Source of the DNA: Octopus vulgaris
Taxonomy: Eukaryota
DNA length: 64,000 nucleotides
Reading direction: 5' to 3'
Assembly: GCA_951406725.2 (NCBI GenBank)
Contig: OX597824.1
Location: forward strand, 41,788,001-41,852,000
The first letter of the stretch is position 1. Every line of letters begins with the position of its first letter. Under the pieces are notes generated by a model. That model saw nothing but the letters and a program-made list of their open reading frames with translations, searched no databases and was not told the origin of the DNA. Below, in pieces: positions 1 through 64,000 of this stretch. Made by a program: the position numbers and the translations under genes.

Positions 1-46
1 TATGAATATACATATATATGTATGCATGTATATATGTACGTATATT

Positions 47-80
<34 letters not shown>

Positions 81-248
81 TGTATGTATGTATTATGTAT
101 GTATGTATATGCATATAATATCAGGAGTGTAAACATACATACATATAGAATACTTTGCATATCCGTATAAATTGATATGCACTTCGAAATTGTTATATAG
201 CCGGTAAATAACATCACTACTACCACTATACCAATCACCATCCTCCTC

Positions 249-335
<87 letters not shown>

Positions 336-338
336 ATG

Positions 339-385
<47 letters not shown>

Positions 386-1031
386 GATAATAATGATAAT
401 AATAATAATACTGCTACTATCACCACTACCATCACCCATCATCACAACTACATCCAATACAATCACTACTTCAGACGTCACACCCCGCTACCGCCAACAC
501 CACTACCTCAACGTAGACCACTCGCTACTCATCCACTACTTAAAGTCATGTCGGATAAAATACGAGAGGACAGCGGGATTAGGGATTAGACAAAATGGAC
601 AGTAGAACAAAATAAAAAGGTTCATATGATATTAAGGTTAAGAGAGAATTTGAAACAGATGAGAGATGAGAGAGATTAAATAATATGTATTGGGTAATTG
701 CAACAGAAGAATCTCTGAAAAATTGGCTGGTTCCCATGGGAATGGTTGAACGGTTATGTGAAGATTGGCAGTTTTATTCATTTGCACGGTAACAAAACAG
801 ACGTTGACATTTTCCATTTGGATGCCAGAACAATATGGAGTTAGAACACTCATTCAAACGCAAATCTGGTGAATTACGAGTTTCCATTGCGATACTAAGA
901 AACTGAGAAGCTGGTATTTTCTTAAACCATTAGCGAGGTTCTGGGATTTCTAAAATCTATTCGAATGCTTGACGGTAGTGGTTGGATTTCCACTTGAATA
1001 ATGAGAGGGAAGTTGTTATTAGGACACACAC

Positions 1032-1160
<129 letters not shown>

Positions 1161-1439
1161 TACACACACACATGCGATTAGGAAATGTCTGTTATGTTTG
1201 GAATCTGCGTTCTGATATGAAGACTTTCATTGGCTTAGAATTTCTTTCCAATAATAAGATTGGAATTGTTTTACATCTGTTTCGTTTGCATTCTAAACAC
1301 CACAATAGGTGAGAGATCTTCATTGAATACAGTGATGTGAACGGGATTGAAAGAAGTTGACGAGGACAACAATGATGATAGTGGTAATGATGCTGATGAT
1401 GAGGATGACGATGATGAGGATGACGATGATGATGATGAT

Positions 1440-1810
1440 CCTTTCTACCATAGGCTCAAGACCTGAAATTTTATGTGGGTAGGAGTAAGACGATTACATT
1501 GACGCCAGTGCTCAAGTGGCACTTATTTTATCGACCCTGAAAATGTGAAAGGCAAAGTCGACCTTAGCGGAGTTTGAACTTAGAACATGGATATGAATGT
1601 AATGATTTTCTACTAAAGCCACAAGGCCTGAAATTTTTGTGGAAGGGGGAAGTAGATCACATCGACATCAGTGCTTGACTGTTACTTAATTTACCGGCCC
1701 CGAAAGGATGAAAGGCTATGTCGACCTCGGCAGAATTTGAGTTTAGAAAGTAAAGACGGACGAAATGACGATGAGCATTTTGCCCGGCGTGCTAACGATT
1801 CTGCAGCTCT
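1440..1810 (-). mobile_element. Two adjacent degenerate copies of SINE family B (tRNA-derived)
   Basis: Reverse complement of the motif 'gagttcaaattccgccgaggtcgactttgcctttcatcctttcggggtcgataaa', as in the intact copy at 31539. Confidence 0.8.
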
Positions 1811-1854
1811 CCATTATACTGCTGCTGCTGCTGTTAAACATGCTCTCGAAGGAA

Positions 1855-2265
1855 AGGTGCAGGAGTGGCTGTGTGGTAAGTAGCTTGCTCACCAACCACA
1901 TGGTTCCGGGTTCAGTCCCACTGCGTGGCACCTTGGGCTAGTGTCTTCTACTATAGCCTCGGGCCGACCAAACCCTTGTGAGTGGATTTGGTAGACGGAA
2001 ACTGAAAGAAGCCCGTCGTATATATATGTATATGTATACATATATATGTGTTTGTTTGTGTGTCTGTGTTTGTCCCCGCCAACATCACTTGACAACCGAT
2101 GTTGGTGTGTTTACGTCCCCGTAACTTAGCGGTTCGGCAAAAGAGCCCGATAGAATAAGTACTAGGCTTACAAAGAATAAGTCCTGGGGTCGATTTCCTC
2201 GACTACACGCGATGCTCCAGCATGGCCACAGTCAAATGACTGAAACAAGTAAAAGAGCAAGTAAA
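1855..2265 (+). mobile_element. Full-length SINE family A (tRNA-like head, internal microsatellite)
   Basis: Head 'ggagtggctgtgtggtaag...gggttcagtccc' with Pol III A/B-box-like motifs; near-identical to 45663-46077; 'aagtaaaagag' tail. Confidence 0.9.
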
Positions 2266-2289
2266 AAAGAGAGCGAAAAGAGAAGGAGG

Positions 2290-2487
2290 AGCTTAAAAGC
2301 GAACAAAAATACAGGACGCTGAAAGGAAGTATAATATTGAACGGAAGGGCCTGAAAGTAGTAGTGGAGGAACTGAAACAGCGCTTCGTTGCAAAGAAAGC
2401 AAAGATGGTAAGATACGACCAAAGAATGAAAGGTTATCACCAGACTAGGTAATTCAGAGTAGGATCAGAAGAGATTCTATAAAGAAT
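2290..2487 (+). mobile_element. R4/Dong-like non-LTR retrotransposon fragment (pre-RT region)
   Basis: Translates KVVVEELKQRFVAKKAKMVRYDQRMKGYHQTR*FRV/DQKRFYKE, typical of the region upstream of RT in RLE-type LINEs. Confidence 0.65.
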
Positions 2488-2615
2488 CGACCCTGAAATG
2501 AGAAAAGGCAAAGTCGACCTTAGCGCAATTTAAGTTTAGAAAGTAAAGACGGATGAAATGAAGCTAAGCATTTTGCATGGAATGCCAACGATTTTGCTGC
2601 TCGCCTTTGTGATAT

Positions 2616-2663
<48 letters not shown>

Positions 2664-2845
2664 AAATAATAATAATAATAATAATAACGATTTCAAATTT
2701 TGGTACAAATTTAGAAAGTTCGGTGGATGGGGTACGTCGATTACATCAACCCCAGTGCTCAACTGATAGCCAGTATATGGACACCGAAGGGATGAAAGGC
2801 AGGGTCGAACTCGGTGATATTGGAATTCAGAACGTAAAGACTGAC
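2488..2845 (-). mobile_element. Two SINE family B fragments flanking (CTA)n/(TAA)n
   Basis: 'aaaggcaaagtcgacct' and 'gatgaaaggcagggtcgaactcgg' motifs. Confidence 0.7.
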
Positions 2846-2974
2846 AAAAATGATTTTCGTAAAGAATTCTTGGTATAGACCAATGTTTGAAGAAAGATTT
2901 TCTTAATCTAAATTAAAAACTATTAATTATATAAAAACAAATGATATGGGCATTTGGGGAGGAACTGCTCGTAT

Positions 2975-3400
2975 TCAGTGTAAGCTCTTTCGCTGTTAAG
3001 AGTTTTTAAACACATATGTTAAAAGGTAATCGGTAAGAGGGAAGTTGTTTTGAGTTGTAGTGTTGACTACATTTGGTTTAGTATTGTATTTAGAATTCAT
3101 ATAAAGTATTTTTCGTCGTTGTTAATTTTCATCTTTTAGTTTGAAAAAAGAAAATGATTCGAATATGCTATATGCACAAATGTCTAGATGTTCACTATAT
3201 GGAATATTCTAAGAGATACATTTTTGTGTTGTTTATGAACTCTAATGCGATTAGAATTTTGATTCCGTTTCGCCGATATAATTTTCATTGCATTGTGAGC
3301 ATGTGATGCAGTTAAATGTGATCTTTCGTTTTTGAATTCATATTTGCATTAATTTTCAGTTCCTTCCAATTCATTAATTTTCGGTTGTTCCCTGTATTTT
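2975..3400 (-). mobile_element. PLE GIY-YIG endonuclease remnant and 3' region
   Basis: Minus strand reads INANMN...CITCSQCNENYIGET...RIRVHKQH...SEHLDICA with frameshifts. Confidence 0.8.
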
Positions 3401-3654
3401 ATCCCTTATCGTTCACTTGGTTTACTCAAATAAACCAGAGCCCTCAAATACGTATTTTTGAAGTCCCGTAGTTACTCTATCGGGCTCATTTGCTGAATCA
3501 CTAAGTTGTGTGGATGTAAACAGACCAACACCGGTTTTCAAGCAATAGGGGACAGAGATAAAGAAAGCCACTCATATACGCGCACGCACACACATACACA
3601 TACGCACACACGCACACACAGCCACACACACACACACACACACATATATATAAA

Positions 3655-3940
3655 TTAATAATAATAATATTAGGGAGTAAATCCAAACTTACAGGGAAAA
3701 ATAAGATTTAGGATTAAATCTAATTTTATAGTATAAATATATATATATATATATATTATATTAAATTAGAGATAAAACCACTATTAAGCAAATCAAACAG
3801 TGAAAATCATAAACCAATACATAGAAATAAAATTAATTAATAAAAAATATATAAAATATAAAATTCAAAATTTAAAATCTTTAACTTAAAGTTAAAATTA
3901 AAAATATTATTTAAATTAATAATTTATACTTATAAATTTT

Positions 3941-3976
<36 letters not shown>

Positions 3977-4283
3977 ATTATTATTTAATTAATTAATTAA
4001 TTAATTAATTTTTTTATTTTTTTAATATAACTATCAAAAAGTATTAAAAGTTTAATATAAGATAAAGAGTAAAACCACTACGATCGTTTTATGCCCATTA
4101 ACCAATTCGAATAACAATAATTTAAATTCAATTAATAATTCGAATTATGGTTATAGTCAATCTTCAGGTTAATTGTAATATTTAAATAAATAATCAGAAA
4201 TATTTAAACAAAGTTTTAAAGAAAGAAAAAAATAATTTTTCTTATAAAATTTGCCTAATAGTGGTTTTATCTCTAATTTAATA
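3655..4283. mobile_element. PLE pseudo-LTR remnant with inverted ends, inside the SINE microsatellite
   Basis: 3761-3792 'ttaaattagagataaaaccactattaagcaaa' is the near reverse complement of 4250-4283; contains an HHR motif. Confidence 0.65.
4073..4170 (-). ncRNA. Degenerate type I hammerhead motif with long helix II
   Basis: Minus: CTGAAGA, long stem (aaccataattcgaat...attcgaattggtt), AAAA replacing GAAA, CGATCG palindrome, TA. Confidence 0.55.
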
Positions 4284-4292
4284 ACACACACA

Positions 4293-4344
<52 letters not shown>

Positions 4345-4502
4345 TACTATCAGGTGTCTCTCAGTTTCTGCGTATCAAATCCACTCATAAAGGTTTGGTC
4401 AACCTGGGCTATAGTAGAAAGTACTGTGCCATGCAGTGGAACTGAACCTGAAACATATAGTTGGGAAGTAAACTTCTGACACATAGACATGCGTGTACCT
4501 AG

Positions 4503-4800
4503 TCAATAATTTCACACACCCCATAACATAGGATTCCGGTGTTTGTTACATGCATTATTTCTTCTGATGTGAATTCCGCTTCTGTTAAGAGTTTTTTCAG
4601 ATATGGTGATTGACATCGGCTTTTGATAATTTGTGATACTTTAATTATTTTTCTGAGATTTTTTGAAGTGGAGCACATTGTTTAACCTGATTTAAAATGT
4701 TTGACTGCAAATGGAAACAGGATCTGTTTTTTCTTGGTTTGCAAAGTTTTTCGGGTATTTTTGTTACTGAACGAGCATATATAATTCTACCAGTCGCACC
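4503..4800 (-). mobile_element. PLE linker region between RT and endonuclease
   Basis: Minus strand IIKSRCQSPYLKKLLTEAEFTSEE...CYGVCE resembles the PLE motif IKSxRQPxNLKxLLTxAxF...CxxC; it continues at about 3400. Confidence 0.7.
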
Positions 4801-5195
4801 TTTGGCCTATTTTTGTCCGTAACAATTGAGCATGAGACCAAAATTTGGAACGAGTACTATAAAAAATTCTAAATGATCAACTGATGATCGTTAGTTTGCT
4901 GATGTCTTGGTACTATTGTATGTTTTCGAGGACAGAAATGAACAAAGTTTACCTGTAAGGAAATCGAACTCAGAATGGAGATTATCGAAACTAAATGCGG
5001 TATTCGCCGGGCAGCGGCTTGTGACACTGCGCTGACCTCTGCGTAAGTCAATACAAAATAATAAACATCCGTTAATTATAAGCTTATTTATTTCCCAAGG
5101 TCATGGGCAGTGGAAACGGCTACATCTAAGAATAAAAATCTGATCGCAGACACGTTTCTAAAGAGTTTGCTGAGTTGTGTTCGGCGATCGCAATC

Positions 5196-5231
<36 letters not shown>

Positions 5232-6450
5232 GCGCACACACAAACTTTCACACACACGCACATAAACATTTATACGCACACACAGACACATACATACACA
5301 CACAGATATATTATATTGACACAAGCACATGTGAAAGAAAAAGACATGAAACCGCGTATTTGAATACATACATTAACTGCATTACCGCCTGAATTATACG
5401 AGAACATAAATGTAATACGCAAATGACACACAGACAGACATACACACACACACTAGCTCACACGCGCACAGACACACATACATATAGTGGATTCTCACAC
5501 ACATTCATATCTACATACATGCGTACGAATATAGCTTTTTACGTACAGATAAACATTGGAGCATGGACATATGTATACACACACGCACGTGTATTCACAG
5601 TTTTAGGCACGTGACGGCTTAATTTTTACGTTTCTCACAGAAATACCAGCGTTAAGTAAGTAAGCCTTGCTTGAAATACGAATGCATTCATTTTCAGCCA
5701 TTAAAATTGCAACCCACACCATCTCGCCCCTCATCTCCAACACCAAACTCCGCTTCTTCTTACCCCCGTCTTCACCAACTACAACATCATCACTACGACC
5801 ATCACCACAACAATCACCAGAATAGTTTTCAATGGTACTGGAAATATAGAGCATTCATGCATCATTACAGTTGTTTTGAAATACATATTTTTGTCCAATG
5901 TTGTAAAAATATATAAATAGAGAAACGAAAGAGAATTATAAGAATGAAACACCCACCAAAACACACACGCACAGATAAATCATAAACATTAATAAGTTTG
6001 TCAATGACACACACCGTCGGAAAAGCCAAAGAAAAACAGAGCGAAGAATACTAACTCAATTAGAAAAGTAGTTTTTCTTAGACAAAAACCAATCGGGGTC
6101 GTGGAAGTTCATAGCCTCGGCCTTCAGGTTGAATGCGAGGTCATGGTTTGGATATCTTGTCGAGAAAAATACATACGTTTTAATGGATGGAACGGAAACA
6201 ATAAAAGATAAAGATAAAAAACGTGTTAGTTGTTTGCATCGGTGCCCGCCTCCACACACATACCCCTAAACGCATCACCCCCACACGCATCCCTCCACAC
6301 GCATCCCCCACGCATACCCCCATACACATCCACCCAAGGACACCCACTCCCCCACGCACCTCCCACACGAATACATACATACATACAAACATACAAACAT
6401 ACACACATACATACATACATCAATGCATACATAAATATGTATACATACAC

Positions 6451-6630
6451 AAAGGCGGCGAGTCTTTTTTTCGGCTTTACATTTTGAGTTCAAATTCCTT
6501 CGGGGTCAATTATTTTTGTTTCTTCACCTTAACGGGGCAGATAAAATAAGAATCAGTTTAGCACTGTTGCCGATATCATTGAGAAACCCCTTTCCCCCAA
6601 AAAATTCAGATCTTCTGCCTATAACAGAAA
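6451..6630 (+). mobile_element. SINE family B, degenerate
   Basis: 'aaggcggcgag...gagttcaaattcc...' head and 'ataacagaaagaat' tail. Confidence 0.7.
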
Positions 6631-6672
<42 letters not shown>

Positions 6673-6674
<2 letters not shown>

Positions 6675-7049
6675 GTTTATATATTTGTTGTGCAAGATTT
6701 TTTATGTGAAGTCGTGTGTTGAAACAGATATTATTATATATCGGAATGGTCATTTTGCCAGTTTAGCCAATAAAAACACACGCACTATATATTTGGTGTT
6801 ACTTTGCTTCAGTGTTATTTATTTTTTACATTAATCTTAATCTGACGGTTAGTAAGGAGAGACACAAATAAGAAAGAAGAAAACAAAGGACCACTGATGC
6901 GTTCACAGGAGTGTGACGAAAGAACTCTGGCCGAAATAAGATTAAGATTAATGTAGAAAATAAATAACACTGAAGCAAAGTAACACCAAATATATAGTGC
7001 GTGTGTTTTTATTGGCTAAACTGGCAAAATGACCATTCCGAAATATAAC
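6673..7049. mobile_element. PLE-type pseudo-LTR with about 105 bp inverted arms, inserted in (TA)n
   Basis: 6735-6841 is the reverse complement of 6941-7049; HHR in the spacer; ORF start MTIPIYNNICFNTRLHIKNLAQQ on minus from 6753. Confidence 0.8.
6888..6932 (+). ncRNA. Type I hammerhead motif (C3-G8), slightly mutated
   Basis: cca CTGATGC G TTCACA ggag TGTGAC GAA AGAACT C tgg. Confidence 0.7.
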
Positions 7050-7129
<80 letters not shown>

Positions 7130-7208
7130 GTTGTGTGTATGTATGTATGTATGAATATATATATATATATATAAGATATATATATATATGTATGTATGTA
7201 TGTATGTG

Positions 7209-7265
<57 letters not shown>

Positions 7266-7508
7266 TATAAGTTAGAGATATTAAAACCATCTAAGGGATA
7301 GATGTATCCAGATGCACTCCTGGTAATTACCTCAGTATGTATGGTCCTTGTTATAAGGTATACGGTAGTAGGTAATTTAAAAGGTAAACCATAGTTTAAT
7401 GTATATAAAGACGATAAGAAAATGGAGAAATAAATAACAATGAGAAGTGGATCTTTGGTGTTATAAAGCCATTATTTAATTAATTAAGATACGAGTAAGT
7501 TAGAGTAA

Positions 7509-7585
7509 GTTTACTGCTGCTTCCGTATATCAGGCTGGAGTAAATATGTATTCACCTCGTTGCAATTGATAGACATCATCAGAAG
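7509..7585 (-). ncRNA. Hammerhead motif, mutated copy
   Basis: Minus: CTGATGA...GGAAG CAGCAG TA aac; inverted twin of 9481-9557. Confidence 0.65.
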
Positions 7586-9480
7586 GAAAAAGGCAAAGAT
7601 AAATAGAAAGAGAATAGAGAGAAAGAAAGTGTAAGGAAAAAACAGGAAAAAGAAAATGTTCAATAATTCGATAGTCTTATATTTTTGTTAGGTTCAAAGT
7701 TCAATAAATCAGTTGTAGGATAGATGGGAAGTGAGTTAGTTGAATCTGAATAATTAGTTATTAACATAGCTTATACGTGTCCGTAGGTTCGGTTAGTTGA
7801 CCGCCAGTGTAGTCTCAGGGAGTTATCGCTATTGAGGATATTCGGTGTAGTTCTATGGACGTATGTGGCATTAATTTATATGTTGTAAGTTAGTTCGTAT
7901 ATTTTCAATGGAAGTCGTAATATAAGGGTAAAGTTTACCTCTAGAATCTGTACGATATAGAGTGTAAATGGACTATGTACCAGAATATTGTTTAGGTTTG
8001 AAGAGTGCATAGAAAAATGATAAGATCGAAAGGGGAAATTTATCGCGTGTAAAAAGATTTGGTAGTTTAGCTCTCAACATAAATTAAATCATAGGAAAAT
8101 AGTAAGCTAGCGTAGTATGTAGAGTAACTATAAAGTTCAGTAATTAATTTATAATGTGGGTTGGAGTTATGTAGGCTAATTAGTATGTAGGAAGGTTAAA
8201 GGGGGTAAAACGAGATTAAGTGTGTTCGCTAATAACATCTAAAATAAGGGATAGCGGTATAAGGATAAAGTGGGTTTATCGATACTTTGAGAATACGTAT
8301 AGCCTTTATGCAAACAAAAAATATTATTTTCATGTCTCCTATTAAGTAGAAGTAATTTGGCCATTAAAATAGTTTTTCGTTTATACAGAGCTCACTGCGC
8401 TTATTGCTAATGCTATCCTTGTAGTTTTTCTTGTTCTATATTTTGGAGAACCAGTTTAAGGCTTCATTTAGATCATAGTTCTAGGGCTATCATATTCTTT
8501 ATTTTAGGTATATATTTATCTAATATTAGTTTACTTAATTTACATAGATCTGAGTTATTGAGGCATTTTAATCTAACTTTCGTATCTGTTAAGAAATTTG
8601 GTTTATGGTCCTTTATTGTTATGCGGGGCCTAGAAGGTACGAAAGGTTCGGTTTTCTCCTGTATATTGTAGTTTGTCATAATGTTCTTGGTTGCTAAGTT
8701 CATAGATCTTAAAGTGTTATTGGGTGCTATTTTGTATTTTTTTTTTTTTGTAATTTCTTTATGCAACAGCTAGTAGTATAAATTAATATCCAAAATGTAT
8801 GAATTACTGGCTTTATCAGAGTGTACAATAATTTCCTTTTGCAATTTCAGTTTATATAGTAGATCTTTTAGGTTTTTTGGTAGATGCTATTCCTTAGAGG
8901 GTGTCATTTTAATTGTATTTTCTTAATAGTATCCTATATTTCGTTTTCAAAGTCGTCCAAGTGGCTGTTTCGTGGGGGTGTTTTCCTAGTTTTGAAAACG
9001 CCTTTGGTAACGTCATTGCTGCTATGGTGGTACGCCGTCTCTGCTTGGTTGTTTTTATCATGAAATAAGGCTTTCTGTCGCAAGCGGTGGGTGAAGTCGG
9101 TTAATTTGTTAGATACTTCTTTTAGATATACATTCTTATGTGGAATCGGTGTATCTTTTAAAGATGCTTCTATTGTTATTTGCTCTATTTACCAAGTATG
9201 TGCCTGCTTTATGCCTGGCTAAGACTTCTTAGTCAGAAATAAATATGTTATGTAAGATATAAGTTAGAGGTATTAAAACCATCTAAGGGATAGATGTATC
9301 CAGAGGCACTCCTGGTAATTACCTCAGTATCTATGGTCCTTGTTATAAGGTATACGGTAGCAGGTAATTTGAACCTAACTAAAATGTAAGACAATCGAAT
9401 TATTGAACATTTTCTTTTTCCTGCTTTTTCCTTACACTTTCTTTCTCTCTATTCTCTTTTTATTTATCTTTGCCTTTTTC

Positions 9481-9557
9481 GTTCTGATGATGTCTATCAA
9501 TTGCAACGAGATGAATGCATATTTATCTCAGCCTGATATACGGAAACAGCTGTAAAC
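9481..9557 (+). ncRNA. Type I hammerhead ribozyme with extended helix II
   Basis: gtt CTGATGA tgtctatca...tgatatacg GAA ACAGCTGT A aac; palindromic helix III; GUA cleavage triplet. Confidence 0.85.
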
Positions 9558-9797
9558 TTGCTCTAACTTACTTTCATCTTAATTAATTAAATAATGGCTT
9601 TATAACATCAAAGATCCACTTCTCATTGTTGTTTATTTCTCCACTTTCTTATCGTCTCGTCTCTCTCTCTCTCTCTCTCGATATATATATATATATATAT
9701 ATATGGTAAATAAGAAAATGGAGGGGATAATCAATCGATAAAAATCAGCCTTTAGACATTCATAGCTGATAGACAGATAAGCAAATTATCTGATAAG

Positions 9798-9876
<79 letters not shown>

Positions 9877-10329
9877 AGCGATGGATCCTCCCTAACTTTT
9901 GACGATGAATAGTCAATTGTTCTGCCAACAAAACATCCGACTCAAAACTAATGTGTATGCACTGAGTATCTGCAGCTACATGTATTTGTAATGTAATTCT
10001 CAAACCAAATCCGTGGGCTATTGTGATAACACTGGAATTTTGAAATACCGGCACGTTCAGTCCGACGGGCCTCCATATAATCTCCATTCGCCCAGTTTCA
10101 TTCACAAAGTTTGTAGTGACACGAGGCTGTGGTAAAGACGATCCGAAGATAACACGCAGTGGGATCCAACACAACACCACATGACAACAAAAGGAACTTC
10201 TTAATTACTAAGTCATGACTGTGTCTACACATATTCCTTAGTTTATACAAATATAAATACATGCATGTATAAACGCATAGTTAGATAAATACATTCATAT
10301 GTTGGCATTCATTAATTATTCACTTTGAG

Positions 10330-10560
10330 CAATTATTGATGTCTTTGTCACACATTGTGATCTAACGTTTGCGTTGTACGGGTAGCTCAGTCTCTCGATT
10401 AAGTCGACATCGCCTCTACTGATGCTCGATGTGCTGCTATACGTCAGATGTCGAAGTGATCGCCGAGCAACATAAAACAATGTGTTTTTCTCAAGAACGC
10501 AACGTACTGCCCGGTACGAGAATCGAAACCACGATCTTGCGATCACGAGTGCAATACCTC
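10330..10560 (-). mobile_element. Degenerate tRNA-derived SINE, distinct family
   Basis: Minus head 'gtattgcactcgtgatcgcaagatcgtggtttcgattctcgtaccgggc' with a B-box-like motif. Confidence 0.6.
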
Positions 10561-10722
10561 AGGTTATCGCCCTCGTACACGTGAGAAAGGGAGAGCAGCG
10601 TATCTAGTAATGAACCTATTCAGTCATTATAGTAGTAGTATTAGTAGTAATAGACTGGCCCCCTCCCACCAAATTTCGGATCTTGTGCCTAGAGCAGAAA
10701 AGTATTATTATTATTATTATTT

Positions 10723-10781
<59 letters not shown>

Positions 10782-10782
10782 C

Positions 10783-10825
<43 letters not shown>

Positions 10826-10826
<1 letters not shown>

Positions 10827-10901
10827 CCTTCCTACTAAAGGCACAAGGCCTCAAATTTTGGTACTTAATTCATTAACTCCAAAAAGATGAAAGGCAAAGT
10901 C

Positions 10902-10970
<69 letters not shown>

Positions 10971-11180
10971 CCAGTCTGTTATAGGAACAAGGCCTGAAAT
11001 TTGGCGGAGGTGGGGTAGTCGATTGCCACGACCCCAGTACTCAACTGGTACTTAATTTATCGACCCCGAAAGGATGAAAGGCAAAGTCGACCTCGGCAGA
11101 GTTTGAACTCAATTTGAGCGACTGGAAAAATACTGCTAAGCACTTCGTCTAGCGTGCTAACAATTCTGTCAGCTCGCTGC
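10826..11180 (-). mobile_element. SINE family B copies between (TAG)n/(TAA)n tracts
   Basis: 'atcgaccccgaaaggatgaaaggcaaagtcgacctcggc'. Confidence 0.8.
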
Positions 11181-11204
11181 TCTAACTACAAAAATAATAA
11201 TAAT

Positions 11205-11620
11205 CTTTTACTTGTTTCAGTTATCCCACTGTGGCCATGCTGGGGCACCACTTTGAAAAAAATTTAGTCAAACGAATCAACCCCAGTCCTTATTTTAATT
11301 TTAATGCCTGGTACTTATTCTATCGGTCTATTTTTGCCTAACTGCTAAGCTACAGTGACGTAAATACACCAACACCGTTTGCCAAGCAGAAGTAGGAGAC
11401 AAACAGAGACACAAAGATACGCATACAAACCATGTATATATATATATATATATACGCATGACAGGTTTTTTTCAGTTTTCGTTTACCAGGTCCACTCACA
11501 AGGCTTTGGTCGGCCCTAGGTTATAGCAGAAGACACTTGCCCAAGGTGTCAGACACACAGTGGGATTGAACCCGGAAACGTGTGATTGGGAATCAAACGT
11601 CGTACCACAAAGCCACACCA
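11205..11620 (-). mobile_element. SINE family A
   Basis: Reverse complement of the 1855-2265 type sequence. Confidence 0.8.
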
Positions 11621-12076
11621 AAATGAAAACATATATAATATAGCTAAACTGTGTAACTTCGTATACGTACCTTTGCAAGCTTATCTGTTTGTCCATTTGA
11701 CAGATCAAGAGTGACGGGAGCAAAAGAAATAGAGTGTGTAAGCAAGAGAGAAAGAGAGGGGCACAGAGATAGATAGACAGATAAAGAGAGAGAGAGAGAG
11801 AGAGGGAGAGAAGGAGAGAGAGAGAGAGAGAGAAGGGAAATATGAGTAAGTGATTTCCCTGAATCAGAATGATTCATCTCAAGATCGAAGTAATAGATAT
11901 AGTGTTACGTTATTTCTACTTCTAATGAGGTATGTATATGTCTCACAGTCACGTATTCACTCCCCATCTTTCCTCCCTCTCTCTTTCTCTCACACCCGAG
12001 CACACATACGCACGCACACACATACACATATATATATTAATATATACACAACAATATATATATATACATATATATG

Positions 12077-12115
<39 letters not shown>

Positions 12116-12145
12116 TCACATACACACACACACACATATATATAT

Positions 12146-12238
12146 ATGACCAGGAGTCGAATTCTGCTCCCACACATGGCCTTCCAGCAGCAATCCTCTC
12201 CTGCCAGGTATTGACCACAGCCTCAGGTTCACAGCTAC
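12146..12238 (-). repeat. Inverted copy of 13691-13782 (RTE-like fragment)
   Basis: Reverse complement 'tgtgaacctgaggctgtggtcaat...ctggaaggccatgtgtgg...ctggtcat' matches 13691-13782. Confidence 0.8.
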
Positions 12239-13210
12239 CTGAATTGATGTTAATCACAGTATTTAGTCATATATTCACACCTACCATCTCTTCTTCCTAC
12301 TCTCACCCACACGCGCACAATCTCAAAACGCACAATCTCAAACACGCACGCACACATACACACACATATATATGTACATATTTAGCCCCTTGTGGGTAGT
12401 AAAGAAATATATATATGTACATATATATATACATATATATGTACATGCATATATATATACCTGTATATATATATATAAGTGTGTGTGTATAAGTATTTAT
12501 GTATATACACACACACACACATATATACATACATCAGACACACATCTACACACAACACAACCACACACACAAACACACACATATCCATTTCCCCACAATA
12601 CCCATTATTAAGCGACACTAAAATGATTTCTGCCTACCTTTCATTTGAGAATGACGTCATTATGTCCACCACCGATTGTCTATATTATAGCCCCTCCCCC
12701 TCTTTACGTACACACACACATATTCCTACTATCTTGCACCTACACATACGAAGGCACACGCGCATATGCGCGTAGGTGTACTTTCATTTATGAATATGAT
12801 TCACGCTTAATGTCATACGCACATGCACATACATCATATAAGCACATGCACACCTTTTTATACACCTCAGTACTAATCTTGGCCGCACGCTCACACACTA
12901 ATCTTGCACGCACTCTTCTTGCTCACACGCGCACACATACCTGCACGCTCGCGCGCGTGCACACTCAGGCCCACACATTCATACACAGGTTACATTGTTT
13001 ACAGACATTGTAGTAAGACACACATACACACTCACATACACATCATATATACCTATACACACTTATGCACCTATATATATATATATATATATGAATACCT
13101 ATAGTTCCCTCATAGCTCCATAGGCGCATGCTTGTACATGCTGAAATGCACATTCCTGCATACATAGAATATATATATACATACATACATAGATACATAC
13201 ATACATACAT

Positions 13211-13291
<81 letters not shown>

Positions 13292-13399
13292 AGCGCTCAA
13301 ATAATCATAGGTAGATTCTTGGATGTAAACATGGATATGTGTGTGTGCATACAGGGTGTTCGGGTTAAATGTATATCTCCTTTTTCCAGGATCAGTTTG

Positions 13400-13790
13400 A
13401 TTAAGGCGGTGAACAGCGTTGGAGAGAATAATTACTAAAATCGTATTTGGGCAAGAGTTAGCTGACATGGAAGACAGGAAGTCCTCTCAATATAGGAAAA
13501 GATTTACCTGTATCAAGATCAGTACCGGGTACCAGAATGCACATAGTATGACTGCTACCCAATACTCTGCAAACACTGTAAAAGCCGTAATGTGACATGG
13601 ACACATATCTTGAAAAACCAAGTTCTCTATGGGTGTTTCTCCGTTGAGGGTGGTGTCATGCTACGCCACACCTTTGAACAGGGCTTTAGGCAGATGTGAA
13701 CCTGAGGCTGTGGTCAATCCCTAGCTGGAGAAGATTGCAGCTGGAAGGCCATGTGTGGCAGCAGGATTCGGGTCCTGGTCATATTTCCGG
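13400..13790 (+). mobile_element. Degenerate RTE-like LINE 3' region
   Basis: IVFGQELAD and LEKIAAGRPC fragments resemble the RTE C-terminus (ILFGQL..G; WE.LA.DR..WR). Confidence 0.45.
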
Positions 13791-14230
13791 AAAGAGTCAC
13801 AACTGGTAGTCGGAGAATTTCTACAACTTCTCCAGTTGCAATTTCTGGCCACCTAATTCCCCCGATTGTAATTCTAAGGATTACTTATGTGTAAGGTCCG
13901 TTTTATAAAGACACCATCTGCTATGCCTGCAGCAGAATCAAGGTTTTATCTAGTAGCCTGTATCAAGGAACTGTTCGGAGATCGTTCCATGGACTTAGTG
14001 AGAAACGCATGACCAGGTTCCTGAGACGCTTGGAGGTGTGGTGGAATCTGAAGGTGTCTTCTTAAAGGAAACTATCGTCTCTTAACCATAATCTAGTTAA
14101 TATTTTTCGTTATGTACGTAGGTTTATGTCAGTTGAAAGAGAGTAGGGCTCCAAATATCTCTTCGAGTATATTGTTTTTCCTTAAGCTAAAGCTCTGATA
14201 TTCGATAGATACAGTCCTAAAAAGGAAATG

Positions 14231-14700
<470 letters not shown>

Positions 14701-14829
14701 TAAGCAAATACTTCGCTGTCTGCCATGTAGTTGATATCGTGGTTATTGCTGTCGATGTTGTTTAGCCCTAGACCAGTGATAGCTGGGTTGATCTAGGACC
14801 TCAAACATACATAAATACAAATAAAAGTA

Positions 14830-15045
14830 CGAGGGTGTTTTGAAAAGTTCTTGGCTTTGGATAAAATAAAATACAGGAGGATCAGTTAATTACGATTTTA
14901 TTCAATTTTTTCCCCTCTCAGATTCACCGACTTATTGCAATGGATCTTCGCTTTTTGTAAGCCCTGTACAAAGACTTGGAATGGTGGGACTCCATCCAGG
15001 CCTTTCGCGACACCCTTAAAGCCAGGAACTCTTCATACCTAATCG
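14830..15045. mobile_element. Mariner-type MITE
   Basis: TA followed by 'cgagggtgttttgaaaagttcttggcttt'; inverted end 'aaagccaggaactcttcatacctaatcg'. Confidence 0.75.
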
Positions 15046-15081
15046 TGCGTGCGTGTGTGTGTGTGTGTGTATGTGTGTACA

Positions 15082-15130
<49 letters not shown>

Positions 15131-15408
15131 TAATTATATCAAACGGATGTCTTATAATACTGTTCCACATATACAAAACAGCCATACCAACAGTCTAACA
15201 TACCTCCATCATCAGCTGCCCCACAGATATCACTATGGTTTCGACACTTGGGTAGTACCATAATTACAAACACAACGATAAGTGCGAGTGTCACTATTGC
15301 ACTAACAGACATACATACATATGTGTGCTTTCGGTATATGTCGCTTCATTTGTATCCATATATATACAAACAAACATACATACATACATACATACAAACA
15401 TACATACA

Positions 15409-15440
<32 letters not shown>

Positions 15441-15448
15441 ATCTATAT

Positions 15449-15645
15449 CATTTTATTCGGTTTAGTCATTAGACTGCGGCCATGCAGGGGTTCCACCTCA
15501 AAGAATTTTAGTCGAACGAATCGGTCTCAGAATATATCTTTTAGAGCCTGGTACTTGTTCTATCGGAATTTTTGGCGTACCATTAAGTTATTAGGACAAC
15601 ACAGACGCAAAGACACACACACTTAAGTGCGTATATATAGATATA

Positions 15646-15697
<52 letters not shown>

Positions 15698-15729
15698 TGT
15701 GTGTGTGTGTATGTGCGTGTGTGTATAAA

Positions 15730-15774
<45 letters not shown>

Positions 15775-15989
15775 GAATATATGTATGTATGTATGTATGT
15801 TTATATATATATATACATACACACACAACGGGTTTCTTTCAATTTCTGTCTATCAAGCCCACTCACAAGCATTTGGTCAGCCGTGGGCTATGGTAGAAGA
15901 CATCAGACGAAGGTGCCACGCAGTGGCACTGAACCCGGAAGCACATGGTTGGGAAGCTAACTTTTTCCCACACAGCCACACCTGCACCT
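15449..15989 (-). mobile_element. SINE family A
   Basis: Reverse complement head 'gccacgcagtggcactgaacccggaagcacatggttgg'. Confidence 0.8.
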
Positions 15990-16002
15990 ATATGATTCAA
16001 TG

Positions 16003-16072
<70 letters not shown>

Positions 16073-16582
16073 CGTGTGTATCTACAAATACGCGCGTGCA
16101 GGCACACATACACACGCGCGTGCATAAACATACGCGCACACAAACACGTATGTTTCAACAATATGTGGACAGATGCACACCGATACACACTCTGATCGTC
16201 AAATATCGATAACGATGAATCAACATAACTGTGTTGTTAATTGCCCCTGCTAAGATTATCAAGGAGCTGGTCGGCTGGCTGGCTGGCTGGCTTGAGGGTT
16301 GGTCAGATTGTGCGTCATACTTTGACGTACATGTAGCTACCAGTCGGCCGTCAAAGTGATGACGTCAATTTGAATGTACTGAAACTTATATTGACGTCTT
16401 CACAACCATATCTAACTCCACACACATCATTACGTATGCACTATCATAAGTACATACATGCACCCTTACATATATAAATACACACACACACACACACATA
16501 CACACACCGCAAGCACACAGACAGACACACACATCCATATATACGTGGAAATTTGTGCGCCTGCTTATTGGAGTATACATGC

Positions 16583-16880
16583 ACTTTGGCTGTGTGATAA
16601 AAAGCTCGTTTTCCAACCACATGATTTCGGGTTCTGTCCCACTGCGGGAGACCTGGATCAACTGTCTTCCACGATATCCCCAGGCTTGTGAGTGGATTTA
16701 GTATACGGAAACTGAAAGAAGCCCATCGTATGGCCGTATTGTAAGAAGCTTGCTTCCCAACCACACGGTTTCGGGTTCAGTCGCACTGCGAGGTACCTTC
16801 GGCAAGTGTCTTCTACTATAGCCTCTGTCCGACAAAAGCCTTGTGGGTGTATTTGGTAGAGGAAAACTGAAAGAAGCCCG

Positions 16881-16972
<92 letters not shown>

Positions 16973-17097
16973 ATCTCTCCGCCATCTGACTCTGCTGTGC
17001 TTACGTTCCCGTAACCTAGCAGTTCGGGAAATGAAACCGACAGAATAAGTCCTGGAGTCGATTTGTTCGACTAAAGGCAGTGCTCCACTCAGGCCAC
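16583..17097 (+). mobile_element. SINE family A with tandemly duplicated head
   Basis: Head at about 16583-16729 ending 'ggaaactgaaagaagccc' is followed directly by a second head at about 16730. Confidence 0.75.
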
Positions 17098-17098
17098 T

Positions 17099-17192
<94 letters not shown>

Positions 17193-18439
17193 TGTTATAC
17201 TTATTCACGTTTTAATGCAAGAATTTTACATTGAACTGAACAGTTATTTAATTTACAAGAATATTGTTGATTGAGTTTTGGTGAAAGCTAATGAAGACTA
17301 GGCAGGCCAAAATTCGAAGTCAGTGTGAACATTATTCAGTTGCCATTTACCATATCCATTTACAAGGTCTTGATCAGCCTGCGGCTAGAGTACAACATGC
17401 GGCTCCAAGGTGATTCCCAGTGGGACTGAATCCAGAACCATGTGCTATGGAAGCAAACTTCTTTCTACATTGGCATGTCTGCACCGTTTAAAAATATTTT
17501 TCCCACATAAAGGTTCGGTAGATAAAAAAAGGATTCATATACGAGATCTCTTTGTTATGAACTCACAGAGGTTCGCGGTTGTATAAGAAATATCTGAATT
17601 ATTCATAAATGAATTGTTATATATCTATTTCTATACTTTTGGTTCTAGTTTTGTTCGTCAGTAAGAAGTTTTAACAATGGTAAAAGCATGTCCGGAATCT
17701 ATGCTATAATGGTTTCATTTATTAGGCATGTATAAGTAATATACATACATGCATACATACATACATACATACATACATACATACATACATACATACATAC
17801 ATACATACATACGTACATATATACATATACACACACATATATAAATAATATATGTGTGTATGTATGTATTTATGTATGTATGTTTGTATGTGTATGTATG
17901 CATGTGCGTGTGTATGTATATATATCTGTAACAATTTATCTTACATATTTAATTTTTTTTATCTCACTCTAATTTTCTTTGTAGCATAGCAGAACATTAC
18001 ATCCATCTGTCACCTACGAGCGAGTAAGCTTTTCTAACATGTGCCATGCTTTCGCAAATTAGTTTAGGTACTTATGTGTTCTGGTATGTAGGCACCTAAA
18101 AGTGAGAGCTAGAAAGAATTATAAATAGAAAGATAGAGAGAAAGAGAGAGATAGGGGAGGAGAGAAAAGAGAGAGGGGCCGCGAGAAAGAGAGAGAAAGG
18201 AGAGAAAGACAGAAAGGGGTGAGCATCAGGTACGACTTGGTACACATTTACGGCTAAATAGACTGGAGCAGCGTGAAATGAAGTGCCTTGTCGAAAAAGA
18301 TTCAAGTCGACGATCGGCCCAGAATTCTTACCAACGCCATTATGATTGTGAGTCAACAGCGAAATATTGGCTCTAGTTTAAATATCAAAGTAAAAAAAAT
18401 ACTCTTAACAAACATGCTTCACTTTCAAGGACCATAAAC

Positions 18440-19250
18440 CAACTTCTGAAGTAAGTGCACAACAAGTCTTGATAAAACTACTAAAATAGAACTACAAATC
18501 ATTTTCAAGCACACTTTAGATAACATTAACGAGGCTTTTTTGCTTAAAAGACAATCAATGTTAAAACCCTGGCATAATCGCACTGCTTAAAACTTCCATT
18601 ATAAGTAGAGCTCTGATATGATTGACTATTAATTCTTCTATAACGAAGCCTGTAGCTTTAAAATCTTTGAATTTACTGGACAATAGTCTCTCATGACAGA
18701 TAATGGCATGAAAACACTGCATGCGAAAAGTCTATAATTCCTCTAATAATACCATATGCGTAAAGAAAAATGCAAAAGAAAAATAGAAGAAAGTAACATG
18801 AAGCTTTTCGATGTGAAATCGGAAGCAAACGCTTCCAGTGAGCTATTTAATTTTATTGGTTTAGTTCTCCGTTTGATTCATGCTAAAGCTAATCTTTTCA
18901 AAGTGGCCTTTATAAATCTCTAACACATTTAACGAACATTAAACAGATATATGGAGCGAATAGAATTAATTTAATGAAGAGAATCAGAAAATTGACATAA
19001 GTAATAACCTTAAAATGAATATGTTAGATGGATATTCATCTTACGATAATAATACATTTCAACCCAAATTAAAACAAAACATTTAATATTATGGATTAGA
19101 TTGGAACTTCATTTACTCAAATGCATTTTAAGAACAAAATAGTCTTTGTAATTTCATATAACAAAAATTAATTTATTAGTGTAGAAAGCCTGTATAACAA
19201 TGCACAAGCAATTAAGGGTCTTAAAGACTAATATTATTATATTAGTACAT
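18440..19250 (+). mobile_element. Possible ancient L1/Tx1-like RT remnant
   Basis: Weak motifs (DNINEAFLL; INSSITKP) in heavily mutated frames. Confidence 0.3.
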
Positions 19251-19564
19251 AATATTAAAGACTAATGTTATATACTCATAATATTATTAAGAAATGCAAA
19301 AGGAAAATGATTTTCTATAATTTACGCCATATTACTAATATTTGTATTATTAATATTCAGCAAATATTTTCCCAGCTTAAACTTTTATATTCTCTTACGG
19401 GACACAAATACAGAAACAAATCTTAATCATAACTTGAAGCTAGCTACTCTACAATAGCAAACTTCCCTAAACTCCGCCATATTTTACTAATAATAAAATA
19501 ATGAATAATCCTAATAATAAGACTGAAGCCTGTAATTAACAAACCGTTCAATCGTGGCGGTATT

Positions 19565-19910
19565 AGTGAATCTCCGTCGATCGACGATGAAGATCCAATA
19601 CTTTGATCGAACTCAATTACCTCCTCCTAAATTAAAGTGTAAATGGCTGGGCTGTCCACAGAAACATACACACCTAATATAACTCTTAGGCAGTATCAGC
19701 GTGACGCAATGTGTGACAAGGATGATCTTTAAAATTACAGGTACAATCCACTTGACGGTTTTTAATGCAGTTTCCGCCTATCCAATTTCACTTACAAGAT
19801 ATCAGCTAACCCGAAGTTAAATAGATTTACATTTACCAATGATACCATGCGTTGGGATTGAACACAAGACTTTGTGTTTGTGGAGCGAACTTTTTAACCA
19901 TTAGGCCATA
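19565..19910 (-). mobile_element. SINE with family-A-like head and alternative tail (family D)
   Basis: Tail 'cagcgtgacgcaatgtgtgacaagg' is homologous to the reverse complement of 27790-27940. Confidence 0.6.
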
Positions 19911-20439
19911 CTGCTTCGACAGCTAAATTGTTAATGTCTTCAAAAATCTGCTGTTTGTTCAGTCATAGTCAAACCCAACTTTGATCCGAATTACACCGAT
20001 TGCATCAAACTCATTCAAACATAAGCCTCGCTGATGAAATCTAATAATACCAGAACATGTCTGAAGTTGCCACCATATCTCTAGAGATCAAAGTCACTCT
20101 TCAACAAATTCTATTTGTAATTAACGATAATTTTGATTTTTGGGGTTGCCTCCAATGTGTTCCTTAACCATAACTAGTAATTCTGATAATGATATTTATC
20201 TTCTCAATGCACGTGTAATGTTACATAATTCAGATGTCGTGGCTCACCACATTCAATACAATGGTGCAAATATTACTGTCTTCTTTTTTATTGCAGCAGT
20301 CTCCCTACCAGGGTAACTTTGCTCGTCATTAAACTGTGTAAGATAGAAAATTCTTTGAGGCTGTGTTAAACAACAACTGAATCTTCCTCAAATGAGAGTT
20401 TTCTCGTAAAAGAGGAACATAATTGAGTATGTAGTCCAG

Positions 20440-20680
20440 GGAAGATTACTGCTCGGAAAAAGTGAAATAAAAAAGGACATTTCGTTTTTGGATTTGGTTT
20501 GCAAGATTCGTTATATGAGTTCGAGTGTTGAAGCATATTTTGTTGTGTCCGGGAAGAGTCATTTTCTTTTAGTGCCTTATAATGTAACACACTCACCGGT
20601 AAAATTTCCACTTATTTCTTATTTTTATTTTCCTAAAATTTTCGTTGCGTCTTGCAACCTTTTCAATAGTCTTGACTCTG
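20440..20680 (-). mobile_element. PLE-type pseudo-LTR remnant (HHR plus ORF start)
   Basis: Nucleotide similarity to 6685-6790; ATG at 20562 gives MTLPGHNKICFNTRTHITNLANQIQKR. Confidence 0.7.
20633..20669 (-). ncRNA. Minimal hammerhead variant (U3-A8)
   Basis: cta TTGAAAA G GTTGC aagac GCAAC GAA AATT T tag. Confidence 0.75.
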
Positions 20681-20872
20681 TCCGTTATTTGCACTGCGTT
20701 CCCTTTTGCTTGTTTGTGCGCATGTGTGTGAGCCTGTGTGTGTGTGTGTGCCTATACATACATGCATGTACGTATGTATGGACAAAAATCCCAGAATAAT
20801 AACGATTTGGTCATCTCGTCTGAATACGATTGATATTAGGTCTGTTCCAGCAGGGCTAAAGTTGAACTAAAC

Positions 20873-21040
20873 GACAACAACAGCACCAGCAGCAGTGGGA
20901 GCGGCGGCGGTGGCGGCAGAGGTGGCGGTGGGGTTAACAGTGGGGGCAGCGGCGGCAGCGGCAACAGCAAGAAGAAGAAGAAGAAGAAGAAGAAGAAGAA
21001 GAAGAAGAAGAAGAAGAAGAAGCATCAACAGCAACAGCAG
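20873..21040 (+). repeat. Compound trinucleotide repeat (CAG/GGC/AAG)
   Basis: Directly visible. Confidence 0.95.
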
Positions 21041-21451
21041 TGATAAAGTCGGAAAGGTGAGCTGATTTTTGGTTTACATAAAACAACATCCAGGATTGTC
21101 ACAGAATAAATAAATATATAAATAACTAAATAAATGAAAATGCGTATAAATTAACGAAATAATACAAATAAATAACGCTGTTGTTTGCGAGGAAACAATG
21201 CAATTTTGTAAAAATGGGGATGGGCAGATTAATTATAACAAGCCCAATGCTGTGTGACCTCAACTGTATTACTCATTTTATGTAAGCCACAAAGCTCTGA
21301 TTGGATAACAAAATTGTAGAATGCGGAACTAGGTCTAATAAAGCGGTGTAAGACGAACGCCCTTAGTAGTGTGTTACGTGATTATTACATATAATAAGTT
21401 ATTATTATTATTATTTTCAATATTATTATTAATGAGTAATAATAGTAATGG

Positions 21452-21770
21452 TGGAGGCGCAATAGCCCAGTGGTTAGGGCAGCGGACTCGCGGTCGGAGC
21501 ATCGCGATTTCGATTCCCAAACCGGGCGTTGTGTGTTTTTATTGAGTGAAAACACATAAATGCTCCACGAGGCTCCGGCAGCGTGTGGTTGCGACCCCTG
21601 CTGTACTCTTTCCCCCCAACTTTCTCTCACTCTCTCTTCCTGTTTCTGGAGTAATGCTGCGATGGACTGGCGTCCCGTCCAGCTGGGGAGAAAACATACG
21701 CCATAGAAACCGGGACACCGGGTCCATGAGCCTGGCTAGGCTTGAAAAGGGCGCATAAATAAATAAAAAA
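21452..21770 (+). mobile_element. SINE family C (tRNA-like head), tail type 1
   Basis: 'tggaggcgcaatagcccagtggttagggcagcggactcgcggtc...ttcgattccc'; same as 45068; (AAAT)n tail. Confidence 0.85.
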
Positions 21771-22123
21771 TAATAGTAATGATGATAATCCTGCTATTTC
21801 TGTTATTGGATTGGCAGATTGATAAAACTAGTAGAGCATCACATAATATGCTTAGTGATGTTTCTTCCAGCCTTTTATGTTTTGAGTCACAACAGCTGCA
21901 GAAGTCATTGATGTTCTTAATCCTTTTGGGGGGTCGATAAAATAAAGTACCAATAAAAACGACTCAATGGCATCGACTAATCGCCTTCCCTCAAAAATTG
22001 CTAGTCTTGTGCCTAAAACAAAAACGATTATTATTTTGGCACAAGACTACCAATTATTATGACAAAATCGTCAGACTAACACCAGCCATCAAAATTACTG
22101 AAAGTGTGTCAAAATTTGAAGCA

Positions 22124-22158
<35 letters not shown>

Positions 22159-22159
22159 C

Positions 22160-22915
22160 TTCTTTCAATGTTGTTTTCATTTTTTACCGAGCGTCTTCCC
22201 AACATCTAGGGCAAAGAAACTCACTGGATACATTGGTAGGCCATCAAAAGAAACACAGCATATAGCTCATTTACGAAGTCATGTCATAGAAAAAAGGAAA
22301 GAGAAAAGAAGAAAAACAGAAAAAATGAAAAAAGAAAACGAAGAAAATAAGTTGGCACAGGAAAGAGAATTCACTGCGACAATTCTCTTAATACGTGTGA
22401 CGTACCATTTCAGATAAGTTTTTGTACTTCCTGCATGGATGGTAAGCCAAGGATCATTCTGATTTTCACTTCCCTATTTGATCATTTCAAGTGCTCCTAC
22501 AACCACTGGTAATGGAACCGTCTTGAGATGCCACAGTTTTCCGATTTCAATCAGAAGACCTTTATATTTTCTGAGCTTATCAAATTCTTTTACCGAGATA
22601 TTATGATCACAAGGTATGCTCATGTCAATCAATAAGCAGACTATTGTTTTGGTCTTCTAAGACAACATCAGGTTTATCAACTTTCATGGTCCGGTCTGTA
22701 TATACCGGAAAGCCCCAAAGTATCGTCACATTTTATTCCTCAGTTACAGCATCAGGATGGTGCTTATACAATTTGTCAGCAGTTTTGATTATATGAAGCC
22801 GACTCATTATGCGACGCGATATTGGCCAACTCTGTCATGTCTAGATTTATACTCTACTGGTGCTAAAACCTCACACCCAGAGATTATGTGGTCCACTATT
22901 TTTAATTTCATCGTT
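22160..22915 (-). mobile_element. R4/Dong-like RLE LINE 3' fragment in (TTA)n
   Basis: VDHIISGCEVLAPVEYKSRHDRVGQY, KPD and IDMSIPCDHNISVKEFDKLRKYKGL motifs. Confidence 0.85.
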
Positions 22916-22945
22916 GCAGTATCGGTACTTTGGGTCTGCTCCATT

Positions 22946-23033
<88 letters not shown>

Positions 23034-23215
23034 CATTATTATTACTAAGGCGCCGAGCAGGCAGTATCTTTACTGCGCTGGACAAAATGCTTAGCGGCAT
23101 GTTGTCCGTCTTTATGTTCTGAGTTCAAATTCCGTCGAGACGAACTTTGCTTTTCATTCTTTTGGAGTTTATAAAATAAGTAATCGACTAGTCTCAAACC
23201 TAGAAATTGCTGGCC

Positions 23216-23279
<64 letters not shown>

Positions 23280-23280
<1 letters not shown>

Positions 23281-23740
23281 TTTTTTTCAATTTTGCCTCT
23301 ATTTTTTGCTGAGTGTCTTTCTGCCACCTGGGGCAAAGAAATTCACTGTATACATTGATAGGACATTAAAATAAACACAGCATGTTGTTCATTTACAAAG
23401 TCAAGTTATGTGAAAGAAAAAGAATGAAAAAAAGAAAAAAATGACAAAGTGCTTACGTGGGCTATAATTGTTCTCTCGCCGACAATGATTTTCTCAATAC
23501 GTGTGACGCATCAGTTAAAACAATCTTTTACATTTTTGCTTGAATGGTAAGCTATGGATTATTCTAAAATGATTTTTATCATTCTAAATGCTACTACAAC
23601 CACTGGTATTGTAACCGCCTTGAAATGCCACATTTTGTTTCGATTTCAATGAGCAAATCTTTATATTTTCTGAGCTTATCAAATTCTTTTACCGAGATAT
23701 TATGATCACAAGGAATACTCTATGAATATTCCTTGTGATC
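23280..23740 (-). mobile_element. Second R4/Dong-like 3' fragment with a short terminal fold-back
   Basis: Paralogous to 22160-22615; ends in gatcacaaggaata...tattccttgtgatc (23704-23740). Confidence 0.8.
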
Positions 23741-24134
23741 GAGCTGACAAAATTGCTAGCGTGTCGGACAAAGTACCTAGTGGCGTTTCTCTCGGCTCAT
23801 TATGATCTGAGTTCAAATCTCATCGAGGTCAAATTTGCTTTTCATACTTCGGAATTGATAAAATAATGCACCAATCAAATACTGGACTCGATCAAATCGA
23901 TTGCCCTCCGTTCGAAATTACTGGCCCTGTGCCAAAATTTAAAGCCGTCACTATTATTGTTTGCTGGACGATGGATTGGTAGAGTGGGCATAGCACAACG
24001 AATAAGGTACTCTACGTAATTTTCTTACGTAGTTTTACATCCAGAGTTCGAAACGCACCAAAATTGACTTTGCTTATATCAGTCTGAGGTCGACCGAATA
24101 AAGCACCCACAGAGTTCTACTCTTAAACGTCATC

Positions 24135-24530
24135 CTATACATACGCATAATCCGGCATCGTCTTGAAGAGTTTTAACTGAAAGGATCGACACCCGTACTT
24201 GTATTTTAACACGGGTACTTATTCTATCGAAATGTTTTGCCGAACTGCTCGGGTGCGGGGATGTAAAAAGACTAACACCAGTTATCAAGTGGTGCTGGGA
24301 ACAAACACAAACACAGACACATGGGTACATACATATATACACAAATATACACATGCATATGCACATATACAATGAATTTCTTACAGGTTCCGTCTACCAA
24401 ATCCACTTACAGAGTTTTGGTCAGCCCGGGGCTATAGTGAGAAACATTTACCAAAGATGCCACGCAGTGTGACTGAACTCCAAACCATGTGGATGGGAAG
24501 CAAATTTGTTACCACATAGATACACCGTGG
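24135..24530 (-). mobile_element. SINE family A
   Basis: Reverse complement head and body. Confidence 0.75.
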
Positions 24531-24560
24531 CATGCATACATGCAGGCATATATACATACA

Positions 24561-24622
<62 letters not shown>

Positions 24623-24624
24623 TA

Positions 24625-24949
24625 AAAGAAGGAAAAGAAAATGGAGATAGGGAAGTTGATAATTGTTTATTATTAACTGCAAATTAATAATCATCCCTTA
24701 CAGCTGTTTCAGTTAACACTCAGTAAATATTAAATTTATATGACCTGAGGATAATATCTTCAGAGGGAAAACAATATACACTTGGATGGTTTATATGTGT
24801 TTATGGATTCATTATAGCAGGCTGAATGATACGGTTTATAAACCGTATCAGTCTGCTATAATGAATTCATAAACACATATAAAACATCCGAGGGTTTATT
24901 TTTCCCTCTGAAGATATTATCCTCAGGTCATATAAATTTAATATTTACT
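24625..24949. mobile_element. PLE pseudo-LTR palindrome next to (TA)n
   Basis: Spacer-less palindrome 24722-24949 centred at 24838/24839. Confidence 0.8.
24695..24767 (-). ncRNA. Type I hammerhead ribozyme
   Basis: ccct CTGAAGA ...ctcag...ctgag... GAA ACAGCTGT A aggg. Confidence 0.8.
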
Positions 24950-24954
24950 TGATA

Positions 24955-25212
24955 TTAAACGTAACGGCAGACGAAATACCTATTTCTTTACTACCCACAA
25001 GGAGCTAAACACAGAGAGAACACACAATGACAGACAAACGGATTAAGTCGATTATATCGACCCCAGTGCGTAACTAGTACTTATTTAATCGACTCCGAAA
25101 GGATGAAAAGCAAAGACGACCTCGGCGGAATTTGAACTCAGAATGTAACAGCAGAAAAATACGGCTACGCATTTTGCCCGGTGTGCTAACGTTTCTGCCA
25201 GCTCGCCGCCTT
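24955..25212 (-). mobile_element. SINE family B, young copy
   Basis: Reverse complement of 31539-31790. Confidence 0.9.
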
Positions 25213-25368
25213 ATATACTTGTATACCGGCAGATAGCAGGCGCCAAGCATGACGTTTCATCCGATCAAAACATTTTCTAAGACAACTGTTGACGTTGTTC
25301 TAAAAAAAAGTCTTTTTCTGAGTTGTATTGTTTAATTCATTCAGGAGTGGCATATAATTAATATATTG

Positions 25369-26726
25369 CACTTGTCAACAAAATAAAACCTTTATTCTCT
25401 GGCATAAAATCTTAGAGCTGCTTTAGACGTAATTTTGGGTGTTGATTCCAAAACTGACCTCAGATTTGCTCTATCACATCACGTTTTCGTGCCATCGGTA
25501 TATACCTTTATCTACCTGGAGCATACCAAAAGTTAACTTTACACCACTATTTGGAGGAATTTTGGCTGGATTGTAATGCTAATTTTGGATATGTTCAACC
25601 TGAGTGTTGCTTTAAAGCTCTTTCTCTTTTCTTCAGGTGTGAACTGAACCACTGTGATCTAGTTATGGTTGCAACATCAAAAGGAAGGACATGCTCTAAT
25701 GGCTCCCAATATCTTCTGCTACGTCTGTGGAAACTTCATTCCACAGGCTCAAAGGCACAACATAGCTTTGTCAAGAAAGCGTATCTTGCTCACTTGAAAG
25801 TAACACTTGGAGACCAGGACAAAACCGGGGCTCCCCCAAGAGATTGCAAAATCTGTGTTGCAACTTGGTGTGATGAAGCAATTCATCAAAGCTCTTGATC
25901 ACAATGGAAACTGTTTCAGATATATATGTACAACTTTTCCAAGCCTCAGTTACGAAAAGAAGGCAAGAATATTTGATGGACCTCAAATAAGAATACTCCT
26001 CAGGGATCCACATTTTGTTACAACAATGAATGCGGTGGAGGCCAGAGCATGGAATGCCTTCTTTGATGTGGTGTGGAATTTCCTTCAAAACAGAAAAGCT
26101 GACAGCTATCAAGAGATTGTGGAGGAAATGGTCTTGAGTTTGCATGCATTTGGATGTAGAATGAGCATTAAATTGCACTACTTACACAGTCACTTGGGTG
26201 AGATTCCAGAGAACCTAGGTGATGTTAGCGAAGAACAAGGTGAACACTTAAATTAAGCTGTATGATTAATGGACGAACGCTACCACGGCCGATGGGACTT
26301 AAACATGATAGCAGATTGCCGCTGGAGCTTGATGAGAGATATTCCAGAAGTTGTGCACAAGAAATCGTCAAAGAGGAAGATCTTGTAGTAATATAACGAT
26401 CAGATTGAATGACCACAATGAATAGTGATTCTGTATTCATATTTTGTTATCAGTAAGCACAATTCTTACATACTAATGTACATTTACTCCCACAACTTTG
26501 TATTTTGATTTATTAGGTAAATAAAAAGACATATTGTCTATTAAAAATCGCATCTACGTATATTTAATTCTTTCTTTATGAGCACTAAATAGCTGTTTCT
26601 AGCAAAAATAAAAGACTAAAAAATCTGATATGATAGAAAAAATCTGGTGCCTGATTTGGATTCAGCGCTCTAAAATTAGCTAAGAACCATTGATAAAACT
26701 TGTGCCAGAATATATGTCGACCAGTG
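25369..26726 (+). mobile_element. Chapaev3-type (CMC) DNA transposon, internally deleted
   Basis: Imperfect TIRs CACTTGTCAACA.../...TGTCGACCAGTG with about 115 bp subterminal similarity. N-terminal PNIFCYVCG and LGDQDK; C-terminal LGVMKQFIKAL, GPQIR, MSIKLHYLHSHL and ENLGDVSEEQGE. Confidence 0.85.
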
Positions 26727-27095
26727 TAATAAATACTATAATATAATAAATTTTAGCGTCAGTAATTCATTTACTTAATTTAACTTGATTAAAATGTTTC
26801 GATTAATTACTGCAGAACTAACAAAGTATTAGCTTTTATTAATGGTGATCCAGCTAATTATAATTCAGGGAAATTAGCTTAAGGAAAACCGCAGAATAGC
26901 AAAGGTCACTGCGTAATTTCAGAGTGGAAGAGAAGGAAAGGAAGGAAAATGATATAATGGGTTCATCTATATACATTTGAGAAGTATGTGTGTGTTTGTG
27001 TTTATATACGTAGTTATGTGAGTGTGTGTGTGTGCATGCATGCATGCATGTGTGTCCGTGTGTATGTACGCATCTTTGAGAATGCATGCATGTAT

Positions 27096-27136
<41 letters not shown>

Positions 27137-27139
<3 letters not shown>

Positions 27140-27365
27140 ATTTCCTGTTGGTCAGTTCTAATTTTGGAGGTGTACTTGTATAGCAAGTGACCTGATCTGA
27201 GATCGTGTGCTGGAACGAAAATAATTGAAGCATGGAAGGTGCTTATAAACCATTTAAGAAACACACAAAAACCGTTAGATTCACTTCAACATTTAAATTC
27301 AATTTGTCAAAATATTTTCGTCGCTTTGAGACCGCGACCTGTTCACTGACAAAATTCCGTGCTGC
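27137..27365 (-). mobile_element. PLE-type pseudo-LTR remnant (HHR plus ORF start) at (TA)n
   Basis: ATG at 27253 gives MVYKHLPCFNYFRSSTRSQIRSLAIQV; abuts (TA)n. Confidence 0.7.
27303..27353 (-). ncRNA. Minimal hammerhead variant (G3-C8)
   Basis: tttgtca GTGAACA G GTCGC ggtctcaaa GCGAC GAA AATATT T tgacaaa. Confidence 0.8.
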
Positions 27366-27624
27366 ATCACTGTTTGAGCTCTAATTTTCTTTGTTGTTAA
27401 TTTAATGATATTCTATTGAGTTCTTCACATTAAAAATAAAAATAAAATGTCTAATGTTGCTAGTTGACCAAATCAAAACGACAAAGCAATAGAAGAGTGC
27501 AGTTCTTAACAGTAATGTAGCCAGGTCGATGAAGCTCAAATTTGCAATCCTCTTTCTAAGCGTTCTTCGTCGTCATGTCACCTTGACGAGTAATACATTA
27601 CATTAACACTATGCAAGGTATATA

Positions 27625-27940
27625 TAAAATGTGTTGCCGAATGATTAAGAACTTTGCTTCGCAATCTCGAAGCTTCGGATTCCATTTCTCTGCGTGGCAT
27701 CTTGGGCCAGTGTCTTATACTATAATGTCGGATCGTCCTGATCCTTATGAGTGAAACAAGTTTAATGGAAACTATGTGAAAGCACTTGTAATTTAAAGGA
27801 GCTACCTTGTCACACATAGTATCACATTGATTACCTTATATCTCAGATATATCGAGTCACTTACGTGCTAATTCAGATAACAAATAGATCAGTTAATTGA
27901 ATAACTGCGTACTCATCGTCGAAATCCGACGGAGGTCCAT
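27625..27940 (+). mobile_element. SINE family D, degenerate
   Basis: A-like head ('tgcgtggcatcttggg') plus 'ccttgtcacac...catcgtcg...cgacggag' tail. Confidence 0.6.
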
Positions 27941-28557
27941 TATTGTTTCTTACAATTTATACAGAAAAAAATCTGGGATAAATAGTATTATGTGTCATTC
28001 AAGTCTTTCTCAAATGCGTTGCTACTATTGTTGTGTGCGTTTTGTTCTGAATAGGGCGTTCTAGTCATGACACTCCCGTCATTCTCTCAGAATTGAGTAT
28101 CAAGGACTATATTATCTAACGTGCGCCTTCCTTTCTAATTCGGTAGGGTGTCATATGAGGTAGATGTGATTGCTATTTCTAAAATGTTTGACAACCACAT
28201 AGGAGCTACTTCACTGGTAGACCGCAAATGTAGTAAATATAGTAGGAGAAATAAACATGTCTCCTTTCTAAAATGGGGGTAAAAATATACATCATTTGCG
28301 GTCTTGGCTCTCCAAAAGCTAATTTTCTCTCTCCTTAAGACTCACGCCCCACCTCTCAGCCGTGATATTAATGAGGTATTTGATAAAACTAAGTCGATAG
28401 AAGATAAGACTAAAATGAAAAGCTGTCAGAATTTATTGTTATTGCAATAAATTACAACGAAATGTTCGATAAACGAGGCTGCTAATTCTGTTAACGAGAG
28501 GATTAAAAATATTTGATAAAGTGAGCAACCACTATAGGTTAATGTTAGCAGTAAATG

Positions 28558-28612
<55 letters not shown>

Positions 28613-30156
28613 CACGGAGGGAAACGTATTATTTATGAGGTGTGTCAGACTTATGAAATGTATGTGTCACTGCAATATATGAGCTTAGTAAAAAGACAAA
28701 AATATTTGGTGTGAACATGGTTCATAATGCTAAGTACTTTTAGCAGTGTAGCAATTGCATGAATAATTATAAGAATATCTTGGTATCCGACATGCTGAAC
28801 TCGTATATATTTAAAAACAATGAAGTTAATATTATTATTATTCCTCGCATTGGTTTTTCCTTACGAAATATTTTGGCGGTGTTATCTCGTTACAAAATCT
28901 TTTTCTGCTATTTTCTGGGCGTTAGGCGAAGATTCGTAGATGTGAGTACATAGTTGAATGAACTGTCCATGCTATATGACCGATTGTAATTTTATTGATA
29001 CAGGAGTGCTGTTAGATAAAAGTGACTAATACGAAATTTGAACTCACGACTTAGATGAAGTAAATTAAAAGAAAGTTTGTCTTTCTACTGCTTCCATCAA
29101 CTCAATGTCCAAATTATCTGCCTGCAACAGAATTAATAAAGAAAAAAATTACATAATAAATAAGTTTAAAACCAATAAAAATTGGCTAGAGCAATAAAAC
29201 AAATCCTTAATCTCTGAAAACAATTGCCGTCATGTTTCTTAGAAATAAAACTTCCTAACCACGTCGTATCAACGAAATAGTGGTAACTCGAGAGCAGAGT
29301 AAAACGACAAAAACACCCAAATGAATGTATGAATGTATGTCATAAAGCCTGCTTCAAGTCAATGTTAACCACAAGATACAATCTCATGTAGTGAAGATGG
29401 TTACTTTATTTATTTTCTGAGATCATGTTTCTATTTTAAAGTCAAACTCCGGGTTCGTATTTAAGAAGCCTCAGTTTTAAAATGTTTTGAGTTTTAGGTT
29501 TAAAATATATTAAGGGGAAGGATAATGTTATCGTGTAATAATACTACACAGCCTTCTCATATTCACATGATAATTAATTTTGGACAGCCAAAGCTATCAG
29601 GAAATCCAGAATAGAAGATGAATTCTGTTTTAGGTTAGTTTTTAAGGCAGATAGTAAAATAATTCAACAAAAGAGAAACACCGCTGATTAAAGATGTCAA
29701 ATAGTATGTGAAAACTTTTGATATTTTAACGCAGATTGTTTATAACTAACCACAATCTTTGTCAAGAAAGAACAACTGCAAACTGTCTTTTGACACACAC
29801 ACACAGACACACACACATGCACACACATATAGTGATTCGATTGGTCGGTAGCTTAAATATACACTCCTAATATTTCAAAATTCCTCGAATGGCATTCTTT
29901 ATTATTTAAATCCTTTCGTTAAATTATCATGTCAAAGTTGAATATCACTCCCCACTCCCCCACCCAAAAATTCAAAGAATATATTACCTAAAGAAATAGC
30001 ACTTTATAAAAACAGTATTTTACATAATGGTACATGATGCTGCATGTTGTTACATGTCAAGGCATATAATGTATTCTAAATAAAATTCGCTACAAAAACG
30101 TGTGTAGTGGTATCCAAAACGCCAATTCGTTTCAACTTTCTTATTATATATATATG

Positions 30157-30228
<72 letters not shown>

Positions 30229-30243
30229 TGTATGTGTGTGTGT

Positions 30244-30422
30244 AGTCAATTTAAATAAACGAACAATAAAATTAACAATAACAGATAACGAGAAAGGAAG
30301 GAGGAGGAAGGTAGAGTTTTGACATTTCGAGCATAGCACTTCGTCGGGAAAAAAGGAAGGGAAAAATTCAAAGAAGGGGAAGAAATCGCCAGCAGCACGT
30401 GCGTAGTTACATTTTGCTGAAG
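30244..30422 (-). mobile_element. PLE pseudo-LTR remnant between microsatellites
   Basis: Homologous to 63425-63630; carries an HHR motif. Confidence 0.7.
30317..30352 (-). ncRNA. Minimal hammerhead motif, mutated
   Basis: ttc CCGACGA A GTGC tat GCTC GAA ATGT C aaaa. Confidence 0.65.
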
Positions 30423-30424
30423 TA

Positions 30425-30485
<61 letters not shown>

Positions 30486-31107
30486 CGGCCTTTTCAGAAC
30501 ATACAAGTATTATGAGTGCGAACGTTTATAAGTTTAGGTTGATGGGTATGGAAAGTCCTGTTGCAAGGTATACACACACGAACACACACCAACACACACA
30601 CACACACACACATGCACACACACACACATGCACACACACAGTGAAAATAGTAAATAAATTTTTATGATCTTATAAGATATATATATTAGGCGACGAACTG
30701 GATGAATTGTTAGAGCGTAAGTCAAAATACTATTGTCATATATACACAAACGCAGATATATAAAGCGTTTTTTATAATAATGGAACTGATGGCCCCGTTT
30801 ATGTTATACAATTTCCTTCATAAATGTGCTTATTCCACATTTGCGTTTAAAATGTGGCTCATCTTTATGAGACTCCTTGCATATGAGGATAGCTCACTTG
30901 TTAAATACAACAGTGGCTTAAGCTATATTTTTTAGAAATAAAAGAACTGTGGGCACAGCAGACTCTCATCCCGCCTGCACACATTTGCCCGAATATATAT
31001 GTACCTATGTGTGTGTGTGTGTATGTGTGTGTGTGTGTGTGTGTGTGTTTGTGTGTGTGTGTGAGTGTGCGTTAAATGGAAAAGCAGTGACGGGTGAAGA
31101 TTCTGTA

Positions 31108-31160
<53 letters not shown>

Positions 31161-31398
31161 GCTTATAATGCCCTTGTTCGAAAATACCGCGTGGTATAGT
31201 CACCTGGAGACGATGCCTCCTGGGACTAAATTACAACAACATTCGTTCTAAACCAGGACTGCCATGTTATGTTGGCAAATAATCTTTACTTTTGAGTACT
31301 GTTACTGAATATCTCTCGTTGAGAGATTTACAAATAGTAATTAACCACAATATTAGACTATTTTTTCTTTAACCAATACATAAGCTTTAAGCTTATAG

Positions 31399-31530
<132 letters not shown>

Positions 31531-31538
31531 ATATACAC

Positions 31539-31940
31539 AAGGCGGCGAGCTGGCAGAAACGTTAGCACGCCGGGCGAAATGCGTAGCCGTATTTCGTCTG
31601 CCGTTACGTTCTAAGTTCAAATTCCGCCGAGGTCGACTTTGCCTTTCATCCGTTCGGGGTCGATAAATTAAGTACCAGTTACGCACTGGAGTCGATGTAA
31701 TCGACTTAATCCGTTTGTTTGTCCTTGTTTATCCCCTCTGTGTTTAGCCCCTTGTGGGTAGTAAAGAAATAGGTATTTCGTCTGTCTTTACGTTCCGAGT
31801 TTAAATTCCGCCGAGGTCGATTTTGCCTTTCATCCTTTAGGGATCGATAAATTAAGTATCAGTCAAGTATTTGGGTCGATGTAATCGACTATCCCTCTCC
31901 CCACGAATTCCAGGCTTTGTGCTTATATTAGAAAGGATTA
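31539..31940 (+). mobile_element. SINE family B, full copy followed by a second partial unit
   Basis: 'aaggcggcgagctggcagaaacgttagcacg...'; core repeats from about 31772. Confidence 0.9.
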
Positions 31941-32079
31941 TCACATACATACACTTGCACACACATGCATACACACATACATACAAGCGTATACGAGTGG
32001 TGAATGGTAGACACGGTGGCGAGACTGAGAAAGATTTTTGCAATATTTCGCTACGCTTAGTAGGTCGGCTGTTCCTTGT

Positions 32080-32240
32080 TTTTTTGGTGTGGTTAAGAAA
32101 TACAATTTGTAAACCGCATTGTTTTGACTTCGAGCTACTGGGTGGTATCTTGAGTACGTATTCTCTCCAATAGTTCCGGGCTGACCAAAGCCATGTGAGT
32201 GAAGTTGGTAGACGGAAACTGTATGGAATCCCATCTATAT
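32080..32240 (+). mobile_element. SINE family A head, degenerate
   Basis: 'gaccaaagccatgtgagtgaagttggtagacggaaactg'. Confidence 0.6.
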
Positions 32241-32275
32241 ATAAACTTGATGAATACGATTTCGAGATATTCACA

Positions 32276-32498
32276 CACTATTTGCCGGTGTAGAAGATGC
32301 ACTCTCGCATAAGACTCTATTTTTTCTGAAAAAAAAAAAAAATAAAAGTTATATTTTGTCGGAAAAACAAATTTAATGTTTTATCATGCATTATTACACT
32401 CGATATCTTATTCATAATACGGTCGCATCTGAGGCATGGCAATTTTTTGGTTACATTTAAGAATAAAAAATGTACGTCTTCAACACCGGTACATACGG
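32276..32498. mobile_element. pogo/Tc2-type MITE
   Basis: 'tatttgccggtgtagaagatgc' and inverted 'cgtcttcaacaccggtacatacgg' followed by TA. Confidence 0.6.
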
Positions 32499-32612
32499 TA
32501 CATTTCCGATCTGCGTTTATAACGAGAATGCAAAGAAATGGCTACGATAATGAATTAATAATAACCAAGTTACTTATTGTGATCGCAGTGCTGTATTTTT
32601 GCAGAAGGACTA

Positions 32613-32657
<45 letters not shown>

Positions 32658-33492
32658 GACACATACACACACGGACGCACACACACATTCACACACAAGC
32701 ACACAATCACACACGCACACAATACACTCTCTTCCTCACGCTTACGCACATACCAAATTATACTTGAAACCTCACAACTAAACAAAAAAGATACAGTCCA
32801 TTAAAATCGTTTATATTGTGTTTTAACTGATAATTTTCTATTTTCTATTCGTATTTTTATAAGACCTGGAATATGACCTTAGGCTGTAGAGCCTAGTGAG
32901 TTCCTTCTGTCGTTTTCCATCTTTGCATGGTTGAGTCTAACGATGAGTGTCGTGTCTTCCATTTTGTCTATCTGTCTGTCTCTTTTTTTCTGTCTCTTCT
33001 TCTCTCCCGCTCTTGCTTTCTCACTATTTTACTGCGTATGTGTGTGCTAGAGTCACCCTTACACCATATTTCACTTCGAAGCACTTTTATAAGCTGGAGA
33101 TTCATAACAGATATAAAGTGACTGTTACAGAGTTAGAGAAAGAGAAAAATGTTTGTATTAAAATGGCGTCTACATATGCATGCATTTTGATATATTTACT
33201 GTTAAGAAAAGGGAATGTACAACATCACTGCCTATCCGGAAAGCATTAACGCTAACATTTTTTTCCCGCCCCTTCAAATGATAAATATTTATATATATCT
33301 GGGAGTCACAACACAAACATGTTTTTTCTGTTTTTTGCGACACATATTAGAAATTTAGTGCGAATTACGCTTAACAATATTTTCAATCTTTCAAAGTGTT
33401 TTTTAGACTGATATATAACAATTCCAAAATCAGGAAACCTTTGTTATTTGGATGCTCGGAGGAAAAAAAAAAGAAAGATCTGATATAGACAG

Positions 33493-33613
<121 letters not shown>

Positions 33614-33711
33614 TATTAATAATAATAATAATAATAATAATGACAACAACAACAACAACAATAAAGATGATGATAATGGTGGTGGGGGTGATGATGATGA
33701 TGATGATGATG

Positions 33712-33779
<68 letters not shown>

Positions 33780-34912
33780 TGACTGGATAGAATAAAATCC
33801 AAGCAGTTAATACGTGGGTGCTAGCATCACTTTGGTATGGAATGGGCATTATAAAATGGTAAAAAAGAGAAATGAAGAAAATGGATGCCAAGACTAGAAA
33901 AAATGTTAGGCTGTACATGTCCAGAAGAAAGGGTGGTAGAGGCTTGATCAGTTGCCAGGACTGTATCGAAGCAGAAGAAAACAGCCTAGGGTGGTATATA
34001 AAAAATGCCGTGGAACAGTTTTGGAAAATACGAAGAAGGTCGGCATCATAAAAACTGAAAATTGCGTGACTAAAGAATAATTTAAACAAGAAATGAACAA
34101 AAGAAAAGAAAAAGCATGGAAGGAAAAGGAAATGTACGGTCAGTTTGCAAGAGATGTGAACGCCAAGACATGCAGAAGACCGGTGGTTATGTGACCTGAA
34201 GACAGAGACAGAATAAGCGTTAGAGATCAATTATATGAAGTGCAGAATAGACAACACTACCGATAGCGACAAATGCAGAATGTGTGGTGAGTGGGGTGAA
34301 ATGGTATGGCACATCATTAGCGAATGCTCGAAATTGGCACCAAGCGAATACAAAAGATGCCATGATAATGTGGCAAGAATAATCCATTGGAAATCAAGGC
34401 ATACAAGGAGCAAAGACATGGTATCAGGAAACCCTAGAAGGAGTCACCGAAAATGAGAATTGAAAAATCCTGTAGGATGCAATGCCAGTGCGATCACCTG
34501 ACCAGACATCGGAAACCGGACATTGTTGTGGTGAATAAGAAAGAAAGAACATGTATCATAATCGACATAGCATGCCCTGGTGACAACAGGATCAATGTGA
34601 AAGAAGAAAAAATAAACAACTATGACAATTTAAAGTGGGAAATACGAAGGTTGTTGTCAATGAAGAGAGTAGACGTATTACGAATAGTAACTGGTGGACT
34701 TGGAAGTATCAGCACTCAACTACCAGCATGGCTGAAAAAGATCGGTTCAAGTGTGAAGGTAGAACACCTACAAAACTCAGCATTGCTTGGAACTGCAAGA
34801 ATTCTTCGAAGGGTTCCTATAGCATGACAAGGAAACAAGTGTCATCTTAGACTGCTGACTGTGGACACCTGACACTGTCCACCATACCCAGTAAAATAAG
34901 CTGTGAATTTTA
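33780..34912 (+). mobile_element. R4/Dong-like RLE LINE, 5'-truncated, in (TAA)n
   Basis: RLYMSRRKGGRGL; CCHC knuckle CRMC..HIISEC; RHRKPDIVVV..IIDIACP restriction-like endonuclease; TAA tracts on both sides. Confidence 0.92.
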
Positions 34913-34948
34913 ATATAATAATAATAAATAATAATGATAATAATAATC

Positions 34949-35009
<61 letters not shown>

Positions 35010-35010
<1 letters not shown>

Positions 35011-35192
35011 TTCTACTAAAAGCTCAAGGCCTGAAATTTTAGGGGAGGAGACTTGTCGATTACAACGACTCCAGTGTTTCACTGGTACTTCATTTATCGT
35101 CCCCGAAAAGATGATGGCCACGGTGAAATTTGAACTGAGAACGTAAAGACGGACGAAATGCTGCTAAGTATTTTGGCCCGGCTCACCGCCTT
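35010..35192 (-). mobile_element. SINE family B
   Basis: 'aggcctgaaatttt...atttgaactgagaacgtaaagacggacgaaatg'. Confidence 0.75.
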
Positions 35193-35209
35193 TATAGTAA
35201 TAATAATTA

Positions 35210-35490
35210 GGGGGTAAGGGGTAAAGACCCCCTTCGGTCATGAATGACCATGGGATTGCACCTAGAAAGTTACCCTCCTAGACACAAGTCCGGGCAAGGT
35301 TGTTTATGGAAGACCAGCAGTCGCCCATGCATACCAGCCTCCCCTCTCCTCGCCACCAGTATTATCCAAGGGAAAGACAGAGGTCGATACAGCTTGGCAC
35401 CTATGACGTCGCAACTCATTTCTACAGCTGAGTGAACTGGAGCAACGTGAAATAAAGTGCCTTGCTCAAGAACACAACACGCAGCCCGGT
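35210..35490 (-). mobile_element. SINE family E, head-truncated
   Basis: 'ctggagcaacgtgaaataaagtgccttgctcaaga' shared with 18260-18295. Confidence 0.65.
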
Positions 35491-35491
35491 G

Positions 35492-35645
<154 letters not shown>

Positions 35646-36974
35646 TAATAATAATGATGATGATAATGATAATATATCTTAAGTAGATGCGCGATGAATG
35701 AAGTTAGTTTATTTATTCTTAATAATCAGAACCATTCCTCGATAAGTGAAACGTTTTATTAACATAGAAGGACAAGAAGAATAGTTGTGCTACGATGATG
35801 TCTTTTCGAAGAATATTATAGCAGTAAAAGAAATTGTTTCATACATGAATGGAATAACAACCAAAATTCCCATTAAATTGCACCCAACCAGTTTATAAAT
35901 AGAAGGGCTTATTATTGGATCGTGTTCGTCTTTGTGAAGCCTTAAATCAAAGTTCAGCTTGATCAGGACTGACCAAGGGTTAAACAACGACATAACTTTC
36001 ATACTCTTTTACAAGGAGCCTTGTACATGCAATGCATCGTTCTCCAGTGCCTATCTTATACTGAACGCTTTAATTTTTGAAGTTAAGGAATGAAACGCTT
36101 TGATGGTCAGGTAAATTTTTCGAGTAACACAAGCACGATTTTCACTAAGAAAAAAAAATCAGATTTTTCGCGTGGAATCAAGTACCCTGACCTCCTAATA
36201 TGCTGCAAATCCCTTATTTTTGTTCGGAAAAAGTGGGGTGGGGGAACCCTCCCCTGTCCCGGAATCAAGCTGTGTAAGATACATAAGGGATTATAAGTCT
36301 ACCATAATAGCAATCGAAATTTGTTTCAAGATTCAGTTAACAGGGAAACTTGCCAATATTCTGCTGCGGTTTAAGGCGGCGAGCATTTGCACGCCGGACA
36401 AAATGCTTAGAAGCATTTCGTCCGTTTTAACATTCTGAGATCAAATTCTGCTGAGGTCGACTTTGCCTTTTATCCTTTCGGAGTCGATAAAATAAGTATC
36501 AGTAGAGTACTGGGGCCGATGAAATCGACTTACCCCTATATTAAAAGCAATATTCAATTGCAGTATTTCCGTCAAGTGTCTATTCACGAGTGGTGCGTAT
36601 AGAAATTGAAATGGTCTCACTTTGTTACCATTTTCCAAATAACGAAACTCTTACTTCTTTTATAAATTGCTCATGCTTATAACTGAACGAACAAACATTT
36701 ATGCAGTATCATGCTTTTAAAGATTGAGTTTTTGGAAAAAGAGCTTGAGAGTGTGAGGTGTTAAACCATCTCGATCAGATATTAAAAAAATCATGAAAAA
36801 TGAGGTAAGTGAAAAACATGGCTTAATTGGAAATCGAAACTTCATTGCAAACAGAATTTTTCCCCAGAGCAAATTACCATGTCTCTAGTGTAGATAAATC
36901 GCTCAAATCTTGTAGAAGAATACTTACGGCCCAAGGAAATGAGTCAGAAATAAAGTATTAGTAATATCACGTCA

Positions 36975-37273
36975 GATCACGTGACCGACCAGACCATCAG
37001 ATGTTGCTATATATCACTGGTCACAATTCGTTCGCATTGTTTTAGCCTTCGAATGACGCCACCCCGCTGGCTAAGCGAGCAAGCCAACAGAAGAAAGAGT
37101 GAGAGAAAGAGTGGTGAAGGAGTACAACAGGGATCACCAACCCCTGCCGGAGCCTCGTGGAGCTTTTAGGTGTTTTCGTTCAATAAACACACACAACGCC
37201 CGGTCTGGGAATCGAAACCGCGATCCTATGACCGCGAGTCCGCTGCCCTAACCACTGGGCCATTGCGCCTCCA
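36975..37273 (-). mobile_element. SINE family C, tail type 2
   Basis: Head is the reverse complement of 45068; tail shared with 51735-52013. Confidence 0.88.
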
Positions 37274-37949
37274 TTTGTAATATACTAGATTGTATTTATG
37301 TTTGTACCTTTCAACAGACTTAATCTCTTCCCTTATACATCTGTGTGTATCGCGTACCTTTTTACTGATAGTGAAGGTTGTAGTACGGGAATTAACCACA
37401 AACATTCGCGACTGTGGTCTGATTTATATAACTTTAGCTGATGCAAATAAACCATCTCGGAGTGAATCTAGTGATGGTGATATGATAGGAACCACTAAAA
37501 GTTCAGTTGTTGTCCAATGTTTTCTTTACACAGTGACCTGATGTTGTAAAGCTATCGCAATTGCTAATTGCCAATATTGTTATTGTTGTTGTATAAACGT
37601 AATATTGTTATTCTTTTAGTAAAAAAACTAAACGAACTTATGTTAGAAAGGGATATGGAAATAGTCAATGTTCAGGTTACTCAGTGTTGTAATATTGGCA
37701 TAAGGGGAATAAAACATCTTCAGCTATTAACCGAAACTTACGCATATACTTCTTCTTACAAGAAATTTCCAATGCATTTTTGCAATTTAAAACTTTGTGT
37801 AGCTAACACAAAGAACATTGGAAAGAGGATAGGCTTACTCACCTTTTAACTGACACTTTACTGCGATAACAACACCTTCTTTGTCTGCTCTTCGATTTCA
37901 AAGATGACTAAGAGTCCGCTTATTGGTTTAGCTGACCTTACAGTACTTT

Positions 37950-39290
37950 TCCCAGGAAGTGGAGTACTGTCGCATACAGGCAGTTCATGGAGGCACAGGT
38001 CTAAATAATGGTAGACGAGCTGTTTCAGAAAGGAATTGGCAGGAATATTATCTAAGATACTGCCCTTGTATAACTTTCAGTACCTCCTATTACTACAACA
38101 ACAACCAATTTAAAGTTGATTCCTACCGATTACTCACATTTTTACAATGTTTTAGTTTTCCTATGGTTAGTCTGTCCTTCACTCCTATTCGCTGTCAATC
38201 TATTCTTCTTCCGTTCTCTCTTACTCTGTCTTTTCAGCTCATTTCCACTGCCTCTTTGACGGTTTCAAAAAATGATGAACCTATTATGTGGAAAATAATA
38301 GATTTGCCTTACACAAAAATACATAGATATCTAAGGATGTATCCAGAATGGTTCATCAGCTTTCCTCTTTTGCTCAGTTTCAAATCTCAAATCTGTAATA
38401 TATTTCACTGAACGGTAAATATGACATTTTCTAGAATTATTAATGTAGAAGGGCGCGTGCTTCATAATGGACCAATCAATTTTATAGTTGTTTGTAATAT
38501 CATCCTTTAAACACCAATGGATACTAATATACATAGTGTTAATTTCTTAGATATAGCTTTAAATGTAGGGTCTACACCATTATACTTACCGAGAAATGGC
38601 CGCGTTTTCATAAAAAAAAATCATCCCACTATAATTCTTAACAATTTAGCTAATAATATTAGTAAGCTCGTATCTAGCTATTTTCCTGACTAGAAATACT
38701 ATGACTATACCTAACGTTGATATGATGCTGTATTAAATGACAAAAAGATACGGAAAAGATAAAATACATTTTGCAGAGAGCAACACTAATGTTCATAATC
38801 ACAAAAATAAGAAACGAAATATAATACCGCTAAGTATTTCTTTCTAATTTTGCTAGAATCTTCCTAATTCTTATTAATATTTTCCTTAAACTGTACATAT
38901 ATCTATATTCATTGGAAGCGGGAGTGAAGTCTGCCACTCTAGCCCAGAGACCAGCAGATCCGTGATTTTGATTTTATTCGATCACTTCACTGGTGGGCAC
39001 TCGTTTGCCAGGCATGGCACTAGTCTGCCTTCGCTGACAGGAGTTCTCTCCTGCTTGAAATGAATGTCGAGTGCGAAAACGCACTGAATAACGAACAGGA
39101 GGAGATGTCTTCCTGGGGTTAAAATAGCAGTATCGTCGGTTCTTAGGGAATACCTACGTTAAAGTAGTGATAAACACTACTTTGTGGTTCGTATACTGCT
39201 TCTATCAGGAATAGAAATTCTCAAACGGTATAGATATATCATAAAATATTTAGTAAAAATAATGTTAAAGTGAATTACAGTAGCCTCAAA
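37950..39290. mobile_element. Rearranged PLE: minus-strand endonuclease and pseudo-LTR joined to plus-strand RT thumb
   Basis: Minus 38331-38534 WCLKD..YKIDWSIMKHAPFY...KC. Plus 38535-38880 VNFLDIALN, NHP..ILNNLANNISK, KRNII; KIFSKNNVKVNYS at about 39243. Confidence 0.75.
38010..38084 (-). ncRNA. Degenerate hammerhead motif
   Basis: ggta CTGAAAG ...ggcag...ctgcc... GAAA CAGCTCG TC tacc. Confidence 0.6.
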
Positions 39291-39479
39291 ATCTTCATTA
39301 GCTTCATAATCGAATAAAACCAGTCAGTTAAAAAACATGTTGTGATCTATGTCCCTAGAAAATTTATATTTTATCATAATATAAATTCAATATAAGTATA
39401 TTACAATTTGCGATCCGAACATCAGTTATAATAAATTCAGATTTTGTGAACAAATCTCTAGGCCGCGAAATCTTGTTTA

Positions 39480-39555
39480 CTATACCTTCCTTAGTTTACA
39501 AATACATCAGTTGTCCGAACAAAACACACCCACTCACTTCGTTCGGATAATCTAG

Positions 39556-39586
<31 letters not shown>

Positions 39587-40108
39587 TGTATGTATGTATG
39601 TATGTATGTATGTATGTATAGGCTTCATAGAAGCGAAGCTTTTCTTGGAAGATTCCGTATGCAGAACCATGACTAATTTGCAGAGAACATGCCACATCAT
39701 CAATGGCCATACCGATGATTCACAAAAACTATATTTTGAGCTTCTTTAATCTCGCCAATGGTAAGGGTTGCTGAGCGTCCTGTTCTCTTTTTGTGCTTCA
39801 CGCTTGTCCGGCCATTTTAAAACTTACCGATCGACTCATACACACTTCTAGGCAGTAGAACGTCATCCCTGTATTGTACTAAATGCCTGCGATGAATTTC
39901 AGCCTCTGACAAACATTCGGACCAGAGAAATCGGATAACTGATCTCTGCTCTTCCTTGGTAGACACTGCAGCAGGGCGGTCATGTTTATTTTGTGATACA
40001 AGAGAGAAAACTGGAGTGCTCAAGGTCAAACCTCGGTTACGTAAGCACAAGAATAACACCTTTTAGCATGAGCGCTGAAGTGCGAATAATTTTGCACTTC
40101 CCTAGTAT
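39480..40108 (-). mobile_element. Mariner transposon, left TIR and N-terminal transposase
   Basis: EEQRSVIRFLWSE...AEIHRR...RSVYE; NGRTSV; ISHGSAYGI; TIR at about 40080-40108. Confidence 0.85.
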
Positions 40109-40667
40109 AGGCATATGCATTTATATATATATGCATATATCATTTCCACATCCATTTACATATGTAATACTTGGATCCATTATCAGTGTTGTATCGTGAG
40201 GTCTCAGGGTGTTTCGAGTCGTACAGCATACTTTCTCGTCTAGGTTAACGCATCCAGGTGACTGGACCCAATTTGGTCAAGCGCAAAACTATGTCCAATC
40301 AGCATTCTATTGATCCCACAGATCTCATTTACCCCACTTATTCCACTTATCCCACTGATCAACTATTTTCAGCCAGAGCTTTCAAGATGCATTCACAGCA
40401 ACCTCTATGCTGTTCTTGAAGGCCCTTCTTTTGCTCATTTCTCTAATGCCCTGATTGCACGGGCTTTATTCATACATACATACATACATGCAGGCCTACA
40501 TTCATACATGCATGCAGGCATGCTTACATATATACATACATACATGCGTGTGTACTTGCCTGCATGCATGCATACATATATGCATACATACACACACATA
40601 CATGCATACAAGATGGGTGCTAAGGGAGCATACTGAAGAACATATGCTCAATCGTGTGCAGATCTCT

Positions 40668-40878
40668 TTACTCTTTACTCTTTTATTTGTTTCAGCCATT
40701 TGACTGTGGCCATGCTGGAGCACCGCCTTTAGTCGAGCAAATCGACCCCAGGACTTATTCTTTGTAAGCCTAGTACTTATTCTATTGGTCTCTTTTGCCG
40801 AATCGCTAAGTTACGTTGACGTAAACACACCAGCATCAGTTGTCAAGCGATGTTGGGGGGACAAACACAGACACACAA

Positions 40879-40966
<88 letters not shown>

Positions 40967-41155
40967 TTATTTTATAGAAGGAGCTTCTACAGGACTAGAA
41001 CTGTTTCATTCAAATGAAATTTTTCAAATGATTTTTTTCATTTGAATGAAACAGTTCTAGTCCTGTAGAAGCTCCTTCTATAAAATAAATTAATTTACTC
41101 TACTATGTATTGAGTACCTTATTTACTGTGGTTAACCCCGACTCAACCCGGGACC

Positions 41156-41205
<50 letters not shown>

Positions 41206-41377
41206 CATATATATGACGGGCTTCTTTCAGTTTCCGTCTACCAAATCCACTCACAAGGCTTTGGTCGGCCCGAGGATATAGTAGAAGGCACTTGCCCAAG
41301 GTGCCATGCAGTGGGACTGAACCCGGAACCATGTGGTTCGTAAGCAAGCTACTTACCACACACCCACTCCTACTCCT
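40668..41377 (-). mobile_element. SINE family A with a nested palindromic PLE remnant
   Basis: Young SINE halves at 40668-40880 and 41210-41377. Confidence 0.9.
40965..41158. mobile_element. PLE-type palindrome with the 3' half of an HHR
   Basis: 55 bp perfect arms 40965-41019/41036-41090; GAAA CAGTTCTAG TC ctg. Confidence 0.7.
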
Positions 41378-41379
41378 GT

Positions 41380-42027
41380 TTACTCAACCGCTACAATGAA
41401 GAAGTCAAAGTCCATGGCATTAAATCAGACTTCAAAGGCAGAGTATGGAGTGGAAATACCCGGAATCGGCAGCGACTGAGAAATCCTAGTCACAAACCTC
41501 CACAGAAAGAGTGATGCTAGCCGTTTATTGGGACACAAAACCTTGCCCGGAAAAGTGGTCTACAGTCTCACCAGTGTAGACTACAGTGAAGTGCTGGCCA
41601 ATGATATGAAACCAGCAATTCGTACTAAACGTAAATACGACTGTTGCACGACAATGCACGCTCACATACGATCGCACTCACCGCTGAAATCATTAAGAAA
41701 TTGGGTTTCGAGTCGCTGGAACACTCAACATACATTCCGGATCTCGCCTCTTCCGACTATCACCACTTTCGACTGCTCAAACATCCTTTACCAGGTGGAC
41801 AGTTTGCTACGGACGAAAGAGCGAAGGAAACGGTGCATAAACGGCTACGCGACCAGCCGAAATCCTTCTTATCCGATGGAGTAAGCAAGCTTGTGGATCG
41901 CTTGAAGAAGTCCATCGAAAAAAACCAGGAGACTATATCGAAAAAGGGTGTCATTGTTCAATTCTTGCTGTTATTTCAATAAATTACAGAAAAAAGACTG
42001 CGTATAATTTTTGAGTTATCCTGGTAT
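41380..42027 (+). mobile_element. Mariner transposon, catalytic domain and right TIR
   Basis: RQSMEWK; HDNARSH; YIPDLASSDYHHF (YSPDLAPSD type); TIR 'tgcgtataatttttgagttatcctggta'. Confidence 0.9.
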
Positions 42028-42351
42028 AAGAGTATGTATTATGTATGTATGTATGTATGTATGTATGTATGTATGTATGTATGTATGTATGTATGTATGC
42101 ATGTATGCATGTATGTTTGTATGCATGTATGCATGTATGCATGTATGTATGTATGTATGTATGTTTGTATGTATGTATGCATGTGTATATATATATATAT
42201 ATATGTGAGTGTGTGTATAAATATATCTGAAGAATATGTATAAATGTGAGTATATGTATATGTGTTTATATGTATGGGTATACATACATATGTACAAGTA
42301 TATATGTATTCCTCTAAACCTGTCTATGTATCAAATTATCTAACATACTTG

Positions 42352-42408
<57 letters not shown>

Positions 42409-42593
42409 CAGTTGCGGATTACTTCAGATTCGTTAAGCTACATAACTTTTCCAAGTTCCTGCAACCTACCAATTTTCAGACAGATCTGGAACAAAGTGAT
42501 ATGTACCCATCATTTAGATCTTGATAACACTTGCAAATTCAATATATATATATACACACGTGTGTGTGTATATGTGTGTATGTGTGTGTGTGT

Positions 42594-42630
<37 letters not shown>

Positions 42631-42801
42631 AGAGAGAGTCCGTGAAAAAAAGGAGTGTGTCTGTGCTTGCCTGTATCTGTATATGGGATATTTACACTCT
42701 TTTCACTCTCGCGTCATTACCCGTATCAGTCGTTCTCTCTCTCCCCCCCCTGATTCCTCTCTCTCTCTCTCAGTCACAAGTTCTATTACTTAAACTTTTT
42801 C

Positions 42802-42836
<35 letters not shown>

Positions 42837-43074
42837 ATTGCTTCTGTTTGTTGCTCTATTAGTCTCTAATTATCTCTTATATCCTTTCTTTCTCTTCCTC
42901 TCTTTATCCCCATCATTCTCTCTTTTTCTCTTCCTCTCTTTCTCTCATACCAACCTCTCACTTTCCCTCCCTCTGCCTTAAATACTGCACAATCTCTACA
43001 TTTCTCTCTCTGTCTCTGTCTCTCTCTCTGTCTCTCTCTCTCTCTCTCTATTTCTCATTCCATTTTTACAACCG

Positions 43075-43310
43075 GAACCGATGCCAGTGCAACGACAATT
43101 AACCAATCTGCTGGCAACAAAGCATCAAGCCAGCTATTGCTAAAAGGAAACGAGTGGAAAGATGGGAAGGAGATGCATAGGGGAATGCGAAAACGGAAGT
43201 GACATCACCGGGGGCGGAGTCCGTACGAGAAAAAATGAAATATGGCTGACATTTGTGAAGACAGGATATGTACAAATTATCTGCTCTCATTCCGCTTTCT
43301 CAAGTTGCGA
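43075..43310. promoter_or_regulatory. Candidate cis-regulatory island
   Basis: CCAAT, ETS-like CGGAAGTG, TGACATCA and GC box GGGGCGGAG within about 115 bp of apparently unique sequence. Confidence 0.35.
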
Positions 43311-44146
43311 TCACGCATACATATATAGTCGTTGATACTAACATATATATATATATATATATACATACACACTAGGCACACGAGTAAATATATATATACA
43401 CACATATATTCGTATGTATGAATATGTATGCATATATATATGTGTGTGTGTGTGTGTGCGTGTGTATGTGTGTGTGCATGTGTGTGTGTCTGTGCGTGTG
43501 AGTTTGTGTGTATATCTATGTACGCGCGTGTGTTTGTGTATGCATACATATAGAAACATGTATTCCAGTGCATTTATCTGTAATTTTATTTTCAGTTTAA
43601 ATATTTCATTTCCCATCTCACTCCCCCCTCTCTCTCTCTCTCTCTCTCTCTATCTATTTGTCTATCTCCCTGTGTCATATCTGTCTATCTTCATGTCTGT
43701 CTGTCTGTCTATCTCCATATCAGTCTGTATGCATGTCTGCCTGTTTATCTGTTTGTCTGTTTGTCTGTCCGCCTGTCTCTCCGTTACATCTGGTTAATCT
43801 GTTTCTTTCATTTTTCTTGCCCTTTCTTTCCCTTCTACTCTCCTAATCTCTCAGACTGTCTATATACGTATCTAAATATATGTGATAGTTAAACATATAT
43901 AGATTATATATGTGCTTATGTGAGTTCGTGTGTGTGTACATACTCACACACACACACACACACACATATATATCCATGTATATATTCATATATATAATTA
44001 TATACATACATGCATCCTTACATACATACACACACACGCGTATGCATATACATATATATGTATATAAATTTATGTATATATACATACATATATATGCATA
44101 AATATATACCTACTTATATATGTGTGTGTGTAAATGTTTATATGTA

Positions 44147-44211
<65 letters not shown>

Positions 44212-44317
44212 TATATACATATATATATATAAATTTATGTATGTATACATGCATAAGTATATATGCATAAATATATACCTACTTATATATGTTTGTGTGT
44301 AAATGTGTATATGTATG

Positions 44318-44354
<37 letters not shown>

Positions 44355-45067
44355 ATGCATACGTCCGCTCACATGCACATATGTATACGTATGTACATTC
44401 CCGTATCCTACATACGACTGTATATTTCTTTTTCAATGGAAGCAGACTTGCTGCCAGCAATTTCATGAAACTGCTGGCAATAACATAAATACTCTTATTG
44501 ACCCAGAGACAGACAAGTTCCACGTTCCTGTCTGGAGGTTTCGAGAGCAGCGAAAGTACCTGCCTACCATAACTTGGTGCCTATTTGACAAGAACTCTCC
44601 TCATTCGTATTGACTATGTGACTGAGTAGGTCTGATAAACTCTCCATATTGAAAAATCCACGGTATCTTTGAACTTTCATATCGTTATCATTTATATAGC
44701 TCTTTAATAGCCAGTTTTAAGCCATTAATTGATAAAGTTGTTTTATAATTTTTACTGGTACTTTATTGGAAGTTCACCAGAACTTTTTATGAAAGTAAGA
44801 GAAAGATCTCTTGTTTATTGCGTTTGAGTTTTTCCCACGATTAGCAGCCTAAAAACCAATAAGAAAGAACTTTACATTTTTCAATGACAACCAGACTTCT
44901 TCAGTGTCGAATGCCTTACAACATCAGATAACTTGGACACGCTGCTATATTTGTGAATCTGAGTAAGTTTGAGTTAAGTCACAAAGTTCTTACGCGCACA
45001 CATGTCAACTATTAATGACCTGTAAGGATACCGTATTTCGTTATGCAGCCATATAAGCAATATGTTG

Positions 45068-45368
45068 TGGAGGCGCAATGGCCCAGTGGTTAGGGCAGCG
45101 GACTCGTGGTCGGAGGATCGCGGTTTCGATTCCCAGACCGGGCGTTGTGTGTGTTTATTGAGCGAAAACACCTAAAGCTCCATGAGGCTCCAACAGGAGG
45201 TGGTGGCCACTCCTGTTGTACTATTTCGCCTCAACTTTCTCTCACTCTTTCTTCCTGTTTCTTGAGTAACAGGAAGTGTGTGTTCAGCTGGGGGGAACAC
45301 ATACGCCATAGAAACCGGGAAACCAGGCCCATGAGGCTTGAAAAGGGCGCATAATTAATAAATTAAAT
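45068..45368 (+). mobile_element. SINE family C, tail type 1
   Basis: Paralogue of 21452-21770. Confidence 0.88.
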
Positions 45369-45403
45369 AAGCAATATGTTCGTGAATGATTAATGAGTTG
45401 GAT

Positions 45404-45458
45404 GGGTGCTGATGAAGGAGCAAAAACTCCTGAAATATGGCATATACGTCTGTTGCCC
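45404..45458 (+). ncRNA. Type I hammerhead motif
   Basis: gggtg CTGATGA AGGAG caaaaa CTCCT GAAA tatggcatatacg TC tgttgccc. Confidence 0.7.
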
Positions 45459-45662
45459 AGTTTTCATCTTCGATCTCATAGTTGTTTGCATCAGGCATCT
45501 CGGATACGAAACGTCGTAACAAAATCACTGCTGGCCATAATCTCTATAGAAAATCAGTAGAGATAACCTTAACACACGTCAACTGTTTCTATTGATAACA
45601 TTATGGTGGGCCCCTGCTTAATCGTGTACTTATATGTGGCTATGTATTGTGTCAATGCTTGC

Positions 45663-46077
45663 AGGCGTAGGAGTGGCTGTGTGGTAAGTAGTTTGCTTAC
45701 CAACCACATGGTTCCGGGTTCAGTCCCACTGCGTGGCACTTTGGGCAAGTGTCTTCTACTATAGCCTCGGGCCGACCAAAGCCTTGTGAGTGGATTTGGT
45801 AGACGGAAACTGAAAGAAGCCCGTCGTATATATATAAATATATATATGTTTGTGTGTGTATATGTTTGTGTCTGTGTTTGTCACCCCAACATCGCTTGGC
45901 AACCGATGCTTGTGTGTTTACGTCCCGGTAACTTAGCGGTTCGGCAAAAGAGACCAATAGAATAAGTACTAGGCTTACAAAGAATAAGTCCTGGGGTCGA
46001 TTTGCTCGACTAAAGGCAGTGGTCCAGCATGGCCACAGTCAAATAATTGAAACAATTAAAAGAGTGAAAGAGTAAAG
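45663..46077 (+). mobile_element. SINE family A, young full-length copy
   Basis: Near-identical to 1855-2265. Confidence 0.92.
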
Positions 46078-47079
46078 AGAGAGTATATATGCCATTTATC
46101 AGAAACAGTTCGGCAACAGCCTGATAAGTGCCTCAACGTTTAGATTGTTGTCCACACTTATGAATATTACATTGTTGAGTGTTGATGTGTGGTAGACAGG
46201 CGGACGAATATTTCAGCGAACGGAAACCGATGCTATTTTTCGATTTTCTATTTGAACTATTTTACTCAAATTACATCACAGTTAGTCTCGTTATGTGAGG
46301 CATGAGTATCACAACGGAGATTATTATCCTATTATCCGAAATCAATATTACTAATGATGCTTGGATCGAGAAATACTACTGGTTTGTTATTACTAAATTA
46401 CTAGATTATACACGTACTGGTATAGATAATATAGTCAACTGCTTGGTTTTCGAACTTGAACAGCGGGTGATCAGACTTCACAAAATGCTGGTTTGCTGCC
46501 GCGAGAATAATCGGAGCTGGATAAGAGCTATGTTTTTCATGCAGGTTTGATTTTACTAAGTCACTTGCTAGCTCAAGCGATATCTCTGAGAGAAGGCTGA
46601 ATGTAGATCAATTCTTGAAAGTAGGGGTTCAATTAAAAGTACCCATCTGTGGGACGCCATCCTCTGTTGATAATTCTCAGGAAAGAGAACAGTCCAGAAT
46701 ATATTGAATCATGCTATTTTATCGACCTGAGAAGAATGAGAAGCCGAACTGACCGCAGTGGAATTTGAATCGTGCGTGTAAAAGACAGTATCATTATTAC
46801 AAAGCGTTTTGTTAGTGACTCAAAATACACGAACTCCTTTTATATCATCAGTATAACTGCTTTATTGAATGCAGAAGAAGGAAAGGGGCATAATGAGAAT
46901 CGACAGTAATATAGTAAACTCCTTCATATGCAGCAACAATGGGACCTCAGAATTGCCGGATAACTGAATTTTTCTGGATATCTGACCATCACTTTTTGAA
47001 TTACCATAACAGTTTCTAAAAAATTCGTTAAAAAGACTCATCAAAACTACATATACATCAATATTATCATTAACATTAA

Positions 47080-47245
47080 TCCGGAGAGCTGGGAGAATCG
47101 TTAGCACCCCTGGCAAAGTTCTTAGTGGCTATTCATCCGTCATTCTAAGTTCGAATTCCGCCGAGGCCGACATTACATTTCATCTTCGGGACGATAAAAT
47201 AAGCAACAGCTTTTTCGAAATTGCCTTGTGCAAAATTTGAAATCA
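47080..47245 (+). mobile_element. SINE family B
   Basis: 'gagctgggagaatcgttagcac...aattccgccgaggccgac'. Confidence 0.75.
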
Positions 47246-47602
47246 ATACTATCATTAACATTCTGAATATTGAAGAAATGAGAGAAATGGAAAGAAAAAT
47301 ATAATATAATTAACGAACAAGCTTTATTAACCAAATAAAATATAGGCATTGTAAATGCAACAAAATAAAATACTGTACTATATTTTGAGAAACAACCAAC
47401 TATTTTAGATACAGTAGATAAAATTTCTTTCTTTTAGTAACAATCAGTTAATTACCACAAATTAGTACAAATTCTCATTAACAACACATTTTCTTTTCTT
47501 TTTCCTGGGTTCCAGTTTCTTGAGAGTTCCAGTTAATTGAGTACTGAAGAAGAAGGAGTTTTCCATATTTGGGGTATTTCATATTTGACTCAATGTATTT
47601 GT

Positions 47603-47812
47603 TTCAAAGTTTGGCACAAGGCCAAAAATTTCGGGGTTAGGGATTAAATCGATTGCATCGACCCCACTGCTCGACTGGTACTTATTTTATCGACCCCGAA
47701 AGGTTGAATAACAAAGTTGATCTCAGAGGAATTTGAACTCAGAACGTAAAGGCGGACGAAATGCTGCTAAGCATTTTGTCCGATGTGCTAGCGATTCTGC
47801 CAGCTCGCCACC
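47603..47812 (-). mobile_element. SINE family B
   Basis: 'gattctgccagctcgcca' end and 'atcgaccccgaaagg' core. Confidence 0.8.
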
Positions 47813-47892
47813 ATTTTTGACTCAATATATTGCCTGAGATAAGTTGAAAGAATAATTAACTTCTCTCTCTCTCCTCTTTCTTCTTTCTCTCT

Positions 47893-47941
<49 letters not shown>

Positions 47942-49060
47942 TTCTCTCTCTCTCTTCATCTCTCAGGCTAACGGTCAGTCTTGAAACATTAGATGTCACT
48001 CCGATATACAACATACTAACTTATCCATAATTTTGAACTGTACTCTTTAAGTTAATATAGTGGAGATATGTTTGCCATATTTACTGGATAATGGAATATG
48101 AAGATGACACGTCACTGAAAAGGTTACTAATTCGTAAAAACAGAATCTTTTTCCTGCTACTGGAGATGTTCGTTTGAACTCGTTTCTCGTTCTTAACAGA
48201 AACATGATTCCTCGTATATGAGGCCTTATTTACAAAAATAATTTAATAAAAAAGAATGAAAAAATGAGAGAAAAAAGTAATGAAAAAAATCTGCTTCTAG
48301 CTAACGCTGCTGTTTACAACACTATTTTCATCACATGATCGCTTGATCACATGATTAACACTGAGTACAATTTAGATGGATTATCTTTTCAACAATATGC
48401 TTCTAGCTAAAACTGAACTCGTGCCATAACTTTTCCATGAAATGTGATTCCCGAAATTACGCCCCAACATTTTTGCTAATAAATTCCTTGCAATTACCAA
48501 GACAGACTTTTTTCGCTTTTTATGGAATTAAGTGGTTGTGAAAGGATTCTACTCCTCCTTCTCCTCTCTCTCACCCCTATTTTCTCTGTCACTCACATTC
48601 CTCACTTAACTTTACCTGTTTCGTTGTTATCTTTCCTTTCAGAACTGTAAGCAAATCACGTAGATTTGTTACTACATGTTTAGCTTTCAGCAGTGACCAC
48701 ATGTATCTTCGAGCGAATGAAAAAAAGCTCTAAGCTCTATCTACTACAAAGAGATGCCTATCAAATCTATCTGGAGCAACCGCTACCTCAGAATTTGATA
48801 TAAAGCAAACTTAAATTGTAGCCTCACTGCAAAATGTTAACAGAAGTAAAATAAAAATTAAGATAAAAAAAAGTTATTGCAGCTGAAGCAGTATTTGTTC
48901 AAAATAGCATCATGTATATCTTACTTAACGTGGATATAATATAGAATATCACAAAACTGCTGTATTTGTTTTCAGAAAGCTCGTGTAGACGTATAGCGCT
49001 TAAAAGCGCAGAGGTATATCCGCAGAGGACGAAAAGCATCCAGCAGCGTTGATGGAATTG

Positions 49061-49099
49061 GTAAATGAGCATTTCTGTGTTTTTGCGCGTCATCAGTAG
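49061..49099 (-). ncRNA. Degenerate hammerhead motif
   Basis: ta CTGATGA cgcg caaaaa caca GAA ATGCTCAT T ta; same caaaaa loop as 45404. Confidence 0.5.
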
Positions 49100-49769
49100 C
49101 AAGTATCGACTATCAATCATATGCTTAGACAAATTTTGTCACTACTGATATAAGAAAACGGTGACTAACTGATGTTGTAAATAGACGGTGAGCTGCGTAA
49201 GAATTCGTTATTAGCAACGGAAACAGAATACTCCGTTAACATTAAAAAATTTGGGGTTCTTCTGCGAAGTTTTATGTCTGGGATTCACTGGAGAACAAGT
49301 ACTTACATCTTATGATTATGAAAAGATTGGCAATCTATAGTTACTTATATTGCACAGAAATAAGAATTAGAATGGTCGTTCATCCGGTAGTCAGGTTTTA
49401 ATTAAACAATTACAGATACATTAGGTAGAGTTTAACGGATGATCTAAAAAATGTAGATAAGATATGCCTTTATTATTTTAATACAATAAAGTATCACTCA
49501 CGGATTAAAGTCGTTAGCATCGACTAATCGCCTCCTCAAAATTGCCGGTCTTGTGCCTAAATTGAAAATAATTATTTACGCTATATTTTTTGCTTTTTGT
49601 TGCTATATATGTATATGCATATTCTTTTATTCGTTTCACTCATTTGATTGCGGCGATACTGGGCGTACCATATATATGCAGTTTTACATATACATGTTCG
49701 TACACATGCATATACACATACATACAAATGCCGGCAACTTCTCAACACCCCTCATATATATATATATAT

Positions 49770-49976
49770 ATCCTGTAAATAATAATAATGCTATTTATAT
49801 AAACTTAAATCTTATAGCGATCTCCGTGCAATGACTAAGAAAATAAGCCCTCGACGGAAAAAAGGCTTTCCTATCGGCTTATATGCCCGTTTATTAGACT
49901 ATTTTCCTTAGTCATTGCACAGTGGTCGCTATAAACTTTACCCTCATATAAATGCCATTATTATTATTTGCAGGAT
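49770..49976. repeat. Imperfect inverted repeat between (TA)n tracts (PLE-type)
   Basis: 49770-49845 pairs with 49900-49976. Confidence 0.7.
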
Positions 49977-50018
49977 TGTAAAACACGGCACCGTATAACA
50001 AAACCATTCGCACCGAAT

Positions 50019-50076
<58 letters not shown>

Positions 50077-50267
50077 TAATCCAAACGGGAAAACAGAAAA
50101 AACAACAACACGTGGAACAATTACAGTATTATTATTATTAGGCGCTCATAAAAAGGAAATGAAGAAAATGCTGACAAAATAATTTAAGTAAGGGAGAGTG
50201 TATTTAATTAGGTAAAAGTTCTTTACCGGTTGCGCATTTGTTATGCTTATCAAAATATATTTTTTTA

Positions 50268-50304
<37 letters not shown>

Positions 50305-50370
50305 ATAATATATATATGTATATATAATATATTATATATATGTTTATATAATACTTACTTACATGCATAC

Positions 50371-50417
<47 letters not shown>

Positions 50418-50589
50418 TTATATATATATATATGTATATATATGCATGTATGTATATATAGTATTAATAAAATAGGAGATGGAATGTATATTAGACATGA
50501 AGTACAACACACAATTCAACCTAAACTGTACCAGTGTTTTACTTATCATCCATTTCTACATTTTGAATAATTTTCCCATTATATATATA

Positions 50590-50780
50590 TGAAAGTTAGA
50601 GGTGGAAATATCACAGGAGTAAATCTAAGACATTTCAATTTAGAAAGACTTAAGTAAAATGATTTAAAAATTATATAAAGAAAATATAGAATATTGCCGG
50701 TTAGATGATGAATCAAACACAAGGTGATGAGATTCATCATGGAAACCGGTAATATTCTATATTTTCTTTATACAATTTTA
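50590..50780. mobile_element. PLE-type palindrome with the 3' half of an HHR
   Basis: Arms about 50666-50724/50731-50780; GAAA CCGG TA at about 50742; 'aagttagag' terminus as at 7269. Confidence 0.65.
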
Positions 50781-50975
50781 TAGTTACAAATAGAAGTAAA
50801 CAAACAAAGATATGATTGTGTAATTAAAAAGTTTACTTCCCACCTCCGTGGTTTTGAGTTCAGTTCTACTGCGCGACACCATTCGTAAGTATCTTCTAAT
50901 ATATTCCCGGATCTACCAATATCATGTGAGTGAATTTGTTAGACAGAAACTGTGTGGAAGCAAGTCGTATCTCAA

Positions 50976-51164
<189 letters not shown>

Positions 51165-51734
51165 CCTGAGAGGGAGAGAGAGGGAGATAGAGAGAGAAAC
51201 GTACTTATGATAGTGCTTTATTCTGTATCTTTTAATTCTCCCAGTCGCTGGATTGTGGCAGTGCTGGAGCACCGCTTTGAAAGGTTATAGTCGAAAAAAT
51301 CGACATCTGTTCTTGTTTGTAAGCCTGGTACTTCTTCTATGGGGCTTCTTTTGTCGAACAACTAGGTTACGGGGCGAAAACAAAACAACAACGGTTTTCA
51401 GGCGTTCGGTGGAAAAAAACACGAACCCAAACACACACATGTATGTGTGTGTGTATCTCTGTGTGGGTCTATGTGCGTGTGTGTTTGTATGTTCGAGGTC
51501 CACTTTGCCTTTTATACTTTCGGGGTCGATGAACTAAGTACTAATTGTTCTGGGGTCAATCTAATTGACTGGCCTCCTCCACCAAGATTTCGGACCTTGT
51601 GCCTCGAGTAGAAAAGATTATTATTATCTTCTACAGAACATTATGAAACTCATGCAACCTTCATGTGAATAATTTTGTCATTAACTGTTTCATTAATGTC
51701 TAATTTTACATCAATTTACATATTTAATCACCGT

Positions 51735-52013
51735 GATCACCGTGATCGATCAGGCTATCAGATGTTGCTACACATCGCTGGTCACAATGAACTTCGCATT
51801 GTTTTACCCTTCAAATGACGCCACCCCGCTGGCTAAGCGAGCAGGCCAACATAAGAAAGAGTGAAAGTTGTGGCGAAAGAGTACAGCAGGGATGCCCCCT
51901 CCCCCGCTGGAGCATCGTGGAACTTTTAGGTATTTTCGCTCAATAAACACTCACAACGCCCGATCCTACAACCGCGAGTTCGCTGCCCTAACCACTGGGC
52001 CATTGCACTTCCA
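51735..52013 (-). mobile_element. SINE family C, tail type 2
   Basis: Paralogue of 36975-37273. Confidence 0.85.
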
Positions 52014-52027
52014 CACATTTAATAATT

Positions 52028-52242
52028 GATTCAAATTTTGGCAAGAGGTCGGCAATTCTAGGAAAAGGGGTAAGTCGATATTATCGATGGCAGTGCTCGA
52101 CTGTTACTTATTTTATCGACTCCCGAAATGATGGAAGGCAAAGTCGATTTCAGCGACACTTGAATTCAGAACAAAGATTCTGAAGAAATGCCATTAAGCA
52201 GTTTGTCCGGAGCAGTAACAATTTTGCCAGCTCGTCTCCGTA
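52028..52242 (-). mobile_element. SINE family B
   Basis: 'aaggcaaagtcga...ttgccagctcgtc'. Confidence 0.75.
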
Positions 52243-52320
52243 TATTTACTTTTAACAATAGTCATCACCATTTTCCCTCTATTTTCTCTCTATTGTCAGC
52301 TATTCTTTTCTTTTATTCTC

Positions 52321-52535
52321 TTTTAGTCGAGCAAATCGACCCCAGGACTCATTCTTTGTAAGCATAGTACTTATTCTATCGGTCTCTTTTGCCGAACCGC
52401 TAAGTTACGGGGACGCAAACGCACCAGCATCGGGTGTGAAGTGATGTTGGGTGGGGGTGGGGTACATACACAGACACACAAACATATATACACACATACA
52501 TACATATACATACATACACACACACACACACACAT

Positions 52536-52578
<43 letters not shown>

Positions 52579-52864
52579 AAAACTTCGACCAAAGATTGGT
52601 CTAACTTAATAACACCACCTTATAGGATTATCTAAATCCTGTCTAAGTCAAGTTTTGTTTATGGCCCATTCGAGTAGTGAGTTTCTAAATATATATATGA
52701 GACATACTTCTTTCAGTTTCCGTCTACCAAATCCACTCACAAGGCTTTGTTCGGCCTGAGGCTATAGTAAAAGATATTTGTCCAAGGTGCCACGCAGTGG
52801 GACTGAACCAGGAACCATGTGGCTAGTAAGCAAGCTACTTACCACACAGCCACTCCTACGCCTA
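52321..52864 (-). mobile_element. SINE family A
   Basis: 3' half 52321-52480 and head 52705-52864. Confidence 0.85.
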
Positions 52865-53396
52865 CTTCTATTTATAACTTTTACTTCTTTCCATTGCTAA
52901 ATGCAAATCAGCGTTATATTTTTTCTTTGGTAGTAAATAACACTGGCTTAAAAAGTATATCTGCATCATACGAGGGGATTACATATTACACATACCCACA
53001 TAAATGTTGCTAGTTATTTTTTTAATATTCTGGTGTTTGAAGTTCTTAGTATTTTCTTAGGTCAAGTTGTTATACGTTTCCAGGTTTGTTCTCGAATATA
53101 TCGTATTATATATTTCCTTGTTTTTCTTTAGTCTGTATACGTAATTCTTATTACATAATGTATATTATTTGCAGTCAATACACCTCCCAGATATATAGAA
53201 CATGTTCTGCATCTCAACATTCTTTCGAGAAAGCCATTTATTTGGAAGAAAATGGCTTGTTTTGCTTTGAGAAATATTGACGCTTTTTGAAGTAACAATC
53301 CTTTGTCTTTTTGATGAAATATGTTGTTTTAACTGTATTATATATATATTATTTATCACATATCTGTATTATTTAACGCCATCTTTTCTTATATGT

Positions 53397-53438
<42 letters not shown>

Positions 53439-53450
53439 ATATTATTATAT

Positions 53451-53489
<39 letters not shown>

Positions 53490-53537
53490 CATATTATTAT
53501 ATTATATTATATTATATTATATTATATTATATTATAT

Positions 53538-53599
<62 letters not shown>

Positions 53600-54312
53600 G
53601 TATATGTACGTATGTATGTATGTGTGTATGTATTATGTATGCATTCACTTTTAATTTCGTAAATGACTGAGACGCCTTTTTTACTTTTTCACAATGCAAG
53701 CTAACTCATTCATTTCTTTGTGATGGCATTCAATCTATAAACAATGTCTTCCTTGACACCCAACGATAGGGGTGTGAACTAACTCGTTAACCACGATTCC
53801 AATATTAACATACATTCCGAAGCTGTCTGACAATCCAGCTGCAATTTGTTATTTGCTGTCGTAATCTTACAATGGCGACCATTTTTTTTTCTTTTGCTTT
53901 TTATCTGTGAGATGACTTCTAGTGATCCAAAAACAGAAGGTATTATTATTTATTTTGTCTTTTCTATTTCACCTCCAATATTATTTAATCTCGTGTTTGT
54001 TTTCTATATTTATCTGTAATCACAATAACTGTGAGTTATATTATACTTATTATATTCACTGTATTTTTTTGTAGTCTATAAGAATGTATTGTATGCTTTA
54101 TCAATGACAAACAAGCAAAAAGCTTTACATGCGCCTTCATTATTTATGCCCGTAATGCATCCTGAACTGTGTGCATCCTTACAGTGCTTAACCATCGCAT
54201 TTCTAATGTTGCCATCAATACTTATGTCATTTGTGCTCCGTTTCATAAAAAAGATATTTTCATTGTGTATTCATACTTTGTTCATTTGTTTTCATACGCT
54301 TTGCTCTCAATC

Positions 54313-54408
<96 letters not shown>

Positions 54409-54848
54409 CCTATCTGTCTGTCTATCCATCTATCTATCTGTCTGCCTGTCTGTCTGTCTATCTATCTATCTGTCTGTCTGTCTGTCTATGTATTACGTAT
54501 ATATGTATGTATCTATCTATATGACTATTTATGTGTGTGCGCGCGCGTGTGTACACACACACATACATATATATATATATGTGGGTGTGTGTGTATACAC
54601 ACACACACACATACACACACACACACACACGCACACACACACACACTCACACATATATATATATATATATATAATGGATAAAACACACAGAGTAATTTAC
54701 TTGGAATGTCTATAACTTATCACTATACAATTTCATATCATTGTCTTTAACGTATGAGTGGATAATTTGCTCTGAACGTTTTTATATGTTAATACTGTAT
54801 TATTTGGTTGGGCACTGGTTTCCTATTTATTAACTTTATATCTACTGT

Positions 54849-54949
<101 letters not shown>

Positions 54950-55196
54950 CAGCAACAGCAGTAGTAGTAACGTTTTTGGTGGTGGTGGTGGTGGTGGTAG
55001 CACACTTCCGGTGATGCGTGTACTTGACCCACAACGAATTCTTGTTTGCAAAAATTCTTTTCGTGCCGCAAAGGTTTAAAGAGACAGTCATGAATATCAC
55101 AAAATCATACTCTTCAAGGTGATAACGATGAGCAGCGGCGATGGCAGCAGCGGCAGCAGCAGCAGCAACAGCAATTGTACAGCTACTACTATTACT

Positions 55197-55267
<71 letters not shown>

Positions 55268-55283
55268 TTCTACTACTACTACC

Positions 55284-55350
<67 letters not shown>

Positions 55351-55353
<3 letters not shown>

Positions 55354-56310
55354 GAAATGAACAATGAAAGAAATTTTTAAGAAGAAATAAACTGTACCGA
55401 AGCGGTTTGAAAACAGCTTAGGGTGGTATATAGAAAATGCCGTGGAGCCATTTATGAAACATACGAAGAATGTCGGCATCATCAACACCGAAAAGTGTCT
55501 AATGAAAGAAAAATTTAAAGCTGAAATGAACACACAAAAAAGAAAAAGCATGGAAAAAAGAATATACGGTCAGTTTGTAAGAGATGTGAACGCCATGACA
55601 GATATAGAAGACACGTGGTTATGGGTGAGGACAAGTGACCTGAAGATAGAGGCAGAAGCACTCATATGCGCAGCTCAAGAGTAAGCGTTAAGGACCAACT
55701 ATGTCAAGTGCAGAATAAACAACACTACCGACAGCGACAAATGCATAATGTGTGGTGAGAGGGGAAAACGGTATGGCACATTTTTAGCGAATGCTCGAAA
55801 TTGGCATAACGTGAATACAAAAGACGCCATGACATGTGACAAAAATTTTCCATTGGAAGCTCTGTGGAAATCACGGCCTACAAAGAGCAAAGACATGGTA
55901 TAAGAAAACCCCAGAAGGATTCACCAGGAATGAGACGTGCAAAAAAATGTGGGATGCAATGATGCATCTGACCAGACATCGGAATCCAGATGTTGTTGTA
56001 GTGAATAAAAAGGATAGAACATGCATGATAATCGACATAGCATGCCCCGATGATAATAAGATCAATGTGAAAGAAGAAAAAATACAACCATGACGATTTG
56101 AAGTGGGAGATACGAAGGTTGTGGTCAATGAGGAGAGTAGACTTTATACCAATAGTAATTGGTGCATTTGGAAGTATCAGCACTCAACTACTAGCTGGAA
56201 AATTTTGGTGCATGTGTGAAGGTAGAGCACCTACAAACATCTGCATTGCTTTGAACAGCAACAATTTTTCACTTTCCATCATACTCAGCAAAATAATCTG
56301 TGAGTTTTGA
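55351..56310 (+). mobile_element. R4/Dong-like RLE LINE 3' fragment after (TAA)n
   Basis: Paralogue of 33960-34912; YGQFVRD, EAEALICAAQE, RHRNPDVVVV..IIDIACP. Confidence 0.92.
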
Positions 56311-56659
56311 TATAATAATAATATAGGTACAAGTTTATAATAGTAATGATTTCACAAGGCCATCAATGTAGGAGGTCGGAGTAAGTCAGTTACACCGATC
56401 CTAATGTTAAACTGGTAATTATTTTATCGATTTCCGGAAGGTTGAAAGGCAAAGTCGACCTCGGCGGGATTTGAACTCAGAGCATAAAGCCGGACGAAAT
56501 ACTGCTAAACATTCAAGAGCTAACTTCTCAATTGATGGCTCATGCACCAAATCCGGGTACCAGAGTTCAGCTTGTGGGTTAAACCATGTGATGAGATGGT
56601 GTCAACACTACACCAGTAAGAGAATGACCCTGGGTAAGGCTTTCCAAGGAATCACCGTC

Positions 56660-56905
56660 TAGATCGGAGGAAACTGATTAAGACGATGACCTAGTGTTCG
56701 GGGCCTAGTCGTGTGTCAAGGAGGGGCATGATAACAAGCAGGCTAGAATTCACACCGGATCGGTCGTCGTCCAGATTAACTTGAAACAGTGGACAGACCT
56801 CGATTTCGCCGACTCACAGAGGGTAATAAATGACCGAGAGAAGTGGAGATATCTGGTTGTAACGTCATCAACAAATACTTCAACGGCCACAGAGTTAAAA
56901 GATAG
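56660..56905 (+). mobile_element. RTE LINE 3' end with (GGAA)n tail
   Basis: NLKQWTDLDFADSQRVINDREKWRYLV. Confidence 0.75.
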
Positions 56906-57100
56906 GAAGGAAAGAAGGAAGGAAAGAAAGAGGGAAGGAAGCATATAAGAAAGAAAAGATGGATTGGGTTGAGTTTGTGCTATGTTTTAAATAAAAGTTT
57001 AAGAAGGATGTTTTATACTTACTTGTACGTACCTTTATTCGAGCACATAGTCCCATATTGTGTATACATACATACATACATACATACATACATACATACA

Positions 57101-57131
<31 letters not shown>

Positions 57132-57139
57132 GTACATAA

Positions 57140-57790
57140 TAGCCGGATTGTTGGAAGCGAGCTAATCAGGAAGTACTCTTTTCCTGATGATCTCTCATAC
57201 AACCCCAAATCAGCCGGACTAGCATACCTCAAAGAAGACCCGGAAGTGAAATCCTTAGCATACCAAAAATGAACCAGTAACGTTGACATGAAGCGAAGTC
57301 TCTCTTGGACGTGTGACCGCTATATCACATCACACTTTGAAGGCTACGTATTTACAATCGAAGACCTGGAGACTGATTATAAATATCTAATAAACAAGCG
57401 ACAATGAAGCGCTTGGAGTTCCAAGATGCAATCGAAAATGTGGATTACGTCATATTTTTGCGGGTATGTCAGTGTCCCCACATACTACGAGCGAGTATAG
57501 CATACCAAGATGAACTCAGTAGATGTAGTAGGACATATTTTGACTCCAAACCCCTGGGGTGACACAGACTACACTGATTGTTGTAATACAACTAGATGCA
57601 CAGTGCCCGTAAGGGACAGCTGCAGGAGGGGTCGAAACGATCGTAGCGTTGTATAAAGGTTCGTACCAAATCCATTTTCCGTTTCTCTCAATAATCATAA
57701 ACTAAACGAACACTGCGGAATTCCTGGCGTAGATACAGTTTATACTATACCGTAACTGTGGATGACATCACGTAGTCCAAACGGTGAATG
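57140..57790. mobile_element. Degenerate RLE-type LINE fragment with probable internal inversion
   Basis: Plus RYITSHFEGYVFTIEDLETDYKYLINKR; C-terminal-like YEPL and RAL fragments on minus 57510-57790. Confidence 0.55.
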
Positions 57791-57969
57791 TGCTTTAATC
57801 GACATACTAATAGACATCTACTCAAAATCCAAATAGTTACTTATATATGTAAATAGATACATGTATACACACACACACACGTGTATATATGAGTATGGGT
57901 GCGTGTGTGTGTATACCTTTGTCCAGCCAATCGCCATGATTGAACGCCTCTGTTTATTTCCGCGTGTTC

Positions 57970-58005
57970 CTTTCTGTTGAAGAACGTAGGCTCGAAACGT
58001 AAAAG
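57970..58005 (+). ncRNA. Minimal hammerhead motif (U at position 6) in a PLE-type remnant (about 57920-58097)
   Basis: cttt CTGTTGA A GAAC gtag GCTC GAA ACGT A aaag; tail runs into (TA)n. Confidence 0.65.
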
Positions 58006-58090
58006 ACTTTCTCACCTTCCCGAGTGTCAAACTAATACACCTGCTTGTTGTTTATAAACCTTTCTTCGTCTTTTGCTTTTCTGTTAATTT

Positions 58091-58174
<84 letters not shown>

Positions 58175-59069
58175 TATATGTGTGTGTGTCTTTGTGTATG
58201 TATTTTTTCTTCCACCACCACTTGTCAGTCAACCGGTGTTGGTTTGTGTATATCATCATATCTTAGCAGTTCGGCAATCGGAACCGATAGAATAAGTTCC
58301 AGGTTTAAAACAAATATAAGTGCTAGGATTGAGTTGTTCGACTAAAACCATTCAAGGGAGTGTGCCCCAGCATGGCTACAGTCCAATGACTGAAGCACGT
58401 GAACGATAAAGGATGAAAAATAAAAGATATTGGCAGCAACCACACACCAACAATAACAAAAAAACAAACAACAAAGGAAGAATGGAAATGAAGAAAATTG
58501 TAAAAAAAAAACCCAAGAAACAAAGAAAAGAATGAAAAGGAACGAAAATCTTTTATTGAAGAATATTTGTATGTTATTTGGTTTTGTTATTTTCTTTCAA
58601 CGTTTTTGAATTTTTTCGCATCTTGAAAAATGAAACCGAAGAATAAAGCTGGGTGCCCGGCGGCACGGGTTGGAGAGACGTGAGTGATTAAATTTTCTTC
58701 GCTATGTTTCCTACTTTTAAACTCTATCATTATAAAAAAAAAATAGACAATAACAATAAAACAAATTCAACAGCAAAAACATAAAAGATCAAGAAAAAGA
58801 AAAAGGGGGAAGAAAAAGAAACGTACTATCGATGTTGTGTCGGTAAACCAAGACAATGATATTGACTGATAGAGTACTAAAAGAAGGGGATAAGGATGGG
58901 AAGGGAAACATGAAAAAGTCAAAATTACTCCCGAAATACGACTTTATTAACCAACCAACGAACCAGCCAGCCAGCCAGCCAATTAGCCAGCCAATTAGCC
59001 AGCCAACAAACCAACCAACCAGCTAACCAGCTGAGCAATCATCTAACCGATCAAACTTTTTGTCACTGT

Positions 59070-59101
<32 letters not shown>

Positions 59102-59166
59102 TGTATGTATGTATGTATGTATGTATGTATGTATGTATGTATGTATGCATGTATGTATGTATGTAT

Positions 59167-59198
<32 letters not shown>

Positions 59199-59366
59199 CG
59201 TGAAGTACATTTGCCCCCGAAATGAGGCTAACCCTTAAGAGTTGATGCTACTGCAGCTTGTAGACCCAGGAAGACATCACCTTCAGCTGGCTATTGACAC
59301 ACTATCTGTGCCCTATCAGTATTTTCAAAGAGAAGTCATCGTTCCCATCTCCAGCCTGACATGATA

Positions 59367-59411
59367 CACACGGACCCGAGTTTCTGGCTATTGACCCGTC
59401 ATCAGCATGTG
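59367..59411 (-). ncRNA. Type I hammerhead motif
   Basis: cacatg CTGATGA cgggtcaatagcca GAA ACTCGGGT C cgtgtg; GUC triplet; 6 bp helix I. Confidence 0.8.
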
Positions 59412-59568
59412 ACAACCACCGGTTCGCAATGGGAAATGATTCTCAATACAAATATATATATACTTTTATCACGGTGGTGCTCCAGCATGACCGCGACTGC
59501 AGCTGCATGGCTGAAACCAATAAAAGAATACATACATACATACATACATACATACATACATACATACA

Positions 59569-59600
<32 letters not shown>

Positions 59601-62600
59601 AATATATATATATATATATAAAATATATATATATATATATAATGTGTTTCAACATTACTGATTGCTGTCCTCCCATGTAAACAAACAACAGCACACAGCG
59701 GATAGGGACACAGATTTGCTTATTATATACTGAACAAATATACATATATATATACATGTCATGGCTTTCTGTAAGCTAAATGTAACATCCTGAATGTCAA
59801 CTGAGCGTATAGTAGAGGCTATCGTAATATTGTGACAGAGTGCCTGAAATAAACTTACCAGTTCCTCCTAAATATTATATAATTGTTGCCCATTAGTGTT
59901 GTACAAAAATGCCAAGTCACCATTTCTATACAGTCCACCTTCTATGTTTGTAATTTTATTTTTGAATTTGTGCAGAGTATATCACCCAACCGAATTGCGT
60001 TCCTCAACCCCGACAAAGCTTCTCATACTGACATTGAATCAATATTCTATATCAGTGGTATCTATCCATATTTTTGCCTTTGATTCATATTTTACTCTAC
60101 TAGACCATCGTAGTCATTGGATACATAAAACAATTCTATTAAGTTTTATGCTTAAATATTAGAAGTTGTATTTAAAAATCGTTACATTATTTTGTGTATT
60201 GTACAATTTATAGCACATAAAACTTTAACAACAAAACTTTATATGGATCCCCAAAGATCCTATGGGTTCTGTTTGAGAAGCACTGTCTGTATATTCTTCA
60301 CTCAAGCAAAATCAGGGTTAAAAGGAAAAAGATTTCTGGCACCAATTGCATTGTCTTGTTGAGTACAGTTATAGAAATTAACTGGTAGCCATAAATGGAA
60401 AATTGAAGAAACCTGTCTTTGTTTTTATTCATATTGCTATGAAACCAAGTAACTGTAATATTGCTTTTTTTTCAATTACAACCGGTTGCGGGGTTTATAT
60501 TACTGCACTTGCACTTAGCTGTGAAAACCTCCTGATTCTGGATATATTCAAAACGGAATAGGAACATAATGTAGATTAATATTCTTTTGACCACTGAAAT
60601 CTGTGATCAAATATTAACGGTTACTTATCACCAGTTAATAAATCGTTCCCACATTGCAAATCCAATAAAGAATTTAATAAAGATAATGTGAAGTACTAAG
60701 TGTTGATTGTATTATTATAAGTAACCTTATCAAAATAGCTTAATGTACCTGAAAAATAATATAACTGAAGCGTATAGAGTTATTTTCACACATCAGTAAA
60801 TTTCCAAGAAAAACAGTCTTTTATGAAGACCTAGTTAATGCTTAAGAGATTGTACGCAGCCGGAAAACGTCTACATTAATGTGAATGAAGGGAGTTTTAA
60901 AAGCCGATACATAACACCTACCTAGTGATATATAGCATGTAAAGTTCACAGTTTTAACTGTAACAGAGCCATTGTTACTACGTAGTATCTCTGTCCTGGA
61001 ATGGAAGCAAACAAGATGAAATATATACGACCATAGGATATCTTATTCTAAAAGAATCTACGGATAATCTGAATTGGAAATACAAAATAACACCAAAATT
61101 CCACAAAAAGTGTTTTATTTAGAAAATGATAATTGTTCACGTGATTAAACGGGCTGATGTAAAAAAACATTATCTGTCAGATATCTAAAAAAAAAAACCA
61201 GTCGTTTAGTGAAACAGGAAGTTAGTAACACGCCATGTCGAAATATGCCGTAAGTATCGAAATACTCCTCCAGTGATACACCATCTGGTAGATGAAGTTC
61301 GGCTAAGAACCTGAAATATCGGTAAAATCATCTTTTACAAAAAATGTCATCATGTGGGTCTTTGTGTGTGGGTCTATGTGTGTGTGGGTCTATGTGTGTG
61401 TGTGTGTGTGTGTGCGTGTGCGTGTATGTGTGTGCGTGCGTGTGTCATTATTCATTTACAAACTTTACGCTTACGTATAAAAGGAATAAAACGAACTCAT
61501 TCATTTTAGAGTTTATTAGTTCGTTGAAGCTGGTGATCGCTACGTATAGTTTCACGTCTGCCTTTCTTCATTCGACCACCAAAACTTGAGCAAAAAACTT
61601 GGAAGGTGTGACAAAATGAATCATCAATTACTAACGAATAGACATACACACAACACACACACACATACAAGCACGCACGCACACACATACACCACGAATT
61701 ATACACAAAGTTACATACAAACGTGTATGTGTGCGTGTGTGTGAGTCATTGTGTATGTTTATATATCAGTTTGTCCATTCATTACATTCTTCACTTTGAT
61801 TTCATCGTAGATTAATTTCATCCGTGCTTTTCATATTTTCAATAGATGAATCTAGATGAATCTTATTCTCATACAATCACTGACAAGTTGGACAGTCTAT
61901 ATTGTAAACTACTGATGATAAATTACCATCACTATCGCCATATTGTTCAGTCAAGTTAACTGAATAACAGATGACAGCGGTTGAGTTGGTAGTAATAGCA
62001 TTGGAGTAGTGGTGGTGGTGTTGATAGAACAACTAGAATGATATATGAATGATGACTGATGTTTACTATATTACTCATGGCGTCTACTCGGCTCATGTTG
62101 CTTCTGTCGTTATTTGATTCTGTAGTTATTTGTTGATCTATCCTGTCTCTTCGAATGACAAAAGCAATCATTCATATAATTTTTGTACACCACCCGTTAA
62201 AACAGTTCCTCTTTGCGGATTAAAATGATAATAATAAGCAAGGCTAATAAAATTATGTAATGACGTCACTGTATACTTATTGGTTTGTGCAACGACAAAC
62301 TCAAATTTTAGGAAAATGTAGCTTACAGTTTAAAACACCTCAGACATATCTTCACAAAACGAGCAGAAAAGCACACACACACACACACACACATGCATAT
62401 CTTTAATTTTTTTTCAGATGTATATCACTGCATATGTTTCCCACCTTCGTTCTAGGGACAAGAGTTTTAATTCTTTTAGTCTTTCCCAGTAGCTGATGCG
62501 TTGCATCGAGACGATTTTATTTGTGTAGCTTCGATACGCTGGAGTTGAACTAGGGACAGCTGATGAAGGGGATTTTTCCTTGTGTAGTTGTCTTGTACTC

Positions 62601-62878
62601 TGTTTTTTTCGTTGTTAAAAAAATGGTCCGTTCCATGCTGTTTTTACGTTTTCGTTTCTCGTTGAGTCCTACGTCTATTTGTGGTGTCCTGTACACACGT
62701 ATATATATTTATATATGCATGTATATATACATGTAGATGTAGGTACGTACATATATGTTTGTATGTATGCAATGTATGCATATATTTTATTTATTACACT
62801 ATTGTATGACTGAGCGTCTTCGGGTCGATTCGATTCGATTCGTTTGGTTTGGTTTGGTTTCTTCTTCTTCTCTAAGCT

Positions 62879-62917
<39 letters not shown>

Positions 62918-63228
62918 GCACACACACAGAGTAACGCACATTTGTTCCACACACACAACCCCACGCATACATACATACATACATACATACACACGCACAC
63001 ACAGACACAGGAACACAGCACACACACACAGCATATATATATACACGCACACACACATATACTTCAAACTACCAGTTAAACGCCTTTCTACTGACCATTC
63101 ACCTACGCATATGTGAAGGGAGACACACAAAAACAGCCACTCCGACCTAAAATTCCAACTGTAAATTCTTCCTACAACATTAAGCGACACAGAGTTCACA
63201 CACACACACACATATAATCAGCCAAAGC

Positions 63229-63264
<36 letters not shown>

Positions 63265-63424
63265 TACATGCATGCGCACATGCAAGTGCTATTGTTATAC
63301 ACACACATAAACATACAGACCTGCGTGCACGCACATACCCACACATACACTTACATACTTCCTTCTCTTGCACTCTCCTGCCTTAGAAAGAACTTTTTCT
63401 TCACCCATTCCCTGCCGGTCATTT

Positions 63425-63632
63425 AAAAATGTAACTGCGTATGTATCGTTGACGATTTTCATCCCCCGTCTTCCCTTTCTTTGGACTTTCCTCTATTTCT
63501 GAAGAAGAGCAAGGCTCAAAACGTTAAATCCTCTTTCCTTCCTTTCCTGAGCGTCTGATAATACAGTACTTGTACCACGTCCCCCCGTTATTGTTTTTTC
63601 TTGCTAGTTCTTCTTTGTTTGCATTCACTATA
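63425..63632 (+). mobile_element. PLE pseudo-LTR remnant with minimal HHR (63495-63529)
   Basis: attt CTGAAGA A GAGC aag GCTC AAA ACGT T aaat (G12 changed to A); tail homologous to minus 50072-50175 and 30244-30422. Confidence 0.7.
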
Positions 63633-63843
63633 TATTCTTCGAGCTTTCCGTCATCTCCAGTCCGACCCGTCCACTTCACACCTCTTCCCTCCTTCCCTCT
63701 TCCCCTTCCCTCGCTCCCTCCCTCCCCTTCTCTCTCCCCCTCCCCACCCCTCCTCTCCTCTTCCCACCTCTCCTCCCCCCTCTTCTCCTCTCTCCACACT
63801 ACACCACACGACTTTACACATCACATCATATATGATGTGCCAT

Positions 63844-63910
63844 ACTAATACATACACCAACTAATACATACTAATACGTACTAATACATACTAATACATA
63901 CTAATACATA
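63844..63910 (+). repeat. 10 bp tandem repeat (ACTAATACAT)n
   Basis: Directly visible, about 6 units. Confidence 0.9.
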
Positions 63911-64000
63911 CACCAACCCTATACATACACCCGTCCAGACCTCTCATACGCACTTATACTCTCTCATACACGCACACACACACTTATATATACTAATACG

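Follow-up and report, generated by a model that had tools for sequence, protein, structure and literature searches.

The 64,000-nucleotide stretch of Octopus vulgaris DNA analysed here (the window) carries on its minus strand, from 27353 to 27303 as read from its letters, a hammerhead-type motif in which core positions 3 and 8 are G and C. With a probability of about 0.65, we consider this motif to be a minimal type I hammerhead with a fixed compensatory G3-C8 pair, carried by a Penelope-like element of recent activity in its terminal repeat, and likely to cleave itself slowly after U17, for which a second copy or the protein of the element is predicted to be needed. In hammerheads, the general acid is held in place by the 3:8 pair, and it was by swapping this pair that the active structure was classically proven in the laboratory. 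A preliminary description had recognised the hammerhead motif and its natural swap, both of which are supported; its arguments from the UUU triplet and from the perfection of the helices are not, and the Penelope-like terminal repeat around the motif had been overlooked.

The 7-bp helix I, 5-bp helix II, palindromic AAUAUU and core GUGAACA-G given in that description are all present in the minus strand. Helix I, called from sequence and fold, is formed by a 5' strand at 27353-27347 and a 3' strand at 27309-27303. It is followed by the core G3 U4 G5 A6 A7 C8 A9 (27346-27340), where G3 (27346) and C8 (27341) replace C3 and G8, and by an extra G (27339) between A9 and G10.1, an insertion that is usual in Penelope-type minimal hammerheads (Cervera 2014). 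Here and below, what is quoted from Cervera and de la Pena 2014 (PMC4209133), Perreault 2011 (PMC3088659), Craig 2021 (PMC8557442), Frangieh 2024 (PMC11167929) and Li 2026 (preprint 10.64898/2026.07.22.740005) relates to parts of these papers. Helix II (27338-27334 with 27324-27320, span 27320-27338) starts with the G10.1-C11.1 pair and closes a 9-nt loop, the part of the motif that varies most between subfamilies. The GAAA box (G12 A13 A14 A15.1, 27319-27316) runs into the palindromic helix III AAUAUU (27316-27311), whose pairing is possible only between two copies, and into U17 (27310). By hammerhead numbering, the predicted cleavage bond is U17|U1.1 (27310|27309) in a UUU triplet. Helices I and II enclose the core and both ends lie in helix I, which is the type I topology. 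The GAAA box, the NUH site, G10.1-C11.1 and the extra nucleotide after A9 all agree with the description of Penelope-type minimal type I motifs in Cervera 2014. Taken literally, the consensus core (C3 U G A N G8 A) is not matched owing to G3 and C8, making the motif a variant rather than a consensus member, and the Watson-Crick pairing of positions 3 and 8 is present as G-C.

When the 51-mer was folded alone, both helices formed with an energy of -13.8 kcal/mol (z -2.5), and 2 of 200 shuffles were equally good; this signal was lost when flanks were added (z -0.7 and +0.3). Within the ~204-nt element, pair probabilities were 0.93-1.0 for helices I and II, with 0.31 and 0.56 for the two outer pairs of helix I. 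A hammerhead descriptor accepting any Watson-Crick 3:8 pair found 27303-27353 as its sole match in the 64-kb window, and on dinucleotide shuffles it matched in 1/60 at 7+5 bp and in 4/60 at 5+4 bp. Rfam scans returned no hammerhead family match, either at the gathering score or, in 27100-27500, at E<=10. These Rfam scans and the loss of the fold signal with flanks would suit a chance look-alike, in which two hairpin arms in an AT-rich repeat merely resemble a hammerhead, as would the chance occurrence of the same short pattern in 12 metagenome contigs; all 12 are GC-rich (58-72%) and have no helix I, and they were set aside as chance matches. Such a look-alike is nevertheless highly improbable and already largely refuted, since sister families carry a canonical C3-G8 core at the same place, and the motif occupies the usual position of a Penelope hammerhead.

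The motif lies in a solo, 5'-truncated pLTR copy of a Penelope-like retroelement (27166..27368, minus strand, ~203-205 bp), as delimited by the ends common to the 30 best genomic matches, and this copy matches the pLTR-ORF junction of locus L322 with 87% identity over 209 nt. A leader at 27354..27368 (minus strand) separates helix I from the putative RNA 5' end, a likely transcription start at ~27368-27369 placed from the 5' ends of copies. The first ~31 codons of the element ORF follow in frame at 27161..27253 (minus strand), the frame being that of the ORF N-terminus in L322, and within them lies an optional ~60-nt 'tail' on the same strand between two preferred 3' ends, ~27217-27224 and 27158-27166. 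Next to the 3' end of the element is a (TA)n microsatellite (27098..27136, no strand), the usual target of the G3-C8 family. The flanks at 27369-27390 and 27145-27165 resemble each other in a 9-nt match and beyond it, and may be the remains of a target-site duplication of ~20 bp.

Counting of genomic copies, as proposed in the preliminary description, was carried out across the whole 2.8-Gb genome and gave 6,323 exact copies of the 20-mer covering helix I and the core and 8,381 of a downstream 24-mer, both reversed controls giving 0. Longer copies (552 matches to an upstream 21-mer) pass through a (CATA)n tract into an ORF. On the 5' side of many copies there is a truncated copy in inverted orientation, and many copies end at (TA)n. 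The G3-C8 motif was found 837-1235 bp after the stop codon in 27 of the 30 best endonuclease loci and was absent within 1.5 kb in the other three, while in L322 the motif, with ~140 nt behind it, leads straight into the ORF N-terminus. The motif and the ORF are thus linked on both sides, past the stop codon and ahead of the start codon. An earlier assignment to a MITE or Helentron, based on a short terminal inverted match and a 3' hairpin, was dropped once this link had been found.

The ORF of locus L307 is stop-free over 1,025 codons and contains the DKSG and YVDD motifs, a CX3CxxC linker and a GIY-YIG domain with CCHH. The latter matches PF01541 at 25.4 bits (cut-off 22.6). We assign a reverse transcriptase to this putative protein with moderate confidence, because Pfam RVT_1 finds no match in the partner ORF and the call rests on DKSG, YVDD and 26% identity (E 1e-6) to another Penelope-type enzyme. 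Between the VVSLYPSI and GGAIG motifs, ~100 extra residues (~490-590 of L307) are present, which we take to recall the insertion-in-fingers domain. The partner family is young, 45 of 406 ORF pairs being identical over 414 nt (median identity 97.6%). Partial pLTR tandems, inverted 5'-truncated copies and an optional tail, traits of EN+ Penelope-like elements, are all present, and the layout, as judged from sequence, is the one in which pLTRs are arranged in Penelope-like elements (Craig 2021; Frangieh 2024).

Two other very young Penelope-type families (L151-L153 and L165), with 775-aa and 753-aa frames, many near-identical copies and 4,271-bp tandems, were rejected as the parent as the termini of both lack homology to it. 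Neither the descriptor nor inspection by eye revealed a canonical type I hammerhead in them; the 3' region of L165 contains a single CUGAAGA half-core, and a second frame of ~450 codons lies upstream in one of the two families. The L084/L101 ORFs were rejected as neighbours by chance, and a triplet at C2:171.24 Mb, considered as an element tandem, is a local duplication with no ORF. Elsewhere in the window, decayed fragments of a Penelope-type reverse transcriptase and endonuclease, unrelated to the G3-C8 family, lie at 4832-4571 and 3310-3107 (minus strand). A ~400-bp interspersed repeat is present in more than 10 window copies with 70-92% identity (1855-2257, 11204-11619, 14230-14703, 16731-17087, 45663-46064 and others), and long imperfect palindromes at 6728-7054, 24722-24949 and 49770-49976 resemble the inverted structures of Penelope insertions.

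Among 73 copies that were chosen solely by sequence downstream of the cut site and reach position 3, 70 carry G3-C8 and the other three show single changes. The natural swap put forward in the preliminary description is thus conserved across copies and fixed in the family. The only frequent helix I variant, at 27307 in the 3' strand, keeps a U-G pairing; it occurs in 10 of the 73 copies and makes up 15-26% of the depth in four public runs. In the core, no alternative letter reached 5% in these runs, whose four organism labels may stand for close relatives sharing the family by descent. Among the public runs on record, none of RNA is listed as containing the motif, a result that speaks neither for nor against its expression. 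It had also been argued that the perfect helices of the window copy speak against decay. At each of its 51 positions this copy simply has the letter of the family majority, and the drift of genomic copies is neutral; its helices mirror the master sequence, and the evidence for constraint is the comparison of subfamilies.

That comparison started from 294 non-G3 variants of an 18-mer genome-wide, mostly point mutants, the trail of which led to older relatives. A search with positions 3 and 8 free and a loop II of 3-7 nt gave 152 matches. Counted by hand in the first 100 of these listed, the 3:8 states were G-C 39, C-G 26, U-G 12, U-A 3, G-U 2 and unpaired 18, so that 3:8 was paired in 82 against 44 expected under independence; in the same first 100, the unpaired states C-C (3) and G-G (1) were rare. 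Positions 15.2:16.2, which the search patterns left free, also covary (A-U in the G-C families, G-C in the U-G family), and position 17 is mostly C in the C3-G8 family and U in the G-C and U-G families. The conservation of U/UGA, A9 and GAAA in the old families arises by construction, because the search patterns fixed those positions. A U3-G8 subfamily (e.g. L097, L112, L115-L117) is an old sister with a consistent U3-G8 wobble and a CUU triplet, for which a Saccoglossus row in Cervera 2014 Fig. S3 is a precedent. A homologous endonuclease (E 1.5e-11) lies 363 bp upstream of one C3-G8 copy.

A tree was built from the sequence after the GAAA box alone, using the 82 rows whose non-repeat tail was 90 nt or longer, and the bootstrap had not settled. 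A branch with 100/99 support parts the C-G/U-G families (24 rows, none of them G-C) from the G-C families. The long-branch rows L047, L113 and L119 fall on the G-C side without being G-C, and that side holds old copies, with end branches of 0.2-1.0 changes per site, together with very young ones. With sister families carrying C3-G8 or U3-G8 and C3-G8 taken as ancestral because it is the hammerhead consensus, the G3-C8 swap is compensatory as far as these sequences go. It probably arose about once and persisted through old and recent waves of amplification; the covariation accordingly stands for about one G-C origin and not for many independent events.

A literature search returned G3-C8 hammerheads as engineered mutants only and no natural one; outside this search were Przybilski and Hammann 2007 and Lünse 2017, the latter reportedly a catalogue of Penelope hammerhead variants that may already hold it. 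Martick and Scott 2006 is said to be the forerunner of the C3G/G8C double mutant of the anole Poseidon (PAc) hammerhead discussed below. Natural compensatory change at 3:8 is in itself known from U3-A8 cores (Perreault 2011; Cervera 2014). These differ from the ancestral pair by two transitions, whereas the pair described here requires two transversions and places a purine at 3 and a pyrimidine at 8.

The closest natural counterparts are the metazoan Penelope pLTR hammerheads of Cervera 2014, which are likewise type I, with an additional nucleotide that separates position 9 from 10.1, a G10.1-C11.1 pair, a short palindromic helix III and U17, and which are located in pLTRs, mostly as solo copies. 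The preliminary description had called the UUU triplet unusual, but by our count 24 of the 56 Penelope-type motifs shown in Fig. S3 of Cervera 2014 have U17, and the Crassostrea gigas motif has UUU itself. Of the alignment comparisons proposed there, that with Rfam gave no match; all 56 motifs in Fig. S3 have C3 or U3 (C3-G8, U3-A8 and one U3-G8) and none has G3-C8, which the descriptor used in Cervera 2014 could not find. The extra nucleotide is G here compared with H in the consensus of Cervera 2014 (G in the Nasonia row), and helix I is longer here (7 bp).

The same swap was engineered in a Penelope-type hammerhead, PAc (Frangieh 2024), in which the junction of pLTR and ORF is likewise the site of the hammerhead, and the ORF likewise contains a tail bounded by two reverse-transcription start sites. 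In the octopus family the swap occurs naturally and is fixed across thousands of copies; the ORF starts ~56 nt after the cut site instead of inside helix II, and the tail has ~60 nt compared with 30-40 nt in PAc. For the protein, the order of reverse transcriptase, CX3CxxC linker and GIY-YIG domain with CCHH is that of EN+ Penelope-like elements with a zinc-finger linker, of the Neptune or Nematis clade (Craig 2021), which share partial tandems, inverted 5'-truncated copies, a tail and (TA)n targets with the present family. Unlike these, the octopus element has a long insertion within the reverse transcriptase and a ~1-kb 3' region with the (CATA)n tract before the hammerhead, and the clade likeness rests on the CX3CxxC linker.

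Metazoan non-LTR retrozymes (Li 2026) are similar in being short pLTR-derived hammerhead units; these are non-coding tandems with a hammerhead in each unit, whereas the window copy is solo and its family has an autonomous parent of its own. One retrozyme-like array, L334 (G000:C28:4994870-4997926), consists of at least eight head-to-tail hammerhead-bearing pLTR units with ~170-190-bp spacing and would supply dimers in one transcript; L333 has two head-to-tail pLTR units. Six copies on contig C1 (L354, L357, L395, L397, L402 and L421) share one identical inverted-repeat junction with G3-G5 deleted in one arm, which suggests that this palindromic chimera spread as a unit.

The genomic 5' ends of copies provide an indirect test of cleavage, since copies made from a cut template should start at U1.1. 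The survey of copy ends covered the first 36 Mb of contig C1, where 99 of 100 listed places, with identical contexts merged, yielded 94 distinct matches. Only one of the 94 begins at the cut site and four begin within 3 nt of it, where ~4 are expected from even truncation. By comparison, 45 of the 94 5' ends fall in a 10-nt window ~16 nt upstream of helix I, 17 of them at one base. Immediately outside these 17 ends, 14 copies have a G in place of the C or T of the element; the outer G is present in 7/7 such copies without an inverted copy (with one flank common to two of them), and the bases beyond it vary. In LINE-1 and SVA, an untemplated 5' G is taken as a sign of cap copying (PMC4859970), and the D. 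virilis Penelope has an internal promoter in the corresponding region. The 3' ends lie at two sites ~60 nt apart (34 and 53 of the 94 copies), as expected from two internal reverse-transcription starts. Because the 5' ends cluster upstream of helix I with an extra G and not at the cut site, the templates of insertion were probably capped and uncut for most genomic copies. Alternatively, the 5' pile-up may mark a splice acceptor instead of a transcription start, as its site coincides with a branch-point-like, pyrimidine-rich AG.

In the reading that we prefer, the pLTR promoter would start a capped RNA ~16 nt upstream of helix I, reverse transcription would begin internally, ~90 or ~145 nt past the predicted cut site, and the reverse transcriptase would read through the uncut motif up to the cap. 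Such products would be the thousands of ~145-205-bp solo copies, including that of the window. The swap would preserve the 3:8 tertiary pair, and any cleavage would act on a minority of the RNA or on a different RNA pool. As a G3-C8 variant was more active with G17 than with C17 (given as 'data not shown' in PMC3884650), G3 may mispair with C17, a mispair that U17 would prevent.

A copy distribution that ignores the cut site would also be left by a retired ribozyme, that is, a hammerhead descendant which no longer cuts in vivo and is kept as a protein-bound fold or through overlap with an internal promoter or 5' UTR, weak cleavage favouring the family since uncut RNA is the template. Dimer predictions fit this alternative. 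The helix III palindrome is present, but the predicted hammerhead dimer (-25.4 kcal/mol) is only marginally better than two monomers (-24.8 kcal/mol), helix III closure costs 1.8 kcal/mol in the nearest-neighbour model, and a different dimer is more stable (-30.6 kcal/mol). In addition, hammerhead-dead mutants insert normally in vitro, where the hammerhead is dispensable (PMC11167929), and Penelope-like clades in which canonical hammerheads are lacking proliferate well (Craig 2021). However, the scarcity of cut-site ends does not prove the ribozyme dead, and uncut templates are the rule for the canonical anole element too (PMC11167929). A double transversion restoring exactly the 3:8 pair, with C-C and G-G rare, is moreover what selection for active-site geometry predicts. 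We hold retirement to be the less likely explanation, although one to be taken seriously.

At the other extreme, the swap could be cheap in this scaffold and the ribozyme fully active, tandem transcripts being cut efficiently to unit length and the cut RNA remaining unused for insertion. The stability of the swap from old copies to copies identical over 414 nt, the removal by U17 of the G3-C17 trap implied by PMC3884650 and the existence of tandem unit arrays (L334) are in line with this possibility. It is improbable in view of published G3-C8 mutants, which are merely partly active, and of metazoan Penelope hammerheads, which are slow even as dimers (PMC4209133). In the anole element, C3G/G8C partly rescues cleavage, and that hammerhead cleaves only with protein (PMC11167929), similar to the slow and assisted cleavage that we favour for the octopus motif.

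The advance is limited in that one base pair is swapped in a known motif and a known setting, with an effect already predicted from mutants. A natural, fixed G3-C8 family would nonetheless widen the known core alphabet of hammerheads. Searches based on CUGANGA miss whole families, here one of more than 6,000 copies that is invisible to Rfam. We speculate, as a reading less likely than not, that the long-lived natural G3-C8 pair may represent a throttled or retired ribozyme in which, with U17 as the enabling change, cutting speed was traded for a capped, uncut template, the family thereby becoming one of the most copied elements of the genome. Sister families with C3-G8, U3-G8 and G3-C8, together with an apparently intact young ORF and a record of uncut, capped templates, form a ready test system. 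If the throttled or retired reading were true, it could be tested directly in this clade whether cleavage is needed by Penelope hammerheads at all.
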